This document shows positions 1 through 64,000 of a stretch of DNA of 64,000 bases, piece after piece. The number at the start of each line of letters is the position of its first letter. The first letter of the stretch is position 1. Source of the DNA: an uncultured Candidatus Bathyarchaeia archaeon (GTDB lineage: Archaea > Thermoproteota > Bathyarchaeia > 40CM-2-53-6 > DTDX01). The DNA is taken from positions 11,030-75,029 of the forward strand of contig CAZSNM010000001.1 of NCBI GenBank assembly GCA_964608455.1, read 5' to 3'. Below the pieces are notes generated by a model. That model did not search any database, was not told the origin of the DNA, and saw only the letters and a list, made by a program, of their open reading frames with translations. Position numbers and translations under genes: made by a program.

Positions 1-824
1 AATTTTTAGCTCCTCTAGGAGATTTTTTTGTTAATGATGCTTTTTCAGCTGCGCATAGATCGCAATGCTCTTTAATAGGTTTCACACCAATAATGCCTTC
101 AGCCGCAGGTAGATTAATGGAAGCTGAAATAAAAAATTTAAGCAAACTCTTTTATGCCGAAAAACCCTCAATAGCGGTTTTAGGTGGAGCAAAATTTTCA
201 AGCTCTATAAAAATCGTTAAAGCATTATTAAACAAGGGCTTTAGTAAAATTCTTTTAGCAGGTTTATCTGGTCAAGCATTTTTAAAAGCTTTAGGGTTTA
301 AACTTGGAGTTGTTAATGAAGCTAAACTTGAAAAGGAAGCTTCAATAAAATTTTATAATGAAGCTAAAAAGCTTCTTGAAGTTTATTCAGATAAAATTTT
401 GCTTCCTGAAGATTTTGCTATAGAAAAAAATGGTGAAAGAATAGAAATTTCAAAAAATGAATTGCCAAGTAACTATCCAATTTATGATATTGGAGATGAA
501 ACAATAAGCAAATTTAAAAATGTTTTAATTGAAGCTAAAACTGTTTTTTTAAGTGGACCTGCAGGAGCCTTTGAAAAACCTAAATTTCGTAAAGGAACTG
601 AAGAATTGCTTACTACTATAGCTAATTCTAAAGCCTTTAGTGTTATTGGAGGGGGTCACACTATAGCAGCTCTTCAAAAATTAAATTTGCTTACTAAAGT
701 TTCTCATGCAAGCGTTGGTGGAGGAGCTCTTGAAGCTTTTATAGCTGGAGAACCAATGCCTGTTATTGAAGCTTTAAAAAATTCAGCTAAAAAATTTTAT
801 ATGAAAAATAGGGGAGGCTTATGA
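1..824 (+). CDS. pgk: Phosphoglycerate kinase, C-terminal part (5' end lies outside the window; reading frame begins at position 3)
   Basis: Translation from position 3 gives FLAPLGDFFVNDAFSAAHRSQCS...IGGGHTIAAL, which contains the PGK hinge and C-domain motifs. The ORF track protein 93..824 is the same frame. Confidence 0.85.
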   Translation, partial: FLAPLGDFFVNDAFSAAHRSQCSLIGFTPIMPSAAGRLMEAEIKNLSKLFYAEKPSIAVLGGAKFSSSIKIVKALLNKGFSKILLAGLSGQAFLKALGFKLGVVNEAKLEKEASIKFYNEAKKLLEVYSDKILLPEDFAIEKNGERIEISKNELPSNYPIYDIGDETISKFKNVLIEAKTVFLSGPAGAFEKPKFRKGTEELLTTIANSKAFSVIGGGHTIAALQKLNLLTKVSHASVGGGALEAFIAGEPMPVIEALKNSAKKFYMKNRGGL

Positions 825-1675
825 AAAAACGTTTCTGCATGACTTTAGATGAAGAATTAATGAATAAGCTTTGGCGTTATATAGATGGGGTTAAATTAAA
901 AAATAGATCTCAAGCTGTAGAATTTTTCATTAAGCTTGGAATTCAAAATTATCGAATTGAAAGAAACGCTTTAATTTTATGTGGTGGCTTAGGAGTAAAA
1001 CTTAGACCTTTAACTTTTATAACGCCTAAACCAATGCTTCCAATAGGTTATCAACCGCTTCTTCAATATCAAATTCAATATCTCAAAAAATATGAATTTG
1101 ATAGAATAGTTTTAGCTGTAGGTTATCTTCAAGAACAAATCATCAAGTATTTTTCTAATGGACAAAGATTTGATGTAAAAATTTTATATAGTTTTGAAAA
1201 AGATCCTTTAGATACCGGTGGAGCCGTTAAAAATGCTGAAGAATTAATTAATGGGCACTTCATAACTTTAAATGGAGATATAATTTTTGATAAACTTGAT
1301 TTAGATAAGCTTTTAGCTTATCATAAAGAAAAAGGAGGCGTAGCTACATTAACCTTAACTAAACATAAAGAAGCTTCAAGATATGGGCTTGTTGAAATTA
1401 ATGAAAATGGACAAATAACAAAATTTATCGAGAAACCTTCTGAAGCTAAAGCTGGTTTAATAAACGCTGGAATATATGCTTTCTCTCAAGAAATATTCAA
1501 TTATATAGGTAAAGGGAAAAAAGTTTCTTTGGAAAAAGATGTTTTCCCAAAGTTAGCTGAAGAAGGAAAGCTTTACGGCTTTATTTATGATGGATATTGG
1601 CGGGACGTCGGGGTTCCAGAAGATTATATAGAAGTTCTTAAAGATATTTTATCAGGGAAACTAAAGCTTCTCTAA
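821..1675 (+). CDS. Sugar-phosphate nucleotidyltransferase (NDP-sugar pyrophosphorylase family) with an N-terminal ribbon-helix-helix (CopG-like) extension
   Basis: ALILCGGLGVKLRPLT is the G-rich NTP-transferase signature (compare AILAGGxGTRLxPLT). The N-terminal 45 aa (KRFCMTLDEELMNKLWRYIDGVKLKNRSQAVEFFIKLGIQNY) resembles the CopG/RHH fold. No in-frame ATG/GTG/TTG lies between the RHH segment and the catalytic domain. The ATGA overlaps the pgk stop. Confidence 0.7.
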   Translation: MKKRFCMTLDEELMNKLWRYIDGVKLKNRSQAVEFFIKLGIQNYRIERNALILCGGLGVKLRPLTFITPKPMLPIGYQPLLQYQIQYLKKYEFDRIVLAVGYLQEQIIKYFSNGQRFDVKILYSFEKDPLDTGGAVKNAEELINGHFITLNGDIIFDKLDLDKLLAYHKEKGGVATLTLTKHKEASRYGLVEINENGQITKFIEKPSEAKAGLINAGIYAFSQEIFNYIGKGKKVSLEKDVFPKLAEEGKLYGFIYDGYWRDVGVPEDYIEVLKDILSGKLKLL

Positions 1676-2121
1676 AGTTTTATTGTTAATTCTTCCTTTA
1701 AACTTCTTAAAACAACTGCGGTTTCTGTAGCTGTAACCCCTTCTATGGAACCTATCTTATCTATTAGTGAAGCGAGTTCTTCAGTATCTTTAACTCTAAC
1801 CTTTAATATAGCATAATAGCTTCCAGTAACATCATGCACTTCATATACATTTTCTATTCTTTTAATTTTATTTATAGCTTTTGTAAATGCTCTTTGATCA
1901 GCTTTAATTAATACAAAAGCCGTTGTGCTTTTCCCAACTTGCTTAGGATCAATAATTGCTTTAAATCCTTTTATAACACCCTTATTTAATAATCTTTTAA
2001 CTCTAACATGAATTGTTGCCTCGCTTACATTAGCTTTTTCAGCTATTTCCTTAAATGAAATTCTAGCATTTTCTTGAAGCATATTTAAAATAATTTTATC
2101 AACTTCATCAAGATTAATCAA
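1672..2121 (-). CDS. Lrp/AsnC family transcriptional regulator
   Basis: Shows the pattern of an N-terminal HTH (DKIILNMLQENARISFKEIAEKANVSEATIHVRVKRL) followed by a C-terminal RAM domain. Size is 149 aa. Confidence 0.85.
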   Translation of the reverse strand: MINLDEVDKIILNMLQENARISFKEIAEKANVSEATIHVRVKRLLNKGVIKGFKAIIDPKQVGKSTTAFVLIKADQRAFTKAINKIKRIENVYEVHDVTGSYYAILKVRVKDTEELASLIDKIGSIEGVTATETAVVLRSLKEELTIKL

Positions 2122-2242
2122 TTTAATTCATCCATAATTACTTTTTAAAAATTTAATTTAAATTAAGCAAAATTTTATAAGATTCTCTTTTAAATTTATT
2201 TTGTTGCAAAATCTAAAATTTGCTAAATAAAAGTGGTTTAAA

Positions 2243-3445
2243 GTGATTGAAAAAATAGTTTTAGGATACTCCGGTGGATTAGACACTTCAGTGGCTTTAA
2301 AATGGCTTCAAGAAAAATACAATGCTAAAGTAATAACTGTTACAGTTGATGTTGGTCAAGGAAAAGACTTCTCAATTATAGAGGAAAAAGCTAAAAAAGT
2401 TGGAGCTTATAAGCATTATCATATAGATGCAAAAGAAGAGTTCATTAAAGATTATGTTTTTCCAGCTATAAAAGCTAATGCGCTTTATGAAGGTAAATAT
2501 CCTCTATCTACTGCTTTATCCAGACCATTAATAGCTTCTAAACTTGTTGAGGTTGCTGAAAAAGAGGGTGCTGAAGCTATTGCGCATGGATGCACTGGAA
2601 AAGGAAATGATCAAGTAAGATTTGAAGTTACAATAAAAGCTTTAGCTCCAAATCTTAAAATTATCGCTCCTATAAGAGATTGGGGAATCTCCAGAATTGA
2701 AGAAATAGAATATGCTAAGAAAAAGGATATTCCTATACCTGTTGATGTTGATAAACCCTATAGTATTGATGAAAATCTTTGGGGAAGATCAATTGAGTGC
2801 GGTGTTTTAGAAGATCCTTATGTTGAACCTCCTGAAAATGCTTTTGAATGGACTAAACCTCTTGAAGAAACACCAAACACACCTGAAATTATTTCGATAG
2901 AATTTGAAAATGGTATTCCGATAAAAATTAATGAAGAAAAACTTAATCCAGTTGAATTAATTGAAAAATTAAATTTTATATGTGGTAAACATGGTATTGG
3001 AAGAATAGATCATATTGAGGATAGAGTTGTTGGAATAAAAAGTAGAGAGCTTTATGAATGTCCAGCAGCTATGGCTTTAATTGAAGCTCACAAAGATTTA
3101 GAAAAATTAACTTTAACAAGGCATGAATTATCCTTTAAAATGCTTGTTGATTCTCAATGGAGTTTTTTGGTTTATGCTGGGCTTTGGATTGATCCATTAA
3201 GAGAAGCCTTAGATGCTTTTATAAATGAAACCCAAAAAAAAGTTTCTGGAATAGTTAAGTTAAAACTTTATAAAGGTTCTTTACAGGTTATAGGTCGAAA
3301 ATCGCCTTTTTCACTTTACAATATGAATTTAGCAACATATAGTGTTGAAAGCACTTTTAACCAAAAATGGTCTGAAGGATTCATTGAAATTTGGAGTTTA
3401 CCATCAAAACTTGCAGCTTTAAGAAAATCATTTCATAATGAATAG
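2243..3445 (+). CDS. argG: Argininosuccinate synthase
   Basis: Has the N-terminal PP-loop GYSGGLDTS. At 400 aa it matches ArgG along its length. GTG start. Confidence 0.95.
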   Translation: MIEKIVLGYSGGLDTSVALKWLQEKYNAKVITVTVDVGQGKDFSIIEEKAKKVGAYKHYHIDAKEEFIKDYVFPAIKANALYEGKYPLSTALSRPLIASKLVEVAEKEGAEAIAHGCTGKGNDQVRFEVTIKALAPNLKIIAPIRDWGISRIEEIEYAKKKDIPIPVDVDKPYSIDENLWGRSIECGVLEDPYVEPPENAFEWTKPLEETPNTPEIISIEFENGIPIKINEEKLNPVELIEKLNFICGKHGIGRIDHIEDRVVGIKSRELYECPAAMALIEAHKDLEKLTLTRHELSFKMLVDSQWSFLVYAGLWIDPLREALDAFINETQKKVSGIVKLKLYKGSLQVIGRKSPFSLYNMNLATYSVESTFNQKWSEGFIEIWSLPSKLAALRKSFHNE

Positions 3446-3448
3446 TGA

Positions 3449-4219
3449 ATGTTAATGATTTTAATACCTATTCGAACAAAATTGATTAAAGAAGGTGATG
3501 ATTTACCAAATATAATTCTTTCATCCTTAAGAAAAAATAAATTGAAATTAAAAAATGGGGATATTCTTCTTATAGCTAGCAAAGTAGTTTCAGTTGTTGA
3601 GGGAAGAATAGTTAAATTAAAAGATGTAACTCCTAGCTTGAAAGCTAAAGAAATAGCTAAAGAAATTGATTTAGATGAAAGGCAAGTTGAATTAATTTTA
3701 AATCATTCAGAAAAAATTTATGGCAAAGTTCATAAAGCTCTTTTAACCTTAAAAAATGGTTTTTTAATTGCAAATGCTGGAATAGATAAATCCAATTGTA
3801 AACCTGATGAAATTATTTTATGGCCTAAAAACCCTCAAGAATCAGCTGAAAAACTTCGTAAAGAAATATTTAAGCGAACAAAAAAACGTGTTGGAATAGT
3901 AATTGTTGATAGTAGAACCACTCCTTTAAGATGGGGTACAATAGGATTAGCTTTAGGTTTTGCAGGATTCCATCCAATTAAAGATTATAGATTTAAAAAA
4001 GATATTTTTGGAAATACACTTCAAATAACACTTCAAAATTTAATTGATGATTTAGCTTGTGCAGCTCATCTTCTTATGGGTGAAGCTAGAGAAAAAATTC
4101 CTATAGTTTTAGCTAGGGATGTACCAGTAAAATTTAGTTCTAAAATAAATGTTAATTCAGTTTTTATTCCACCTGATAAATGCTTATACATGAAAGTTCT
4201 TGAAGAAAAGCAAATTTAA
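3449..4219 (+). CDS. CofE-like protein (coenzyme F420-0:L-glutamate ligase family)
   Basis: About 256 aa. The N-terminus IPIRTKLIKEGDDLPNIIL resembles CofE family starts. The call is from memory and not verified. Confidence 0.5.
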   Translation: MLMILIPIRTKLIKEGDDLPNIILSSLRKNKLKLKNGDILLIASKVVSVVEGRIVKLKDVTPSLKAKEIAKEIDLDERQVELILNHSEKIYGKVHKALLTLKNGFLIANAGIDKSNCKPDEIILWPKNPQESAEKLRKEIFKRTKKRVGIVIVDSRTTPLRWGTIGLALGFAGFHPIKDYRFKKDIFGNTLQITLQNLIDDLACAAHLLMGEAREKIPIVLARDVPVKFSSKINVNSVFIPPDKCLYMKVLEEKQI

Positions 4220-5712
4220 TTCTTAATATAATCATTTACTAATCGTTGCAATTCTTCTAAAGCTTCATTAACTTTATTAATTCGAGTTGAAAGTTGAACT
4301 TTATATTCTTCAATTTTCTTTTTTATTTTTGAAATTTCTTTTTCAACTTCTTTAGGTGAAGGTGCGCCTAAAGAACGTTTTTCTAAAAGCGCTTTTTTAA
4401 AATCAAGAATATTTTCCAATTCTTCTTGGGATACATTAATGGTTTTTCCCAAAACTTGATTTGATAATTGTTCAATTAAATTAGGTGAAAGCTTATTCAT
4501 TTTTTTATTTTCATAAAGCATTTTTTTAATCAATTCTCCAACAAGTTTATGGGCTTCCCTAAATGATAAACCCTTTTTTAAACTTAATTCTTCAGCTAAT
4601 TCTGTGGCCATTAAATATCCTTCATCAATCATTTTTTCTATTCTAGTTTTATTCAAATTTAAAGTTTTTATTATGTTTATGAAAATTTTAAGTGAAGCAT
4701 TTACAGTTTTAAAGCATCTCCATAAAAGCTTTTTTGTCTCCTGTAAATCTCTATTGTATCCTGAAGGTAAACCTTTAAAAATTGTTAATAAACCTATTAA
4801 GGAACCGAAAACTTCTCCAGTTTTTCCCCTAATTAACTCTAGAATGCATGGATTCTTTTTTTGAGGCATAATGCTTGAGGATGAAGCATATTCATCAGCT
4901 AACTCAATGAAATTGAACTCTCTTGAAGACCATAAAATTAAATCCTCAACCATTCTAGTTAAATTTAACATTAATATTGATAAAGCTGCAATTGTTTCAA
5001 CTTCAAAATCTCTAAAGCTTGAAGCATCTATAGAGTTTTCTACTATTCCATCAAAACCTAAAAGTTCTGTTGTTCTAACTCTATTTATTGGAAATTTTGT
5101 TCCAGCAATAGCACATGCTCCTAAAGGATTTAAATTTATCCTTTTATAGCATTCATTTAATCTTTCAAAATCTCTAGAGAAAGCTTCAGCATAAGCCATT
5201 AAATAATGAGAAAAAAGGCCGAGCTGAGCTTGTTGAAGATGAGTATAAAGAATTATAGGCGAATTCAATTCTTTTAAAGCTAAATTTATTAAAGCTTCGA
5301 TAAGATTTAATAAATTATCTGAAGCTTCATTTATTAAGGATCTAAGCTTCATTCTGATATCTAAAGCTACTTGATCATTTCTTGATCTAGCTGTATGAAG
5401 TTTTCCCCCAGCTTCAACTCCAATCCTCTCTATAACTTTGCTTTCTAAAAATTCATGAATATCTTCATAACCTTCCTGAAGTTTAATTTTTCCATCAATA
5501 AAATCTTTTTTAATTTCTTCTAAAACTTCAAGAATTTTTTTTAATTCTTCTTTTTTTATTATTCCCTGTTCATAAAGCATTATATTATGTGCTTCTGTTC
5601 CAACTATATCTTCAATTAATATTTCCTCGTCTTCTTTAAGAGATGAAATAAATTTTTCAGCTTCTTTATTTAATGGTTTATTTAATCTTGATCTATAAAT
5701 TCCTTTCTTCAA
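4216..5712 (-). CDS. argH: Argininosuccinate lyase
   Basis: Contains the fumarase/ASL signature GSSIMPQKKNP. At 498 aa it is about 35 aa longer than typical ArgH because of a C-terminal coiled-coil tail. Confidence 0.92.
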   Translation of the reverse strand: MKKGIYRSRLNKPLNKEAEKFISSLKEDEEILIEDIVGTEAHNIMLYEQGIIKKEELKKILEVLEEIKKDFIDGKIKLQEGYEDIHEFLESKVIERIGVEAGGKLHTARSRNDQVALDIRMKLRSLINEASDNLLNLIEALINLALKELNSPIILYTHLQQAQLGLFSHYLMAYAEAFSRDFERLNECYKRINLNPLGACAIAGTKFPINRVRTTELLGFDGIVENSIDASSFRDFEVETIAALSILMLNLTRMVEDLILWSSREFNFIELADEYASSSSIMPQKKNPCILELIRGKTGEVFGSLIGLLTIFKGLPSGYNRDLQETKKLLWRCFKTVNASLKIFINIIKTLNLNKTRIEKMIDEGYLMATELAEELSLKKGLSFREAHKLVGELIKKMLYENKKMNKLSPNLIEQLSNQVLGKTINVSQEELENILDFKKALLEKRSLGAPSPKEVEKEISKIKKKIEEYKVQLSTRINKVNEALEELQRLVNDYIKN

Positions 5713-5737
5713 CTTCTTTCATTCTCTTGTTAACTAA

Positions 5738-6625
5738 TTATAAGCTTCCAGCAATAAATGCTATTAAACCTATAAACATAAATAAAAGAATTTTATTTTT
5801 TATAGTTTTAGCTTTTTCACTTGAATGATTTTTCATTAAGCTTAAAGATAAATAAATAAATCCTATATCTGAAAAAGCAACTATTGGAATATAAATTAAA
5901 GAAATGAGATTTAAGATTGCTGGAAGAAAACTTAAAGCTACTGCCGATAGAAAAAATAAGGTTGCTATAATTGAGGTTTTATAGGAGCCTAAAGTTGCAG
6001 CTAAAGTTTTTATACCTTTAATTTTATCTCCTTTAACATCAGCTATTCCCTTAATAATTTCTCTACCAGTATTTGCTAAAAAAGCCATTAAAGCAAAAAT
6101 CCAAAGTGTAAAATTCATATTGTTTACTGCGTAACCTCCATAAATAAATGGTAAGGCTACGCAAATGCTAACAATAAAATTCCCTAGCAAACCTGTTTTT
6201 TTACCTTTAGTATTATAGTAAACCATTAAAACCAATGAAATTAAAGCTATAATAAAACTTGATAAATTAAGCAATGCTGAAGATAAAATTCCTATTAAAA
6301 CACAAATAAATGTACAAATTAATGCTTCATTAGGTTTAATTAAACCTGATGGAATAGGTCTTTTAGGTTCATTTATTAAATCCACTTCTAAATCATAATA
6401 ATCATTAAATGCCATCGTACCAGCGGTTAAAAAGAAAGCTGTTAAAAAGCCTAGAGTAAAAGGTTTTAAACTTAATGTCCCTTTTAAAGCTATTAACTCT
6501 CCAATTATTACAGCTAACCCCATCATTAAACAATTAATTGGTCTAATTAATTTTATTAATCCAACTATTTTTTTAATCATTTTTATGCATCCTTTTTTAA
6601 TCAGCAAAACTTTTTTAAATTCCAC
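5738..6625 (-). CDS. UbiA-family prenyltransferase, likely digeranylgeranylglyceryl phosphate (DGGGP) synthase
   Basis: Polytopic membrane protein with the NDYYDLEVD Asp-rich motif. It sits adjacent to a geranylgeranyl reductase gene. Confidence 0.8.
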   Translation of the reverse strand: MEFKKVLLIKKGCIKMIKKIVGLIKLIRPINCLMMGLAVIIGELIALKGTLSLKPFTLGFLTAFFLTAGTMAFNDYYDLEVDLINEPKRPIPSGLIKPNEALICTFICVLIGILSSALLNLSSFIIALISLVLMVYYNTKGKKTGLLGNFIVSICVALPFIYGGYAVNNMNFTLWIFALMAFLANTGREIIKGIADVKGDKIKGIKTLAATLGSYKTSIIATLFFLSAVALSFLPAILNLISLIYIPIVAFSDIGFIYLSLSLMKNHSSEKAKTIKNKILLFMFIGLIAFIAGSL

Positions 6626-6682
6626 ATATATTTATTCTTAAAAATAAGCCATTTAAAATAGTTATTGAAAACCTTTTAAAGC

Positions 6683-7882
6683 TTGAAATTGCTGGTGAAA
6701 AAAATGAAGGTTTATGATTCAATTGTTGTTGGTGCTGGTCCAGCTGGACTTTTAGCAGCTAGAAAACTTGCTGAAAACAATGTTGAAGTTTTACTGCTTG
6801 AAAAAGATTTTGAGCTTGGAAAAAAACCTTGTGCAGAAGCTATTTCAGAAAGAGGTTTAATTGATGCTGAAATACCTATTGAATCAAGCTTTATTGTTAA
6901 TGAAATTTTTGGAGCCAAGGTTTATCCCCCTAATGAAGAAAGATTTGTTGAAATTTCAAGAAGCGGTGAACATTCTTGGAAAGGTTATATTATTGATAAA
7001 CCTAAATTTTTAAAAAAGCTTTTGGATGTCGCTGTTTCTAAAGGTGTTGAAGCAAAGCTTGGAAGCAAAGTTATAGATGTTAAAAGAGAAAATAAGTTTA
7101 TGAAAGTTTTTGTTAAAAGAAATGAGAAAATCGAAAGTTTAACTGCTAAAATAGTTTTAGGTTGCGATGGTTATGCCTCATTAATAACTAAAAAATTTTT
7201 TAATTCAACAAAAATTGAGTATATTTCCTGTTTTCAATATACTTTATCAAAATGCAATATTGAAGATGAGCATACATTAATGTTTTATTTAGGTTCATTA
7301 ATAGCCCCTTTAGGATATTTATGGATTTTTCCTAAAGGTAATGGTGTAGCTAACGTCGGTGTAGGTGTAAGGAAAGGTTCACCAAAATTTTACTTAGATA
7401 ATTTTATTCAAAAACATTCAAGCATTTTTAAGGATTCTAAGATTTTAAGTTTTGGAGGTGCACCTGTAATTATTAGCGGGCAACTTCCAAAAATAACCGA
7501 TGATAATTTAATGATTTGTGGCGAAGCTGCTGGTCAAGTTATTCCGTTTACTGGAGCTGGAATTCATACAAGCATTGTAGCTGGAAAAATTGCTGGTGCT
7601 GTAGCAGCTGAAGCTATTAAAAATAATGAGTTAACTGAGAAAGCTTTAATGGTCTATAAAAAAAGATTTGATGAGATTTTTGGAAAAAATATCGAAAAAA
7701 GCTTAAGGGCTATGAGAATTTTTGAAAAACTTTCAGATGAAGATTTAAATAAGCTTGCTGAGGTTTTATCTGGAGAGGATATTATTGATTTAGCGAATGG
7801 ATTAAACATCGAAAAAGTTGCTAAAAAACTTTTTTCCCATCCAATTTTAGCTGTTAAAATATCTAAAGCATTATTAACCTAA
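6683..7882 (+). CDS. Geranylgeranyl reductase (digeranylgeranylglycerophospholipid reductase family, FAD-dependent)
   Basis: FAD-binding GxGxxG motif (VVGAGPAGLLAARKLAE) and the LLLEKD signature. Size is 399 aa. Confidence 0.85.
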   Translation: MKLLVKKMKVYDSIVVGAGPAGLLAARKLAENNVEVLLLEKDFELGKKPCAEAISERGLIDAEIPIESSFIVNEIFGAKVYPPNEERFVEISRSGEHSWKGYIIDKPKFLKKLLDVAVSKGVEAKLGSKVIDVKRENKFMKVFVKRNEKIESLTAKIVLGCDGYASLITKKFFNSTKIEYISCFQYTLSKCNIEDEHTLMFYLGSLIAPLGYLWIFPKGNGVANVGVGVRKGSPKFYLDNFIQKHSSIFKDSKILSFGGAPVIISGQLPKITDDNLMICGEAAGQVIPFTGAGIHTSIVAGKIAGAVAAEAIKNNELTEKALMVYKKRFDEIFGKNIEKSLRAMRIFEKLSDEDLNKLAEVLSGEDIIDLANGLNIEKVAKKLFSHPILAVKISKALLT

Positions 7883-7883
7883 A

Positions 7884-9695
7884 GTGAAGAGCGTCTTAAC
7901 AATGATTGAAAACAGTAACCATTTTGAAGTTAAAAGAATTGCGCCTTATTATAATGTTTTAAGAAGAATAGTTTTCCCATCATTAAAAAAAATTATTTTT
8001 TTCAGCATAGTTTTTAATTTTTCAATTTCAATAACTCTTTTTAAAAATTTAATTCAAGGCTTTTTTTTGGCTTTAAGCTTTACTATAGCAAGTTTAATTG
8101 CTGACTGCTTCTCTAGCTTCATACTTTTAAAAAATGATTCATTAATGAATTTAAGGCGAAACATGGCTTCTTCCTTATTTAGTAATATTATTTGGTTAAG
8201 CTTTTTGCTTCTAAGTTTTATTTTTAAGGCAAGTATCCAAACAATGTTTTATTTAGGTTTTCCAATAATTTTAACAATTAGGTCTCTTACTTTCATTTCT
8301 TTATCTTCATCAAAACTTTTTAATAAGATTTTAGCTGCTTTTTTAGAACCATTTTTATGCTTCATTTTTTCATTTCAAATTTTAAATTTAAATTTATCAA
8401 AGGTTTTTTTAACATTTTTAATAGGTATACCATTATCTTTTGGTTATGCTTTTTTAACTTTAAAAAGCATTGAAGAAAGAGGTTTTAAAAAAATTGGTTT
8501 TTCAACCTTAGAGTTTTTTAGAAGCTTTTTAAAAAGTTGGTTTGATAATGAAAATTCTTTTCTTGAAGACTATCTAGATAAAATAAGTGTCTATAAAGAA
8601 ATTAAAGTAACAACAATATCTTTTAGAAAAGAAAATGATAAAAAAATTAAGGGTGTAATGATTGTTTCAAACTTTCATCCAGGTCCAATTCTAGAAGTTG
8701 GTAGCAGTAATTTACCTTATTTAATTCAAAAAGAGCTTGAATCAAAATTAAATGTGACTGCTGCTGTTCCTCATGGAGTTTCAGGTCATGAAACAAACTT
8801 GGTTTCCTCTAAAGAAAACAAAAAAATTATTGATGCTATATTTAAACTTTTAAAAGAAAATGATAACTATTTTAATGAAGCCAGCAAATTTTTAAGAATA
8901 AATTATGGAAAAGCTAAATCTAGTTGTCAAGTATTTGGTGACTCATGCTTAGAAACTTTAACTCTTTCTCCTGAAAATATGGAAGATATCCCGTTAATGA
9001 TAAATTTTAAATTAAATGAATTTGGAAAAAAATATTTTAAAGATGTTGCAGTTATAGATGCGCATAATTCCATAAATAATATAACAGAATTAAATAATTC
9101 TGAAATAGAACTTTTATTTAATGCAGGTGTAAAGGCACTTGAAGAAGCTTCTAAAGAACCTAAATTCCCATTTAAATTTGGTAAAGCTAAGGTTGAGTTT
9201 AAATATAGTTTAAAGCAAGGTTTAGGTTATGGTGGTGCAATAATATTTTTAATTAAAGTGAATAATCAATTATCCGCCTATATAACAATTGATGGAAATA
9301 ACATGAAATCTGGTTTAAGAGAAAAAATTTTAACTAAATTAAAAGAAATTGGAATTGAAGATGGAGAAATAATGACTACTGACACTCATATTGTTAATGG
9401 TTTAGTTTCAACTAAATTGGGTTATCACCCTGTTGGAGACGCTCTTGATGAAAATGAGTTTATAAAAGCAATTTTAAATGGTGTTAAAGAAGCTTTAAAA
9501 GATCTTGAAAATTGTGAAGTTGCATTTAACTCCACCTTTGTTAAAGCTAAAGTTTTTGGAAGAAAATCTATGGAAAATTTAATTAATTCAATTTATGCAT
9601 TTGCCAAAGGAATTTCCACTTCTTTAATTGCAACTTTAATTTTAATTGATGTAATTTTAATATTGGCTTTAAAATTTTCTAAATTCCTCTTTTGA
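7884..9695 (+). CDS. Conserved archaeal membrane protein (N-terminal polytopic TM region plus C-terminal soluble domain; possibly DUF2070-like)
   Basis: 603 aa with several hydrophobic helices in the first ~200 aa. The family assignment is a guess. Confidence 0.4.
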   Translation: MKSVLTMIENSNHFEVKRIAPYYNVLRRIVFPSLKKIIFFSIVFNFSISITLFKNLIQGFFLALSFTIASLIADCFSSFILLKNDSLMNLRRNMASSLFSNIIWLSFLLLSFIFKASIQTMFYLGFPIILTIRSLTFISLSSSKLFNKILAAFLEPFLCFIFSFQILNLNLSKVFLTFLIGIPLSFGYAFLTLKSIEERGFKKIGFSTLEFFRSFLKSWFDNENSFLEDYLDKISVYKEIKVTTISFRKENDKKIKGVMIVSNFHPGPILEVGSSNLPYLIQKELESKLNVTAAVPHGVSGHETNLVSSKENKKIIDAIFKLLKENDNYFNEASKFLRINYGKAKSSCQVFGDSCLETLTLSPENMEDIPLMINFKLNEFGKKYFKDVAVIDAHNSINNITELNNSEIELLFNAGVKALEEASKEPKFPFKFGKAKVEFKYSLKQGLGYGGAIIFLIKVNNQLSAYITIDGNNMKSGLREKILTKLKEIGIEDGEIMTTDTHIVNGLVSTKLGYHPVGDALDENEFIKAILNGVKEALKDLENCEVAFNSTFVKAKVFGRKSMENLINSIYAFAKGISTSLIATLILIDVILILALKFSKFLF

Positions 9696-9705
9696 GCGTG
9701 AAAAA

Positions 9706-11448
9706 TTGGAAACTAATGAATTAAAAGAGCTTATTAAAAAATTTGCTTTATTAAATGCTGTAAAACATAATGGAAAAGCTGAGTTTAAATCTGTTTTAGG
9801 AAAGGTTTTAAGCGAAAAACCTGAGCTTAAATCATCTATTAAAGAATTAACAATTTTAGTTAAATCCATACTCGATGAAGTCAACAATCTTTCTTTAAAT
9901 GCTCAAATTAAATGCATTGAAGAAAAATGGCCCAATTTACTTTTAAAAGAAAAGGTTAAAGAAGAAAAAACCCTTCCACCTTTACCTAACGCTGAAAAAT
10001 ATCCTATTATTGTTACAAGATTTTCTCCAAATCCAGATTGCGTTCTTCATTTAGGTTCTTTAAGAGCTATAGTTCTTTCTCATGAATATGCTCGAATATA
10101 TAAAGGAAAATTTATTTTAAGATTTGAGGATACAGATCCAAGACTTAAAAGATCCTCCTTAAGGTTTTATGATGATATAAAAGAGGATTTGCTTTGGTTA
10201 AATTGTAAATGGGATGAAGAATATATTCAAAGCGATAGACTTCCAATCTATTATGAATATGCTGAAAAACTTATTAAGCTTGGAGGAGGCTATGTATGCA
10301 CTTGCACTAAAGAAGAATTTTTAAAAAAAATATCTATTGGTGAAGCTTGTACATGCAGAAACCTTTCTATAGAAGAGCATTTAGATCGATGGTATAAAAT
10401 GCTTGATGGAACCTTTAAGGAAGGAGAAGCAGTTGTTAGAGTCAAAACTGATTTAATGCATCCAAATCCTGCTGTAAGAGATTGGCCTGCACTTAGAATA
10501 ATTGATTCTAAAAAACACCCTCATCCTAGAGTTGGTGAAAAATATAGGGTTTGGCCACTATATAATTTTGCTTGCGGTTTAGATGATCATTTAATGAATA
10601 TAACGCATATAATAAGAGGTAAAGAGCATTACACTAATATGATTAGACAAAAATACTTATATGCTTATTTTGGTTGGAGTTATCCTGAAGCCATTCATTA
10701 TGGAAGATTAAAAATAGTAGGTGCTGAATTAAGCAAATCAAAAATTATTGCAAATGTTTCAAAAGGCTTTTTTAAGGGATTTGACGACCCAAGATTAGCT
10801 ACTTTAAAGGCTTTAAGAAGAAGGGGGATAACTCCTGAATGTTTAAAAAAACTTGTTTTAGAAATAGGTCCAAAACCTGTTGATGTAACTTTAAGCTGGG
10901 AAAATATTTATGCTATAAATAGAAAAATTATCGATCCAATTTGCAATAGATATTTTTGCGTTTTAAATCCAATATTGCTTATTATTAAAGATGTAAAAGA
11001 AAGTTTAATTGTTAAAATTCCTTTTCATCCAAGTTATCCTGAAAGAGGAGAAAAAATAACTGTAATTAAACCTGTAAATAATACTCTTGAATTGTTTATT
11101 TCAAAAAATGATTTATTTATTTTGCAAAAACATAAAATTATTAGGTTAATGGAGCTTTTTAATATTGAAATTGAATTTATTAATGAAACTAAGGTTTCAG
11201 CTAAATTTCATAGCACAACTTATGATGAAGCTAAAAAGCTTAAAGCTCCTTTAATACATTGGGTTCCATTATTAGAAAATTTAAATGTTGAAGTTATTAT
11301 GCCAAATGCGGAAAAACATACTGGAAAAGCTGAAATCGCACTCTCTAAAGAAAAAATTGGGAATATTGTTCAATTAGTTAGATTTGGCTTCGCTAGAATA
11401 GATGAAAAACTTGAAAATAAGATAATTTTATATTATAGTCATGAATGA
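9706..11448 (+). CDS. gltX: Glutamyl-tRNA synthetase (archaeal-type class I GluRS)
   Basis: Contains the class I HLGSLR (HIGH-like) motif and RFEDTDPRLKR. Size is 580 aa. Confidence 0.9.
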   Translation: METNELKELIKKFALLNAVKHNGKAEFKSVLGKVLSEKPELKSSIKELTILVKSILDEVNNLSLNAQIKCIEEKWPNLLLKEKVKEEKTLPPLPNAEKYPIIVTRFSPNPDCVLHLGSLRAIVLSHEYARIYKGKFILRFEDTDPRLKRSSLRFYDDIKEDLLWLNCKWDEEYIQSDRLPIYYEYAEKLIKLGGGYVCTCTKEEFLKKISIGEACTCRNLSIEEHLDRWYKMLDGTFKEGEAVVRVKTDLMHPNPAVRDWPALRIIDSKKHPHPRVGEKYRVWPLYNFACGLDDHLMNITHIIRGKEHYTNMIRQKYLYAYFGWSYPEAIHYGRLKIVGAELSKSKIIANVSKGFFKGFDDPRLATLKALRRRGITPECLKKLVLEIGPKPVDVTLSWENIYAINRKIIDPICNRYFCVLNPILLIIKDVKESLIVKIPFHPSYPERGEKITVIKPVNNTLELFISKNDLFILQKHKIIRLMELFNIEIEFINETKVSAKFHSTTYDEAKKLKAPLIHWVPLLENLNVEVIMPNAEKHTGKAEIALSKEKIGNIVQLVRFGFARIDEKLENKIILYYSHE

Positions 11449-11526
11449 TTTTAAAGGATTTTACGAAAAATTCATAAAGGAAATTGTGTAAAATGGTTAT
11501 AAAAAGGCTGATGAGAGTGAAGCAAA

Positions 11527-11913
11527 TTGTCTAAACCCTTTTATGTTAAATTTAATGTTCCAAAAGAGGTAGCTGACAAAGCCTATCAACTAGTTCAAGT
11601 TTCTAAGGGAACAGGAAAAATTAAGAAGGGAACTAATGAAACCACAAAATCTGTTGAAAGAGGATTAGCTAAATTGGTTTTAATAGCTGAGGATGTTGAT
11701 CCACCCCAAATAGTAGCGCATTTACCTTTATTATGCGAAGAAAGAAAAATTCCATATCTTTATGTTCCAAAAAAAAGCGAGTTAGGTAAAGCTTCAGGTT
11801 TAGAAGTAGATTGCTCTGCTGTTGCAATATTGGATTCTGGAGAAGCTTCTGAAACCCTTCAAGAGCTTATTAAAATAGCTAATGAATTAAGGGAGGGTAA
11901 AACTGCTAAATGA
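11527..11913 (+). CDS. rpl7ae: Ribosomal protein L7Ae
   Basis: [27 protein letters not shown] matches the L7Ae/L30e signature. TTG start. Confidence 0.95.
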
Positions 11914-12134
11914 GCAGCTCTAAAACTAAATCTGAGGAAGCGCCTACACCAGCTGAAGTAACTCAAATTATTGGTAGAACAGGAATAACTGGAGAAGTAA
12001 CCCAAGTTAGAGTTAGAATTCTTGAAGGAAAAGATAAAGGAAGAATATTAACTAGAAACGTTAAAGGTCCAGTAAAACTTGGCGACATTTTAATGCTTAG
12101 AGAAACTGAAAGAGAAGCTAAAAAAATAGCATAA
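11910..12134 (+). CDS. rps28e: Ribosomal protein S28e
   Basis: [41 protein letters not shown] is the S28e signature. Confidence 0.95.
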
Positions 12135-12159
12135 ACCTTTTTTAAAAAAGGGAAAAAAA

Positions 12160-12354
12160 ATGCCTAAAAGTTTTAAATGCTCTTTTTGCGGCAAACCTTT
12201 TCCACCAGCTAGAGGCTTAATGTTTGTTAAAAATGATGGATCAATATTTTATTTTTGCTCTAGAAAATGCAGAAGAAGCTTGCTTGAAATGAAAAGAGAT
12301 TCTAGAAAACTTAAATGGACTATTTATTATGGAAAGAAAGAACGAGGTAAATAA
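12160..12354 (+). CDS. rpl24e: Ribosomal protein L24e
   Basis: CSFCGKPFPPARGLMFVKNDGSIFYFCSRKC is the L24e zinc-ribbon motif. Confidence 0.95.
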   Translation: MPKSFKCSFCGKPFPPARGLMFVKNDGSIFYFCSRKCRRSLLEMKRDSRKLKWTIYYGKKERGK

Positions 12355-12413
12355 CGCTTCATTTTTATCTAAATCTTATGCTTTAAACATATAAAAATAT
12401 TAAGGTGTGTTAA

Positions 12414-14180
12414 TTGTCTTTAAGACAACCTATTGTAGTGGTGCTTGGTCATGTTGATCATGGAAAAACAACTTTACTAGATAAAATAAGGGGGACTTCT
12501 GTTGCAAGTAGAGAACCTGGAGCAATAACTCAATGGATAGGAGCCAGTTTAGTTCCAAAGGAAACCATTAAAGAAGTTTGTGGACCACTACTAGAAAAAT
12601 TTAAATTTCAAATTTTAATTCCAGGCCTATTATTTATAGATACTCCAGGCCATGAAACTTTTTCTAATTTAAGAAGAAGAGGGGGTTCAGCTTCAGATAT
12701 TGCAATATTAGTTGTTGATGTAACAAAAGGTTTTGAACCTCAAACTGTGGAATCGATAGAAATTTTAAAAGCTCGAAAAACACCATTTATGGTGGCAGCT
12801 AATAAGATAGATGCTATTCCAGGATGGAAATCTTACGCTAACCTTACTTTTCTTGAATCTTTAGAAAAGCAAAATGAAGAAGTAAAAATCGAGCTTGAAA
12901 ACAGAATTTACTCTTTAATAGGGGAACTTTCAAAATTTAATTTTAAATCAGATAGATTTGATAGAATAAAAGATTTTAGAACTCATGTAGCTATAGTTCC
13001 AACAAGTGCTAAAACAGGTGAAGGAATACCTGAATTGCTGGCTGTGCTTGTTGGTTTAACTCAAGCCTTTATGAAGGAAATTCTTAAAGTAACATCTGGA
13101 CCTGGTAAAGGAGCTGTTATTGAAGTTAAAGAGGAAGTTGGTTTAGGAGTAACCTTAAATACAATAATATATGATGGTATAATTAAAGTTGGAGATAAAA
13201 TAGTTGTTGGTGGAAAAGAAGGTGTAATAGAGACCCATGTAAAAGCTTTACTTTTACCTAAACCACTTGATGAAATTAGAGATCCTAGAGATAAATTCAT
13301 TAATGTTTCTGAAGTGGCAGCTGCAGCTGGAGTTAAAATTTCAGCTCCAAATCTTGAATCTGCTTTAGCAGGATCTCCAATATATGTTGTTCCTGAAAAT
13401 GAAGATAAACAAAAATATATTAAATTAATTGAAGAAGAAATTGGAAAGCTTAGAATAAATACAGATATTACAGGTGTTATTTTAAAAGCTGATACATTAG
13501 GATCCTTAGAAGCTTTAATTGATGCTTTAAAGCGTTTAAATATTCCTGTAAGAATAGCTGATGTAGGTGATGTTTCAAAAAGAGATGTTGTTGAAGCTGA
13601 GGTTGTTAAACAAAAAGATAAGTTTTTAGGTGTAGTTTTAGCTTTTAATATTAAACTTCTTCCTGATGCTGAGGAAGAAGCTGAAAAAGCTGAAATCCCA
13701 ATATTTAAATCTAACATAATATATAGGTTAATTGAAGATTATATTGAATGGGTTAAAAAGGAGAAAGCTACTGGAAAAGAAGCTGAACTTTCAAAATTAA
13801 TTAAACCTGGAAAAATTAAAATTCTTGAAGGTTATATATTTAGAAGAAGCAAACCAGCAATTGTAGGAGTAGAAATTTTAGAAGGAATAATTAAACCTAA
13901 ATATCCGCTTATAAATAAAGATGGAAAATCAATAGGAGAAATTTTAAGAATTCAAGATAAAGGGAAAGATATTCAAGAAGCTAAACCAGGAATGCAAGTA
14001 GCCATATCTATAGATAAAGGAATTGTTGGAAGAAACATTAATGAAGGAGATTTACTTTATGTAGCTGTTCCAGAGGAGCATGCACAATCCCTCCTAACTA
14101 AATTTAAAGAGGAATTAACTATTGAAGAGTTAAACCTACTAAAGGAAATATTAGAATTAAAATCTAAAAAAACATTATAA
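12414..14180 (+). CDS. infB: Translation initiation factor aIF5B (IF2-like GTPase)
   Basis: G1 motif GHVDHGKTTLLD and G3 motif DTPGHE. Size is 588 aa. Confidence 0.95.
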   Translation: MSLRQPIVVVLGHVDHGKTTLLDKIRGTSVASREPGAITQWIGASLVPKETIKEVCGPLLEKFKFQILIPGLLFIDTPGHETFSNLRRRGGSASDIAILVVDVTKGFEPQTVESIEILKARKTPFMVAANKIDAIPGWKSYANLTFLESLEKQNEEVKIELENRIYSLIGELSKFNFKSDRFDRIKDFRTHVAIVPTSAKTGEGIPELLAVLVGLTQAFMKEILKVTSGPGKGAVIEVKEEVGLGVTLNTIIYDGIIKVGDKIVVGGKEGVIETHVKALLLPKPLDEIRDPRDKFINVSEVAAAAGVKISAPNLESALAGSPIYVVPENEDKQKYIKLIEEEIGKLRINTDITGVILKADTLGSLEALIDALKRLNIPVRIADVGDVSKRDVVEAEVVKQKDKFLGVVLAFNIKLLPDAEEEAEKAEIPIFKSNIIYRLIEDYIEWVKKEKATGKEAELSKLIKPGKIKILEGYIFRRSKPAIVGVEILEGIIKPKYPLINKDGKSIGEILRIQDKGKDIQEAKPGMQVAISIDKGIVGRNINEGDLLYVAVPEEHAQSLLTKFKEELTIEELNLLKEILELKSKKTL

Positions 14181-14254
14181 ACCCGATAAATTTAAAAATA
14201 AGATTTAACATTTCCAAAGTATTCCATATATCATAACTAAAAAGGAAAGAGAAA

Positions 14255-14611
14255 ATGGTGAAGTTTAAAATTAATATTTCAGATCCAAAAACTGGTAAAA
14301 CAAGCTCTATAGAATTAGAAGATCTAAAAGCTCGACCACTAATAGGGCATGAAATAGGCGATATAATAGATGGTTCTTTAGTTAATTTACCTGGTAAAAA
14401 ACTAAAAATTACTGGAGGAAGCGATAAAAATGGCTTTCCAATGAGAAGCAGTGTTCATGGAGGAGGAAAAAAATATGTTATTTTATCTGGAGGAACAGGA
14501 TTTAATCAACAGCGTCCAGGTGAAAGAAGAAGAAAAATAGTAAGAGGTCGAATGATTACTGAAGAAACCTATCAAATAAACATGAAAATAATTGAAAGTG
14601 AAGAAAATTAA
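14255..14611 (+). CDS. rps6e: Ribosomal protein S6e
   Basis: KINISDPKTGKTSSIELED...ITGGSDKNGFPM is the S6e N-terminal signature. Confidence 0.9.
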   Translation: MVKFKINISDPKTGKTSSIELEDLKARPLIGHEIGDIIDGSLVNLPGKKLKITGGSDKNGFPMRSSVHGGGKKYVILSGGTGFNQQRPGERRRKIVRGRMITEETYQINMKIIESEEN

Positions 14612-14636
14612 ATTTTTAAGGAGGATCATTCATTAA

Positions 14637-14987
14637 ATGGAATTCAGAATCATAAATGAAATTTATAATCCATTAATAAAACGGAAAGAAGTTAAAGCTG
14701 AAGTTATTCATCAATCAGCTGGAACACCAGATAGATTTTCTTTAAGAAAAGAATTAGCTTCAAAACTTAATGAAGAATTAGAAAAACTTTATATAATTAA
14801 AATGGTTACTAAAACTGGCACAAATAAAACTATATGCGATATAGAAGTTTATGATAATAAAGAAACCGCTAAATTAATAATTCCAAAACATATTTTAATC
14901 AGAAATTTACCTCCTGAAGAAAGAAAAAAAGCTTTAGAAGAAAAGGAGAAAAAGAAAAAAGCTAAAATTGAGGAGTCCAAGAAATGA
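14637..14987 (+). CDS. rps24e: Ribosomal protein S24e
   Basis: NPLIKRKEVKAEVIHQSAGTPDRFSLRKELASKLN is the S24e signature. Confidence 0.9.
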   Translation: MEFRIINEIYNPLIKRKEVKAEVIHQSAGTPDRFSLRKELASKLNEELEKLYIIKMVTKTGTNKTICDIEVYDNKETAKLIIPKHILIRNLPPEERKKALEEKEKKKKAKIEESKK

Positions 14988-15163
14988 GCAGCAAAAAGCG
15001 TTTAATAAGCTCGCTTTATGAATATGATTATAAAGAGGGAAAAATAAAATTAAAAAACAAGAAATGCCCTAGATGCGGAAACATAATGGCTCTTCATAAA
15101 AATCCAGTTAAAAGATGGACATGCGGCTCCTGCAATTACACAGAATATATAAAGGAAACCTGA
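14984..15163 (+). CDS. rps27ae: Ribosomal protein S27ae (eS31, ubiquitin-less archaeal form). This gene is absent from the supplied ORF track because it is shorter than 60 aa.
   Basis: Manual translation gives MSSKKRLISSLYEYDYKEGKIKLKNKKCPRCGNIMALHKNPVKRWTCGSCNYTEYIKET*. It has the C4 zinc ribbon and the S27a C-terminal domain pattern. The ATG overlaps the S24e stop (ATGA). Confidence 0.85.
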   Translation: MSSKKRLISSLYEYDYKEGKIKLKNKKCPRCGNIMALHKNPVKRWTCGSCNYTEYIKET

Positions 15164-15508
15164 AGATAAGCTTCATTTTTAGGAAAAATCATGTTTAATT
15201 AAAATTACACATCTATTAAGCATTTTTAGATTTAAAGAAATTGAAGCTTTAGTTAATGTTATTTCACCCATGTTTGATTAATAATAATTTAATATGCTAT
15301 GGTTTTTCTAGGCCCGCCTCCATCTATATAATTTCATTTACAAATTTACAATTGATGAGAATAAATCTATAAGCAAAAGGATTACCTGAGGTTACTGCCT
15401 AAAACTCTGTAAAACCTCTTCATCATAAACCACTACCCGCATCACTTTATATTATTCTATGAAGGAAACAAGGCAAAAATCAAGAGCTTTAATAATGAAG
15501 TCGAGCAA

Positions 15509-16168
15509 TCATTTAAAGAATAAAGGTAATTCATTAACGCTTTTAATAAAAGTGCAACCAATTTTTTTAAATTCCTTTTCGCTTGAAAAACCTGTTAATA
15601 CACCTATAAACTTTATTCCAGCTTTTTTAGCGCATAAAAAATCTAAAATATGATCTCCAACCATTAAAATTTCGTTTGGTGCCAAATTCATTTTTTTAAC
15701 TAAAATTAAGGCTGAAGTAGGGTTTGGTTTAGGTTCATTAACATCATCTCTAGCAACTAAATAATCTATTAAATTTTTTAAACCTGTTCTCTCTAAGCTT
15801 TTTAAAGCATAATCTCTGCATCCTCTAGTTAAAACACCAATTTTAATCTCCTTACTTTTTAAAAATTCTAAAGTTTCTTTAACACCATTAATCGATTCTA
15901 CATAGGTTAAACTGTTTAATTCAATTTCATTCATTATTTTATTAACGTTCTCAAGAATTTTCTTAACTAACTTTTTATCTTTAACCCTATTATTTATAAA
16001 CTCGATTAAATCTAAAGTTGAGGTTTTTGCAGCTTCAAGTTGAGGTTGCAAACCTAAATTATTAAGATACTCAATTATTTTTTCTTTCATTTCTAAAAAA
16101 TTTATTTTAGATTTAATTAATGTTCCATCTAAATCAAAAATTATTCCTTTAACATCTTTCAAGTTCAT
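15509..16168 (-). CDS. HAD-superfamily hydrolase (phosphatase)
   Basis: Motif I FDLDGTL at the N-terminus. Size is 219 aa. Confidence 0.8.
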   Translation of the reverse strand: MNLKDVKGIIFDLDGTLIKSKINFLEMKEKIIEYLNNLGLQPQLEAAKTSTLDLIEFINNRVKDKKLVKKILENVNKIMNEIELNSLTYVESINGVKETLEFLKSKEIKIGVLTRGCRDYALKSLERTGLKNLIDYLVARDDVNEPKPNPTSALILVKKMNLAPNEILMVGDHILDFLCAKKAGIKFIGVLTGFSSEKEFKKIGCTFIKSVNELPLFFK

Positions 16169-16178
16169 TTTAAGTTTC

Positions 16179-17165
16179 CTACCTTTTTAAATTTGCAATT
16201 AATTCTTCAGCTATTTTTAAAGCTTTTTTAACCAACTCCTCATTTATAATACCCTCTTCTAAAGCATTGTTTAATTTATCTAAATCTATAATTTTAGGTA
16301 AGCACTTCCTTACAACATCAACTTCTAAATCTACATACCTAATTTTATCTGGATAAAATTCGATTGGTGTATTAATATTATATAATTCTCCTTTCAATTC
16401 TTCATTTCTAGAGAAATATGAGTGTTTAAGAATCCAGGATCCTTCCTTTGCTTCAGTGATTACATAGTCGCCCTCTTCTTTTTGCTCGTTAATTCCATTA
16501 TATATTCCCTTTCCTTTAATCAATCTTTTAAAAACAAGTGTATTATCTTTAAAACTTAAAATTTTTCCTTCTGAAAGATTTATGACTTTTCCATCAAGTT
16601 TCACATGTTCCACAAAAATTGTTTTCCCTATATTGTAATTATTATAGATCAATTCATTTTTTAATTTTAAACTTAACTCTACTTTTTTTTCTGGATGTGC
16701 GCTTAAAAGGGCTTCAACTTCCTTAACCTTATCTGCAGCAATTGTTTTAAGGTGATGATGCTCAACTATAGTAGGAATCACCATGCTTCTTAATTCATCA
16801 AGAATCATTTTTGAATTAAATGGAAATTCAACTTCATAAAATATGTAACCTCCATAAAGCCTAATTTTCCTCTCTGTTTGTAAAAAATTGTTTAAACAAA
16901 TTTTTTCTCTTACAATAGCATCAGGCAAAACTTTTTTAATTAACTCGATAATAACATCTGCCTTCTCAGCTTCTCCCTTAATATAAATTCCTTGCAAATC
17001 TTCTTTATCAGTTATAGTTACTTCTGGTGGAGAAAAATCAAATTTAGCTCCAAATCTTTCTAAAATTTCTTTAGATGGATTTGTAACTGGAAAACCATTA
17101 GTTAAAAAAAGCTGGGTTAAAGCTGTAGCATAAATTCCTCTAATCATTACTTTAGGTTTACTCAT
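16179..17165 (-). CDS. Probable RNA-binding protein / ribonuclease of the FAU-1 family (RNase E/G-like N-terminus)
   Basis: The N-terminus VMIRGIYATALTQLFLTNGFPVTNPS resembles the conserved IRGIYxTALT start of archaeal FAU-1 proteins. This is from memory, and the protein is shorter (328 aa) than Pyrococcus FAU-1. Confidence 0.45.
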   Translation of the reverse strand: MSKPKVMIRGIYATALTQLFLTNGFPVTNPSKEILERFGAKFDFSPPEVTITDKEDLQGIYIKGEAEKADVIIELIKKVLPDAIVREKICLNNFLQTERKIRLYGGYIFYEVEFPFNSKMILDELRSMVIPTIVEHHHLKTIAADKVKEVEALLSAHPEKKVELSLKLKNELIYNNYNIGKTIFVEHVKLDGKVINLSEGKILSFKDNTLVFKRLIKGKGIYNGINEQKEEGDYVITEAKEGSWILKHSYFSRNEELKGELYNINTPIEFYPDKIRYVDLEVDVVRKCLPKIIDLDKLNNALEEGIINEELVKKALKIAEELIANLKR

Positions 17166-17258
17166 AAAGATCCCTAAAAAGTTTTTAAAATCTAAATTTA
17201 TTTTTAACTATCCAAAGTAATAAATTTTTAAAATAAAAGTATAGAATAGTGAAATAAA

Positions 17259-17879
17259 TTGAAAACTCTGATAATAAATAATTATTTGAATCCTAAAAAA
17301 GTTTTTAAAGTTGTTAAAGCTATAAATAAATTTACTAACTATGAAATTTTAAGTTTTAAGGAAGATTTTAAAGTTTTATTTAAAGCCTCAAATAATGTTG
17401 ATGCAATAATTCTTACAGGATCTGAAGCTAGAATTGTTAATAAAGATCATGTAGAAATGTTTAATAATGAAATCAAGTTGCTTAATGAATGTGAAACTCC
17501 AACGCTTGGAATATGTTTTGGTCATCAATTAATTTGTTTAAATTTAGGAGCTGAAGTTTCCTCTTTAAAAACACCTGTTAAAAATAGATTTGAAAAAATT
17601 AAAATTTTAAAATTAAATGAGCTTTTTAAAGGCTTTAAAAAAGGGGAACTCTTATGGTTATATGAACATCATAATGATTATGTAAAGGAAAGTAGCCTTA
17701 AAAAAGCAGGTTTAGAGCTTTTAGCAAATTCTCAATCATGCGAAGTTGAGGCTATAAAACATAAAAGTAAACCTTTTTATGGAATACAATTTCATGCTGA
17801 AAAATTTAAATTAAAAAATGAAATTCATACAGAAGGATTATTAATTCTTAAAAACTTCTTTGAATTCGCTATTAAATAA
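17259..17879 (+). CDS. Class I glutamine amidotransferase-like protein
   Basis: Catalytic Cys context GICFGHQLI and a His/Glu pair in FHAE near the C-terminus. Size is 206 aa. Confidence 0.75.
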   Translation: MKTLIINNYLNPKKVFKVVKAINKFTNYEILSFKEDFKVLFKASNNVDAIILTGSEARIVNKDHVEMFNNEIKLLNECETPTLGICFGHQLICLNLGAEVSSLKTPVKNRFEKIKILKLNELFKGFKKGELLWLYEHHNDYVKESSLKKAGLELLANSQSCEVEAIKHKSKPFYGIQFHAEKFKLKNEIHTEGLLILKNFFEFAIK

Positions 17880-17899
17880 AAAATAAAAATTTTTAAGAA

Positions 17900-18676
17900 T
17901 TAAATTGCTTCTTGTGCTGCACCGCATTTGGGACAGTAAGCAGCTTCCATTGGAATTTCAGCTCCGCATTGAATGCAATATTTAACTTGCTTGATAGCGG
18001 TTGAGGGTTGAAGCAATCCTGTTTTAGAGGCCCCCTCAAAATAAATTAATCCAATTGTTCTACCTATGAAAACCATATATAAAGGTGAGACAACTATTGA
18101 AATTAACCAACCTATATATGGAATAGAACTTACACCTGCTAGTATTATTCCAATAATAAATATTGAAATTAACCAAAGAATATATTTCCCAAAGCCAATA
18201 GCTTTAATAATGTTTATTATTTCACCAAAAGCAAAGCCTTTGATAAAACTTTTGTTTTTAATCATATGCGCTAAACCCATAGTGTAAACAATTGCTATAA
18301 AGAAAACTATTACTATCGCTGCTAACATAAACATCAAACCCGTTCCAAATCTAAATTTTGATATACCCATAGGCATTAATAAGTGGCTTAAACCAAGAGA
18401 AAGCCCAATTAAAAATAAAATTACTGGGACAATCATGTAAATAAATGATAAGATAGCTATTTTTAATCCTTGAATCCATAAATTTCCATAATTTTCAAGT
18501 TTTGGAGGTTCATTTAAGTCTGGGGACCCCTCTAAAACTTTACCCATGTACCCTATAACTATAAAGTTAACAATTGGGATAACATTAAGGATAATAAGTA
18601 AAATCCAGTTGCCTACATTTTTAACAAGCTTTTTTGCATAATCAAAGCTATTAGTTAAGTTCTCACTTAAATTCAA
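17900..18676 (-). CDS. Polytopic membrane protein (DUF4013-like) with C-terminal C4 zinc ribbon
   Basis: Multiple TM helices. The C-terminus reads YCIQCGAEIPMEAAYCPKCGAAQEAI. It is a paralog of 20842..21711. Confidence 0.6.
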   Translation of the reverse strand: MNLSENLTNSFDYAKKLVKNVGNWILLIILNVIPIVNFIVIGYMGKVLEGSPDLNEPPKLENYGNLWIQGLKIAILSFIYMIVPVILFLIGLSLGLSHLLMPMGISKFRFGTGLMFMLAAIVIVFFIAIVYTMGLAHMIKNKSFIKGFAFGEIINIIKAIGFGKYILWLISIFIIGIILAGVSSIPYIGWLISIVVSPLYMVFIGRTIGLIYFEGASKTGLLQPSTAIKQVKYCIQCGAEIPMEAAYCPKCGAAQEAI

Positions 18677-18815
18677 ATTTTTTCCTCCAATAAATTTTTG
18701 TAATTGTTATTTTGCTATTTTCTAATTAATAAAGCTTTTCATCTTTTTATTTAGATTTTATTCAGCTTTAAAATTTTTTAACTTATGTTATTTTAATGAA
18801 AATTATTTTTCAAGT

Positions 18816-20156
18816 TCATCTAAAAAATTCCTTATAAATTGCGTTGATAGCCTTTTTTAATTTCCCTACTTTAATAATAAAAATGAGATTGGAACTGCTT
18901 GAGCTTTTTGCAATCATTAATATTTCAATATTGTTTTTACCAAGCACCATTATTAAATGCTCTAATACGGTTGTATTATGTTTTAAAAATTCTCCTGTAA
19001 CGCTTAAAGCTCCTACATTTTTTCCTTTCACATTTGGTTTATAACCTTTTTTTTCTAAATTTTCTTTAAGGATCAATTCCACTCTCCTTTTTGAAATAAA
19101 CATATGTTTGGGGCTAATAGTTATTGAAATCTCATTTGCTGAAGTAGCAACATCATAAACATCGACCCCATTGCTTGATAAAATTTCTGTTACACTAGTT
19201 AAGTAGCCTCTTCCTTCAGGAGTATTCATAAGCTCATCGTTTATAGTTAATAAATAGAATTTTCTTGCTGAAACTCCAGCTATTGGATTTCTATAATTTG
19301 TTGCTGTTTCCCTACATATTAAGGTTGAGGCTTCGCTTTTAAGGTTTTTAACTTTAATTATGATATTATGGGTTTTAGCGATTTTAATGGCTAATGGATG
19401 AATAGCTTCAATCCCCCTCCAAGTCAATTCTCCAGCTTCTTCATAACTTAACTTTGAAATAACCTTGGTTCTTCCATATTTAGGTTCAACAATATATATT
19501 CCTGGCACATCTTTAACTATTTCATAATCTGCTCTTATAGCTGCTGCAACAATGGCTCCTGTAACATCAGTGCTATTTCTACCTAAAAGTTTATATGAAC
19601 CTGTTTCTAATTCTTTACCAACAAAACCTCCAACAATAGGTATAACATCATCATTTAGATACTTTTCTAAACTTTCCTTAACATTTTTTACACTTAAATC
19701 TTCCTTTATAACCCCTTTAGAATCAACTATTATTCCAACTTTATATCCATCAATATAAATTGAGTTATACCCTAAATTTTTTAAAAAATGAGAAAGAATA
19801 ATTCCAGAATGATTTTCACCTGTTGAAACAAATTGATCATAAGTTATATTTTCTTTTAATCTTTTTAATTCATCATTTAAAAGTTTAAATGCCTCTTCTC
19901 TAATATTTAAGTTTGAAATACCTTTAAGAATTTCTTTATATCTATTTTTTAGATTTAAAATTGTTTCTTCATTTCGTTCTTCATAAAGCTTAATTAAAGT
20001 ATTTGTAACTCCTTTAGGAGCTGAAACCACAGGTACAACATTATATTTTTGAATTAAATTGGTAATATAAAAAGAAACTTCTAAAAAGCTTTTTTTATTA
20101 CGCAATAGTGAACCGCCAAACTTTGATACAATTCTTCCCTTCATTTTTTCTATCAC
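18816..20156 (-). CDS. Aspartate kinase
   Basis: The amino-acid kinase fold starts at VSKFGGSLL. The 446-aa protein has a C-terminal ACT-like region. Confidence 0.88.
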   Translation of the reverse strand: MIEKMKGRIVSKFGGSLLRNKKSFLEVSFYITNLIQKYNVVPVVSAPKGVTNTLIKLYEERNEETILNLKNRYKEILKGISNLNIREEAFKLLNDELKRLKENITYDQFVSTGENHSGIILSHFLKNLGYNSIYIDGYKVGIIVDSKGVIKEDLSVKNVKESLEKYLNDDVIPIVGGFVGKELETGSYKLLGRNSTDVTGAIVAAAIRADYEIVKDVPGIYIVEPKYGRTKVISKLSYEEAGELTWRGIEAIHPLAIKIAKTHNIIIKVKNLKSEASTLICRETATNYRNPIAGVSARKFYLLTINDELMNTPEGRGYLTSVTEILSSNGVDVYDVATSANEISITISPKHMFISKRRVELILKENLEKKGYKPNVKGKNVGALSVTGEFLKHNTTVLEHLIMVLGKNNIEILMIAKSSSSSNLIFIIKVGKLKKAINAIYKEFFR

Positions 20157-20166
20157 TTAAAAGATT

Positions 20167-20769
20167 TTAAATAGATTCTTGCCATATTTTTTGAAATTCT
20201 TTTTCATAAATTTTAGCTAACTCTATGCTTTTAATAATAATCATATTTTCATTATTTTTTGCTTCAGCATTTAAAGACCAATTGTAACTTCCTGTAATCA
20301 CAATCCATCCATCAATTATTGCTACCTTATTATGCATTAATGCGGGGTTAGAGTCAAGTTTAACATCTACTCCAGCTTTTTTAAGCTTATAATATTCACT
20401 ATACTCATTTAGCTGCTCCCTTTCTAAAATAACTTTAACTTCAACACCACGTTTATATGCTGCTACTAAAGCGTCGCCTACGTCATCTAAAGTAAAACTA
20501 TAAATCATAATATGAATTGAAAAATTTGCTTTATTAAACCAATAAATTAGCTTTTCTTTACAACCACCATTAGGTGAAAAATAAACTTCATATAAAACTG
20601 AGTGATTCACCGTTTTATTTTCTTCTATGCAACAAGCAGCTACTGTTAAAGTTTTAGTTATAACCATTTTGCTTTTCGCTTGAGTATTCCAGGCAGTTGC
20701 ACCAACTATGACTCCAGCTAAAAAGGAAAGAATCAAAAGGAAACCAATTATGGTTTTCTTCATTTTCAC
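20167..20769 (-). CDS. Phospholipase D-family (Nuc-like) nuclease with N-terminal signal/TM anchor
   Basis: A single HKD motif, HNKVAIIDGWIVITGSYNWS, preceded by an N-terminal hydrophobic segment. Confidence 0.8.
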   Translation of the reverse strand: MKMKKTIIGFLLILSFLAGVIVGATAWNTQAKSKMVITKTLTVAACCIEENKTVNHSVLYEVYFSPNGGCKEKLIYWFNKANFSIHIMIYSFTLDDVGDALVAAYKRGVEVKVILEREQLNEYSEYYKLKKAGVDVKLDSNPALMHNKVAIIDGWIVITGSYNWSLNAEAKNNENMIIIKSIELAKIYEKEFQKIWQESI

Positions 20770-20841
20770 TCACTAATTTCAAGATATAAAAGATGATAAT
20801 AAATTTTTTGATAAAAACGTTTTTAATGCTTTAGTTTTTAA

Positions 20842-21711
20842 TTAAACTTGAGTTTGCTTTGCTCCACATATTGGACAGAAATTTGCATCTATTGGAATTC
20901 TGGCTCCACATTGAATGCAATACTTTACTTCCTTAAATGTTATTAATGTTTGTTGATGTAAAATCCGCTCTTTAACCAACATAGAATAGTAATAAAGTGT
21001 TAATGAGACAAAATATATGGGCGCGACCAAAGCTGAAATAATGGAAGAAATTAAAAAACTAATATAAATATTTGCTTTACCCGAAATAGATTGAATAGCT
21101 CCAGTGATAAACGATGTAGCTCCAACCATAATTGTTAAAATTAGCATTAAACCAAAAGTTTTCATCCATCGTTTTGCTACAAGTTTCTTGCTCCTTTTTA
21201 AGCTTGAAATAATCCCTTTCTCCTCTACTATAATCGCCGGAATAAAAAGAAAAAATATTATTGAGAAAATTATTCCTGGAATAACTAAAGCCATAAAACC
21301 CACTACAATTAATAAACCTGAAATAACGCTTGCTGCTAATAAAACAAACAGTTTTTTGGCTACAACTTTAAAAGCTTCGATCAAACCTACAGTTTTTTCC
21401 TCAAGCAAACTAGATGTATATTTAATAACTATTCCTCCGGCAACCATATTTAAAATCCAACCCACTATCGCAACAAGTAACGCTATAATAAAGAATATTT
21501 TCAACTGTGAAATTAAAGCATTAAAGTTATTTTCAAAAGTTGCTTGAAAAGGAATATAAATTGAGGCAACACTAACTATTAAGCTTATTAACACGTTTGA
21601 AACAAGCATTGGAGTAAACACTTCTATAAAATGACTTTTGTAAATTGTTATGGCTTGAAGTAAAACTTCAAAATTACTAAGCTCTCTTAAAGGTTTTTTA
21701 ATTTCATCCAT
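20842..21711 (-). CDS. Polytopic membrane protein (DUF4013-like) with C-terminal C4 zinc ribbon (paralog of 17900..18676)
   Basis: The C-terminus VKYCIQCGARIPIDANFCPICGAKQTQV is nearly identical in motif to the paralog. Multiple TM helices. Confidence 0.6.
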   Translation of the reverse strand: MDEIKKPLRELSNFEVLLQAITIYKSHFIEVFTPMLVSNVLISLIVSVASIYIPFQATFENNFNALISQLKIFFIIALLVAIVGWILNMVAGGIVIKYTSSLLEEKTVGLIEAFKVVAKKLFVLLAASVISGLLIVVGFMALVIPGIIFSIIFFLFIPAIIVEEKGIISSLKRSKKLVAKRWMKTFGLMLILTIMVGATSFITGAIQSISGKANIYISFLISSIISALVAPIYFVSLTLYYYSMLVKERILHQQTLITFKEVKYCIQCGARIPIDANFCPICGAKQTQV

Positions 21712-21717
21712 TTTTAT

Positions 21718-22287
21718 TCACCTTTTATAAATTTTTAAAACTCTAATTGTAAGCATTGTTCCGATTAAAATTAATATTGCGCATAAAATAAATGTTTGTC
21801 TAAAACCTATTGTATCTGATAGAAAACCTCCAAGCCCAGGGCCAATTATCCATCCAAAATACCAAGTCATATTATATATGCCTATGGCTTCCCCCTTATG
21901 TTCCGATGGAACAGAATCTGTTATTAAAGCTACTCCTGAAACTCCTAAAGCTGCCCATGCTATACCTTCAATAGCTTGAATAATATACATACCTATTAAA
22001 GTTTTAGCTAAAGAATAGGAAAGAAAAACTATGAAAAATAAACTCATTGAAATTAATAAAATTAACTTAGAGCCTATTTTATCTGAAATTTTACCAAATA
22101 AAGGTGCTGCTACAGCCCCTCCAATAGAGCCTATTGTAAACACAACACCTATTTGTGTTTTAGACGCCCCTAAATCAGCTATAAACAACGATAAAATGGA
22201 GTAAATCATTCCAGAGCAAACTGTAAGTGGAAAAAGGGAAATGCAAATCCAGTAAACATTTCGTTTTGGCATAATAATCCCTCCCAA
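21718..22287 (-). CDS. Six-TM MFS-like half transporter (possible truncated MFS)
   Basis: MFS motif A-like FGKISDKIGSK between TM2 and TM3. At 189 aa it is half the size of a canonical MFS. Confidence 0.45.
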   Translation of the reverse strand: MGGIIMPKRNVYWICISLFPLTVCSGMIYSILSLFIADLGASKTQIGVVFTIGSIGGAVAAPLFGKISDKIGSKLILLISMSLFFIVFLSYSLAKTLIGMYIIQAIEGIAWAALGVSGVALITDSVPSEHKGEAIGIYNMTWYFGWIIGPGLGGFLSDTIGFRQTFILCAILILIGTMLTIRVLKIYKR

Positions 22288-22517
22288 AATTTAGGTAAAT
22301 AAATGTAAAATTGTCAACTGCTAATAGGAACAAATAATACTACTAAAGAAGGGGGGACAAAATATTCTTAGTTTATCGATTTATTTAAAGTTTGCTTATC
22401 CATAATCTATTTTTATAAATATAATACTAAATAGATTTTATTCTTTCTCTACATCATATTTTCAAATCTTAATCAATCTCTTAACATTTTAATAGAAAAT
22501 CTTAAATTTTAAAAATA

Positions 22518-24719
22518 ATGATCTTTAATTTAATGAATAAAAAACTTTTTTCTGAACTTGAATTATTCCAAGATGAAATTTCAAAAATCTTTAAAGAAAA
22601 CCCTTTAAAATTAATTAAATTCTCTGCTGTTTTAAAAAGTATTTTTAAAAATTTAAATGTAGATGAAGGTTTAAAAAATGAAGTTTTAATTCTTCTTTGC
22701 AAAGGTTTAGTTTTTAATAAAAAAACTTTTAGAAATATACCTAATCTTGAGCAATTAATTAATGAATATGAAAATTCCAGTGCAGTTTTGCTAGATTATT
22801 CTAAATGTTTTTTTGCTAAAGCTATTTCTAAAATTTTTAATGAAAAAATAAGCAAATATAAAAATGAAGCTGCAAGAAGGCTTTTTTTAAGAGATTTATG
22901 CGAATTAACAGATGTTTTACATCCCCTTTCATTAGAGAAACTTTTAATAAAAATTGATAAGCTTCAAGCTAATGAAAGAACAAATACGCTTTTTATAGAG
23001 TTTACAAATAATCTAGAGGAGTTAATTTACTCAAAATGGAATCCAGATTTGGAAGTTGAAAAGAAAATTGATGAAGCGCAAAATGAAATAAATGTTTATA
23101 TGGCTAGAATGGAGAATTTATCAGGTTTTAAAAGGGGATCAATTGGGAACTATCAAGAAGGATTAATAATTCACTGCTTTTTTGATCCCTGGTTTGATGA
23201 AAAATCTCCACTTTGGGGCGTTAGCTTCTATCCTATTTTAAATATTTTAAATTTGCAACCACCTTACATTTTTTTTGATGTTTTAAGAAGAGGATTATTA
23301 GCTAGAGAAGCAGCTCATTTTTTTACTCCAAGTATAATGGAAAAAATGGAGAAGGCTTATGAACAAATGGATTATTGCGCTTATAAAATTCTTGATGATT
23401 TTGAAGCTGAATTTTGGGAGTTTGCTAGACATGGATTAAGAGAAGAATCTAAACAATTTGATGGAATAAACTACTATTTAGAATGGGAAGCTATTATTGG
23501 AAAGGATTTTTTAAATAATCTTTTTTCCAGATTAAAAAGCATTAGTCGCTTTAGAGCTGAAATTGATTTTTCAGAATATCAATCAATAGTTGATTCTTTA
23601 GCTTTAAAACCTAAACGTATTGAATTAAATCAAGAAGAACTTTCTTTATTAAGCTTTTTATCTGAAAAACCTTTAGCTTCAGTTAGTGAGCTTTCCCAAA
23701 AATCTGGTTTAACCATACCAACTGTTCAAAAACTTCTTAAAACTCTTAAGCTTAAAGCTAATATTTGGCCAAGCCTCTTAGTAGACTTAAATAAACTTAA
23801 TATAAAATGCTTTTTAGTTTTTTTAAAGGTTATTCCACGTATATTAAATGAAGTAATTAATATCATTTGGCTTTTTCCTTATTGCGGAAGAATTTATAAA
23901 GTTTTTGGAGAAACAAATATGTTATGCTATTTTCAAATTCCATCAAGAAATGAAGATTTCATTCATGAATATTTATCTATTCTTAAAAGAATGGATTTAA
24001 TAGAGAAAACCTTCCTTTTTAAAGTTGAAGATTTCTATTACAATTTTAACCCAAGATTTTATGATGCAAATATTCATGATTGGAATGTGCCTTGGGATGA
24101 ATGGGGTCTTTGGCTTAAAGAATATCTTTTAACAAAAGGATGGTTGCATGCAATTAAATGTAAAAAAGAGCAAAAAAGAAAAATTAAAATAAATAGGGTT
24201 GATCTTGAAATAATTCGTTTATTAAGAGTTAATGCCAGATATCCATTTTCTGAATTGGGGTTAAAACTAGGTGTTAGCGGAGCCTATATTGGACAAAGAG
24301 TTAGAAACTTAATAAATTCTAAAGTCATAACACCTGCAATTGCATCTTTTAGAATAGGTTTAGATGAATCCATTTTTGCCGTTTTTGATTGTGAAGAAGA
24401 GGAATTAACCGCTATTAAATCTGCTTTTGATGAATTACCCATGTGGCAAGGATTTAAAATAAGTGGTGATATGGAAGGGTTAGCCTCAATGATTTATGTT
24501 CCAACGGGTGAAACTCAAGAGCTTCTCTACGCTATAAGCAAATATTTAATTGAATCCAAAATAGTTAACAAATGTATGATTCATATTATAGAGCGATGGA
24601 CTGGAATGAGAAGATGGCTTCCAACAGAATTATATACTAAAGATGGTGAATGGATTTTTAATAAAGAAGAATATTTGGAACGATTAAAAGAAGAAATTGA
24701 AAAATTAAATAAAGAATGA
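22518..24719 (+). CDS. Large hypothetical protein with an unknown N-terminal domain (~370 aa) and two tandem Lrp/AsnC-like winged-HTH + effector-domain-like modules
   Basis: Module 1 is ELSLLSFLSEKPLASVSELSQKSGLTIPTVQKLLKTL. Module 2 is DLEIIRLLRVNARYPFSELGLKLGVSGAYIGQRVRNLINSKVI...FRIGLDE. Size is 733 aa. Confidence 0.5.
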   Translation: MIFNLMNKKLFSELELFQDEISKIFKENPLKLIKFSAVLKSIFKNLNVDEGLKNEVLILLCKGLVFNKKTFRNIPNLEQLINEYENSSAVLLDYSKCFFAKAISKIFNEKISKYKNEAARRLFLRDLCELTDVLHPLSLEKLLIKIDKLQANERTNTLFIEFTNNLEELIYSKWNPDLEVEKKIDEAQNEINVYMARMENLSGFKRGSIGNYQEGLIIHCFFDPWFDEKSPLWGVSFYPILNILNLQPPYIFFDVLRRGLLAREAAHFFTPSIMEKMEKAYEQMDYCAYKILDDFEAEFWEFARHGLREESKQFDGINYYLEWEAIIGKDFLNNLFSRLKSISRFRAEIDFSEYQSIVDSLALKPKRIELNQEELSLLSFLSEKPLASVSELSQKSGLTIPTVQKLLKTLKLKANIWPSLLVDLNKLNIKCFLVFLKVIPRILNEVINIIWLFPYCGRIYKVFGETNMLCYFQIPSRNEDFIHEYLSILKRMDLIEKTFLFKVEDFYYNFNPRFYDANIHDWNVPWDEWGLWLKEYLLTKGWLHAIKCKKEQKRKIKINRVDLEIIRLLRVNARYPFSELGLKLGVSGAYIGQRVRNLINSKVITPAIASFRIGLDESIFAVFDCEEEELTAIKSAFDELPMWQGFKISGDMEGLASMIYVPTGETQELLYAISKYLIESKIVNKCMIHIIERWTGMRRWLPTELYTKDGEWIFNKEEYLERLKEEIEKLNKE

Positions 24720-24738
24720 TTTTTGTAGGGGCATTATA

Positions 24739-25938
24739 ATGAATAAGCAAACCATTTGTATGAAGGACCTTCTTAAGTTTAGAAAAGATTTATGGATTTT
24801 ATCTTTTGCAGTTTTTCTTCCTTATTTTGCTTCAGGAATGATTGCTGCATTTATAATGGTTTGGCTTAGAGAGTTAGGGGCTTCATTTATTGATGTGGGT
24901 TTAATCAACACTGTTAGCAACCTAGTTTTAGCTTCATCCTTTTTTATTGGAGGGATTTTAAGCGATAATTATAGTGGAAAACCAATATTTTTTTTAGGTT
25001 TATTTTTAACTTTTCTTTCTTCATTGATTTATGGAATTGCAGCATGGCTTCCTATTTGGTTTCTGGTTGGTTTAGGTTTAATTTTTGGTCGAATAGCTAT
25101 AGGATTTAGAGAATCATCATCCTTTCAAATAGTTTATGAAACTTCAGAAAAACATAAGAAAGGCTCATCTTTTGGTCTTTTATCAACCTTTAGACAATTG
25201 GGTTATATAATTGGCCCTATTATAGGAGGATTAATAGCATACTTTTTTGGGTTAAAAGCTCCATTTATATTAGCTCCATTTATAATTCTTATGGCAATAC
25301 CTCTTATTATTAAAATAGGCTTAAAAGAAAATAAATCTGCTAACTTAAGTATGTCTTCATCATTTAAAGAAATTAGAAAGTTTTTAAACTTAAGTTCTGG
25401 AGTATCGATTTTGATTTTTCTTTCTTTATGGGATCAATTCTTTTTAGAAATTGGAAATCCATTCTATATGATTTTTCTTAATGAGGAATTTAATGCTCCA
25501 CCATATATGCTTGGATTATGTTTTACAGTTATGTCTTTAAGCACATTTGTTTTCAGTATGGTGGGAGGAATTTCATCAGACTTAATTGGAAAAAGAAAGC
25601 CATTAATAACTCTTGGAACTTTATTAATGGCTTTAAGCGTTGGTTTAGTTGCTTTCGCATTTAATCCATGGATGTTTGTAGCCAGCTATTTTATAGCTGG
25701 TGTTTCAACAGCAATTTCTAATACTGCTATTCCATCTTATTTTGCGGATGTTTTAAAAGAGAGAGCCTCAACAATTTTTGGTTTCAAATTTACACTTATG
25801 TATTTTGCTGGAGGAATTGCTCCTTTAATTTCAGGTTGGATAATTCAAGCTTTTAATTCTTTAAGGCTTCCATTTATAATAAACTTTATAGGTTTAATTA
25901 TAGAAATTTTTCTTTTAATAATTTTCTTTAAAGAATAA
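24739..25938 (+). CDS. MFS transporter (12 TM)
   Basis: 399 aa with about 12 hydrophobic helices and a two-repeat organisation. Confidence 0.75.
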   Translation: MNKQTICMKDLLKFRKDLWILSFAVFLPYFASGMIAAFIMVWLRELGASFIDVGLINTVSNLVLASSFFIGGILSDNYSGKPIFFLGLFLTFLSSLIYGIAAWLPIWFLVGLGLIFGRIAIGFRESSSFQIVYETSEKHKKGSSFGLLSTFRQLGYIIGPIIGGLIAYFFGLKAPFILAPFIILMAIPLIIKIGLKENKSANLSMSSSFKEIRKFLNLSSGVSILIFLSLWDQFFLEIGNPFYMIFLNEEFNAPPYMLGLCFTVMSLSTFVFSMVGGISSDLIGKRKPLITLGTLLMALSVGLVAFAFNPWMFVASYFIAGVSTAISNTAIPSYFADVLKERASTIFGFKFTLMYFAGGIAPLISGWIIQAFNSLRLPFIINFIGLIIEIFLLIIFFKE

Positions 25939-25961
25939 AGTATTTCACCAAAATCTTCTTT

Positions 25962-28814
25962 TTAAAGCTTCTTTTCAGCTTCAATAATTAATTCAAATAA
26001 TTTATCGTTTACACGATTAACTTTTTGAGCTATAGATTCTACATCAGAAAGATTAAGTTTTCTTCCAGCTAAAGCGTAAACAGCTATTAAACCATATTTT
26101 CTATATAATTTAGCTGTCGCCTCAGCCTCTTTAATAATGTTTTTATTTCTAATTGATTTAGGTCCTTTTTTAAGCGCATTCAAAACCTCCTCCTCTGTAG
26201 TTGAAAGAATCCCAATAAGCTTTGAACCACATTTAGGACAAGAAAAGTTTTTAGGTAAATTTTTTATCAGCATAGTTTTAATAAATTTTTTGCAGGAAAC
26301 ACATATAAAAAGCTTTACTTCATTTAGTATTCTTGCTTTAGTTGCTTCTATAAGAATTCTCTTCATTTTTTCAGGAGGAATTAAATCTGTTTTTTGACCA
26401 ATTTTTTCTATTCCTAATCTAGCTATGGGTGTTGCTTCATTATTATCTTCTACAATTGCCAACTCTATTTCTCCATTTTTAATTTTGTTTAAAACTTCAA
26501 TTGTTTTTGAAACATCTAAGTCTTTATCATAAGTTTCCTTTAAAGCTTCCTTAAAAATAACTGTATCTTCAAAACTTTTAATTAATTGCTTTAAACTTAT
26601 TCTGCCTGCATCAACCCATTTTGAAAGAGCTCCAAAACGTCTTGCAACATGAATGGCTCTTCTCTTAAACAAACCTGTTTTGATAGTTGCTTCATTAATT
26701 AAATCAATTATCTTTTTTGTTTGAGAAAGCTTTTTTAAAATTTCTATGACTTTTCTTTTTCCATAACCTTCAATAGATTGAATAATTATTCTATATGCAT
26801 CTTGTTGAACTCCAACAGTTGAACCTAACTCTTCAGATAACATATGCCCTATAAGCCTAGCTAAGGTTCTATTAACCAGAGTTCCAAAATGGCATGTAAT
26901 AATTGTGTATTCATTCCAATCTTCAATTACAATTCTTTTATCCGTTGGAACAGGATAACCTTTTTCTATTTGTTCCACAGTTTCAGAAACAGCTTTTAAA
27001 ATTGTTTCTTCCTCAACAAAATATTCTTCAGCTATTTTTTTAACAATTTCCTTTAAGCTTCTTCCAGCTTTTAAATTCTCTTCAATAAAAGCTCTTATCG
27101 CACCAACTTCTTGGGAAACCTCAAATGGAACAGGAATTTCTTCTCCAACCCAGCTTGGAATAGCCCCTGTTGGATCATTTATGGGTTTAACATAAATTTT
27201 ATCTCCTCTAAAGCTTTTAATTAACCATGGACTCCCCTTCATAATAAATTTTGTTCCCGGTTCACCATATTCAGCTACAAATGCTTCATCTAAAACCCCT
27301 ATTGACGCATCTGAATCTTCATCAACAACTAAATATTGTTTTTCATCAGGAATCATCGACATTTCCCTAAAGTAATATTCATAAAGCTCCTTAATTTTTT
27401 TAGGCTTTAAGAAAACTTCATCATTAAAGGAAACCCATGCTAATCTTGGGTATCTTGAATGCATATATTCAAGCACCGCTTTAAGATCTTCTTCGGTTAA
27501 ATTTCTATATGGATAAGCTTCCTTAAACATTTCAAGCACCTCATTAAATGTCCAGCGTTTTTTTTGAAGAAGCAAACCTGCTATTTGATGGGTTAAAACA
27601 TCAAAGGGTTTCTCTGGAATTTTAACTTCCTCTAGACTTTCCTGGTAAACTCTTTTAACTATAACCATTGCCTCTAAAGCATCATCTGAATCTAAAGCTA
27701 TTATTGCTCCTTCAGCAATTCTTCCAACTTTATGTCCGCTTCTTCCAATTCTTTGAATTAACCTTGTAACTTGTCTTGGACTCATATATTGAATTACATA
27801 ATCTATTTTGCCTATATCTATACCTAACTCTAAAGAGCTTGTGCAAACAAGCCCCTTTAACTCTCCCTTTTTTAAGCTTTTTTCAGCTGTTACTCTAACA
27901 AGTTTAGCTAAGGAACCATGATGAATAGATATTGGGAAATCAACATCCCAAACCTTAAATCTGCTAGCTAAAACTTCCGCTATAGCTCTTGTATTGGTAA
28001 ATAAAAGAACAGATTCATGAGATTTAATTAAATTTTTCATTATTCTAAGCCTTGCTGCTACTTCAGGATGGGTATAAAGCTTAGCAGCTAATTTATAATC
28101 TTCATCATTAACTGAAGGAAGCAACAATTTAATTTTAGTAGTTCTTTTTATGGGCACTTTCACTATTTCAATCGATCTATTTGTTCCAGCTAAAAATTTA
28201 GCTACGGCTTCTGGACTTCCTATAGTAGCTGATAATCCAATTAATTGAAAATCACTTTTAGTTATCCATCTTAACCTTTCTAAAGCTAGAGAAAGCTGGC
28301 TTCCACGCTTATCCTCAGCTAATTCATGAACTTCATCTATAATAACGTATTTAACGCTTTTTAAATGCTTCTTCATTACTTTACCAACAAGCAAAGCTTG
28401 AAGCGTTTCAGGAGTTGTAATCAACATATGTGGGGGAGATTTAGCCTGTAAGCTTCTTTCTTTTACATCAGTATCGCCATGCCTAACCGAAACTTTTAAT
28501 CCAAGTTTTTTGCACCACCATTCTAGTCTATCTAGCATATCTCGATTTAAAGCTCTTAAAGGCGTTATATAAAGAATATTTATTCCAGGTGAATTATCAC
28601 CTTTAACAAAAAAATTATTTAAAACTGGTAAAACTGCCGCCTCGGTTTTACCAGTTGCTGTTGGAGCTATAAGAAGAACATTTTTTCCTTCAAGAATTAA
28701 AGGAATAGCTTTTTTTTGAGCCTCTGTAGGAAATGAAAACTTTCTTTCTTTAATTGCTTCTTGAATAGGTTTAATAAATAATGAAAAAACGTTTATGGCT
28801 TCAGTTTTCTCCAT
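25962..28814 (-). CDS. lhr: Lhr-like large superfamily-2 helicase (DEAD/DEAH box), with C-terminal zinc finger
   Basis: Walker A APTATGKTEAA, DEVHEL, and helicase C motifs. The 950-aa protein has a C-terminal CVSCKK...CPKCGSK. Confidence 0.9.
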   Translation of the reverse strand: MEKTEAINVFSLFIKPIQEAIKERKFSFPTEAQKKAIPLILEGKNVLLIAPTATGKTEAAVLPVLNNFFVKGDNSPGINILYITPLRALNRDMLDRLEWWCKKLGLKVSVRHGDTDVKERSLQAKSPPHMLITTPETLQALLVGKVMKKHLKSVKYVIIDEVHELAEDKRGSQLSLALERLRWITKSDFQLIGLSATIGSPEAVAKFLAGTNRSIEIVKVPIKRTTKIKLLLPSVNDEDYKLAAKLYTHPEVAARLRIMKNLIKSHESVLLFTNTRAIAEVLASRFKVWDVDFPISIHHGSLAKLVRVTAEKSLKKGELKGLVCTSSLELGIDIGKIDYVIQYMSPRQVTRLIQRIGRSGHKVGRIAEGAIIALDSDDALEAMVIVKRVYQESLEEVKIPEKPFDVLTHQIAGLLLQKKRWTFNEVLEMFKEAYPYRNLTEEDLKAVLEYMHSRYPRLAWVSFNDEVFLKPKKIKELYEYYFREMSMIPDEKQYLVVDEDSDASIGVLDEAFVAEYGEPGTKFIMKGSPWLIKSFRGDKIYVKPINDPTGAIPSWVGEEIPVPFEVSQEVGAIRAFIEENLKAGRSLKEIVKKIAEEYFVEEETILKAVSETVEQIEKGYPVPTDKRIVIEDWNEYTIITCHFGTLVNRTLARLIGHMLSEELGSTVGVQQDAYRIIIQSIEGYGKRKVIEILKKLSQTKKIIDLINEATIKTGLFKRRAIHVARRFGALSKWVDAGRISLKQLIKSFEDTVIFKEALKETYDKDLDVSKTIEVLNKIKNGEIELAIVEDNNEATPIARLGIEKIGQKTDLIPPEKMKRILIEATKARILNEVKLFICVSCKKFIKTMLIKNLPKNFSCPKCGSKLIGILSTTEEEVLNALKKGPKSIRNKNIIKEAEATAKLYRKYGLIAVYALAGRKLNLSDVESIAQKVNRVNDKLFELIIEAEKKL

Positions 28815-28961
28815 ATTTTATCTCCAATTTTATAGTTTGAATAAATTTAAAAGCGTTAAAATAAAAACTAAATTAGTTAAAAAGTTTTAAATGAATTATG
28901 TTAAAATATAGAAGTTTTAAATTTTTAAAGCATTATTATAAATTTTTGGAGAAAAATTAAC

Positions 28962-29282
28962 TTGAGCTTAAATTTAGAGAAAGAATGGCGAGAAAGACTT
29001 GTTAAAACAAATTTAGACCTTATAATTCTTAGACTTCTTAAAGAAAAGCCTAGATGGGGTTATGAAATAAACTTAGAAATAAGAAATAGATTTAAAGTTT
29101 ATTTAAGCGCTGGAACACTTTATCCTCTTCTCCATTCCTTAGAAGATAAAGGGTATATTGAAGGTGCTTGGAAGCCTGAGGGAGGAAGAGAAAAAAGAAT
29201 TTATAAAATAACTTTAAAAGGAGAAGAATTTCTTAATGCTGGAGAAAAAGCTTTAGAAAGAACTTTATTAAAGCGAGAATAA
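28962..29282 (+). CDS. PadR-family transcriptional regulator
   Basis: LIILRLLKEKPRWGYEI...GTLYPLLHSLEDKGYIEG is the PadR winged-helix signature. Confidence 0.85.
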   Translation: MSLNLEKEWRERLVKTNLDLIILRLLKEKPRWGYEINLEIRNRFKVYLSAGTLYPLLHSLEDKGYIEGAWKPEGGREKRIYKITLKGEEFLNAGEKALERTLLKRE

Positions 29283-29288
29283 ATTTTT

Positions 29289-29822
29289 ATGGTGAAAATT
29301 TTGGATGAAAAAAAGAAGGAATTAATTAAAAATATAATTTTGATAATTATTGTTTTAGTTTCAGTTCAAATAGGATGGCAAATTTTAAAGCTTACATTAA
29401 ATACACAAGTTCCTTTAGCTTATGTTCCATCTAAAAGTATGGAACCAACCCTTAAGGTTGGAGATCTAGTTGTAATTAAGGGTGTTCTCCCTCAAGAAAT
29501 AAAGGAAGGTTCAATTATTGTGTTTTATGTTCCAGGACATTATGGTGAAGATGAATATAGAATAGTTCATAGAGTTATTAAAATAGTTAATTTAGGGGAG
29601 GAATTAGGTTTCGAAACTAAAGGAGATAACAATCCAATTTCAGATTATTATAGATGGGGGTATATCCCTTCATCTTATGTAATAGGCATCGTTATTTATA
29701 GAATTCCATATGTTGGTTATGCAGCTTTAGGAATTAGAAAACCAATTGGAATATTAATTGTTTCCCTTTTAATAATTGTTTTGTTATTTTCAGAGCTTTT
29801 TGAAACAAAAAAGATAAAATAA
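29289..29822 (+). CDS. Signal peptidase I (archaeal Sec11/S26B type)
   Basis: TM anchor followed by SKSMEPTLKVGDLVVIKG (catalytic Ser box). Confidence 0.8.
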   Translation: MVKILDEKKKELIKNIILIIIVLVSVQIGWQILKLTLNTQVPLAYVPSKSMEPTLKVGDLVVIKGVLPQEIKEGSIIVFYVPGHYGEDEYRIVHRVIKIVNLGEELGFETKGDNNPISDYYRWGYIPSSYVIGIVIYRIPYVGYAALGIRKPIGILIVSLLIIVLLFSELFETKKIK

Positions 29823-29881
29823 AAAGTTAGTTAAAAAGTTTAATAATCCTTTTAAGTTTGATTTAATAATGGGGATAAATT

Positions 29882-30445
29882 TTGTCAGAAAATTTAAATA
29901 ATGTAAATATAGAGAATGTTGTTGCTTCAGCCTTTTTAGATCAAAGGCTTGATTTAAATGCTATAGTTAGGCTTTTTCCCAATGTTGAATATAAACCTGA
30001 GCAGTTTCCAGGGTTAGTATATAGATTAAAAAAACCTAAAACAGCAACCTTAATTTTTGCTAGTGGAAAACTTGTTTGTACAGGAGCTAAATCTGAAAAT
30101 GAAGCGAGGAAAGCGGTGTTAAAAGTTATAGAGGATCTTAAAAAGAATGGATTAATGACTACTAGCAATGTTAATATTCAAATTCAAAATATTGTAGCTT
30201 CAGCTGAACTAAATGGAACAATAGATTTAGAAAAATCTATATATGCTCTTGAAAGAACAATGTATGAACCTGAGCAGTTTCCAGGGTTAATTTATAGAAT
30301 GGATAGCCCTAAAGTTGTTATGCTTCTTTTTGCTAGTGGAAAACTTGTTTGTACAGGAGCAAAAAAAGAATCGGAAGTTGTTGAAGCTGTGAATAAGCTT
30401 AAAAAAATTCTTGAGGAAAGGGGTCTTATAAAATATCGCAGTTAA
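29882..30445 (+). CDS. tbp: TATA-box binding protein
   Basis: Two direct repeats each contain EQFPGL(V/I)YR...ASGKLVCTGAK. TTG start. Confidence 0.95.
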   Translation: MSENLNNVNIENVVASAFLDQRLDLNAIVRLFPNVEYKPEQFPGLVYRLKKPKTATLIFASGKLVCTGAKSENEARKAVLKVIEDLKKNGLMTTSNVNIQIQNIVASAELNGTIDLEKSIYALERTMYEPEQFPGLIYRMDSPKVVMLLFASGKLVCTGAKKESEVVEAVNKLKKILEERGLIKYRS

Positions 30446-30454
30446 ACCTAAAAA

Positions 30455-30877
30455 TTAAAAAAGTAACTTATTTAATTTAGCTTCTAAAACATTTTTTGGT
30501 AAAGCTCCAACAATTCTATCAATTAACTCTCCATTTTTAAAAATTAAAAGCGTTGGAATACTCATTATACCAAATCTTCTTGCACTTTCAAAATTTTCAT
30601 CTACATTTAATTTTCCAAAAACGATTTTTCCAGCATATTCTTTAGCTAGTTGATCTATTATTGGAGCAATCATTCTACATGGACCGCACCATTCAGCCCA
30701 GCAATCTAAAACTACAATTGGATATTTATGAATAAAATCATCAACTTGTTTATCAACAACTTTAACAGGTTCTGTAGGAAAACTTTCTTCATGTTTATTC
30801 ATCTTTTTCATCAACTCTTTTAACTTTTTAATTTTTATGCGTTTAAGTTCATCATCTAATTCTTCTCCTTTTTTCAT
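30455..30877 (-). CDS. Thioredoxin (with N-terminal Lys/Glu-rich extension)
   Basis: WAEWCGPCRMIAP is the thioredoxin active site. Confidence 0.9.
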   Translation of the reverse strand: MKKGEELDDELKRIKIKKLKELMKKMNKHEESFPTEPVKVVDKQVDDFIHKYPIVVLDCWAEWCGPCRMIAPIIDQLAKEYAGKIVFGKLNVDENFESARRFGIMSIPTLLIFKNGELIDRIVGALPKNVLEAKLNKLLF

Positions 30878-30975
30878 AAACTCTATGAAGTTAGAAACGT
30901 GAATATAAAATTATCTTATATTTTTCTAAATTTTAACGAAAAAGTTAACTTTTAATAGAGGTTGAGTTTAAATTT

Positions 30976-31407
30976 ATGAAAAGGGAGTATCCTCTTCAAC
31001 CTTTAGTTGGCGTAACCGTATTAATTATTAATGAGAAAGAAGAAGTACTTCTTGTAAAAAGACGGAATGAACCTGGAAAAAATTTATGGTCTCTTCCAGG
31101 TGGGTTAATTGAGCTTGGAGAATCAATTAAAAAAACTGCTGAAAGAGAAGTTAAAGAAGAAACAGGCTTAAAAATTAAAGTTAGAAAGCTTTTAGATACA
31201 TTGGATGTCATTGTTAAAGATAAAAGCAATAAGATAAGATTTCATTATGTTTTAATAGTATTTTTAGCTTCATTAATTGGGGGACAACTAAAACTTTCTA
31301 ACGAACATTATGCTATTAAATGGGTTAGTATTAAAAAGGCTGAAACTTATAAACTTACAAAAACTTGTAGAAGGATATTAAGGAAATTTAAAAAATTAAA
31401 TTCTTAA
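30976..31407 (+). CDS. NUDIX hydrolase
   Basis: Nudix box GGLIELGESIKKTAEREVKEETGL. Confidence 0.85.
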   Translation: MKREYPLQPLVGVTVLIINEKEEVLLVKRRNEPGKNLWSLPGGLIELGESIKKTAEREVKEETGLKIKVRKLLDTLDVIVKDKSNKIRFHYVLIVFLASLIGGQLKLSNEHYAIKWVSIKKAETYKLTKTCRRILRKFKKLNS

Positions 31408-31677
31408 AAAACTCTATTATAGCCTTAATTAAAGCTAGGAAAGCCTTCCAAAAAAGTTGAAGAATCCATTTAAATAAAGTTAGTAAAACATTTTTAATTG
31501 CTTCAGTAAATTTTTGAATAAATTCTATTAAAATCATATTATTTTCATTCTATCCATTCTATCTATTTTAATTAAGCGGCTTCAGTCAAATGCCTTTCAA
31601 TCATCAATTCAACGTAACTTTGAAACATCATCGCCGCTAGTTAAATTTTATTTTTAAACCTTCTTTTTAATTTTTCG

Positions 31678-32769
31678 TTAAATTATAAAATTTTTTAATC
31701 CAGCTTCTTTAGCCAATTGAATAGCTCTAGCTTTTTCTTCATTTGTTAATCTTCTTCTTAATTCTGGAATTTCATATGCCCTCCATTCAGGTCTATATTG
31801 AAACATAATATTTACTCGTGTATTTTCCCCTAAATTTTTTGAAATCCAATTTAATATTGGTTTAACGCAACACTCTAAATGATTTGGTAAAACTAAAACT
31901 CTAATTATAAGTTCACCATAACTTTTTGCATAAAAATGGTTTTTTATACATGTTTCCCAATAGTTAGCAGCATCTGAAATTTTTAAAGCGCATTCTCCTG
32001 GGCCATATTTAAAATCAAGTAAATAAACATCGATGAAACCAGCTAATAATTTAGCTGTTTCAACGCTATAATAGGAGTTGCTATTCCAAACAACTGGAAC
32101 ATTAAGTTTCACATATTTAAATGTTTTAAGCCAGTTTGCTGTCCAAGGTGTTGGATCACCTCCCACCAAATTTGCGTTCCTGCAACCTGAAGCGCGAAGA
32201 TTATCAACTATTTGAGCTAAATCCTTATACCCATAATTTTTTCCCTCTTCAACCCATTGAGAAATGGTCCAGTTTTGGCAATGAAGACATCGCATTGTAC
32301 ATCCGCATGTAAATATTGTTCCTGAAGGAACTAGTTCAGGCTCCTCTCCAATATGCTCAAAAAATGTAGATACAGCCATGTCTATACCGCATTTACAATA
32401 ACCTTTTTCCCCAGCATATCTATTAACTTTACATCTTCTAACACAAAAACAGCACTCTTTAAGGATTCTTTCAGCAATCTCAATTTTTAAGTCAAGATAT
32501 GAATGAAAAGGGGGTTTTAAAACTTCGATCTCCTCTTTTTTCTCATCAACTTTTTTTCTAAACTCGTAAAATTCTTTAGTTAACTCTTCATGAATCTTCC
32601 ATAAATCTATTGTTGAATCCTCTTTTGAAAATTCTGCAGGAAAACTTTGGGCAATTTTAAAATTAGCATATTTTTTATTCTGAAGGACATCAAAATATCT
32701 TGCTAAGCTTTCTTTACATTTTTGATCTTTTAAAACAGCTAGAGAATCAGGTCTTAAAAGCATCCACAA
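31678..32769 (-). CDS. Radical SAM protein of the PflX / pyruvate formate-lyase activating enzyme-like family
   Basis: CTMRCLHCQNW is a Cx3Cx2C-QN radical SAM cluster motif. There is an additional N-terminal Cys cluster (CCFCVRRC...YCKCG). Confidence 0.75.
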   Translation of the reverse strand: MWMLLRPDSLAVLKDQKCKESLARYFDVLQNKKYANFKIAQSFPAEFSKEDSTIDLWKIHEELTKEFYEFRKKVDEKKEEIEVLKPPFHSYLDLKIEIAERILKECCFCVRRCKVNRYAGEKGYCKCGIDMAVSTFFEHIGEEPELVPSGTIFTCGCTMRCLHCQNWTISQWVEEGKNYGYKDLAQIVDNLRASGCRNANLVGGDPTPWTANWLKTFKYVKLNVPVVWNSNSYYSVETAKLLAGFIDVYLLDFKYGPGECALKISDAANYWETCIKNHFYAKSYGELIIRVLVLPNHLECCVKPILNWISKNLGENTRVNIMFQYRPEWRAYEIPELRRRLTNEEKARAIQLAKEAGLKNFII

Positions 32770-32879
32770 ACCAGTCTTTCACCTAAAAAGTCTTTATTCT
32801 TTATTATTTTTAAGGAAAAGGCTATATTTATTTATATATAGCTTTTTTAGCAAAACAAATAAGCTTGGTGAATTGAAAA

Positions 32880-33761
32880 ATGGTTGAAATATTAATTGGA
32901 CCAGCCTCTAAAGAATTGGGAGTGAAAGTAACTCAAGAATTAAATTTGAAATCTATTTTAGTTGAATCAAAAGTTTTTCCTGATGGTGAATCATATATTA
33001 GAATTCCAGAGGAAAAAATTGATAAAAAAGTAATTTTGATTCAATCAACTTATCCTCCGCAAAATAAGCATTTAATAGAACTTTTTTTAATGCTTGATGC
33101 TGCAAAAGATTTAGGAGCTGAAAAAATAACTGCAGTTGTACCATATTTAGCTTATGCTAGACAAGATAAAAGGTTTAGACCTGGAGAAGCTATAAGCGTT
33201 AAAGCTTTAGCAAAACTTATAGAGAAGGCTGGAGCAGATAAATTTATAACATTTAATATTCATAAAGAAAAGAGTTTAGAGTTTTTCAACATTAACTCAA
33301 TAAATTTATCAGGTGCACCAGCTATAGGAAGTTACCTTCTTCAAAAAGGGGTGGTAAACCCATATATTGTAGCACCTGATGAAGGTGCTTATAATTTAGC
33401 TTTAGAAGTCTCTAAAATATTAAATTGTGAATGCACATATTTTGAAAAGAAAAGAGATAGAATTACAGGTGCTATAAAAACTGAAGCTAAAGAATTAGAT
33501 ATTAAAGGAAAAACAGCAATCATAGTTGATGATATTATCTCAACAGGTTCAACAATAGCTAATGTAGCTGAAATCCTTAAAAGTCAAGGTGCAAAGAAAA
33601 TTTATGCTGTATGCATTCACCCAATCTTAATTAATGATGCTCAAAATAGAATGAAAATGGCTGGGGTAGATGAAATTTTAGGAACAGATTGCATCCCGAG
33701 CGAAATAAGCAAAATTACTGTATCTAAAGTTTTAGCGGAGGCTTTAAAAAGGGAATTGTGA
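32880..33761 (+). CDS. prs: Ribose-phosphate pyrophosphokinase (PRPP synthetase)
   Basis: PRPP-binding loop IIVDDIISTGSTI. Size is 293 aa. Confidence 0.9.
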   Translation: MVEILIGPASKELGVKVTQELNLKSILVESKVFPDGESYIRIPEEKIDKKVILIQSTYPPQNKHLIELFLMLDAAKDLGAEKITAVVPYLAYARQDKRFRPGEAISVKALAKLIEKAGADKFITFNIHKEKSLEFFNINSINLSGAPAIGSYLLQKGVVNPYIVAPDEGAYNLALEVSKILNCECTYFEKKRDRITGAIKTEAKELDIKGKTAIIVDDIISTGSTIANVAEILKSQGAKKIYAVCIHPILINDAQNRMKMAGVDEILGTDCIPSEISKITVSKVLAEALKREL

Positions 33762-34801
33762 AAAACGAAATATTCTTTATTCTTTCAGGGGAACACCCTA
33801 CTCTTCCTAAAGCCGAGGTAAAAGCTACTCTTGAAGCTGAAAATTTTTCAGGAGAGATACTTGAGACTCTTCAAAGATTAATTATTTGTAGCTGTTATGA
33901 TGGAGGAAAATGGAGTAAAAAAATTGGTGAAAGAAGTGGAATGTGCAAAACTTCAGGCATAAAAATTTTTGAATCTTCTTTTGATTTAAAGGAAATTGCA
34001 AATTACATTCAAGAAGCTAAACTTGAAGCTATCTTAAAACCTAAAGAAACATTTGCCATCAGAATTATTAATTTAACTAACGAAAAGATAAATCGCCTTC
34101 AATTAGAAAGGCTTTTAGGAAGCTTAATTATTAAAAAAATTAGTGAATTGAAAGTTAACTTAGAAAATCCTGATAAAACTATATTGGGAATATTAATTAA
34201 AGATAGATTTTTGTTAGGAATTGAAACATATCAAAAACCTAAAGGTTCAATAGCTGAAAGAAGCCCTAAAAAAAGGCCAGTAACTCATGCAGCAACAATG
34301 AAACCTAAATTGGCTAGATGCATGGTAAATTTAAGCAGGGCTCAATCAAAAAAACTTTTCTTAGATCCATTTTGTGGAGTTGGAGGTTTACTTATTGAGG
34401 CCGGATTAATTGGATGCAAATTAATTGGTTGCGATATAAAATTATCAATGGTTAAAGGCGCTTTAAAAAATTTGCTCTTCTTTGGTTTAATTCCTGAAGG
34501 ACTTTTTCAAGCCGATGCAAGACATCTTCCATTTAACTCAATTTCAAGTATAGCTACGGATCCACCTTATGGAACATCTGCAACAACTTTAAAAATTCCT
34601 TTAAAGATTTTACTTAAAGATTTTCTTTTTGAAGCTTTAAAAGTTTTAGAACCTGGAGGATTCATTTGTTTAGCTTCTCCTAAGGATGTTGAAGTTGAAG
34701 AAATTGGAGAGAAAGTTGGATTTAAATTAATTGAAAAACATGAAATTTACATTCATAAAAAATTAACTAGAGAAATAGTTGTTTTAAGAAAAAATTGTTA
34801 A
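33758..34801 (+). CDS. THUMP-domain tRNA (guanine-N2)-methyltransferase (Trm11/Trm14-like)
   Basis: SAM motif I LDPFCGVGGLLIEAG and motif IV DPPYG, with an N-terminal THUMP-like region. Confidence 0.75.
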   Translation: MKNEIFFILSGEHPTLPKAEVKATLEAENFSGEILETLQRLIICSCYDGGKWSKKIGERSGMCKTSGIKIFESSFDLKEIANYIQEAKLEAILKPKETFAIRIINLTNEKINRLQLERLLGSLIIKKISELKVNLENPDKTILGILIKDRFLLGIETYQKPKGSIAERSPKKRPVTHAATMKPKLARCMVNLSRAQSKKLFLDPFCGVGGLLIEAGLIGCKLIGCDIKLSMVKGALKNLLFFGLIPEGLFQADARHLPFNSISSIATDPPYGTSATTLKIPLKILLKDFLFEALKVLEPGGFICLASPKDVEVEEIGEKVGFKLIEKHEIYIHKKLTREIVVLRKNC

Positions 34802-34822
34802 AAATTTTGAAGGGAAAGAAAC

Positions 34823-35722
34823 ATGGAAGTTATTTTTTTAGGTTCAGGAGGAAGCTTACCAACCAAAAAAAGAAATCTTCCATGCATATTGATTAAACGG
34901 GAAAGCGAATTATTAATGTTTGATTGTGGAGAAGCAACTCAAAAACAATTTTTTTCCATTAAAGCTGGAGTAAATAAGGATATGAAAATATTTATTAGTC
35001 ATATGCATGGTGATCATGTTTTAGGATTACCTGGTTTAATTCAATCATTTTCTCTTCTTGGAAGAGAAAAAAAACTTGAAATTTATGGACCCAAAGGAAT
35101 TAAAAAATTTTTAAATTGCATAAAAAGAACTGTACCTTTTAATTTATCATTCAAAATTAATATTCATGAAGTGGATGAAGGAAAAATTTTGGATGAAAAA
35201 AGCTATATTATTGAGGCTGCATGGGCAAATCATACAATTCCATGTTTAAGCTTTGCTTTAATAGAAAAACCTAAACCTGGAAAGTTTAATCCTGAAAAAG
35301 CTAAAAAACTTGGAATTCCTGAAGGACCACTTTGGAAAAAACTTCAAATGGGTGAATCAATTAAATTAGGTTCAAAAATAATTGAATCTAAAGAAGTTGT
35401 TGGACCACCTAGACCTGGAGCAAAAATAGTTTATTCAAGCGATACTAGACCCTGTAAAACTATAGAGAAACTTTCTAAAAATGCTGATTTGCTTATTTTT
35501 GATAGCACGTTTGATGATTCTAAAAAAAATAAAGCTAAAGAATATGGTCACTCGACTTGTGTCCAAGCAGCTGAAATCGCGAAAAAAGCCAAGGTTAAAA
35601 AGTTAATTTTAACTCATTTAAGCCCAATTTATGAAGAGCATGAAGAAGAATTAATTAATCAAGCAAGAAAAATTTTTAAAGAAACGATTTTAGCTGAAGA
35701 TTTTATGAAAATAACTATTTAA
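34823..35722 (+). CDS. rnz: Ribonuclease Z (tRNA 3' endonuclease)
   Basis: Metallo-beta-lactamase motif HMHGDHVLGLPGL. The N-terminus FLGSGGSLPTKKRNLPCILI is typical of RNase Z. Confidence 0.9.
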   Translation: MEVIFLGSGGSLPTKKRNLPCILIKRESELLMFDCGEATQKQFFSIKAGVNKDMKIFISHMHGDHVLGLPGLIQSFSLLGREKKLEIYGPKGIKKFLNCIKRTVPFNLSFKINIHEVDEGKILDEKSYIIEAAWANHTIPCLSFALIEKPKPGKFNPEKAKKLGIPEGPLWKKLQMGESIKLGSKIIESKEVVGPPRPGAKIVYSSDTRPCKTIEKLSKNADLLIFDSTFDDSKKNKAKEYGHSTCVQAAEIAKKAKVKKLILTHLSPIYEEHEEELINQARKIFKETILAEDFMKITI

Positions 35723-35777
35723 TTTTAGGCTTAACATTATTTAAAATATTTGGGGAAACCAACTTAGAAAGGGGTGA

Positions 35778-36569
35778 ATGCATTTGAAATTCTCGATTTG
35801 GGTTTCCCCAAAATTAAGAAAAGCTTATCTTCAACTTTCAAAAAAATTAAAATCCTCTTATGCTGACTTAATTTTGCTTCCTTTTCCTAAACGTCTTACA
35901 ATATTTTTAAAAGATTTAATTAATGGAGCCCCGTATGATCTATTTCTTAAAAAGATTGTTGAAGAAGAAAAAATTTTTTATTCAATTAACATATTTAACT
36001 ATTTTTATGAAGAAATTTTAAAGGTATGCAAGGAATTAAAGAAAATAAATCCAAAACTTGAGTTAAATTGTTATAAAGAAGATGAAAATATGCTTTTTCA
36101 AATTCAATCGGCTGTAAAATTTTCTATTTTAACTTTTAAAGCTGCTTCTACAAGTAAAATAAATTTAGATGAATGGCTTCATGTATTAACTGAAAATTTA
36201 AGGGAAACCAAAGAATATTTAGATAGAGAAACTGAATTCATAGAAAAGCAAGCTCAAAAATATGATAATATTATATGTTTAGCCAATTTTGAGGGGAAAT
36301 ATTATTTTCAACATTTAAAAAATAAGTTTCCTGTGGAAATTCAATATTTTGCTCTTCCATATCATTTTACTCCATTAGAAATTTTAACTACATTTTTAAA
36401 TCTTAAAAGGGAAATAGATGATGAAAAAATTATGCAGTTTATTAAATCTCACATAGATTACATTAGAAACTATGTTCTTACATGCGATAATTTAGATGAA
36501 GCCTATGAAAAATGGGTTAATGAAAATGTTAATTGGATTAATGCATGGAAAAAATTTAAAAATAATTGA
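35778..36569 (+). CDS. Hypothetical protein (263 aa) immediately upstream of the cdv cluster
   Basis: Intact ORF with no motif I recognise. The composition is that of a soluble, Lys/Glu-rich protein. Confidence 0.4.
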   Translation: MHLKFSIWVSPKLRKAYLQLSKKLKSSYADLILLPFPKRLTIFLKDLINGAPYDLFLKKIVEEEKIFYSINIFNYFYEEILKVCKELKKINPKLELNCYKEDENMLFQIQSAVKFSILTFKAASTSKINLDEWLHVLTENLRETKEYLDRETEFIEKQAQKYDNIICLANFEGKYYFQHLKNKFPVEIQYFALPYHFTPLEILTTFLNLKREIDDEKIMQFIKSHIDYIRNYVLTCDNLDEAYEKWVNENVNWINAWKKFKNN

Positions 36570-36805
36570 GTATCTGCTTTAAAAAATTATATGTCATAGC
36601 ATTTATAACTTTTATAATTTACATCATTTACATTTAAGCTTTTTATTTCTTTCAACAAAAAACAATTATCGTTTTATTAAGATTTAAATGTGAAAAATTT
36701 CATCTGTAACTTCTCCATTTTTTTACAAGTTCTTTAAACTAAACTTAATTTAAATTCTAAGTCGACAAGTTATCAACTCGAAGCGTTTTGGAGGTAAAAT
36801 AACGC

Positions 36806-37459
36806 TTGTCAAAAAGGATAATCAAAAGTTGGAATGGTTCAGACTCTATATTTACAAGATTTAGTGAGAAAATCCGCGGTAGAAAACCAACTCTTAAAGA
36901 AAAAGTTTCTCAAGCCATTTATCGATTAAAAGTTCAAAGAACTAAGCTGGAAAATGCTGCTGCTAGAATAGAAAATCATGATAAATCTTTATTTGAAAAA
37001 ATTGTTAAAGCTCAAATGGCTAAAGACTCTGCTAGAGCCATAATGTATGCTAATGAATGCGTGGAATTAAGAAAAATTGCAAAAACAACTTTACGTTGTC
37101 AATTAGCTCTTGAAAAAGTTCTTTTAAGGCTTGAGACAATTAAAGATTTTGGTGATGTTGCATCGCTTATGGCGCCTGTAGTAGATGTTGTTCAAGCAAT
37201 AAAAACTGAAATTTCAGGTATTATGCCTGAAGTAGCTTTTGAACTTGGTGAAGTTGGAGAAGTGTTAGGGGACGTTGTAACTGAAATGGGTGAAGCTGCT
37301 GGAATAGGCGAGGAGGACCTTCATCCATCAAGTGAAGCTATGAAAATAATTGAGGAAGCTAACGCTGTAGCTGAGCAAAAAATGAAGGAAAAATTCCCAG
37401 AATTACCTTTACAAGTTGCACCAAATCTAGAGGAATCTTCAGCTACAAAATTAAAGTAG
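36806..37459 (+). CDS. ESCRT-III (Snf7/CdvB-family) paralog
   Basis: Conserved ESCRT-III core shared with the two other paralogs (SQAIYRL...YANEC(A/V)E(I/L)RKIAK...QLALEKV). The C-terminus has a KFPELP proline motif (MIM2-like). TTG start behind GGAGGT. Confidence 0.8.
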   Translation: MSKRIIKSWNGSDSIFTRFSEKIRGRKPTLKEKVSQAIYRLKVQRTKLENAAARIENHDKSLFEKIVKAQMAKDSARAIMYANECVELRKIAKTTLRCQLALEKVLLRLETIKDFGDVASLMAPVVDVVQAIKTEISGIMPEVAFELGEVGEVLGDVVTEMGEAAGIGEEDLHPSSEAMKIIEEANAVAEQKMKEKFPELPLQVAPNLEESSATKLK

Positions 37460-37470
37460 AGGTTAAAAAA

Positions 37471-38145
37471 TTGAATATTGAAGAAGCCAAAAATAATATT
37501 GGAAAAGAAGTTTTTGACTCTAGAGGAAGAAAAATTGGTAGATTAATATCTTTTTGCACAGACCTTAGGGGGAACCCTATTAAATTCTTAATAGAGCTTG
37601 TTACTGGTGACTTCATTCAATGTACTGTTGAGCAGCTTCAGCAAAAGGAAAACGTTTTAACTTATCTTTATTCATGGGAAGTTAATGCTAATAACTTAAA
37701 GAATAGATTTGATTTAGTTTCAAGAAGAATTAAAGCTTTAGAAGAGCTTTATGCCAATGGTGAAATAGAAAAAGAAATTTATTTAGAGCTTAAAAACAGG
37801 CATGAAAGCTCTTTGGAAGAATTAGAGGAGCAAAGAAAACTTTTAATAGATAAACTTTATGAAAGAAAAACCAAACTGGATCTTAAAATAAAAGCTTTGG
37901 AACTTTTCTTAGCTAATAGCAAAATGCAGCAATCTTCAGGAGAAATTAGTGGGGAAGCCTTTAAAGTAGCTCTAGAATCAATAAATATTGGATTGAAAAG
38001 AGCAATCTCAGAAAGAAATTATATTAAAGAAATGGTTGACTTCTTAAGCAATGTTAAAATTTCAAGCGTTACTTCCTTAAAAACTCCAGGTTTAAAGCCT
38101 CTAACTGAAGATGTTGTTTTAGTTAAGTTAAAAGAACCAACTTAA
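37471..38145 (+). CDS. cdvA: CdvA-like protein (PRC-barrel + coiled coil)
   Basis: The N-terminus NIGKEVFDSRGRKIGRLISF is PRC-barrel-like and is followed by a long heptad-rich region. The gene is positioned directly upstream of the wH-containing ESCRT-III and Vps4, as in cdvABC operons. TTG start. Confidence 0.65.
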   Translation: MNIEEAKNNIGKEVFDSRGRKIGRLISFCTDLRGNPIKFLIELVTGDFIQCTVEQLQQKENVLTYLYSWEVNANNLKNRFDLVSRRIKALEELYANGEIEKEIYLELKNRHESSLEELEEQRKLLIDKLYERKTKLDLKIKALELFLANSKMQQSSGEISGEAFKVALESINIGLKRAISERNYIKEMVDFLSNVKISSVTSLKTPGLKPLTEDVVLVKLKEPT

Positions 38146-38160
38146 AAGGAGGATTAAACT

Positions 38161-38937
38161 ATTTCAATAATTCGAAAAATAAGCAGTAAATTTAAACCTA
38201 CACCATTAAAAGAAAAGATTTCCCAAGCGATTTATAGGCTTGATGCTCAAAAAGAAAAGCTTGAACAAATGAGTTTTCTTCTTCAACAAAGAGATAGGGA
38301 AATGTTTCAAAAATGTATTGAAGCTCAATTTGCTAGAGATATTCCAAGAGCTAGAATTTATGCTAATGAATGTGCTGAAATAAGAAAAATTGCTAGAATA
38401 GTATTAAGCAGTCAATTAGCTTTAGAAAGAGTTATTTTAAGGCTTCAAACAATCGAGCAGTTTGGAGAAGTTCTTACTCAAATAGCACCTGTAATAGATG
38501 TGGTTGAGGAAATGAAAGATAAAGTATCAGGCTTAATTCCTGAAGTTGCTAATGAACTTGATCAAGTAAATTCAATGCTTAGAGATATGAGTTTAGAAGC
38601 TGGAGAAATCGAATCTGAAAATATAGATGTTGAAGCAGCTAATGAGGAAGCTAAAAAAATAATGTTGGAATCCATGGCTATTGCTGAAGAAAAAATGAAA
38701 GAAACATTTCCAGATATTAAAGATTTACAAATGAGTAAAATGAGGGTCATTCCAATTTCTGAAGGGGGAGAAGATTTAAAAAGAATGAATCTTGAAGAAC
38801 TTGTTTTAGAATATATTAAAAGCAACAATGGTTACTTAAGCATTTCTAAATGCGCTTCAACATTAGGTGTTTCACCAAAAAAAATTAAGGAAACTGTAGA
38901 GAAATTAAAAAACAATGGGAAAATAATTTTTGAGTAA
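38161..38937 (+). CDS. cdvB: CdvB (ESCRT-III with C-terminal winged-helix domain). The N-terminus is probably extended upstream of the ATG at 38269 used by the ORF track.
   Basis: ESCRT-III core plus a C-terminal wH-like segment, LEELVLEYIKSNNGYLSISKCASTLGVSPKKIKETVEKLKNNGKIIFE. In-frame sequence upstream of the ATG (ISIIRKISSKFKPTPLKEKISQAIYRL) aligns with the N-termini of both paralogs. AGGAGGA lies 8 nt before an ATT codon at 38161. Confidence 0.7.
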   Translation: MSIIRKISSKFKPTPLKEKISQAIYRLDAQKEKLEQMSFLLQQRDREMFQKCIEAQFARDIPRARIYANECAEIRKIARIVLSSQLALERVILRLQTIEQFGEVLTQIAPVIDVVEEMKDKVSGLIPEVANELDQVNSMLRDMSLEAGEIESENIDVEAANEEAKKIMLESMAIAEEKMKETFPDIKDLQMSKMRVIPISEGGEDLKRMNLEELVLEYIKSNNGYLSISKCASTLGVSPKKIKETVEKLKNNGKIIFE

Positions 38938-38939
38938 AG

Positions 38940-40085
38940 GTGATTTATAAAATGGTTTTATCTGCTTCTGAAGAGCTTGAGAAAATGGCTGCTAAATATG
39001 CTAATGAAGCAATTCAATTAGATGGGCAAGGTTCAAAAGGAATGGCTATTTCACGCTATCAAAGAGCTATAGAAATTCTTTTAAAATTAACCTCTTTATA
39101 CCCTGACTCTCCCCAAACCAAAGTTTACTTAACTAGGATAGAAGCCTATCAAAAAAGGATTAAAGAATTAAGGGAATCACCAGTTTCTTTAGGAAGTCAA
39201 AGTTTTGAAGCAGCAACATTTAATCAACTTGTTATTTCTGAAAAACCTAATGTTAAATGGAGTGATATAGCAGATTTAGAGGAGGCTAAAAAAGCGATAG
39301 AGGAATCTATTATTTTCCCAGTTAAAAGACCTGATTTATTTCCTTTAGGTTGGCCAAGAGGCATCCTCTTTTTTGGTCCGCCTGGATGCGGAAAAACATT
39401 GCTTGCAGCTGCTGTAGCTACAGAAATAGATGCAGCATTTTATTGTGTTGACTCTGCCTCAATAATGTCTAAGTGGCTTGGAGAATCAGAGAAAAATGTA
39501 GCACAGCTTTTTGCTGAAGCACGAAATAAAGCCTCCTCCGGTCAACCAGCAATAATATTTCTTGATGAAATAGATTCTTTAATTGGTAAAAGAAGCAATG
39601 AAATTGGTGGAGAAATTAGAACTAGGAACCAGTTTTTAAAGGAGATGGATGGACTTCTAGATAAAAAGAAAAATCTTCATGTTTATGTAATTGGGGCAAC
39701 AAATAAACCTTGGGCTTTAGATGATGCATTTATAAGAAGATTTCAAAAAAGAATTTACATTCCCCTTCCAGATTATAATGCTAGACTTGAACTCTTTAAA
39801 ATTTATACAAGAGAAATTAAGCTTTCTCCAGAAGTTGACCTTAAATATCTAGCTAAAATTACAGAAGGTTATTCAGGAAGCGATATTAGAGATATTATTC
39901 AAGCAGCTCAGTTAGAAGTTGTTAGAGAATTTTTTGAAAAAGGAAATCCCAATGATAAACACGCTCTTCCAAAACCTGTAAGCATGGGAAATTTTATTAA
40001 TGCTTTAAGAAAAAGAAAACCAAGTGTCTCCTTTAATTTAACCAAAAATTATCTTTCTTGGTTTGAGGTTTATGGAGCAATATGA
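38940..40085 (+). CDS. cdvC: Vps4-like AAA+ ATPase (CdvC). The true start is possibly the ATG at 38952.
   Basis: N-terminal MIT domain (EELEKMAAKYANEAIQLD...AIEILLKL). Walker A GPPGCGKTLLA and Walker B IIFLDEIDS. Confidence 0.92.
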   Translation: MIYKMVLSASEELEKMAAKYANEAIQLDGQGSKGMAISRYQRAIEILLKLTSLYPDSPQTKVYLTRIEAYQKRIKELRESPVSLGSQSFEAATFNQLVISEKPNVKWSDIADLEEAKKAIEESIIFPVKRPDLFPLGWPRGILFFGPPGCGKTLLAAAVATEIDAAFYCVDSASIMSKWLGESEKNVAQLFAEARNKASSGQPAIIFLDEIDSLIGKRSNEIGGEIRTRNQFLKEMDGLLDKKKNLHVYVIGATNKPWALDDAFIRRFQKRIYIPLPDYNARLELFKIYTREIKLSPEVDLKYLAKITEGYSGSDIRDIIQAAQLEVVREFFEKGNPNDKHALPKPVSMGNFINALRKRKPSVSFNLTKNYLSWFEVYGAI

Positions 40086-40708
40086 AAAGAGGAGGGTTAA
40101 AATTGTTTAAAGAAAGAAAATCTTTTACGGAAAAATTAAGAGAATCCATTCATCCCACACCTTTAAGAAAAAAAATTTCTTTAACGTTAACCTCATTAAA
40201 AATTCAATTGAAAAGATTGGAGAATGCAGCTTATAGACTTGAGCAAAGAGATAAAATTCTTTATGGAAAATGTGTTTCAGCCTTGCAAAAAGGTGATAAA
40301 TATTTAGCTTCTCTTTACGCTAATGAATGTGCTGAAATAAGAAAAATTGCTAAAATAACTTTAACAAGTCAATTAGCTTTAGAAAAAGTAACTTTAAAAC
40401 TTGAAACAATAAGAGACTTTGGTGATATAGCTTACTCAATGAATTCAGTTACATCTATAATTGGAATGTTAAAAGATGGATTAAGAAACTTAATGCCTGA
40501 CATTTCTATGAAACTTGATGAAGTAAATGAAGATTTGCAAAGTTTAGTTATTGAAATGGGAGAAACAACTGATCAAGGGATAGATTTGGAAAGTGCAAGT
40601 GAAGATTCTAGAAAAATAATTGAAGAAGCAACCATTGTAGCTGAGCAAAAAATGAAGGAAAAATTCCCAGAGCTGCCTGTAATAGCAGCAAAAGAAACAA
40701 AAATTTGA
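40082..40708 (+). CDS. ESCRT-III (Snf7/CdvB-family) paralog
   Basis: Same conserved core as the other paralogs. The C-terminus AEQKMKEKFPELP is identical to that of the 36806 paralog. The start overlaps the Vps4 stop. Confidence 0.8.
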   Translation: MKRGGLKLFKERKSFTEKLRESIHPTPLRKKISLTLTSLKIQLKRLENAAYRLEQRDKILYGKCVSALQKGDKYLASLYANECAEIRKIAKITLTSQLALEKVTLKLETIRDFGDIAYSMNSVTSIIGMLKDGLRNLMPDISMKLDEVNEDLQSLVIEMGETTDQGIDLESASEDSRKIIEEATIVAEQKMKEKFPELPVIAAKETKI

Positions 40709-42050
40709 ACCTTAATGCTTTTCCCTATTTTTGTATAAACTCCTAAGGTTTTTTGAATTTTAAATTCCTCAAATTCTTTATTCTGTTTAGCATCATCATT
40801 AAAAAGTAATAATTTTCCATAAACTCCATCATGACCGCTAACATATTTTATTTCATTATTTCTTATCTTTAATATAACCTCAACTATTCGCTCATTTGTA
40901 ACTTTAATTAACTCATCTTTTGAAGCATTCAATAAAACATTTATTTCATTTTTAAATTTTTTAATTAAGCTCCAATATTCGCTCCATACTGTTTGCGAAT
41001 AAACAATTTAACTTATATACTTTAGCTATTATCTCCATTAAAGGAATAAGATGCTTAAATGGAATATACTCTTTTGGAATAAAACTTTCAGGTCTATCTG
41101 CAAGCTCTTCAACTCTTTGTAAAACACCAATAGTTAATTTTCTTCTGCATTTTGGACAAATATTATTAACTTTTATAGCTTCCTTCGGGTGAAAGCTAAC
41201 ATTGCATTTTCTATGGCCTGAAAAATGATATTTACCTGCTTCCGGAAAAATTTCCCCGGTCATAACAAGTTTTGATTTATCCTTATTTTTTATAGCTTCA
41301 TAAATTTCTTTAAATGAAATTTTATTAACTTTAAAACTGTAAATTCCCTTCCTAATCTTAAAGGGTTGGATGTATGAGAATCTGAAAAAGATACAAGCGT
41401 ATATTTATCAAGCTTACTTATTCTAAAAGCCATTGAAGGATCGCTTGAAAGGCCTGTTTCAAGAGCATAAATATGTTTTGATTTTTCTTGAAAACATTCC
41501 TCAATACTATTAAAACCTGATTTGAAACCTAAAACTCCAAACCATGGTGTAAAATAATGAGCTGGAATTATCAAAATATTTTTTGAAATGCTCATTAAAA
41601 TTTCTACAAATTCCATGCAATTCATTTCATTAAAGGTTGGTCATCCATCAGCTTTTAAATCACCAAACATTTCAAGTTTTTCATTAATTTGATCTACTAT
41701 CTCAAAGTTTTCAGCTAAAATTAAATTATGAACCCTTCTAATTACTCCATTAAATTTATAAATAATTGCATACTTCTGCGGAGAGAATAAATAAACTTCT
41801 CTCCCCCTCTAGTTTTAAAAATTCCTTCCCCATCAACTTCAAAGAGATTAGCTTTTAATTCTTTTAACCATTTTGGATGAGTAAAATCACCAGTTCCAAG
41901 CATATTAATTCCTTTTAATTTAGCATTTTCCTCTAAAATTATTAATTGTAATGTCTTTGCTTGCTGCACGACTAAGAGGAGAGTGAATATGAAGATCAGA
42001 ATAAATTAAACTCAATTCTTCATCAAACCAATTGAACCGCTAAAATTTAA
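40709..42050 (-). pseudogene. Disrupted endonuclease Q-like PHP-domain nuclease gene (frameshifted into at least 4 reading-frame pieces)
   Basis: Minus-strand translation gives ...YSDLHIHSPLSRAASKDIT in one frame, then LEENAKLKGINMLGTGDFTHPKW in another. Further pieces follow: IPAHYFTPWFGV...SDSHT, then a zinc-finger piece NICPKCRRKLTIGVLQRVEEL, then ...SGHDGVYGKLLLF. Together these resemble EndoQ-type proteins broken by frameshifts. No canonical start codon precedes DLHIHS. Confidence 0.5.
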
Positions 42051-42108
42051 AAATAGTATGACTTCAAAAAATATTTTTTGTTTAAAAATAAGGAGGAAAA
42101 AAGTAGAG

Positions 42109-43374
42109 TTATGGGAATAACCCAAGTTTTACATGAGCATCAGCAACCCTACTTATAGCTAGCATGTAGGCCGCTGTTCTCATGCTTACCTTTTCTTTTT
42201 TAGAAATTTCCAAAACATCATTAAAGGCTTTAACCATTCGTTCTTCAAGTCTTCTATTAACTTCTTCTTCAGACCATCTATCCCTGTTTAGATTTTGAAC
42301 CCATTCAAAATAACTGACTGTAACTCCTCCACTATTGGCTAAAATATCTGGAATTGCTAATATTCCTCTATTATATAGGATGTCATCTGCTTCAAGTGTT
42401 GTTGGACCATTAGCTCCTTCAGAAATTATTTTAGCTTTTATTTTATGAGCATTATCTTTAGTAATCACATTTTCCATAGCTGCAGGAACAAGAATATCGC
42501 ATTCAAGCTCTAAAAGCTCCTCATTAGTAATTTTTTTACTTCCATCAAATCCTACAACAGATCCGGTCTTCTTTTTATATTTAAGAACTTCATCTGGGTC
42601 TAATCCATTAGAACTTAATATTCCTCCCTTAGAATCGCTAACAGCTATTATTTTACATCCCATTTCATGTAAGATTTTTGCTGCCCAAAAACCCACATTT
42701 CCATATCCTTGAACAGCAACTGTTGCTCCTTTTAAACTTAAACCTAAATGCTTAGTTGCTTCTCTAGCGCATATAGCAACGCCCCTTCCTGTAGCTGATT
42801 CTCTACCATATGAACCACCTAACTCTACAGGTTTTCCTGTAACAACTTCTGGAACAGCATAACCTTTAAGGCTACTATATGTATCCATTATCCAAGCCAT
42901 TACTTGAGCATCAGTTCCCATATCTGGTGCAGGCACATCTTTAAATGGTCCTATCTCATCCATAATCATAGCTGTATATCTTCTAGTTAATCTTTCCAAT
43001 TCTCCCTTAGAAAGTTTTTTAGGATCGCATACAACACCTCCTTTAGCTCCCCCATATGGAATATCTACAACAGCTGTTTTAAAAGTCATCCACATTGCAA
43101 GCGCTTTAACTTCATCTAAATCCACGTTTGGATGATATCTTATTCCGCCTTTATATGGGCCTCTCCACATATTATGCTGAACTCTATAGCCTGTAAATAC
43201 CTTTACTTTACCATCATCCATTCTAACTGGAACTGAAACGATTAAAACCCTTCTTGGATGCTTAAGTTGCTCTATAACATCATCACTTATTCCAATTCTT
43301 TTAGCTACTCTTTCTATTTGTTTCACAGCTTCTTCAAAAGGATTTACCTTAATAGTAGTTGTATTTACACTCAT
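42109..43374 (-). CDS. gdhA: Glutamate dehydrogenase
   Basis: GGSYGRESATGRGV and VQGYGNVG (Rossmann). Size is 421 aa. Confidence 0.93.
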   Translation of the reverse strand: MSVNTTTIKVNPFEEAVKQIERVAKRIGISDDVIEQLKHPRRVLIVSVPVRMDDGKVKVFTGYRVQHNMWRGPYKGGIRYHPNVDLDEVKALAMWMTFKTAVVDIPYGGAKGGVVCDPKKLSKGELERLTRRYTAMIMDEIGPFKDVPAPDMGTDAQVMAWIMDTYSSLKGYAVPEVVTGKPVELGGSYGRESATGRGVAICAREATKHLGLSLKGATVAVQGYGNVGFWAAKILHEMGCKIIAVSDSKGGILSSNGLDPDEVLKYKKKTGSVVGFDGSKKITNEELLELECDILVPAAMENVITKDNAHKIKAKIISEGANGPTTLEADDILYNRGILAIPDILANSGGVTVSYFEWVQNLNRDRWSEEEVNRRLEERMVKAFNDVLEISKKEKVSMRTAAYMLAISRVADAHVKLGLFP

Positions 43375-43583
43375 TTTTTAACCTCCTTTGTTTTCAGTTG
43401 TATAATTAAGTAAACTAATAAAACTTTCCATAACATTGTGAATTAATATAAAGCTTAAAAATCTAATTGATAAGTACTTTAACTATTAATTTATAAGGGT
43501 TAGAAAACAAAATTCTTTTTATTTACTTTTAGGGAAATGATATAATGATATTTTGAAATAAGAAATTAGAGGGGAAAATTGCC

Positions 43584-44555
43584 TTGTCTAATGTTATGTG
43601 GACCGAAAAATATAGGCCGAAAACCTTAGATGAAATGGTAAATCAAGAGGAAATAGTTGAAAGATTAAAAAAATTTGTTAAAACAAAAACTATGCCTCAT
43701 TGTCTTTTTTCTGGGCCTCCAGGAACAGGGAAAACTACTGCAGCTATATGCCTAGCTAGAGATTTATTTGGAGAAAATTATGCAGAAGCCTTTATGGAGC
43801 TTAATGCTAGTGATGCTAGAGGAATAGATGTTGTTCGAACCACTGTTAAAGAATTTGCTAGAATTGCGCCTATAAGCAAGCTTCCATTTAAAATTCTTGT
43901 TTTAGATGAAGCAGACAATATGACTGCGGATGCTCAACATGCTTTAAGAAGAACAATGGAGAAATATACGGAAACTTGCAGATTCATTTTATGTTGCAAT
44001 TATTCTGGAAAAATTATTGAACCTATTCAATCTAGATGCGCTTTATTTAGGTTTACTCAATTAAAAAATGAGGATATGGCAAAATATTTAAAAATGATTG
44101 CTGAAAAAGAGAAAGTAAAACTTCTTGAAGATGGATTAAATGCAATTTTAAATGTGGCAAATGGCGACTTAAGAAAGGCTATAAATACCTTGCAAGCAGC
44201 AGCTTCTTTAGAAAAACCTATAGATGAAAAAACAGTTTATATGGTTGTTGGTTTAGCTAAACCTGAAGATGTTCAAGAAATGCTTGAATTAAGCTTTAAA
44301 GGAAACTTTGTAGAAGCTAGAAAAAAGCTTAGGTTAATGCTTATGGAATATGGTCTCTCTGGATTAGATATTCTTAAACAGGTTCATTCTGAAATTTTTA
44401 AGTTAAATTTACCTGATGAAGAAAAACTTAAACTTGCTGATTTAATTGGTGAAATTGATTATAGGCTTTCTCAAGGAGCTGATGAAGAAATTCAGTTAAG
44501 CGCTATGCTAGCTAAATTAGCTTTATATGGTTCTAATAGGGGAAGCGCAAATTGA
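43584..44555 (+). CDS. rfcS: Replication factor C small subunit
   Basis: WTEKYRPKTLDEMV...FSGPPGTGKTT and DEAD-like LDEADNM. Size is 323 aa. Confidence 0.93.
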   Translation: MSNVMWTEKYRPKTLDEMVNQEEIVERLKKFVKTKTMPHCLFSGPPGTGKTTAAICLARDLFGENYAEAFMELNASDARGIDVVRTTVKEFARIAPISKLPFKILVLDEADNMTADAQHALRRTMEKYTETCRFILCCNYSGKIIEPIQSRCALFRFTQLKNEDMAKYLKMIAEKEKVKLLEDGLNAILNVANGDLRKAINTLQAAASLEKPIDEKTVYMVVGLAKPEDVQEMLELSFKGNFVEARKKLRLMLMEYGLSGLDILKQVHSEIFKLNLPDEEKLKLADLIGEIDYRLSQGADEEIQLSAMLAKLALYGSNRGSAN

Positions 44556-45769
44556 GCATTCCATGGATTATAAAGTATCGACCTAAACATTTAAATGAAG
44601 TTGTAAATAATGAGCAGGCTAAGGAAAATCTATTAAAATGGATTAAAGCTTTAGAGCAGGGTAAAAGCGTTAAAAAAGCTGTTTTGCTTTATGGGCCTCC
44701 AGGAACAGGAAAAACAGTTACTGTTGAAGCTTTAGCTAAAGATTTAGGATATGATTTAATAGAGATAAACGCCAGCGATAAAAGAAACAGCGAGGAATTG
44801 ATGAGAATAGCAGGTTCAGCAGCCACTCAAGGAGAATTAATTGGTAAAAAACGTTTAATTCTTCTTGATGAAATAGATGGTATAAATTTAGAGGAAGATA
44901 AAGGAGCTGTTGCAACTGTTAATCAAATTTTAAAGGAAGCTAAACATCCAATTATTCTTACAGCTAATGATCCTTGGGATCCTAAAATAGCTCCATTAAG
45001 AAATTCATGCGAATTAATCGAGTTTAAAAGATTAACTTCTAAAGTTTGTCTTCCATATTTAAAGAAAATATGTTTAAATGAAGGTGTTAAACCTGAAGAT
45101 GAAGCTTTAAAATTTATAATTGAAAAAAACAATGGAGATATGCGATCTATAGTTAACGACTTAGAAATGCTTTGCATTGGTAGAAAAGAATTAACTTTAA
45201 ATGATGTTTCATGGATAAGCTCAAGGGATAGAAAAGAAAGCATTTTTACCGCTTTAGGGCTTATTTTCTCTGGGAGAAACTGTGTTTTTGCTCGAAAAGC
45301 CGTAGATTTAGTGGATATAGATTATGAAATGCTTTTTGAATGGATTTATGAAAATGCGCCGCATCAACTTACAAATGCTTTTGATTTATGCAATGCTATG
45401 GAAGCTTTAGCTAAATCAAATCTTTACTTAACTAGAGTTAAGAAGCATCAAAACTGGAGTCTTCTTCCCTATGCCTTAAATTTAATGACTGTTGGCGTAT
45501 GCGCTTCAAAAAAGAAAACTAAATCCAAGTTTACTCCTATTAAATTTCCAGAAAGAATAAGATTTTTATCACAAAGCAAAACTGAAAGAGAAATTAAAAT
45601 TAAATTAGGAAAATTAATTGGAAAAGAAACGCATTTATCAACTTTCAAAAGCCTTAAATATTATTTACCTTATCTCAAATTTATTTTTAAACATAATCAA
45701 AAACTTGCTGGGAAAATTAGTGAAAAACTAAATTTTGATGAAGATATTATAAATTTTCTTAAGAAATAG
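44552..45769 (+). CDS. rfcL: Replication factor C large subunit
   Basis: WIIKYRPKHLNEVV...LYGPPGTGKT. The start overlaps the rfcS stop. Confidence 0.9.
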   Translation: MSIPWIIKYRPKHLNEVVNNEQAKENLLKWIKALEQGKSVKKAVLLYGPPGTGKTVTVEALAKDLGYDLIEINASDKRNSEELMRIAGSAATQGELIGKKRLILLDEIDGINLEEDKGAVATVNQILKEAKHPIILTANDPWDPKIAPLRNSCELIEFKRLTSKVCLPYLKKICLNEGVKPEDEALKFIIEKNNGDMRSIVNDLEMLCIGRKELTLNDVSWISSRDRKESIFTALGLIFSGRNCVFARKAVDLVDIDYEMLFEWIYENAPHQLTNAFDLCNAMEALAKSNLYLTRVKKHQNWSLLPYALNLMTVGVCASKKKTKSKFTPIKFPERIRFLSQSKTEREIKIKLGKLIGKETHLSTFKSLKYYLPYLKFIFKHNQKLAGKISEKLNFDEDIINFLKK

Positions 45770-46700
45770 TTTTAGTTTCTTTATAAAATGGTTCTCTTAA
45801 CTCATTAGCTTTAAGAAATAATGCTTTTAAAACATCATCTGAAGCATCACTTCTTAAGTAAGGTAAAATATCAACTAAATTGTCGTTTCTCATTAAGCAA
45901 GGCTTTAATTTTCCATCAAAGGTTAATCTCATTCTTGTGCAATGTGCGCAAAACTCTGTATTTTCTATAGGTTTAACAACCTCGATTTTAGCTCCATCAA
46001 TTGTATACACTTTTCTATTATGCATAAAATTTCTTACTTCAATTTTTTCAGCTTTCATACGTAATTTTTCTTCGATGTTATCTAAAGGTAAATGGTATTT
46101 AGCATATTCTTCAAAACAAATATTTATTGGTTCAAATTCAATTAATTGAAGAATAACACCCATTTTTTTTGAAGCTTCTATCATAGAGTCTATTTCGCAA
46201 TCGTTTAACCCTTTTAAAACAACCATGTTTATTTTCACAGGAGTCAATCCAGCGTTAATAGCTGCTTTAACCCCTCTTAATGCTCCATTAATTTCTCCTC
46301 CAGTAATTTTTCTATAGATTATTGGATTTAGCGAAGGTAAACTTATGTTAATTCTGGTAAGCCCCGCTTCTTTCAGTTCAAATGCTAAATCTTCAGTTAA
46401 TAATTTAGCATTTGTAACAAGAGATATATCTTTCAATTTTTGAATTTCCCTCAAACCTTTTATAATCGCTTTAATATCCTTTCTCATTAATGGTTCCCCC
46501 CCAGTAATTTTTACATCTTCTACCCCAAATTCAGTAGCAATTTTAACTACTCTAATTATTTCATTTACGCTTAACAAATTTGTTTTACCAGTATGGCCTT
46601 CTCTATGACAATAAAAACAGTTTTGATTGCATGAAGGTGTTATAGCTATTCTAAGATTTAATAATGGACGATTATATTTATCTAAAAGCAAAAATTTCAC
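45759..46700 (-). CDS. moaA: GTP 3',8-cyclase MoaA (radical SAM)
   Basis: ITPSCNQNCFYCHREG is a CxxxCxxC motif. Size is 313 aa. Confidence 0.9.
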   Translation of the reverse strand: MKFLLLDKYNRPLLNLRIAITPSCNQNCFYCHREGHTGKTNLLSVNEIIRVVKIATEFGVEDVKITGGEPLMRKDIKAIIKGLREIQKLKDISLVTNAKLLTEDLAFELKEAGLTRINISLPSLNPIIYRKITGGEINGALRGVKAAINAGLTPVKINMVVLKGLNDCEIDSMIEASKKMGVILQLIEFEPINICFEEYAKYHLPLDNIEEKLRMKAEKIEVRNFMHNRKVYTIDGAKIEVVKPIENTEFCAHCTRMRLTFDGKLKPCLMRNDNLVDILPYLRSDASDDVLKALFLKANELREPFYKETKTIS

Positions 46701-47236
46701 TCTCTTGCATGCTTAACTATATGAGGTAACTCTGGAATTATTAATGAGGAAACCGCTAACTTAACAGCTTCGGGCGATCCAGGTAAACAAAATATTGCTT
46801 TAGATTTAGCCACTCCAGCTAAAGCTCTAGTTAATATCGCTGCTGAACCAATTTTTTCATAGCTAAGCTTTCTAAATAATTCTCCAAATCCTGGAAGCTC
46901 CTTTTCTATAAGCTCTTTTATAGCTTCTATAGTAACATCTTTTTTAGTTATACCTGTTCCACCAGTAATTATTATGGCATCAACATCTTTTGAATACAAA
47001 ATTTCTTTAACCTTTTCTTTAATTAAAACTAAGTTGTCTGGAAGAATAATTCTTTGATAAACGTTATAACCTGCCTTTTTAATTAATTCCTCTATTAAAT
47101 TTCCTGAAACATCATTAATTTCCTCTCCCCTTTTTAAGCTTAAATATTTAGAATCGCTGCAAGTTAATATAGATATATTCAATGTTTTAGGGGATTCAGA
47201 TTTATGTTTTATTGATGTTTCACTCATTATTCTCAC
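46697..47236 (-). CDS. moaB: MoaB/MogA-family molybdopterin adenylyltransferase-like protein
   Basis: MogA/MoaB fold motif IITGGTGITKKD. Overlaps moaA and moaC in an operon arrangement. Confidence 0.8.
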   Translation of the reverse strand: MRIMSETSIKHKSESPKTLNISILTCSDSKYLSLKRGEEINDVSGNLIEELIKKAGYNVYQRIILPDNLVLIKEKVKEILYSKDVDAIIITGGTGITKKDVTIEAIKELIEKELPGFGELFRKLSYEKIGSAAILTRALAGVAKSKAIFCLPGSPEAVKLAVSSLIIPELPHIVKHARE

Positions 47237-47681
47237 TCTTCAATTTTTCTTTAACTTTAATCGATTCTATTAAGGTTGTTGGGTATTGTCCTTTTTCATC
47301 CTTTTCATATTGCTTAACCATATCCCATATTGTTAAAAGGTAAACTGCAACTGCTGTTAAAGCTTCCATCTCAACCCCTGTTTTAGCTGTTGTTTTAACT
47401 TTAACTTCAACCTCTATAGAGTTAGAGTTTAATTTTGAATTTAAAGAAACATTTGTTATTGGAATTGGATGACATAAGGGAATTATTTGGCTTGTATTTT
47501 TAGCAGCCATAATCGCGGCTATTTCTGCGGTAATTAATGGATCGCCTTTAGCAATTTTTCCGTTTTTAATAAGCGAGATTGTTTGAGGCTTTAAAATTAT
47601 TTTTCCTAAAGCTGAAGCTTCTCTAAAAACTTCTTTTTTTTCAGTAATATCAATCATTTCGGTTTTTTTAAAGCTGCTCAA
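47220..47681 (-). CDS. moaC: Cyclic pyranopterin monophosphate synthase MoaC
   Basis: MIDITEKKEVFREA...LCHPIP matches the MoaC signature. Size is 153 aa. Confidence 0.9.
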   Translation of the reverse strand: MSSFKKTEMIDITEKKEVFREASALGKIILKPQTISLIKNGKIAKGDPLITAEIAAIMAAKNTSQIIPLCHPIPITNVSLNSKLNSNSIEVEVKVKTTAKTGVEMEALTAVAVYLLTIWDMVKQYEKDEKGQYPTTLIESIKVKEKLKSENNE

Positions 47682-47762
47682 TTTAAAGCTACCTCTTTTA
47701 ATCTCTTAAATATTAAATTATTTATACTTCCTTATTGCTTTATTTATATTGTGGGAGTTTAA

Positions 47763-47951
47763 ATGTGTAAGTTGGCTAAGTTATCTGAAGAAGAATTAAA
47801 ATTGATTCAAGAGCTTGAAGCAAAATTAAATCATATAGTTTTAATTGCTTATGAGAAACCTCCTGAAATAGCTAAATTAACAAATGAACAACTTGAAAAA
47901 ATTAAGAATTTAGAAAGTCAATTGAAAGTTAAATTAGTAGCTTACAAATAA
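47763..47951 (+). CDS. Small hypothetical coiled-coil protein with an internal tandem repeat
   Basis: 62 aa. The two halves are LSEEELKLIQELEAKLNHIVLIAYEK and LTNEQLEKIKNLESQLKVKLVAYK. Confidence 0.35.
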   Translation: MCKLAKLSEEELKLIQELEAKLNHIVLIAYEKPPEIAKLTNEQLEKIKNLESQLKVKLVAYK

Positions 47952-47991
47952 AGAAAAAATAAAAATATGAAACTTGGGAAAGTAGTTGGGA

Positions 47992-48456
47992 TTAAGTGGA
48001 AAAATTTGCCCATCTATTTAGGTAATCCCATAAATCTTCTTCAGTAATTCCCTCAATTTCTTCAAGAAATTCATAAAGTTGCTTTAAAGAAGTGTGATGT
48101 CTATACTCTTCACCAAGAATTCCCTCTAAAATCAATTTAACATTTTTTTCATCAACTTTTTTTACAAGTTCCTCCATTTTATTAAGCATTTCCTGTTCTT
48201 CGTTTATATGTTTTTCTAAAGCTTCTTTAATTTCGGTTTTTTCTACACTTGAAAATATTTTTCCCTGAATTATGTCTTCTAAGGATTGAAGAATATGAGC
48301 ATGCTTTAATGAATCCATTCTTATAACATCTAAAAGAAGCTTAACCACTTCATTTATTGTTTTATTTATTGTTGAATTTAATTCATTTGCAACTTTAATT
48401 TCTAACGCTTTTTGTTCTCTAAGCATATTTAAAAATTCTTTATCAGAAGTTTTCAT
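47992..48456 (-). CDS. Hypothetical helical protein (154 aa)
   Basis: Intact ORF. A GGAGG sits upstream of the ATG on the minus strand. I recognise no family. Confidence 0.4.
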   Translation of the reverse strand: MKTSDKEFLNMLREQKALEIKVANELNSTINKTINEVVKLLLDVIRMDSLKHAHILQSLEDIIQGKIFSSVEKTEIKEALEKHINEEQEMLNKMEELVKKVDEKNVKLILEGILGEEYRHHTSLKQLYEFLEEIEGITEEDLWDYLNRWANFST

Positions 48457-48478
48457 TTAAATGAAAACCTCCTGAAGA

Positions 48479-48567
48479 GGGGTTCTCCTCATTCTTGCCT
48501 GCGGTTTTGCAGGTCTCAAGATCTAAGGCATTTAAATACCTTCGGGCCAGACCAGTCATAGAACCCC
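48479..48567. ncRNA. Candidate structured RNA element (GC-rich nested stem-loops) between the ilvD 3' end and the 5' end of the 154-aa ORF
   Basis: An 8-bp closing helix pairs GGGGTTCT (48479-48486) with AGAACCCC (48560-67). Inside it is the hairpin CCTGC-GGTTTT-GCAGG (48498-48513) and a C-C-UUCG-G-G tetraloop hairpin (plus strand). It is a GC-rich island in AT-rich DNA. Confidence 0.3.
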
Positions 48568-48604
48568 CAAATTATTTATATATAAATTGAGAATATAAAA
48601 AGAT

Positions 48605-50257
48605 TTAGTTAAGAATAGCTCCTGTATCTGTTGATGAAACAAGTTTAACATATTTCTTTAAATAGCCTTTAAGAATGGGTTTTTCCGGAGGCTTAACATT
48701 TTTTAAGCGTGATGTTAATTCATCATTTGTTAATTCAACTTCAATAATTCTTTTGGAGACATCAATTTTTATTAAATCTCCATTTTTAATAGCTGCTATA
48801 GGGCCTTTTTCAGCTGCTTCTGGAGAAACATGCCCTATGCATAATCCTCTTGTTCCACCTGAAAATCTTCCATCAGTAATAAGAGCAACAGATTCTCCTA
48901 AACCCATTCCTGAAATTGCTGATGTTGGAGCAAGCATTTCTTTCATTCCGGGACCGCCTTTAGGTCCTTCATATCTAATTATTATAGCATCTCCCTTTTC
49001 TATTTCATTGTTAAAAATAGCTTTTATACATTCCTCTTCAGAATTAAAAACTTTAGCTTCCCCCTTAAATGTTAATGTTCTATTTGAAAGCCCAGCAGTT
49101 TTAAGAACACAACCTTTTGGAGCTAAATTCCCCCATAAAATAGCAAGTCCCCCCTCATTAGCTATAGGGTTATTTATTGAGTGAATAACGTTTCTATCTA
49201 AGTTTCTAGCTTCCTTTATGTTTTCAATTAAGGTTTTTCCAGTTACAGTTTTTACGTTTAAATGAAGTTTTTCTTTTAATTCAAGCATTAAAGCAGGTAT
49301 TCCACCAGCATTATTTAAATCCTCCATGTCATGTGGTCCTCCAGGCATCATAGCACATAATTGAGGAGTTTTTTTATTTAATTCATCAAATAGCGATAGC
49401 TCTATTGTTAAATTCAATTCTTTAGCTATAGCAGTTAAATGAAGAACTGTATTTGTTGAACCGCCTAAAGCTGCATCAACAATTATAGCATTTTCAAACG
49501 CTTCCTTATTCATTATATCTGATGGCTTTAAATTTTCATGAATCATTTCTACAATTCTTTCTCCTGATTTCTCTGCAATCCTTAATTTAGCAGAGTTAAC
49601 AGCAGGAGTTGTGCTGCAATAAGGTAAACTCATTCCTAAAGCTTCAGTAAGACAAGCCATAGTGTTTGCAGTGAACATTCCATTGCATGAACCGCATGTT
49701 GGACATGCAATTTCCTCAATTTCATTAAGTTCTTCTAAAGTTATTTCTCCAGAGTTAACCTTTCCTAAAGCTTCAAAAACAGAAATTAAACCAATTTTTT
49801 TTCCTTTATAAATTCCTGAAAGCATTGGTCCTCCAGTTACTACTATTGATGGTATATTGAGTCTAGCTGCAGCCATAAGCATTCCAGGGGTAATTTTATC
49901 ACAATTTGAAATTAAAACTAAACCATCTAATTGATGAGCTTGAACCATTATTTCTATTGAATCGGCTATTAAATCTCTTGATGGAAGAGAATAACGCATT
50001 CCTTCATGACCCATAGCTAATCCATCGCAAACAGCTATTGTATTAAACTCAAATGGTACTCCTCCAGCTGCGGCTATACCAATTTTAACTCTTTCAACTA
50101 TAGTGTTTAAATGGGTATGCCCTGGAACTAAAGATGTAAAACTATTTGCTATACCTATAAAAGGCTTATTCATTTCTTCATTTGTTAAACCTAAAGCTTT
50201 AAGCAAAGCTCTTTGAGGGGCTTTTTGAAAACCCATTTTAATTGCATTGCTCCTCAT
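48605..50257 (-). CDS. ilvD: Dihydroxy-acid dehydratase
   Basis: Fe-S ligand context [15 protein letters not shown]; the 550-aa protein matches IlvD/EDD along its length. Confidence 0.95.
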
Positions 50258-50325
50258 GTCTTTAACTCTCCCAACTTTTAAAAGCGTAAAATTTATATTT
50301 GGAAACCTTATTAATGTTAAGTTTT

Positions 50326-50463
50326 GATGGGGCTTGAATAAAAACCTTACAGTTTTTACCCAGCTACTTTTAGGTAAAAATGGAAAGGTAGCCCCATCGC
50401 TTGTAACCGTAGTAATTCTTAAATAAGCGCCTTAAGCATTTTATTTTCTTCTTAAGGCGCTTA
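50326..50463 (+). promoter_or_regulatory. ilvD/ilvB divergent leader containing two strong inverted-repeat structures
   Basis: Structure 1 (50326-50398) is nested: GATGGGGCT/AGCCCCATC, then ACCTT/AAGGT, then TTTTTACC/GGTAAAAA. Structure 2 (50424-50463) is a 13-bp perfect palindrome, TAAGCGCCTTAAG-14nt-CTTAAGGCGCTTA, ending 14 nt before the GTG start of ilvB. Confidence 0.4.
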
Positions 50464-50476
50464 AAAAATTGTTTGG

Positions 50477-52201
50477 GTGAGATTATTGAGTAAAGTTTCA
50501 GGCGGTAAAGCTTTGCTTGAAGCTTTAAAAAGAGAGGGGGTAACAATAATATTTGGCATTCCAGGAGGAGCCATTCTCCCCATTTATGATGAGCTTTATG
50601 ACTTCGACATTAGACATGTTTTATGTCAGCATGAGCAATCAGCAGCTCATATGGCTGATGGATTTGCTAGAGTAAGCGGTAAACCTGGTGTATGCTTTGC
50701 AACCTCTGGTCCAGGAGCAACAAACTTAGTTACTGGTATAGCTAATGCTTACATGGATTCTTCTCCATTAATAGCTGTTACAGGACAAGTTCCTAAACCA
50801 ATGATTGGAAAAGATGCTTTTCAAGAAGTTGACATCATAGGGATAACAACTCCAATAACCAAATATAATTTTCAACCTAGAAGTGCTTCAGAAATACCTG
50901 AAATTGTTAAAAAAGCTTTTTTTATAGCTTCAACAGGTCGAAAAGGGCCTGTGCTTATTGACATTCCTAAGGATGTTCAAACAGAGGAATGTGAATTAAA
51001 GTTTCCAGAAAAAGTTACCATAAGAGGTTATAATCCATATAGAAAACCTTGTGAAAAACAAATAAATGCTGTTGTTGAGTTGCTTGCTTCAGCAGAGAAA
51101 CCTATGATTCTTGCTGGTGGTGGGGCAGCCTATCCTGAAGCTTCAGATTACATTTTAAAAATTAGCGAGCTTCTATTAGCGCCTGTTGTCACTTCATTAA
51201 TGGGTAAAGGAGTTTTTCCAGAGGATCATCCTCTATCACTTGGTTTACTTGGAATGCATGGAACATTAGCAGCTAACAAATTAGTTTCTGAAGCTGATGT
51301 TCTTCTTTCTGTTGGAACAAGATTTTCAGATAGAACAACTGGTAAAGTCGATGAATTTTGTAAAGAAACCAAAGTTATACATATAGATATTGATGAAGCT
51401 GAAATTTCAAAAAATAAAAAGGTTGATTTAGCTATTATAGCTGATGCAAGCGAAGCTTTAAAAGCAATTTATGAAGGTTTAATCGCCCGTTTAAATAAAA
51501 GAGAAGAAACAGCCTGGTTTAAAAGAGTTAAAGAATTTAAAGAAGTTTGGGAAGGATGGATATTTGAAGAGGAATCGAGCAAAGAATTAAAACCTATTCC
51601 CATCCTTAAAATCTTAAGAAAAATTTTACCAGTTGAATCTATACTTGTTACTGAAGTAGGCCAAAACCAAATGTGGAGCGCATTATATTTCAAAGTTTTT
51701 AAACCTAGAACATTTATAACATCAGGCGGTCTTGGTACGATGGGGTTTGGTTTACCAGCTTCTATAGGGGCCAAAGCAGCTAAATCTGACGTTCCAGTTG
51801 TTGATGTAGCTGGAGATGGAAGTTTTATGATGACTGAAAATGCACTTTCAGTTTCTGTTGCAGAAAACCTTCCAATAATAGCTGTAATAATAAATAATAG
51901 AGTTCTTGGAATGGTTGCTCAATGGCAAAGGCTATTTTATGGAAAACGTTATTCAGCAGTTAAACTTGATCGAGTGGATTTTGTTAAGTTAGCTGAAGCC
52001 TATGGGGCTCATGGAGTTAGAGTTCAAGATTTAAATGAATTTTCTAAAGCTTTAAAAGAAGCTTTAAAACTTGATGTAACTTCAGTAATTGATGTTCCAA
52101 TATCTCCAGAGGAAAATGTGCTTCCAATGGTTCCTCCAGGAAGTAGTTTAGAGAAAATATTGGGGGTTGAAAAATGGGATTGGGTAATGAAAAAGGGTTA
52201 A
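50477..52201 (+). CDS. ilvB: Acetolactate synthase large subunit
   Basis: ThDP-binding motif GDGSFMMTENALS...NN. Size is 574 aa. GTG start. Confidence 0.93.
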   Translation: MRLLSKVSGGKALLEALKREGVTIIFGIPGGAILPIYDELYDFDIRHVLCQHEQSAAHMADGFARVSGKPGVCFATSGPGATNLVTGIANAYMDSSPLIAVTGQVPKPMIGKDAFQEVDIIGITTPITKYNFQPRSASEIPEIVKKAFFIASTGRKGPVLIDIPKDVQTEECELKFPEKVTIRGYNPYRKPCEKQINAVVELLASAEKPMILAGGGAAYPEASDYILKISELLLAPVVTSLMGKGVFPEDHPLSLGLLGMHGTLAANKLVSEADVLLSVGTRFSDRTTGKVDEFCKETKVIHIDIDEAEISKNKKVDLAIIADASEALKAIYEGLIARLNKREETAWFKRVKEFKEVWEGWIFEEESSKELKPIPILKILRKILPVESILVTEVGQNQMWSALYFKVFKPRTFITSGGLGTMGFGLPASIGAKAAKSDVPVVDVAGDGSFMMTENALSVSVAENLPIIAVIINNRVLGMVAQWQRLFYGKRYSAVKLDRVDFVKLAEAYGAHGVRVQDLNEFSKALKEALKLDVTSVIDVPISPEENVLPMVPPGSSLEKILGVEKWDWVMKKG

Positions 52202-52704
52202 TTTTAATTTCAGCTATAGTAGAGCATAAACCAGGAGTTCTTCATAGAATTTCAAACATGTTTAGAAGAAGAGATTTTAACATTGAAAGTATAAGTGTTG
52301 GTGTAACAGAATTTAATGATTTGGCAAGAATGACCATAACTGTTAAAGGAGATGAAAGAACAGCTGATCAAGTTGTTAAACAAATGGGTAAATTAATTGA
52401 TGTTATTTGCGTGGACGTTTTAGATTGGAACAATTCTGTTCAAAGAGAGTTGGCGCTTATAAAGTTAAAGGCTGAAACACATGAGAAACGATCCGAAATA
52501 ATGGATTACGCCTCAGTATTTAGGGGAAGGATAATTGATGTAGCAAGAGATTCTTTAATAGTTGAAGTTACTGGAGATTCTGAAAAAATTAATGCCTTTA
52601 TAAATTTAACCAAACCCTTTGGAATCATTGAAGTTGCCAGAACAGGCATAACAGCTTTATCTAGAGGCTCTTCCTCCTTAAGTGAAGCTAAACGAAAAAC
52701 TTAA
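52174..52704 (+). CDS. ilvN: Acetolactate synthase small (regulatory) subunit
   Basis: ACT domain start [34 protein letters not shown]. Overlaps the ilvB 3' end. Confidence 0.85.
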
Positions 52705-52748
52705 AGGAAAGAGCTTTAAAATCAAATAATAAAGGGGGAATTCAAATC

Positions 52749-53738
52749 TTGGTGAAAATATATTTTGATAAAGATGCAGATTTAAAGTATTTAGAAGGAA
52801 AAACCATTGCTGTAATAGGTTATGGAATTCAAGGAAGAGCTCAAGCATTAAACTTAAGGGATTCAAAAGTAAATGTTATAGTTGGACTTAGACCTGAAGG
52901 AAATAGCTGGAGACTAGCTGAAAAAGATGGTTTTAAACCTTTCACTATTCAAGAAGCAGCTGAAAAAGGAGATATAATTCATATGTTAATTCCAGATATG
53001 GCTCAACCATCAATTTATAATGAGTATATAGCTAAACACTTAAGAAAAGGTAAAGTTTTAGGTTTTTCACATGGCTTTAACATTCACTATAAACAAATAA
53101 TTCCTCCTCCAGATGTTGATGTAATAATGGTGGCTCCAAAAAGTCCTGGAGCTAGACTTAGGGAAATGTATCTTCAAGGTTTTGGTGTTCCAGCTTTGCT
53201 TGCTGTAGCTCAAGATGTTAGCGGAAAAGCTAAGCATATTGGGTTAGCTATAGCTAAAGCTTTAGGGTGTACAAAAGCTGGAGTTATTGAAACAACCTTT
53301 AAAGATGAAACTGAGAGTGATTTAATAGGAGAGCAAACAGTTTTGGTAGGTGGATTAATGGAGCTAATTAAAAAAGGATTTGAAGTTTTAGTTGAAGCGG
53401 GCTATCCGCCTGAACTTTCATATTTTGAAGCTTGTAACGAAGCTAAATTAATTATGGACCTTATTTATGAAAAAGGATTAATTGGAATGCTTAGGGGAGT
53501 ATCTGAAACAGCAAGATTTGGTGGATTATCTATTGGGCCAAAAGTTATAGATGAACATGTAAAAGAAAATATGAGGAAAGTTGTTAAAGATGTTCAAAGT
53601 GGAAAATTTGCTGAAGAATGGATAAAAATATCAAAGGAAAAACCCCAGCTTCTTGAAGAAAAAATTTCATTAATTGAAAACCATGAGTTGGAGCAGGTTG
53701 GAAAAAAAATAAGAAAAATGTCTGGAATAGAAAAATAG
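52749..53738 (+). CDS. ilvC: Ketol-acid reductoisomerase
   Basis: NADPH-binding [20 protein letters not shown]. Size is 329 aa. Confidence 0.93.
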
Positions 53739-53760
53739 AAGATTTTTAAAGGTTTTTTAA

Positions 53761-55023
53761 ATGAATTTAACAGAGAAAATTTTAGCTAAAGCAGCAAACT
53801 TAAAAGAAGTCCATCCAGGTGAAATAATTAATGCTAAAATAGATTGCGCAATGGTGCATGATCTTACAGCCCCATTAACAATAGATGCTTTTAATGAAAT
53901 TGGCATAAAAAAAGTTTGGGATCCAAATAAAATAGTGGTTATTTTTGATCATTGTGTTCCAGCAAGCTCTGTTGAAGCTGCTGAACTTCATAAAAAAGTT
54001 AGAAATTTTGTGAAAACTCAAGGAATAAAAAACTTTTTTGATGTTGGCTACGGAGGGATTTGTCATCAAGTTATGGTTGAAAAAGGCTTTGTTAAACCTG
54101 GTGAAGTTATTGTAGGTGCCGATTCACATACATGTACATATGGTGCTTTAGGAGCCTTCGCTACAGGAATTGGATCAACAGATATGGCTTATGTTTTTGC
54201 TACTGGAGAGCTTTGGTTTAAAGTTCCAAAAGCAATTAAAATTCATGCTTCAGGAAAATTTCAGAAGTTTGTTACTCCAAAAGATTTAATTTTATATGTA
54301 ATTGGAAAACTTGGAGCTAATGGAGCAAATTATATGAGTTTAGAATTTACTGGACCAGTTATAAAAAATATGAGTATTGATGGTAGATTAACTATATGCA
54401 ACATGGTTGTTGAAGCTGGAGCTAAATCAGGTATTGTTCCACCTGATGAAAAAACTTTAGAATATATTAAGTTAAGAAGCAAAGGAAAATTTAATTTTCA
54501 AGAAAGCGATAAAAATGCTGTTTATGATAAAGTTTTAGAAGTTGATTGTGAAAAACTTCAACCAATGGTTGCTTGTCCAAATTCCGTTGATAATGTTAAA
54601 CCTATAAGTGAAATTTCTGAAGTGGAGGTAGATCAAGTTTTTATAGGTTCATGCACTAATGGACGAATTGAAGATTTAAGAATTGCAGCTCAAATCTTAA
54701 AAGGTAAAAAAATTAATAATAATGTTAGATTAATAGTTATTCCAGCTTCTCAAGAGATTTACTTGCAAAGTTTAAAGGAGGGATTACTTGAAATTTTAGT
54801 TAAGGCTGGTGCAGTTATAGGGAATCCAAATTGTGGACCATGCTTAGGCGGTCATATGGGTTTACTTGCTTCTGGAGAAGTTTGTGTAAGTACATCAAAT
54901 AGAAACTTTATTGGGAGAATGGGGAGCTCTTCAGCTAAGATATATTTAGCTTCTCCGGCTACGGCTGCTGCATCAGCTATTTATGGAAAAATTGTTGATC
55001 CAAGAGTGTTTGGAGAGAATTGA
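53761..55023 (+). CDS. leuC: 3-isopropylmalate dehydratase large subunit (aconitase family; could also serve homoaconitase/citramalate isomerase roles)
   Basis: Aconitase-family Cys ligands (GSCTNGR; NCGPCLG). Size is 420 aa. Confidence 0.88.
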   Translation: MNLTEKILAKAANLKEVHPGEIINAKIDCAMVHDLTAPLTIDAFNEIGIKKVWDPNKIVVIFDHCVPASSVEAAELHKKVRNFVKTQGIKNFFDVGYGGICHQVMVEKGFVKPGEVIVGADSHTCTYGALGAFATGIGSTDMAYVFATGELWFKVPKAIKIHASGKFQKFVTPKDLILYVIGKLGANGANYMSLEFTGPVIKNMSIDGRLTICNMVVEAGAKSGIVPPDEKTLEYIKLRSKGKFNFQESDKNAVYDKVLEVDCEKLQPMVACPNSVDNVKPISEISEVEVDQVFIGSCTNGRIEDLRIAAQILKGKKINNNVRLIVIPASQEIYLQSLKEGLLEILVKAGAVIGNPNCGPCLGGHMGLLASGEVCVSTSNRNFIGRMGSSSAKIYLASPATAAASAIYGKIVDPRVFGEN

Positions 55024-55026
55024 AAA

Positions 55027-55518
55027 ATGAAAGTTTTAGGTAAAGTTTTAAAGTTTGGAGACAATATTGATACTGATGTTATTCTTCCAGGAAAATATCT
55101 AGTGCTTACCGATCCTAAAGAATTAGCTAAGCATGCTATGGAAGGTTTAGATAAGGAATTTTCAAAAAAAGCTGAGAAAGGAGTAATAATAGTTGCTGGA
55201 GAAAACTTTGGATGTGGTTCAAGTCGAGAACATGCTCCTATAGCTTTAAAAAACGCTGGAGTAAAAGCTATAATTGCTAAATCTTTTGCAAGAATATTTT
55301 ATAGAAACGCTATAAATATAGGTTTACCCGTTTTAGAATGTAAGGAAGCATTTGAAAAAATTGAAGAAAATGATGAAGTATTAATAGATTTAAGTAATGG
55401 GGAAATAATTGATAAAACCAAAAACTTGACTTTAAAATTTATTCCGCTCCCTTCATTTCTTTTGGATATTTTAAATCAAGGAGGATTAATTAAAAAACTT
55501 AAAAATTCTTTAAAGTAA
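55027..55518 (+). CDS. leuD: 3-isopropylmalate dehydratase small subunit
   Basis: [14 protein letters not shown] matches the aconitase swivel domain signature. Size is 163 aa. Confidence 0.88.
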
Positions 55519-55524
55519 AGTTCT

Positions 55525-57144
55525 TTATGAATCTAATTTTTTACCTAGAATCTTATAGAGATAATATATATATCCATCCACTAAAGCTTCTTCACTAGCC
55601 TTAAGAATATTTGATGAAACACCTATTGTAGACCATCTTTCATCATTTGCTTTAAACTCTATAAATACTTGAACGGTTGCAGCTGTACCTTTTTCAACAT
55701 CTATTTCTTTAACTCTATATCCAATTAATGAAACATTTGAGATTTCTGGATACTGCTTTTTTAAAGCTTTTCTTAAAGCTATATCAAATGCATTAACTGG
55801 ACCGTTTCCTTCAGCAGCAGTAATAATTATGTTATTACCTACTTTTAATTTAACTATGCTTTCAGCTGAAATTGAATTATTTTGATTTAATACAAAAGCT
55901 CTCCAACCTGATAAATTAAAATAGTTTAAGTTTACTCCAAGTTCTCTAGCGAAAACTAAAGCTAAGCTAGCTTCAGCATTTTCAAAATGGTAACCCATGC
56001 TTTCCATAGCTTTTATTTTTTCAAGAAGTTTCTTAGCTTCAGGTGAATCTTTACTTAAATTAAAGCCAAACTCTTGAGCTTTAAAAACTAAATTTGATAA
56101 ACCTGCCTGAGAAGAAACAGTTATTTCTCTTTTATTTCCAACTTTAGAAGGATCAAACGCTTCATATGTTTCAGAACATTTGATAACGGCATCACCATGA
56201 ATACCTCCTTTATGAGTAAAAGCAAATTTCCCAACAAAAGGTTGATAATAATCTCTTGGAATGTTAGCTATTTCATAAACGTAATTTGAAACTTCTGTAA
56301 GCTTTTCTAATAATACGCCAGTTTTAACTCCATAACTTAACTCTAAATTACCGATGATTTCAATTAAATCTGCATTACCGCATCTTTCTCCTAAACCATT
56401 AATTGTTCCTTGAATTTGGATTGCTCCAGCTTCTAAGGCAAATAAACTATTTGCTGTAGCTAATCCCCTATCATTATGTGCATGAATACCTAACTCAGCT
56501 TGAACTTTTTCTTTAACATTTCTTGTTATTTCATAAACTTCTTTTGGAAGAGATGCCCCTCTAGTATCACATAAAATTAATTTTGTTGCTCCAGCTTCTA
56601 AAGCAGTTTTCAAAACTTTTAAAGAGTATTCTTTATTTTCTTTAAATCCATCATAAAAATGTTCAGCATCAAAAAATACTTCATAGCCATGGTTTTTTAA
56701 ATAATTTATTGATTTAAAAATCATTCTAAGATTTTCCTCAAAAGTTGTGTTTAAAACGGTAGTTACATGAAAACTCCAAGCTTTACCCATCAAAGTTATT
56801 AAATCAGGTTCAACTTCAATTAATAAGTTTAAATTTTTATCTTCTTCAGGTTCTGTATTTGGTTTAATAGTCATTCCGAAAGCTGCTATTTTACTCTTTA
56901 AGTTTTCTTTTTTAATTTTTTTAAAGAATTCTATTTCAGCCTTATTTGTAGTGTTAGGCCAACCCCCCTCAATATAGTGAATTCCAAAATCGCTAAGTTT
57001 TTTAGCTATTTTTATTTTATCATTAACTGAAAAATTAACTTCTACAGCTTGGTTTCCATCTCTTAAGGTTGTATCATAGAGCTCTATTTTTGTGAAAGCA
57101 TTCTCGCTTAAAAAAGGTTTATTTAAGGAGAATTTGGTGCTCAC
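55525..57144 (-). CDS. 2-isopropylmalate synthase / (R)-citramalate synthase family enzyme (LeuA/CimA) with C-terminal regulatory domain
   Basis: DTTLRDGNQA substrate-binding motif plus a C-terminal LeuA dimerisation/allosteric domain. Size is 539 aa. Confidence 0.88.
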   Translation of the reverse strand: MSTKFSLNKPFLSENAFTKIELYDTTLRDGNQAVEVNFSVNDKIKIAKKLSDFGIHYIEGGWPNTTNKAEIEFFKKIKKENLKSKIAAFGMTIKPNTEPEEDKNLNLLIEVEPDLITLMGKAWSFHVTTVLNTTFEENLRMIFKSINYLKNHGYEVFFDAEHFYDGFKENKEYSLKVLKTALEAGATKLILCDTRGASLPKEVYEITRNVKEKVQAELGIHAHNDRGLATANSLFALEAGAIQIQGTINGLGERCGNADLIEIIGNLELSYGVKTGVLLEKLTEVSNYVYEIANIPRDYYQPFVGKFAFTHKGGIHGDAVIKCSETYEAFDPSKVGNKREITVSSQAGLSNLVFKAQEFGFNLSKDSPEAKKLLEKIKAMESMGYHFENAEASLALVFARELGVNLNYFNLSGWRAFVLNQNNSISAESIVKLKVGNNIIITAAEGNGPVNAFDIALRKALKKQYPEISNVSLIGYRVKEIDVEKGTAATVQVFIEFKANDERWSTIGVSSNILKASEEALVDGYIYYLYKILGKKLDS

Positions 57145-57283
57145 CCATTTTCTTACACCTGCTTAAAAATATATTTAATTCTTTAAGCTTCTTTAATAAA
57201 AACTTTTCTTTAAATTAACGAAAAATTTTATATTCTTTATTATATTAACTTCCTTTAAAAAACCCTTAAAGAGTTGAAAAACA

Positions 57284-58198
57284 ATGAAGATTCAGCCTGT
57301 TGAATATGTTTGGATGGATGGAAAATTTGTGAAATGGGATGAAGCCAAAGTTCATGTAATGACTCATGCATTACATTATGGAACGGGAGTTTTTGAGGGA
57401 ATTAGAGCCTATCCATCAAATGGAAATTTATATGTATTTAGGCTTAAAGACCATATTGAAAGATTAATTAATTCAGCAAAAATCTATATGATGGATGTAA
57501 ATTATACCGTTGAAGAATTAACTGAAATAATTTTAGAGCTTTTAAGAATAAATAAACTTAAAGAACTATGTTATATTAGACCAATAGTTTTTAAAGGTTT
57601 AGGAGAATTTGGATTAAATCCATTTGGTTCACCAACGCAAATAGCTATATGCGCTTTTCCAGTAGGTGCCTATTTAGAAAAGGGTGGAGTAAGCGTTTGC
57701 ACTTCAAGTTGGCGTAGAACCCCAGATGTATCTATGCCTTCAGCAGCAAAAGCTTGTGGAAGCTATTTAAATTCTGTTTTAGCTAAAATAGAAGCTGTTC
57801 AAAATGGTTATGATGAAGCCATCTTTATAGATATTAATGGTTATTTAAGCGAGGGGGCTGGAGAAAACATTTTTATAGTTAAAAAAGGCGTTATATATAC
57901 GCCTCCAGTTTCCTCATCAATTTTAGAAGGAATAACTAGAGATTCAGTAATTAAAATAATTTCAGAGTTGGGCTATTCATTTTTTGAAAGACCAATTTTA
58001 AGATCTGAATTATATGTATGCGATGAAGCTTTCTTTACAGGAACCGCTGCAGAAATAACTCCAATATTAAAAGTTGATAATAGAATTGTTGGAAATGGAA
58101 AACCAGGAAAAATAACAAATGAAATTAAAAACTTCTTCTTTGAAATAATTTCTTGCAAAAAACCAAAGTATCAGCATTGGTTAACCAAGGTTTACTAG
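57284..58198 (+). CDS. ilvE: Branched-chain amino-acid aminotransferase
   Basis: PLP fold type IV pattern (EGAGENIF..., ...TGTAAEITP). Size is 304 aa. Confidence 0.9.
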   Translation: MKIQPVEYVWMDGKFVKWDEAKVHVMTHALHYGTGVFEGIRAYPSNGNLYVFRLKDHIERLINSAKIYMMDVNYTVEELTEIILELLRINKLKELCYIRPIVFKGLGEFGLNPFGSPTQIAICAFPVGAYLEKGGVSVCTSSWRRTPDVSMPSAAKACGSYLNSVLAKIEAVQNGYDEAIFIDINGYLSEGAGENIFIVKKGVIYTPPVSSSILEGITRDSVIKIISELGYSFFERPILRSELYVCDEAFFTGTAAEITPILKVDNRIVGNGKPGKITNEIKNFFFEIISCKKPKYQHWLTKVY

Positions 58199-58209
58199 AA
58201 TGTTGTCAA

Positions 58210-59262
58210 TTATACTTCTATAAGCTTATAGTTTGCATTTCCTAAACCTATTTCTTCTGCTGTTTTAATCATGATTTCCGGATCTACCTTATGTAAATTT
58301 AAAAATATATTTTGATTATTACAACTTTCTTTTATTAAATCGATAGAGGCTTTATCTATTGCTACAATATCTTTAGAACCTAAAATACCTATATCTGGAG
58401 CAAACTTTTTAGAAGCATTTGGAACACAATCACATAGTTCAGTTATATCTATCAAAAAGTTTATAAAAGCTGATTTTCCCTTAAATTTTTTTAATACAGC
58501 TGCAGCTGCTTCAGCTAATCTAATTAATACTTCCTCTTTACCATGTTCTGGTGGAGAAACAGCTTCAAAAGGACAAACTATAAAACAATCTAAGCATCCA
58601 ACGCACTTTTCATAATTTATATTTGCTAAACCATTAATTAATTTTATAGCATTCCATCTGCATTGTTTTTCGCAAGTTCCACATCCAACGCATTTTTCTA
58701 TATTAACTTTTGGTTGGCTAACTTTATGAATTAAAATTTTCCCTTTTTGTGATAAACAACCCATTCCAACATTTTTTATGCTCCCTCCAAAACCGCATAG
58801 TCTATGGCCTTTACCATGAGAAACAACTATTAAACTATCAACAGCCATAAAAGTTGAAGCAACATACACTTTACTTAAATGTTTTCCATTGAAAGAAACT
58901 TCAACTTCGCTTTCTCCATTTAATCCATCAGCTATAATTATTGGGCATCCTATAAACTCTGGGGAGAAACCATTTAATAATGCTGTTTTTAAATACTCTA
59001 TAGCGTTTCCTCGACTTCTTCTATAAAGTGTTGAGGTATCAGTTAAAAATGGTTCTCCTCCAATGTTTTTTATAAAATCTACTATAGGCTTAATTAATGA
59101 AGGTTTAATAAATGTTCCTCCCCCTCTTTCACCCATATGAAGTTTTACAGCAACTAAATCTCCAGATTTAATGGTATTTGGAATGATTTTTTCGCATATA
59201 TTTATAATCATTTGATCCCATCTTAAATGCTTATTAAGGCTTGAAAAAAAGACTTGTGACAT
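58210..59262 (-). CDS. DUF362-like protein with two 4Fe-4S ferredoxin motifs
   Basis: CVGCGTCEKQC and CVGCLDCFIVCP are 2x CxxCxxCxxxCP-type clusters. Size is 350 aa. Confidence 0.65.
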   Translation of the reverse strand: MSQVFFSSLNKHLRWDQMIINICEKIIPNTIKSGDLVAVKLHMGERGGGTFIKPSLIKPIVDFIKNIGGEPFLTDTSTLYRRSRGNAIEYLKTALLNGFSPEFIGCPIIIADGLNGESEVEVSFNGKHLSKVYVASTFMAVDSLIVVSHGKGHRLCGFGGSIKNVGMGCLSQKGKILIHKVSQPKVNIEKCVGCGTCEKQCRWNAIKLINGLANINYEKCVGCLDCFIVCPFEAVSPPEHGKEEVLIRLAEAAAAVLKKFKGKSAFINFLIDITELCDCVPNASKKFAPDIGILGSKDIVAIDKASIDLIKESCNNQNIFLNLHKVDPEIMIKTAEEIGLGNANYKLIEV

Positions 59263-59289
59263 TGGTTTCCCTCTTTAAAATGATAAAGA

Positions 59290-59694
59290 TTAGGTGGCTG
59301 CTGTTAAAAGTTTTAATTGCTTTACGCCTCTAATACTCATTAATTTATCAGCTAAACCCTTAATTTCTTTAGCTAAACCTTTTAAAGCTATAAGCTCTAA
59401 ACAATTTCTTTCATCTAAATGTACATGCATTGTTGAAATTATTAATTCTCCATAGGTATGTTCTAACTCTGTGAGTATATCTGCGGTTCCCCTAACTTCA
59501 TGATCATAAATTAAAGCTATCACTCCTATAACTTTATCTTCGCTTTCTTCCCATTTATAATTTGATATATAAAGCCTCATCGCATCACAAATAGCTTTAG
59601 ATCTTTTTTTATAACCTTTAATCCTAATTATTTTATCGAATTCTTCAAGAAGATCCTTTGGAAAGGAAACTCCAGCTCTAATAATTTTCTTCAT
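59290..59694 (-). CDS. nikR: Nickel-responsive regulator NikR (RHH + C-terminal metal-binding domain)
   Basis: RHH N-terminus AGVSFPKDLLEEFDKII. C-terminal His/Cys cluster HVHLDERNC. Size is 134 aa. Confidence 0.85.
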   Translation of the reverse strand: MKKIIRAGVSFPKDLLEEFDKIIRIKGYKKRSKAICDAMRLYISNYKWEESEDKVIGVIALIYDHEVRGTADILTELEHTYGELIISTMHVHLDERNCLELIALKGLAKEIKGLADKLMSIRGVKQLKLLTAAT

Positions 59695-59808
59695 TAAATA
59701 ATTTTTATTATCAAAGCCTAATTAAATTTAACTGTTTTAAAATTAAACGATTTAGGTTTAGTAAATGGAAAACTTTAAATATAAGAATTTGTTACTTTTT
59801 TTAAAGAA

Positions 59809-60483
59809 GTGCTACATGAGGCGGATAAAATGCATATTCCAGACGGCTTCCTAGATTTAAGAATCTGCTTAATAACCTACATTATTACAATTATATTTTG
59901 GTTTTTCGCTTTTAAAAGAGCCAAGGAAACTTTAACTGATAAGCAAATTCCTTTAATGGCTGTACTAACAGCTATGTTTTTTGCAGCTCAAATGATGAAT
60001 TATCCTATTGTAGGCGGAACTACAGCTCATCTTTTAGGCGGGCCTATTTTAGCAATAACTTTAGGCCCTTATGGAGGCTTAATTTCTATGACTATTATTC
60101 TTTTGATTCAAGCATTATTCTTTGGAGATGGCGGTTTAACAACTTTTGGAGCAAATGTTTGGAACATGGGGGTTGTAGGTACTTTTCTACCATACATAAT
60201 GTGGATTTTATTTCCAAAGGGTAAAAAAGGAATGATTACAGGAGCCTTTTTAGGAGCTTTTATTGGAGATGTATTAGCTGCTGCTTCAGCTGGATTAGAA
60301 TTGGGCTTCTCCACTAAATTTCTTTATGGTATTTCAATATCGGTGCCTGCAATGGTTCTTCATCATTCAATAATTGGGATTGGAGAAGGAATTGTAACCT
60401 CTATAATAATCCTTACTCTATTAAAGTCTAGACCAGATTTACTTAACTTACCGAAAATAGCGCCTAAATGGTTAAGTAAATAA
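59809..60483 (+). CDS. cbiM: ECF/energy-coupling nickel/cobalt transporter substrate component CbiM/NikM (real start possibly the second Met at 59830, giving MHIPDGF)
   Basis: MHIPDGFLD is the canonical CbiM N-terminus, with His2 as the metal ligand. Confidence 0.9.
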   Translation: MLHEADKMHIPDGFLDLRICLITYIITIIFWFFAFKRAKETLTDKQIPLMAVLTAMFFAAQMMNYPIVGGTTAHLLGGPILAITLGPYGGLISMTIILLIQALFFGDGGLTTFGANVWNMGVVGTFLPYIMWILFPKGKKGMITGAFLGAFIGDVLAAASAGLELGFSTKFLYGISISVPAMVLHHSIIGIGEGIVTSIIILTLLKSRPDLLNLPKIAPKWLSK

Positions 60484-60500
60484 TTAAAGGGGGAAGCCTT

Positions 60501-60779
60501 ATGGAAAATAAAAAGATGATAATTATTGGAATAATTGTATCAATTATATTCGTTATAGTTGGATGCACATTGCTTTCAACTTCAGCAGAAACTCTAGATA
60601 AAATTGCTGAGGAGCTTGGAGCATCAGAGGCTTCTATTTGGCATTCCCCCTTGCCTGATTATGAAATACCTGGATTTGAGGGGAATTTAATAGCAAATAT
60701 AGGTATAAGCATTCTGTTTACTTTGATTATATTTTTAATTTCTTTTGGATTAGGTAAAGCTTTAAGAAGAAGGGTTTGA
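60501..60779 (+). CDS. cbiN: CbiN/NikN-like small membrane component
   Basis: 92 aa with two TM helices, located directly after cbiM. Confidence 0.7.
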   Translation: MENKKMIIIGIIVSIIFVIVGCTLLSTSAETLDKIAEELGASEASIWHSPLPDYEIPGFEGNLIANIGISILFTLIIFLISFGLGKALRRRV

Positions 60780-60790
60780 AGCGATAAAAA

Positions 60791-61603
60791 TTGATAGCAG
60801 ACTTTTTAAGGATATTTAGGGAAACATCCCTTATAGAAAGATATAGTGCAATAAATGGATTCCTTCAAAAAATTGATCCTAGAGCAAAGCTTATTTCTTT
60901 TATTGCTTTAATTTTAGCTTCAATAGAATCAAATTCCCTCATTTCCTTACTGCTTTTTTTAGCATTCATATTTTCCTTAGCTTTTATCTCAAGAATTCCT
61001 ATTAAAGCATTTCTTTTTAGAACTTTATTTTTTATAACCTTTTTTTCTATGGTAATTGCAATTCCAATTCTTTTTATAACTCCAGGAGTTGCTATAGCAT
61101 CACTTAACCTTTTCAGCTTTAAACTTCAAATAACTATTCAAGGAATTTCTTCTGCATTACAATTTATTTTCAGAGTTTGGGCATGTGTTTCTTCATTAAT
61201 TCTTTTAACTTTAACCACAAAATTTTCAAGCATTATTAATGCTATGGAAAACCTTAAAATTCCCAAAGTTTTTACTATGATGGTCTCTATAACTTATAGA
61301 TTCATCTTCTTGCTTATTGATGAGGCTTATCGAATGGCATTAGCTAAAGAAGCTAGAACTATAGGGAAAATGAGCAAAATAGATGCTATGAAAACTTTAG
61401 CCTCCATGATTTCTTCCTTATTTATAAGAGCTTATGAAAGGGGAGAAAAAGTTTATTTAGCGATGAAAAATAGAGGTTATCCAGGAAAAGTAAGAAATTT
61501 AAGCATTATTAAATTTCATTTTAAAGATGCCTCCTTTATTCTTTCTTTCTTCATATTTATTGTTTTCGTCTTTTTGATAGGGGGATTACTAAACCATGGA
61601 TAA
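60791..61603 (+). CDS. cbiQ: ECF transporter transmembrane (T) component CbiQ
   Basis: 270 aa polytopic protein lying between cbiN and the ATPase gene. Confidence 0.8.
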   Translation: MIADFLRIFRETSLIERYSAINGFLQKIDPRAKLISFIALILASIESNSLISLLLFLAFIFSLAFISRIPIKAFLFRTLFFITFFSMVIAIPILFITPGVAIASLNLFSFKLQITIQGISSALQFIFRVWACVSSLILLTLTTKFSSIINAMENLKIPKVFTMMVSITYRFIFLLIDEAYRMALAKEARTIGKMSKIDAMKTLASMISSLFIRAYERGEKVYLAMKNRGYPGKVRNLSIIKFHFKDASFILSFFIFIVFVFLIGGLLNHG

Positions 61604-62291
61604 TACAGCCATAGAATTAATTAATGTAACTTATATTTATCCTGATGGAACTGTTGCTTTAAAGGATGTTAACTTAAAAATTCTTAAGGGAGAAAAGGTA
61701 GCTATTCTTGGTCCAAATGGAGCAGGGAAATCTACGCTTCTTACAGTAATGGCAGGTTTACTTAAACCCTATAAGGGAGAAATAAGAAATTTTAATAATT
61801 CTCGAATTGGATTAGCTTTTCAAGATCCTGATGATCAACTTTTTTGTCCAACACTCTTAGAGGATATTGCTTTTGGACCATTAAATATGGGTTTGTCTAA
61901 AGAAAAAGCTTTTGAGAAAGCTAATGAAGTATTAAAAGCAGTTGGGCTTGAAGAGCTTAAAGATAAACCCCCCCATCGTTTAAGTGTTGGAGAAAAAAAG
62001 AAAGCTTCTATAGCAACTGTTTTAGCTATGGAACCAGACGTTATTGCTTTAGATGAACCAACATCAAATTTAGATCCAAAAAGCAGAAAAGAGTTAATTT
62101 CATTGATTAATGAATTATTTTCTAAAAGAAATTTTACATTAATTATTGCAACCCACGATATGACATTTGCCAGTAAAGTTGCTGAAAAAGCCCACATCTT
62201 AAATAAAGGGAGAATAATAGCCGATGGTAAATTAACAGAAATTTTATCAAACTTTAAATTGTTAGAGGAAGTTGGATTATATCCTTTTTAA
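61596..62291 (+). CDS. cbiO: ECF transporter ATPase CbiO
   Basis: Walker A GPNGAGKST, ABC signature LSVGEKKKAS, and Walker B IALDEPTS. Confidence 0.9.
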   Translation: MDNTAIELINVTYIYPDGTVALKDVNLKILKGEKVAILGPNGAGKSTLLTVMAGLLKPYKGEIRNFNNSRIGLAFQDPDDQLFCPTLLEDIAFGPLNMGLSKEKAFEKANEVLKAVGLEELKDKPPHRLSVGEKKKASIATVLAMEPDVIALDEPTSNLDPKSRKELISLINELFSKRNFTLIIATHDMTFASKVAEKAHILNKGRIIADGKLTEILSNFKLLEEVGLYPF

Positions 62292-62294
62292 ATT

Positions 62295-63089
62295 TTATTT
62301 TCCATTTTTTTCAAATGCTTTAGCAACTCTGTTTGCTATTAACCCTGCAAAAACTCCAGCAGGAACTCCCCCATCAATATTAACTACGCTTAAACCTAGA
62401 GTGCAGCTTTGAAGCATGGTTATTAAAGCGCCTAATCCTTTTTCTCCAACTCCATACCCTACTGATGTTGGAACGCCTATTACTGGAACATCAACTAAAC
62501 TTGCTACCACAGATGGTAATGCCCCTTCCATACCTGCAACAACTATTATTGCATCAACATCTCGTTCAATCATGTTTTTTAATGGTTTAAAAAGCCTATG
62601 GATTCCTGCGATACCAACGTCAAAAGCTGTTAAAACTTCGCATCCCATTTCTTCAGCTGTTATTTTAGCTTCTAGAGCTATTGGAACATCTGCTGTTCCA
62701 GCTGCTAATATTCCAATTTTTCTTTTAATAAAATTTTTTTCTGCTTTACGATTTTTAACAACCATCATTTTAGCTTCTTTATTATAATAAACTTCAACAT
62801 CTTCTTTTTTTAAAGCTGCTTCGATAGCTGCAGCTTTATCCTCATCAATTCTGCTTATAATTAATTTATCTTTATGTTTAATTGCTTCTGAAGCGATTTG
62901 AATTAAATGCTCTTTTTGTTTAGGTTCGCCATAAATTATCTCCGGAATATTTCTTCTTAATTCTCTTTTTTCATCTAATTTAATTGTCTCACCAATTTCT
63001 TGAAAGGCTAAAAGCTTTAAAATTTTTTCAGCTTCGTTAATTGATAAATCTCCGGCTTTAACTTTTTTTAAAACATCTCTTATATTCAA
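62295..63089 (-). CDS. larB: LarB-like (PurE-like) nickel-pincer cofactor biosynthesis carboxylase/hydrolase
   Basis: The C-terminal PurE-like domain reads IGILAAGTADVPIALEA...VVAGMEGALPSVVASLVDVPVIGVPTSVGYG. The N-terminal LarB-specific region starts MNIRDVLKKVKAGDLSINEAEKIL. Confidence 0.75.
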   Translation of the reverse strand: MNIRDVLKKVKAGDLSINEAEKILKLLAFQEIGETIKLDEKRELRRNIPEIIYGEPKQKEHLIQIASEAIKHKDKLIISRIDEDKAAAIEAALKKEDVEVYYNKEAKMMVVKNRKAEKNFIKRKIGILAAGTADVPIALEAKITAEEMGCEVLTAFDVGIAGIHRLFKPLKNMIERDVDAIIVVAGMEGALPSVVASLVDVPVIGVPTSVGYGVGEKGLGALITMLQSCTLGLSVVNIDGGVPAGVFAGLIANRVAKAFEKNGK

Positions 63090-63108
63090 AAAATCACAAC
63101 CACCTTGT

Positions 63109-63519
63109 TTATAAAGATTTTAAAATCATTAATGTATTAGTTTTTGTTACTCCTTCAACTTCCCTAACCTTATCTATACAGGAATTTAATTCATCAATAT
63201 TTCCTGCTGAAAGAAAAACAACTATATCTGATTCTCCAGTAACTTCATAAATTTTTTCAACTCCATTTATTTTTTTTAATTCAACTGAAACTTTAAATGT
63301 TGGAATAGATGGCTCAACAGAAATAAGCATTATAGCTGAAGCCTCCTTTTTAACTTCTATTGTAAAACGCTTTAAAATTCCTGTTTCAACAAGCTTTTTT
63401 ATTCTTTGTCTTACTGCAGCTTCTGAAATCCCAATTTGCTTGGCTATTTTTAAAAACGGAATTCTTGAATCTAATTTTAAAATTTCAATTATTTTTTTGT
63501 CAATTTCATCTATAACCAT
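63109..63519 (-). CDS. Lrp/AsnC family transcriptional regulator
   Basis: DKKIIEILKLDSRIPFLKIAKQIGISEAAVRQRIKKL HTH followed by a RAM domain. Size is 136 aa. Confidence 0.85.
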   Translation of the reverse strand: MVIDEIDKKIIEILKLDSRIPFLKIAKQIGISEAAVRQRIKKLVETGILKRFTIEVKKEASAIMLISVEPSIPTFKVSVELKKINGVEKIYEVTGESDIVVFLSAGNIDELNSCIDKVREVEGVTKTNTLMILKSL

Positions 63520-63523
63520 ATCC

Positions 63524-63994
63524 TTATTCTCCTTCTACTTTAATTAACTCTTTTTCAGTAGCTATATAATCAACTTTTTCATCATGGACATCAACTGGAA
63601 CTTCAGCAACAACCTGAATTGAATGGCAAGTAGTAGCTACTTTAATAGGTTTATTAGAAAATTGTCTTGCAAGTTTTATTTCTTTATCTCCATAACCTCC
63701 TCCTTTACCTAAGCGATGCCCCCTCTTATCTACAGCAACGCAACCTTCAACTATAAAATCTACACTTGGAACTTCTTTAATAAATTCACCAAGTTTAAAA
63801 GCTCCTTTAATAGTTGATGCAAAACGTTCTTTACCTTTAACATTTTCAGGTTTTATTATTAAGAAACCTTTCTTTAATTTTGGAGTTGGCATTACAAGCG
63901 TTTTACCATCACGTAAAACCATTTCTCTTACTGGTGCTTGAGCACTATCGGGATTAACTAAAACTATTTTAGCATTTTTATATTCAGGAATCAT
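63524..63994 (-). CDS. 5-formyltetrahydrofolate cyclo-ligase (MTHFS)-like protein
   Basis: GKGGGYGDKE resembles the MTHFS GxGGGYYD motif. Size is 156 aa. Confidence 0.55.
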   Translation of the reverse strand: MIPEYKNAKIVLVNPDSAQAPVREMVLRDGKTLVMPTPKLKKGFLIIKPENVKGKERFASTIKGAFKLGEFIKEVPSVDFIVEGCVAVDKRGHRLGKGGGYGDKEIKLARQFSNKPIKVATTCHSIQVVAEVPVDVHDEKVDYIATEKELIKVEGE

Positions 63995-64000
63995 TTTAAG

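Follow-up and report, generated by a model that had tools for sequence, protein, structure and literature searches.

The structured cis-regulatory RNAs of bacteria have been charted well and those of archaea very sparsely; for archaea, to our knowledge, few riboswitch classes are known. The described systems include riboswitch aptamers that are closed by a P1 helix and joined to translational platforms, some of which contain kink-turns (SAM-I, lysine, c-di-GMP-II and T-box stem I). In AT-rich (hyper)thermophilic archaea, GC-rich non-coding RNAs were reportedly described by Klein, Misulovin and Eddy in 2002, and the Hgc RNAs are catalogued in Rfam. GC-rich intergenic islands are the search principle of the GC-IGR screens of the Breaker laboratory (PMC6429828, PMC8632094). 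The standard kink-turn consists of a 3-nt bulge followed by tandem G:A/A:G pairs, with a C helix, whose −1b:−1n pair is usually C:G, and an NC helix (PMC6298567). Translational repression by L7Ae-bound kink-turns is documented for archaeal 5′ UTRs, and the bound mRNAs include that of l7ae, whose 5′ UTR is autoregulatory (Daume et al. 2017, PMC5539422).

Here we show that a GC-rich island in the window, the whole 64,000-nt stretch of Bathyarchaeia DNA that was analysed, is a conserved, folded ~90-nt RNA of thermophilic Bathyarchaeia.

Results

The intergenic element is conserved and covaries

The element spans positions 48478–48568 on the minus strand and corresponds to a 91-nt RNA, in which RNA position n is window coordinate 48569 minus n. 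This island has a GC content of 51% inside DNA of 30% GC. Measured over 89 nt, the element (50.6% GC against 29.9% for the window) falls in the top 0.01% among all segments of that length, and it is the only non-ORF GC peak of such height in the window. It lies 37 nt from the ilvD stop codon (48605–48607) in the window copy and 22 nt from the ATG (48456) of a 154-aa ORF (47992–48456, minus strand). A covariance model, R1, matches the minus strand at 48477–48568 with 110 bits and an E-value of 2e-27, and detects no second copy in the window.

A sequence-only reading of this DNA had described a closing helix, a perfect hairpin and a tetraloop. The closing helix is present, with GGGGTTCT (48479–48486) pairing with AGAACCCC (48560–48567), and it can be extended by one G·U pair (48478/48568); the hairpin CCTGC-GGTTTT-GCAGG is found at 48498–48513. 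The letters CC-TTCG-GG are likewise found on the plus strand at 48539–48546, but as a structure they form a 2-bp stem that is unsupported for the minus, functional strand.

Single-sequence folding gave z-scores of −1.19 on the plus strand, where 26 of 200 shuffles reach an equally good fold, and −1.59 on the minus strand, where 16 of 200 do so. The folding energy, which the sequence-only reading had set as a refuting check, is thus not distinguishable from shuffled controls on either strand, and by energy alone the finding of a structured RNA would fail. We therefore call the element real on the basis of its conservation and compensatory changes among relatives, and not on folding energy.

The search for conservation in related genomes revealed eight distinct variants of the element in related Bathyarchaeia contigs (loci are denoted by L numbers), all in the same position and orientation and always between ilvD and the 154-aa ferritin-like ORF. 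The element has diverged less than the coding gene beside it: between the window and L016, identity is 76% in the element, 64.5% in the ORF and 43.5% at the third codon positions of the ORF, while it is 51% in the 60 nt upstream of the element and 36% in the linker between the element and the ATG. In the alignment of the eight variants, which come from one narrow clade in which kinship alone can beat shuffle controls without structure, 95–98% of cells are paired, compared with 35–61% when the partners are slid by 1–3 columns. Compensatory changes on both sides are seen at three P1 pairs and one P3 pair, and covariation is confined to these because there are only eight variants from a narrow clade. 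In agreement with the sequence-only reading, these results show that the GC-rich element between the two genes is a conserved structured RNA and not an accident of composition, and that the closing helix and the CCTGC/GCAGG hairpin, which both covary, are real helices.

Pattern scans returned no match in genome contigs, though the pattern recovers the element in the retrieved loci, three matches in metagenome contigs, every one at the same type of locus, and none in viral contigs; the family was not widened by them. A protein-guided search of genome contigs yielded one distant ORF homologue (46% identity) that lacks the element, as do the distant ORF homologues found in other gene contexts (L013–L015, L023, L026 and L027). 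The element tracks the locus rather than the gene, since it is missing from an ORF homologue of 68% identity in another gene context (L013–L015) and retained by ilvD-context orthologues of 57–61% identity. Each genome carries one copy, and no regulon was found.

The element is probably the leader of the 154-aa gene

A TATA box, TTTATAT, is located at 48593–48599 on the minus strand, 24–30 nt upstream of the first P1 nucleotide. Its 5′ end lies at −30 to −34 relative to P1 in all eight variants, and in the GC-richer L016 and L024 it is the sole TATA-like sequence between ilvD and the ATG. This sequence probably acts as the promoter, and the transcript would then begin with the first G of P1 or a few nucleotides to either side of it. 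Downstream, the Shine-Dalgarno sequence GGAGG of the ORF is read at 48468–48472 (minus strand). In all variants AGGAGG or a GGGAG/GGGG equivalent follows P1 by 4–17 nt, 17–25 nt separate the end of P1 from the ATG, and no conserved run of at least five T is present between the element and the ATG among the eight variants. With the TATA box 24–34 nt upstream of P1 in every variant, no conserved T-run or other conserved terminator after the element, and a Shine-Dalgarno sequence within ~10 nt and the ATG close behind, the element is placed in the 5′ leader of the ORF mRNA, as expected of a riboswitch in the 5′ UTR of the gene that it regulates, the start site being a prediction. Of the options that had been raised from the sequence, a 5′-UTR regulatory structure is the one that fits best. 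L016 and L024 have no separate ORF promoter, so the element is at least co-transcribed with the ORF.

The same evidence bears on two other options raised at that time. That the element is the transcription terminator or a 3′-UTR element of ilvD is very improbable. It does lie downstream of ilvD on the same strand, and a bacterial-style scan flags a hairpin with a T-run at 48468–48480, but this hairpin is the pairing of the Shine-Dalgarno segment with the P1 3′ strand, which is not conserved. Moreover, the distance from the stop codon to the element ranges from 37 to ~190 nt, is unalignable and contains the TATA box, and no conserved T-run follows the element. Archaeal termination uses oligo-T, and the T5 run directly after the ilvD stop (48597–48601) is the likelier terminator.

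An independent plus-strand (antisense) small RNA is just as hard to credit. The helices would be nearly as well paired on that strand (194 compared with 197 of 207 cells), and CC-UUCG-GG stays UNCG-like (UACG) in L016 and L024. However, the UUCG stem has just 2 bp, the interior G·U pairs (P1 column 3, P2 columns 30 and 34, and P3 column 64) become A-C mismatches, and the GC-richer relatives lack a conserved promoter at that end of the element. The promoter, the gene orientation, the GA/GA motif of the kink-turn signature described below and the relation to the Shine-Dalgarno sequence fit the minus strand only.

A third possibility, that the element is a short upstream ORF encoding a leader peptide from the AUG of AUGAC, is effectively refuted. 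Some gene callers annotated frames of 34–38 aa, the window contains an ATG-initiated frame of 38 codons and JGI called the frame in L001, L003 and L004. Against this, neither frame nor length is conserved (8, 12, 19, 19, 24, 33, 34 and 38 aa), nucleotide blocks past the frameshifts and stops stay invariant, and loop indels are not multiples of three; the element has no coding potential.

The P1-closed domain has two possible interior folds

All parts of the fold lie on the minus strand. The P1 5′ strand GGGGGUUC (RNA 1–8, 48561–48568) pairs and covaries with the 3′ strand GAACCCCU (RNA 84–91, 48478–48485). Three of the eight pairs changed on both sides, from G-C to U-A in four of the eight sequences and from U-A to C-G at two other pairs. 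The C-rich 3′ strand also has a complement in the Shine-Dalgarno segment that lies downstream. P1 is followed by the bulged strand of a candidate kink-turn (48554–48560), in which a U9-A10-U11 loop precedes G12, A13, C14 and U15; AUGACU is invariant in all eight variants, and L1 varies between U and A. Junction J1/2, G-N-UCUGGCCCG (RNA 16–26, 48543–48553), is invariant save for position 17 (G, A or C).

The following P2 hairpin, AAGGUAU-UUAA-AUGCCUU (48525–48542), retains its pairs, with changes solely from G-C to G·U and from C-G to U·G, and has a variable loop that forms the palindrome TATTTAAATA in the window copy; in L016 and L024 a 3-nt AAC insertion and a different loop are found, with CAU/AUG retained. 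Junction J2/3, AGAU (RNA 45–48, 48521–48524), is invariant save for the change of A45 to G in L024. P3 (48494–48520) runs through CUUG, an AGA bulge, CCUGC, the loop, GCAGG and CAAG, and thus contains the CCTGC/GCAGG hairpin. Its basal 4 bp and AGA bulge are invariant, the distal stem shows a U-A to C-G compensation in L016 and L024, and the loop varies in sequence and in length from 4 to 9 nt. Junction J3/1, AAUGAGGA (RNA 76–83, 48486–48493), is invariant in all eight variants and contains a Shine-Dalgarno-like GAGGAG as well as A80-G81-G82-A83, the non-bulged strand of the candidate kink-turn.

P1 and P3 are firm, and the interior of the element is ambiguous, as the data fit either of two folds. 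Fold A, to which P2 belongs, is a three-way junction with an invariant kink-turn signature. Fold B extends P3 by pairing U78–G82 (UGAGG) with C41–A45 (CCUUA) and has no kink-turn; J1/2 is unpaired in both folds, save for a weak 3-bp hairpin in fold B. Fold B is favoured, by 4–9 kcal/mol, in RNAalifold and nearest-neighbour calculations, and 97.6% of its cells are paired compared with 95.2% in fold A. Covariation on both sides is identical in the two folds, and the helices that differ between them show wobble-compatible changes only. The optimal growth temperature predicted from proteome composition is near 70 °C, and at ~70 °C both folds are predicted to be marginally stable.

The kink-turn signature of fold A comprises C8:G84, N9-A10-U11, G12·A83, A13·G82, C14-G81 and U15-A80, and is invariant in eight of eight variants; the same 3′ nucleotides pair otherwise in fold B. 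Simple arithmetic gives a chance of ~1/256 per orientation for a bare GA/GA placement beside a given helix. Because the competing fold B exists, the kink-turn stays a candidate, and the sequence suggests that the bulged strand and its partner in J3/1 may adopt the kinked geometry. A second kink-turn register, with AUGAGGA as the C box and CUGN as the D box, was rejected, as it fits L018 alone, where N17 is A. The sequence-only reading did not mention the kink-turn-like motif, the strong conservation of the junctions or the alternative fold of the interior.

The element resembles several RNA systems and matches none

A cmscan search against Rfam, another check suggested with the original description, matched no family. 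At the gathering threshold, Rfam 15 gave no match in the window or in seven related loci, including to the Moco/Tuco, TPP, fluoride and metal-ion riboswitches and the Hgc RNAs. At E-values up to 10, the window, L016 and L018 gave differing, far sub-threshold matches with no plausible common family; the lone match common to all three was snoR104 (E 0.55–2.2), which lies on the opposite strand in the window copy. ARAGORN detected no tRNA or tmRNA in the window, and a tRNA or tRNA-Sec cloverleaf, drawn by eye with the P2 loop supplying the anticodon UUA, was rejected for want of a T arm and of loop conservation in L016 and L024. Hammerhead, C/D, H/ACA and IRE readings were also rejected against the alignment, with core boxes missing or loops variable. 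In particular, the sequence after P1 lacks ACA in every variant (UCUUCAGG, UGUUUUAGG, AAACCAAAGG etc.), and the H/ACA matches in Rfam are to eukaryotic snoRNA models only (E 0.55–2.5, far under the gathering scores).

The element shares with the Hgc RNAs its setting, a GC-rich intergenic island in the AT-rich genome of a predicted thermophile, but there is no homology (no Rfam match), and it is an mRNA 5′ end, whereas the Hgc RNAs are free-standing genes. Like riboswitches, it lies in a 5′ UTR and has a P1-closed multi-helix domain, of ambiguous interior fold, with covarying, length-variable stems and invariant junctions in the eight sequences, and its P1 3′ strand can pair alternatively with the Shine-Dalgarno segment, although not consistently in all variants. 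It also came to light as a GC-rich intergenic island, in keeping with the principle of the GC-IGR screens. Unlike them, it has a single gene association, one copy per genome and an archaeal host.

Like L7Ae-bound leaders (PMC5539422), the element belongs to an archaeal 5′ UTR whose predicted start is set by a TATA box and which carries a Shine-Dalgarno sequence; in fold A it has a 3-nt bulge followed by tandem G·A/A·G pairs beside a short Watson-Crick stem. The 3b:3n pair of the candidate kink-turn is also Watson-Crick, and by a published rule kink-turns with such a pair should need protein to kink (Huang et al. 2019, PMC6298567). In contrast to those leaders, however, the element's gene is not l7ae, nop5 or fibrillarin, and its −1b:−1n pair is C:G, unlike in l7ae leaders. 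Furthermore, a known L7Ae leader consists of a small, unstable stem-loop overlapping the ribosome binding site, whereas the motif here tops a stable 8-bp helix in a 91-nt domain with ~40 further invariant nucleotides. An L7Ae autoregulatory leader was rejected on the grounds that the gene is ferritin-like and that the motif is parted from the Shine-Dalgarno sequence by the 8-bp P1 and 4–17 nt.

Compared with box C/D sRNAs, the element has a terminal helix, then a 5′ AUGA and a 3′ GA that form a candidate terminal kink-turn, in a thermophilic archaeon. Its C box would read AUGACUG instead of RUGAUGA and its D box AGGA instead of CUGA; there is no C′/D′ pair or 12-nt guide spacer, and a structured domain fills the interior. 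Rfam C/D models at E-values up to 10 gave no match on the element and chance-level matches elsewhere in the region.

As an alternative, the element could exist as a stable small RNA or RNP, trimmed from the leader or terminated before the ORF, with its ends protected by P1 and an L7Ae-bound kink-turn and with a role in trans, the invariant single-stranded ACUGNUCUGGCCCG serving as a seed or protein platform. A terminal helix with a kink-turn is the architecture that defines and protects the ends of archaeal C/D sRNAs. The energetically preferred fold B leaves the invariant 5′ segment single-stranded and exposed, and the element goes with the ilvD-moa locus and not with the ORF, being missing from the 68%-identical homologue elsewhere. 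In addition, numerous L7Ae-bound non-coding RNAs exist (PMC5539422). We nevertheless consider this alternative unlikely: no conserved oligo-T terminator separates the element from the ATG, the position of the Shine-Dalgarno sequence relative to the element is constrained, the 64-kb window contains complements of the invariant junction strands at no more than chance level, and the boxes required of C/D and H/ACA RNAs are missing.

The leader may act as a translational switch

The 154-aa product is a helical-bundle protein weakly similar to ferritin-like/rubrerythrin proteins. It has ~40 homologues, some of which are named rubrerythrin and several of which carry PF02915, and weak profile matches to symerythrin and EncB/EncFtn. 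The AlphaFold model (pLDDT 86) has 4–5 helices, and a structure search with it returned no significant PDB match. The ORF, weakly ferritin-like and with no PDB match, thus gives no firm clue to a ligand.

The best reading of the leader's function is that it is cis-regulatory, a new RNA sensing a ligand or an L7Ae-type protein. We propose that the element is the structured 5′ leader of the ferritin-like gene's mRNA on the minus strand and acts in cis as an ON-type translational switch, a proposal to which we give an even chance of being right. In this model, the TATA box would drive transcription from the start of P1 onward into the 154-aa ORF, and the leader would fold as a P1-closed domain with the firmly supported P3 hairpin and the very strongly conserved junction nucleotides. 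The junction beside P1 would, in one reading, be a standard kink-turn of the type bound by archaeal L7Ae. As effector, L7Ae could bind the kink-turn, or a small ligand or ion could occupy the junction, or the two could act together. In the ON state, the effector would hold the folded domain, so that the C-rich P1 3′ strand is locked in P1 and the Shine-Dalgarno sequence, 6–10 nt further on, is free. In the OFF state, the domain would be unstabilised, which is plausible near 70 °C, and the P1 3′ strand would pair with the Shine-Dalgarno segment, thereby covering the ribosome binding site. That an effector exists, what it is, and that switching takes place are what we infer.

The Shine-Dalgarno segment in this genome, GGAGGUU(U/C), mimics the P1 5′ strand GGGGGUUC. 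The hairpin between it and the P1 3′ strand has predicted energies of −7.3 kcal/mol in the window, −9.9 in L004, −15.0 in L007 and −5.2 in L010; it is strong in the first three of these, moderate in L010 and L024, moderate to weak in L018, and in L021 and L016 weak or absent. The predicted stability of P1 far exceeds that of this anti-Shine-Dalgarno hairpin. The complementarity is also in part trivial, given that one strand is C-rich and the Shine-Dalgarno sequence G-rich.

A passive structural leader would sense nothing; its GC-rich 5′ domain would stabilise the mRNA against 5′-to-3′ exonucleases or set constitutive translation in a thermophile. P1 does begin at the predicted transcription start, and the stable P1 dominates the predicted ensembles, with no obvious switch. 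However, a protective hairpin needs no invariant junctions, yet ~40 nucleotides that are unpaired or bulged stay the same in genomes that have reached saturation at synonymous sites, which indicates a specific interaction and makes a passive leader distinctly unlikely.

A more specific version of the cis-acting switch, which we put forward only tentatively and regard as rather unlikely, is that the element is the aptamer of a new riboswitch class of thermophilic Bathyarchaeia (TACK). Its kink-turn-braced three-way junction would sense a small molecule or metal ion connected with the ferritin-like protein, such as Fe/Mn or a signal of oxidative stress, and would free or mask the Shine-Dalgarno sequence.

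Discussion

No catalogued RNA family matches the element, whose most likely role is that of a regulatory leader. Since archaeal mRNAs are mostly leaderless or short-leadered, a leader of ~115 nt with a domain conserved beyond its gene is unusual. Whichever effector is involved, the element is a compact, thermostable RNA domain that is directly testable in vitro. If L7Ae acts on it, kink-turn/L7Ae translational control would extend past the sRNP genes and into more complex RNA architecture. If the leader senses a ligand, it would represent a new archaeal riboswitch class in an uncultured, ecologically important lineage and would provide a functional handle on an uncharacterised ferritin-like protein.

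A conserved GC-rich element between ilvD and a ferritin-like gene

The element occupies positions 48478–48568 of the minus strand (RNA position n is window coordinate 48569 minus n), between ilvD (48605–50257, minus strand) upstream and a 154-aa ORF (47992–48456, minus strand) downstream. Its GC content is 50.6%, compared to 29.9% for the window, which places it in the top 0.01% of all 89-nt windows; since the few other peaks of equal height all lie within ORFs, it is the sole intergenic GC island in the 64 kb. In AT-rich thermophiles, GC-rich islands between genes are a classic signature of structured RNA. The same search principle was also used in PMC6429828 and PMC8632094. The features listed in the sequence-only reading are all found here: a closing helix (P1) in which GGGGTTCT (48479–48486) pairs with AGAACCCC (48560–48567), with one additional G·U pair extending it to 48478/48568, the hairpin CCTGC-GGTTTT-GCAGG (48498–48513) and, on the plus strand, CC-TTCG-GG (48539–48546). 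The last of these is present as sequence, but its stem of only 2 bp led us to reject it as a UUCG tetraloop. Judged alone, the fold is no better than chance, with z-scores of the minimum free energy against 200 shuffles of −1.19 on the plus strand (26/200 as good) and −1.59 on the minus strand (16/200). The sequence-only reading had counted energies indistinguishable from shuffled controls against the element, and such energies were found on both strands; it had likewise counted a lack of conservation against it, and the element proved to be clearly kept in relatives.

Relatives were collected through exact-protein look-ups of ORF homologues and supplied eight distinct variants of the element (the window copy and loci L004, L007, L010, L016, L018, L021 and L024 from other genomes or metagenomes), aligned as A4. 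Nucleotide identity between the window and L016 (61% identity of their ORF proteins) is 76.5% in the element, 64.5% in the ORF, 43.5% at the third codon positions of the ORF, 51% in the 60 nt upstream and 36% in the linker to the ATG, indicating that nucleotide-level constraint is stronger on the element than on the coding gene. Both partners have changed in three P1 pairs (G-C has become U-A in four of the eight variants, and U-A has become C-G at another two positions) and in one pair of the CCUGC/GCAGG stem (U-A to C-G), which bears out both as real helices, with covariation statistics that are modest for eight sequences of one clade and subject to the tool's caveat on related sequences. 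Standard pairs fill 95–98% of cells in the proposed structure versus 35–61% when the 3′ partners are shifted by 1–3 columns. As read from the alignment, the stems and loops vary and the junctions separating them are invariant, which is the pattern of a functional RNA.

A covariance model built from A4 found exactly one copy per locus and no second copy in the window. Motif pattern scans of public collections matched only loci of the ilvD–ORF type, and the element is missing beside more distant ORF homologues in other gene contexts. The exact motif pattern fits three loci in NCBI MAGs (L010, L011 and L020; GCA_038873515.1, GCA_018396815.1 and GCA_038874395.1, respectively) and has no match in the species-representative genome collection, in which the clade seems to lack a representative, restricting statements on the distribution of the element. 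So far, the element is confined to a single locus in one clade of thermophilic Bathyarchaeia.

The gene neighbourhood is kept in every element-bearing locus, in the order ilvB (divergent from ilvD), ilvD, the element, the ferritin-like ORF, a 62-aa ORF on the opposite strand, moaC, moaB, moaA and a replication factor C-type AAA ATPase gene with Rad17/AAA Pfam matches. The 62-aa ORF (47763–47951, plus strand), between the ferritin-like gene and moaC, is found in all syntenic loci at about the same length (62–67 aa) and has no convincing match in Pfam or NCBIfam. Elsewhere in the window, three intergenic gaps of ~500 nt (11914–12413, 14988–15508 and 41626–42108) lack ORFs of at least 80 aa, Rfam families at gathering score and tRNAs. 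The 154-aa protein has its homologues in Candidatus Bathyarchaeia MAGs and hot-spring-type metagenomes, and the IVYWREL fraction of the window proteins (0.432) corresponds, by a published linear relation with growth temperature, to a predicted optimum near 70 °C. The protein is predicted to form a bundle of 4–5 helices (pLDDT 86), and several homologues carry PF02915. Its profile matches to the rubrerythrin, symerythrin and encapsulated-ferritin families are weak and sub-threshold, and a structure search against the PDB gave no significant match. The evidence supports no more than 'ferritin-like, function unknown', so that the protein points only loosely (metal or oxidative stress) to any effector.

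Strand and placement of the element

Pairing alone hardly discriminates between the strands (197/207 cells for minus versus 194/207 for plus). However, the interior G·U pairs (P1 column 3, columns 30 and 34 of hairpin P2 and column 64 of hairpin P3) would become A-C mismatches if read from the plus strand, ilvD and the ORF on either side are both minus-strand genes, and each of the eight variants has the heptamer TTTATAT 24–34 nt upstream of where P1 begins; in L016 and L024, from GC-richer genomes, it is the sole TATA-like sequence from ilvD to the ORF. These features argue for the minus strand and make the plus-strand sRNA suggested earlier very improbable.

From the position of TTTATAT and the usual archaeal TATA-to-start spacing, transcription would begin at P1 or a few nucleotides before it. 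In the eight variants, no conserved run of at least five T lies 3′ of the element, and a Shine-Dalgarno sequence and the ATG follow P1 at 4–17 nt and 17–25 nt, respectively. Between the ilvD stop and the promoter, the distance ranges from ~10 to ~160 nt among loci and the sequence is unalignable. Taken together, these features place the element at the 5′ end of the ORF mRNA, with a predicted start site, in agreement with the 5′-UTR structure that was one option of the sequence-only reading. Another option, an ilvD terminator, is highly unlikely given the variable spacer and the intervening promoter. The ilvD terminator proper is likely a T5 run at 48597–48601 (minus strand), which begins 3 nt past the ilvD stop. 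Because the run overlaps the leader TATA box, a single AT-rich stretch may serve as both ilvD terminator and next promoter. Between the ilvD stop and the leader TATA box, L016 (2205–2350) and L024 (2195–2350) carry ~150 extra nt that are 70–80% identical to one another, contain repeated TAAAATTTAA and an inverted repeat GAGCCCC/GGGGCTT, and have no match in Rfam.

No family in Rfam 15 reached threshold in the window or seven related loci, and the proposed Rfam check thus assigned the element to no known family. Permissive scans of three divergent copies gave far sub-threshold matches only, of which the sole recurring one was the plant snoRNA model snoR104 on the opposite strand of the window copy (E 0.55–2.2). 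No tRNA or tmRNA was detected. A box C/D sRNA was rejected because AUGACUG and AGGA replace RUGAUGA and CUGA and C′/D′ are missing, and a box H/ACA RNA because no ACA box follows P1. A 34–38-codon ORF over the element starts at an invariant AUG, but its frame and length (8–38 codons) are unconserved, while nucleotides past its frameshifts remain invariant among the variants; a leader peptide is accordingly given almost no weight. Automatic gene callers place this ORF at 48454–48560 (minus strand) in the window, 1875–1991 in L001, 2898–3014 in L003 and 2400–2504 in L004, beginning at the AUG of AUGAC and overlapping the start of the 154-aa gene; as frame and length vary among relatives, the call is spurious.

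Two competing interior folds

P1 (RNA 1–8 with 84–91) and P3 (49–52 with 72–75, then 56–60 with 67–71) are robust, with P3 containing an invariant AGA bulge (53–55) and a variable loop of 4–9 nt. AUGACUG-N-UCUGGCCCG (10–26), AGAU (45–48) and AAUGAGGAG (76–84) are invariant or nearly so. In fold A, a three-way junction, P2 forms from 27–33 with 38–44 and has a variable loop, and L016 and L024 carry a 3-nt insertion. In the window copy, the P2 loop region (48528–48541) forms a near-perfect palindrome (plus strand, GGCATTTAAATACC; minus strand, GGTATTTAAATGCC) that resembles a TATA box inside the RNA; since AACCATCCCAATG stands in its place in L016 and L024, it is probably not a promoter.

Fold A also places a standard kink-turn sequence signature directly onto P1, comprising C8:G84 at −1b:−1n, a 3-nt bulge (N9-A10-U11), G12·A83 and A13·G82, and C14-G81 and U15-A80, all invariant in A4 apart from L1. 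This candidate agrees with the kink-turn definition and the common C:G at −1b:−1n in PMC6298567, by whose rule a Watson–Crick 3b:3n pair should preclude ion-induced folding and make the kink dependent on L7Ae. A rival to the leader reading, a processed small RNP capped by this kink-turn and acting in trans, is one that we regard as unlikely. Fold B, the RNAalifold consensus, pairs C41–A45 with U78–G82, lengthening P3 and leaving the invariant 5′ segment single-stranded save for a 3-bp hairpin. Nearest-neighbour energies, which are blind to G·A pairs and bound protein, are better for fold B by 4–9 kcal/mol, and paired cells amount to 97.6% in fold B versus 95.2% in fold A. The helices that separate the folds show wobble-compatible single changes only, so the data do not discriminate between them, and both may be real as alternative states.

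A possible translational switch

The most likely reading, to which we give about an even chance, is a leader that regulates in cis. As a specific mechanism, we tentatively favour an ON-type translational switch, in which the C-rich 3′ strand of P1 would have two alternative partners, the P1 5′ strand and the Shine-Dalgarno segment. The latter reads GGAGGUU in this genome and mimics the P1 5′ strand (GGGGGUU). Anti-Shine-Dalgarno hairpin energies, calculated for the isolated 3′ segment at 37 °C, are −7.3 kcal/mol in the window, −9.9 in L004, −15.0 in L007, −5.2 in L010, −4.8 (weak) in L018 and −5.7 (4 bp, long loop) in L024; the hairpin is absent from L021 and L016. The nearest-neighbour model makes the whole domain only marginally stable at about 70 °C, and thus a junction-stabilising effector could determine whether the ribosome binding site is accessible. 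Such an effector might be L7Ae on the candidate kink-turn, as L7Ae binding of kink-turns is documented in other archaeal leaders (PMC5539422), or a small ligand or ion in the invariant junction.

Against the ON-switch model, anti-Shine-Dalgarno pairing is not universal among the variants, the complementarity between the C-run and the Shine-Dalgarno sequence is partly trivial, and the element follows the locus rather than the gene: L013–L015 carry a 68%-identical ORF homologue without the element, whereas 57–61% orthologues retain it. P1 is also predicted to dominate. A passive 5′ stabiliser is in our estimate distinctly unlikely. The element is a real, conserved, structured RNA not catalogued before, and represents a new family within a known kind, the structured 5′ leader or riboswitch-like element. 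The rarity of archaeal cis-regulatory RNAs makes it notable, and it offers a compact, directly testable RNA.

Follow-up and report, generated by a model that had tools for sequence, protein, structure and literature searches.

The question raised by this locus is whether the DNA in front of a branched-chain amino-acid operon of an uncultured archaeon carries a control element and, if it does, whether that element works as DNA or as RNA. The locus lies in a window, by which we mean the whole stretch of 64,000 nt that was analysed, taken from an uncultured Bathyarchaeia archaeon (assembly GCA_964608455.1, contig CAZSNM010000001.1, forward strand, positions 11,030–75,029; coordinates below are counted from the first nucleotide of the window). 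The G+C content of the window is about 30%, i.e. the organism is a low-GC member of the Bathyarchaeia. An initial annotation of this DNA had drawn attention to two strong inverted repeats between the divergent genes ilvD and ilvB, and had proposed for them either control at the RNA level, by an attenuator or a riboswitch-like leader, or the binding of a dimeric regulator to operator sites.

The leader that holds these repeats is about 165 nt long in total and stands 5' of ilvB-ilvN-ilvC-leuC-leuD, whose products are, according to Pfam, enzymes for Val, Ile and Leu. The coordinates of all features are collected in Table 1.

Table 1. Features of the ilvB leader and its surroundings (window coordinates).
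Feature	Position	Strand	Description or basis
ilvD	48605–50257	-	divergent gene, context only, outside the element; Pfam
BRE/TATA-like promoter box (predicted)	50281–50299	+	AAAGCG TAAAATTTATATT; homologous box in all three clades
Structure 1, 5' arm	50326–50334	+	GAUGGGGCU; contains the 5'-proximal AUG, abuts the leader start codon
Mini-ORF	50327–50341	+	MGLE-stop, AUG GGG CUU GAA UAA; begins at the 5'-proximal AUG, overlaps the leader UUG
Leader peptide frame	50334–50426	+	30 codons and stop, candidate start UUG 50334; open in 13/13 leaders
Structure 1, 3' arm	50390–50398	+	AGCCCCAUC; inside the leader frame, codons Val-Ala-Pro-Ser
Regulatory-codon block (putative)	50400–50420	+	CUU GUA ACC GUA GUA AUU CUU (Leu Val Thr Val Val Ile Leu)
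Structure 2 hairpin	50424–50463	+	arms 50424–36 and 50451–63, 14-nt pyrimidine-rich loop
Spacer and Shine-Dalgarno sequence	50464–50485	+	A/U-rich spacer AAAAAAUUGUUU, Shine-Dalgarno GGGUGAG (50474–80), 5 nt before the ilvB start; alignments
ilvB-ilvN-ilvC-leuC-leuD operon	50486–55518	+	candidate regulated operon; Pfam, synteny conserved

The Leader Is Shared by Three Clades of Bathyarchaeia

The best matches of IlvB were found in Bathyarchaeia, and among species-representative genomes their identity tops out at 64%. The comparison was made on a set of 13 orthologous leaders, which fall into three clades and whose IlvB proteins are 62–98% identical to that of the window. Upstream regions of ilvB from the same species were collected from L081, L082 and L109. 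The other relatives within the window clade were L083–86 (IlvB identity about 93%), L087 (78%), L088 (76%) and L090, which has the same locus and for which an identity of about 73% was measured over the partial ilvB present on its contig. The second clade (L114, L119 and L117) shares about 66% IlvB identity with the window, and the third (L027, L120 and L121) about 62%.

A search with nhmmer, using a profile of the leader, over 80 ilvB loci from other Bathyarchaeia, Nitrososphaeria and methanogens retrieved no further copies except the one in L027, and no inverted repeat comparable to structure 1 or 2 was found upstream of ilvB in those other archaeal loci. The leader was absent from L112 and L116, where leuA stands in front of ilvB. 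It was kept in the clade of L114, L119 and L117 and in L121, although ilvD is not adjacent there. The leader therefore belongs to ilvB.

Two Inverted Repeats Exceed Chance

Both inverted repeats announced by the initial annotation were found, and both exceed chance: none of 200 shuffled sequences folded as well as structure 1, and none of 200 as well as structure 2. Structure 1 had been said to nest three helices, and its minimum-energy fold (-27.4 kcal/mol, z = -4.1) does have three, of 9, 5 and 9 bp. The outermost is made by two arms that match perfectly over 9 bp (50326–50334 with 50390–50398); within it lies an inner repeat of 17 nt (50344–60 with 50373–89) that is 82% complementary.

Structure 2 is, as had been described, a perfect 13-bp palindrome, TAAGCGCCTTAAG / CTTAAGGCGCTTA, with a spacer of 14 nt. 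It folds with -18 kcal/mol (z = -4.8). Four perfect inverted repeats of this class (arms of at least 12 nt, loops of 3–30 nt) occur in the window, versus 0.85 expected under a first-order Markov model, and structure 2 is the most G+C-rich of the four and the sole intergenic one. Elsewhere in the window, no copy of its palindrome arm was found beyond chance expectation. When the exact palindrome was compared with 241 million metagenome records, it was recovered at the same locus in L090 and L109, and otherwise in unrelated bacterial hairpins only.

Conservation Points to RNA Helices on the Plus Strand

Relatives keep only the outer helix of structure 1, and the inner helices and the interior sequence diverge freely. 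Across the eight distinct sequences of this outer stem, 81% of cells were paired, against 31–58% when the partner was slid. Seven of its 14 pairs had changed on both sides, a level reached in 5 of 500 shuffles. The stem contained 15 G·U cells as opposed to five A·C cells, and such an excess of G·U indicates that the pairing works on the plus-strand RNA. The 13 leaders share this long-range stem, which closes the short reading frame presented below.

An alignment of ilvB upstream regions, the comparison that the initial annotation had suggested, revealed a different mode of conservation for structure 2. Its arms are invariant in relatives of 76–100% IlvB identity, that is within the window clade, and its loop varies there in both sequence and length (12, 14, 15, 16 or 20 nt). 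The hairpin persists in the two distant clades, at the same position and with energies of -16 to -25 kcal/mol, but with unrelated stem sequences (GCGCGAAGCC/GGCUUCGUGC in one, CCCUGaCCU/AGGCAGGG in the other) that include G·U pairs; compensatory pairs were also seen within clades in these distant hairpins. Every lineage has a hairpin here, made of one of three unrelated stem sequences. In six of six lineages it was more stable on the plus strand than on the minus strand, by 2–9 kcal/mol. Across the 13 leaders it starts either at the stop codon of the short frame or shortly past it, and it lies 10–15 nt 5' of the ilvB Shine-Dalgarno sequence. Judged by their G·U pairs and compensatory changes, both structures are helices of the plus-strand RNA.

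A Short Reading Frame with a Val/Ile/Leu Codon Run Lies between the Helices

The feature that we regard as decisive, a leader peptide frame, had not been noticed in the initial annotation. This frame runs through structure 1 and ends, in the window, with the residues ...SLVTVVILK, the last codons being GUA GUA AUU CUU AAA UAA (Val-Val-Ile-Leu-Lys-stop). It is open back to position 50328, and the sole candidate for its start is the UUG listed in Table 1, which lies inside a conserved block, GGGGCTTGAATAAAAAC. Over the last 28 codons of the 13 leaders no stop was encountered in the VVIL frame, versus 64 and 22 in the two other frames; per lineage, a frame this open would arise by chance with a probability of 0.11–0.30. 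Insertions and deletions preserve the frame, all of them being multiples of three (12 nt in L083, GUA triplets elsewhere).

The peptides are unrelated except for their tail, VV(V)[IL][IL], which is invariant in 13 of 13 leaders (VVILK, VVILN, VVLLN, VVIII, VVILH, VVVILH and VVILV were observed). Nucleotide changes in the codon run stay within the branched-chain class, with AUU, AUC or CUC at one position and CUU, CUC or AUC at the next. The Val codons of the run are always GUA, a codon whose share of all Val codons is 6–30% in the genes of the respective genomes. No leader has lost the in-frame stop either, which sits at the hairpin's base or 0–5 nt before it, and 56–68 nt before ilvB. In the window, this UAA (50424–26) forms the first three nucleotides of the structure 2 stem.

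The core of the run, GUA GUA AUU CUU (50409–50420), has its first GUA 11 nt downstream of the 3' arm of structure 1. At the DNA level, no part of the intergenic region is more highly conserved than the corresponding GTAGTA(GTA)ATTCTT between structures 1 and 2. None of the leader peptides had a match among 15 billion predicted proteins, which means that they have never been called as genes and are unannotated. No other short frame resembling an attenuator in a convincing way was found in the 64-kb window.

A Conserved Promoter-Like Box Would Place the RNA 5' End at Structure 1

The predicted ilvB promoter shares the usual BRE/TATA layout of archaeal promoters. Its box reads AAAGCGTAAAATTTATATT in the window, and the homologous boxes of the relatives read CCGATAAGTTTATTA (and variants), GCGTTAAATTTATTAG or CCGATACGCTTAATAA. 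The centre of the box precedes the GATG in the 5' arm of structure 1 by about 32 nt, a distance that is fixed across the three clades. From this spacing, transcription would start near 50320–50323, just 5' of that arm, and the conserved promoter-like box would thus set the 5' end of the RNA at structure 1. Statistics on leaderless promoters, computed from mechanical ORF starts, were uninformative in such A+T-rich sequence. A second promoter could be read from GTAGTAATTCTTAAAT, directly 5' of structure 2. It was discarded on the evidence of the other clades, where its 'TATA' portion is replaced by TTCTTCATTAG or TTCTCGTCTAG, so that this part is lost while codon class and in-frame stop both persist.

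With respect to the leader frame, the ilvB mRNA is probably nearly leaderless, and the frame is probably started from a non-AUG codon or by reinitiation. In the window clade, UUG 50334 has no Shine-Dalgarno sequence, and the 5'-proximal AUG lies in another frame than the leader peptide. This AUG opens the mini-ORF of Table 1, which is identical in L083, L090, L109 and L087. In L120 and L027, the end of the equivalent mini-ORF overlaps the start of the leader frame (ATGA, ATGATTGA), and in L121 the 5'-proximal AUG and the leader peptide share one frame. The mini-ORF may have a role in the leader.

No Switch Common to All Clades Was Found in the ilvB Start Region

The start codon of ilvB is UUG 50486, a weak start that is conserved in 13 of 13 lineages. 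The initial annotation had taken GTG 50477 as the start; the palindrome does end 14 nt before this GTG, as it had stated, but the triplet sits within the Shine-Dalgarno sequence GGGTGAG (50474–80) and is out of frame in L087.

An RNAalifold consensus for the window clade contained structure 1, structure 2 and a pairing of the regulatory codons with the ilvB ribosome-binding site. In that clade, 93% of cells were paired between the codons and the Shine-Dalgarno/UUG region, against 32–51% with slid partners, and one compensatory pair was found. The pairing is made of A-U and G·U pairs in mostly invariant columns, and its energy is no better than that of shuffles. In the clade of L114, the regulatory codons pair with ilvB codons 2–3 instead, and for the clade of L027 the prediction contained a local hairpin only, the codon/ribosome-binding-site pairing being absent. 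As a conserved switch, anti-Shine-Dalgarno pairing of the codons was rejected, its energies being no better than those of shuffles, and it is kept as a possibility at the level of a clade.

A second candidate involved structure 2 itself. With its 5' arm masked, the 3' arm was predicted to sequester the Shine-Dalgarno sequence and start, whose unpaired probability fell from 0.67 to 0.39. This occurred in the window and in L090 only, and the 3' arm was not retained as a general sequestor of the ilvB ribosome-binding site. When free, stalled and terminating ribosome states were modelled, Shine-Dalgarno accessibility did not change consistently among them. Likewise, segment pairing calculated with a ribosome masked at the Val codons, at the Leu codon or at the stop gave no alternative helix common to all clades.

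A terminator scan detected no intrinsic terminator (a stem-loop followed by a U-run) before ilvB. Downstream of structure 2 the sequence is A-rich, only a tract of U3–4 follows, 5–9 nt away, and gene ends in this genome carry runs of T5–6 with no hairpin. Since structure 2 lacks a U-run and gene ends lack hairpins, a terminator of the bacterial type is absent. Rules of termination differ between archaea and bacteria, and termination in the leader would be compatible with a missing U-run hairpin.

A Ribosome-Sensed Leader Peptide Is the Probable Function

A conserved Val/Ile/Leu frame, set between conserved RNA helices 5' of a branched-chain operon, points to a leader-peptide control element of the attenuator type, through which the translating ribosome would sense branched-chain amino acids; we consider this function probable. 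The RNA-level control proposed initially is therefore supported in its attenuator form, by the conserved plus-strand helices, by their position 3' of the conserved promoter-like box and by the Val/Ile/Leu frame, and not in its riboswitch form, for which no Rfam match was obtained.

In the mechanism that we propose, the segments covered by the ribosome being derived from ribosome dimensions, scarcity of charged Val, Ile or Leu tRNA would make the ribosome dwell on the run, where it would cover the 3' arm of structure 1. The 5' end of the leader would then stay open, and structure 2 would stay folded. If amino acids were plentiful, the ribosome would reach the stop codon, unwind the G+C-rich base of structure 2 and be released, upon which structure 1 would close again in its wake and conceal the start of the leader frame itself. 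The position of the ribosome would thereby be converted into ilvB expression.

Two outputs can be envisaged. In the preferred one, which is translational, the helix between the codons and the Shine-Dalgarno/start region would be the lower stem of a long hairpin with structure 2 at its tip, and a stalled ribosome would hold that helix apart and so leave the ilvB ribosome-binding site open. Within the overall model, our confidence in this preference, which comes from predicted folds, is low to moderate. The alternative output would be premature termination in the untranslated spacer, dependent on oligo-U or on FttA/aCPSF1. With no hairpin-plus-U terminator present, the output would in any case have to use archaeal machinery, either occlusion of the ribosome-binding site or oligo-U/FttA(aCPSF1) termination. 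For the same reason, and with no alternative pairing found in common among the clades, we do not count the leader as a bacterial attenuator proper.

Alternative Explanations

The frame and the hairpins could be constitutive and sense no amino acid, the frame being an upstream ORF that damps ilvB translation, the hairpins stems for RNA stability or processing, or the hydrophobic peptide itself functional. This fits with our finding no conserved switch structure, with the location of structure 1 at the predicted RNA 5' end, where it resembles stabilising 5' stem-loops, and with the comparable ilvB leader of Streptomyces coelicolor, whose candidate regulatory codons were mutated without effect (PMC1262725); by that precedent, a Val/Ile/Leu frame alone does not prove attenuation. 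We nevertheless judge it rather unlikely, for three reasons. The peptide is conserved only in its C-terminal Val/Ile/Leu run and in the position of its stop; the run consists of exactly the three amino acids that the downstream operon makes; and the minority codon GUA is used for Val throughout. All three traits are typical of regulatory codons, and neither a peptide with its own function nor an ordinary upstream ORF would be expected to have them.

Alternatively, the leader might be a folded RNA with a protein or a metabolite as its ligand (riboswitch-like, or similar to the TRAP and PyrR systems), its short frame being incidental or auxiliary. Two conserved helices, a structure 2 stem whose sequence does not vary in the window clade, and a GUAGUAGUAAUUCUU stretch that is conserved at the nucleotide level, synonymous positions included, are what one might expect of such an RNA. 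However, Rfam yielded no family at the gathering threshold, and only chance-level matches at E values up to 10. The conserved unpaired stretch, moreover, varies in the way codons do (within the Ile/Leu class, by (GUA)n triplets, and with an in-frame stop), the interior of structure 1 has neither a conserved sequence nor a conserved fold, and the stems of structure 2 are unrelated in sequence between clades. A ligand-binding RNA therefore appears improbable. ARAGORN reported no tRNA-like gene. On inspection of structure 1, the CUGA and ACA boxes and the G·A pairs were missing, and C/D-box, H/ACA and k-turn readings of it were dropped.

The operator reading, raised in the initial annotation, fared worse. 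In the form considered here, structure 2 and perhaps structure 1 would be DNA sites for a dimeric regulator such as an Lrp/AsnC protein that represses ilvB and/or ilvD. It could draw on a perfect 13-bp palindrome, with arms invariant over the whole range of 76–100% IlvB identity, and on the two Lrp/AsnC genes that the annotation had correctly reported in the window (1672–2121 and 63109–63519). Both genes are far from the ilvB leader, however, 13–48 kb away, and they are not syntenic with it. The spacing between the arms takes five values in close relatives (12, 14, 15, 16 and 20 nt), a misfit to a rigid dimer, and the distant clades keep the hairpin while replacing its sequence; the G·U pairs of these replacements correspond to A·C mismatches on the other strand and would not matter in duplex DNA. 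Structure 2 does not overlap the promoter box, lying about 130 nt 3' of it, and neither the window nor related metagenome contigs contain a second copy of the palindrome. Lrp boxes are A+T-rich, unlike the G+C-rich arms of structure 2. On these grounds an operator is very improbable. Finally, that the symmetry arose by chance in an A+T-rich intergenic region has a practically negligible probability: short A+T-rich repeats do abound in a genome of about 30% G+C, but z-scores of -4 to -6, shuffles that never fold as well (0/200), conservation with covariation over three clades and the G+C-rich composition of structure 2 all speak against it, and the comparison of the clades refutes it.

Discussion

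Attenuation by the translating ribosome is a textbook mechanism of bacteria. In archaea, no example of transcription attenuation or antitermination was known to Blombach et al. in 2021 (PMC8448881), and no amino-acid leader peptide from this domain came up in our full-text searches of the literature. Archaeal regulation as it is known targets promoter recruitment, from which the control proposed here for the ilvB leader differs. We are inclined to think that this leader is the first ribosome-mediated leader-peptide amino-acid attenuator described in Archaea, with an output through archaeal machinery. Its architecture, equally, seems reasonably likely to be that of a nearly leaderless mRNA, a 5' stem enclosing the frame and a stop codon placed within the base of a hairpin. 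If the reading as a first archaeal attenuator holds, the leader would be native to a subset of Bathyarchaeia.

The leader resembles those of E. coli ilvBN and ilvGMEDA and of C. glutamicum ilvBNC in having a short frame 5' of an acetolactate-synthase operon. As in these bacterial ilv leaders, a Val/Ile/Leu run stands beside a stable hairpin, an additional helix lies upstream, and the operon makes the same amino acids. Codon choice is of the same kind too, as the GUA-only Val codons have counterparts in bacterial attenuators: in the C. glutamicum ilvBNC leader (MTIIRLVVVTARRLP), the control codons are CUU and GUA (PMC11857589), and both belong to the run described here. The differences are the archaeal host, the lack of a hairpin-plus-U-run terminator and of an identifiable antiterminator, a stop codon that in the window is embedded in the hairpin base, and a start that is probably non-AUG or reinitiated. 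There is no sequence homology between the Bathyarchaeia leader and the bacterial ones.

The closest likeness is to the actinobacterial ilvB leaders, in which runs of Ile, Val and Leu codons overlap a hairpin (Seliverstov et al. 2005, PMC1262725) and in which, as here, the run abuts the hairpin with no classical antiterminator. Those hairpins are followed by poly-U, unlike structure 2. In the LEU element 5' of leuA, Leu codons pair with the Shine-Dalgarno sequence, and the resulting stem is the base of a compact structure (PMC1262725). The consensus fold of the window clade similarly pairs the codon run with the downstream Shine-Dalgarno sequence, but this base stem, unlike that of the LEU element, is weak, is no better than shuffles in energy and is not conserved in every clade.

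A paused ribosome that remodels a downstream ribosome-binding site from within a short frame, as we propose, has further bacterial parallels. Translational attenuation by stalled ribosomes was shown experimentally for the ermC and cat leaders of bacteria. A preprint describes leaderless polycysteine short ORFs of mycobacteria as sensing their cognate amino acid, with experimental support (bioRxiv 10.1101/834739). Unlike in the ermC, cat and mycobacterial systems, the structural switch suggested for the archaeal leader is a proposal from sequence.

The locus is a testable candidate: its regulatory codons and its hairpin are defined, and three clades supply natural variants. It would bear on whether the position of a ribosome can control archaeal RNA polymerase or translation initiation, and on the involvement of FttA/aCPSF1 in such control. 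More generally, the comparison of leaders can reveal unannotated leader peptides in uncultured archaea, and it opens the way to a systematic search 5' of trp, his, leu and thr operons.

Other inverted repeats in the window and in metagenome contigs

Counting structure 2, the 13-bp inverted-repeat hairpin of the ilvB leader, four perfect inverted repeats with arms of at least 12 nt were observed in the window, versus 0.85 expected. The three others have arms of 12–14 bp and loops of 10–12 nt (Table).

The palindrome arms of structure 2 (12/10 nt, AAGCGCCTTAAG ... CTTAAGGCGC) were also found enclosing an 18-nt loop, ACCCGCGGGGGAGGGGTG, in metagenome contigs of about 60% G+C (L089, L092, L093, L098–L103, L105–L107, L110 and L111). 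There, arms and loop are part of a highly conserved element of about 120 nt, present in these 14 unrelated high-G+C contigs. This element has the appearance of a bacterial repeat or conserved structured RNA, and has no relation to the archaeal ilvB leader.

A further inverted repeat spans the ilvD/ilvB intergenic region (50192–50210 and 50509–50527; 19 nt, 95% complementary, arms 298 nt apart). One arm lies within the N-terminal coding region of ilvD, the other within that of ilvB, and both code, on opposite strands, for a similar ...KALL.AL... peptide, which probably accounts for the repeat. Just one of the two arms would be contained in the ilvB mRNA.

Features of the ilvD/ilvB locus, of the window and of related lineages
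Feature	Position	Strand	Remark
Perfect inverted repeat	window 25596–25634		within coding region, A+T-rich
Perfect inverted repeat	window 28623–28656		within coding region, A+T-rich
Perfect inverted repeat	window 46379–46414		within coding region, A+T-rich
62-aa ORF	window 47763–47951	+	adjoins ilvD
154-aa ORF	window 47992–48456	-	adjoins ilvD
58-aa antisense ORF	window 50370–50546	-	covers structure 2 and ilvB start
ilvB Shine-Dalgarno and start region	window 50474–50488	+	GGGUGAG then UUG
44-aa ORF (called)	L116 1672–1806		between leuA and ilvB
Local hairpin, L027 clade	e.g. L027 2975–3010		30 nt upstream of ilvB

Open reading frames around the locus

Relatives whose IlvB is as little as 76% identical preserve the order of the two ORFs beside ilvD; a Pfam search with both gave no significant match, the sole hit being a weak one to DUF1848 (E = 2e-4). 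Given that the G·U pairs point to the + strand, the 58-aa antisense ORF is probably spurious. In lineage L116, where leuA lies upstream of ilvB and the leader is missing, the 44-aa ORF ends in ...NFYINIVMVT* 27 nt before ilvB and has a moderately high content of Ile and Val. No hairpin was found 3' of this ORF, which could be a degenerate or a different leader.

The ilvB start region

In the L027 clade (L027, L120 and L121), UUCAAUUAG pairs with the ilvB start region AUUGGUUGAA, so that the Shine-Dalgarno sits in the loop. With one compensatory change among three sequences, this hairpin is a second candidate structure at the ilvB start codon, restricted to that clade.

The GTG at 50477, mechanically listed as the ilvB start, probably belongs to the Shine-Dalgarno sequence GGGUGAG. 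In 13/13 lineages the start is kept at UUG (50486), a weak codon. Retention of such a start over 62–100% IlvB identity is unusual. The retained UUG may be a component of the regulation of ilvB.
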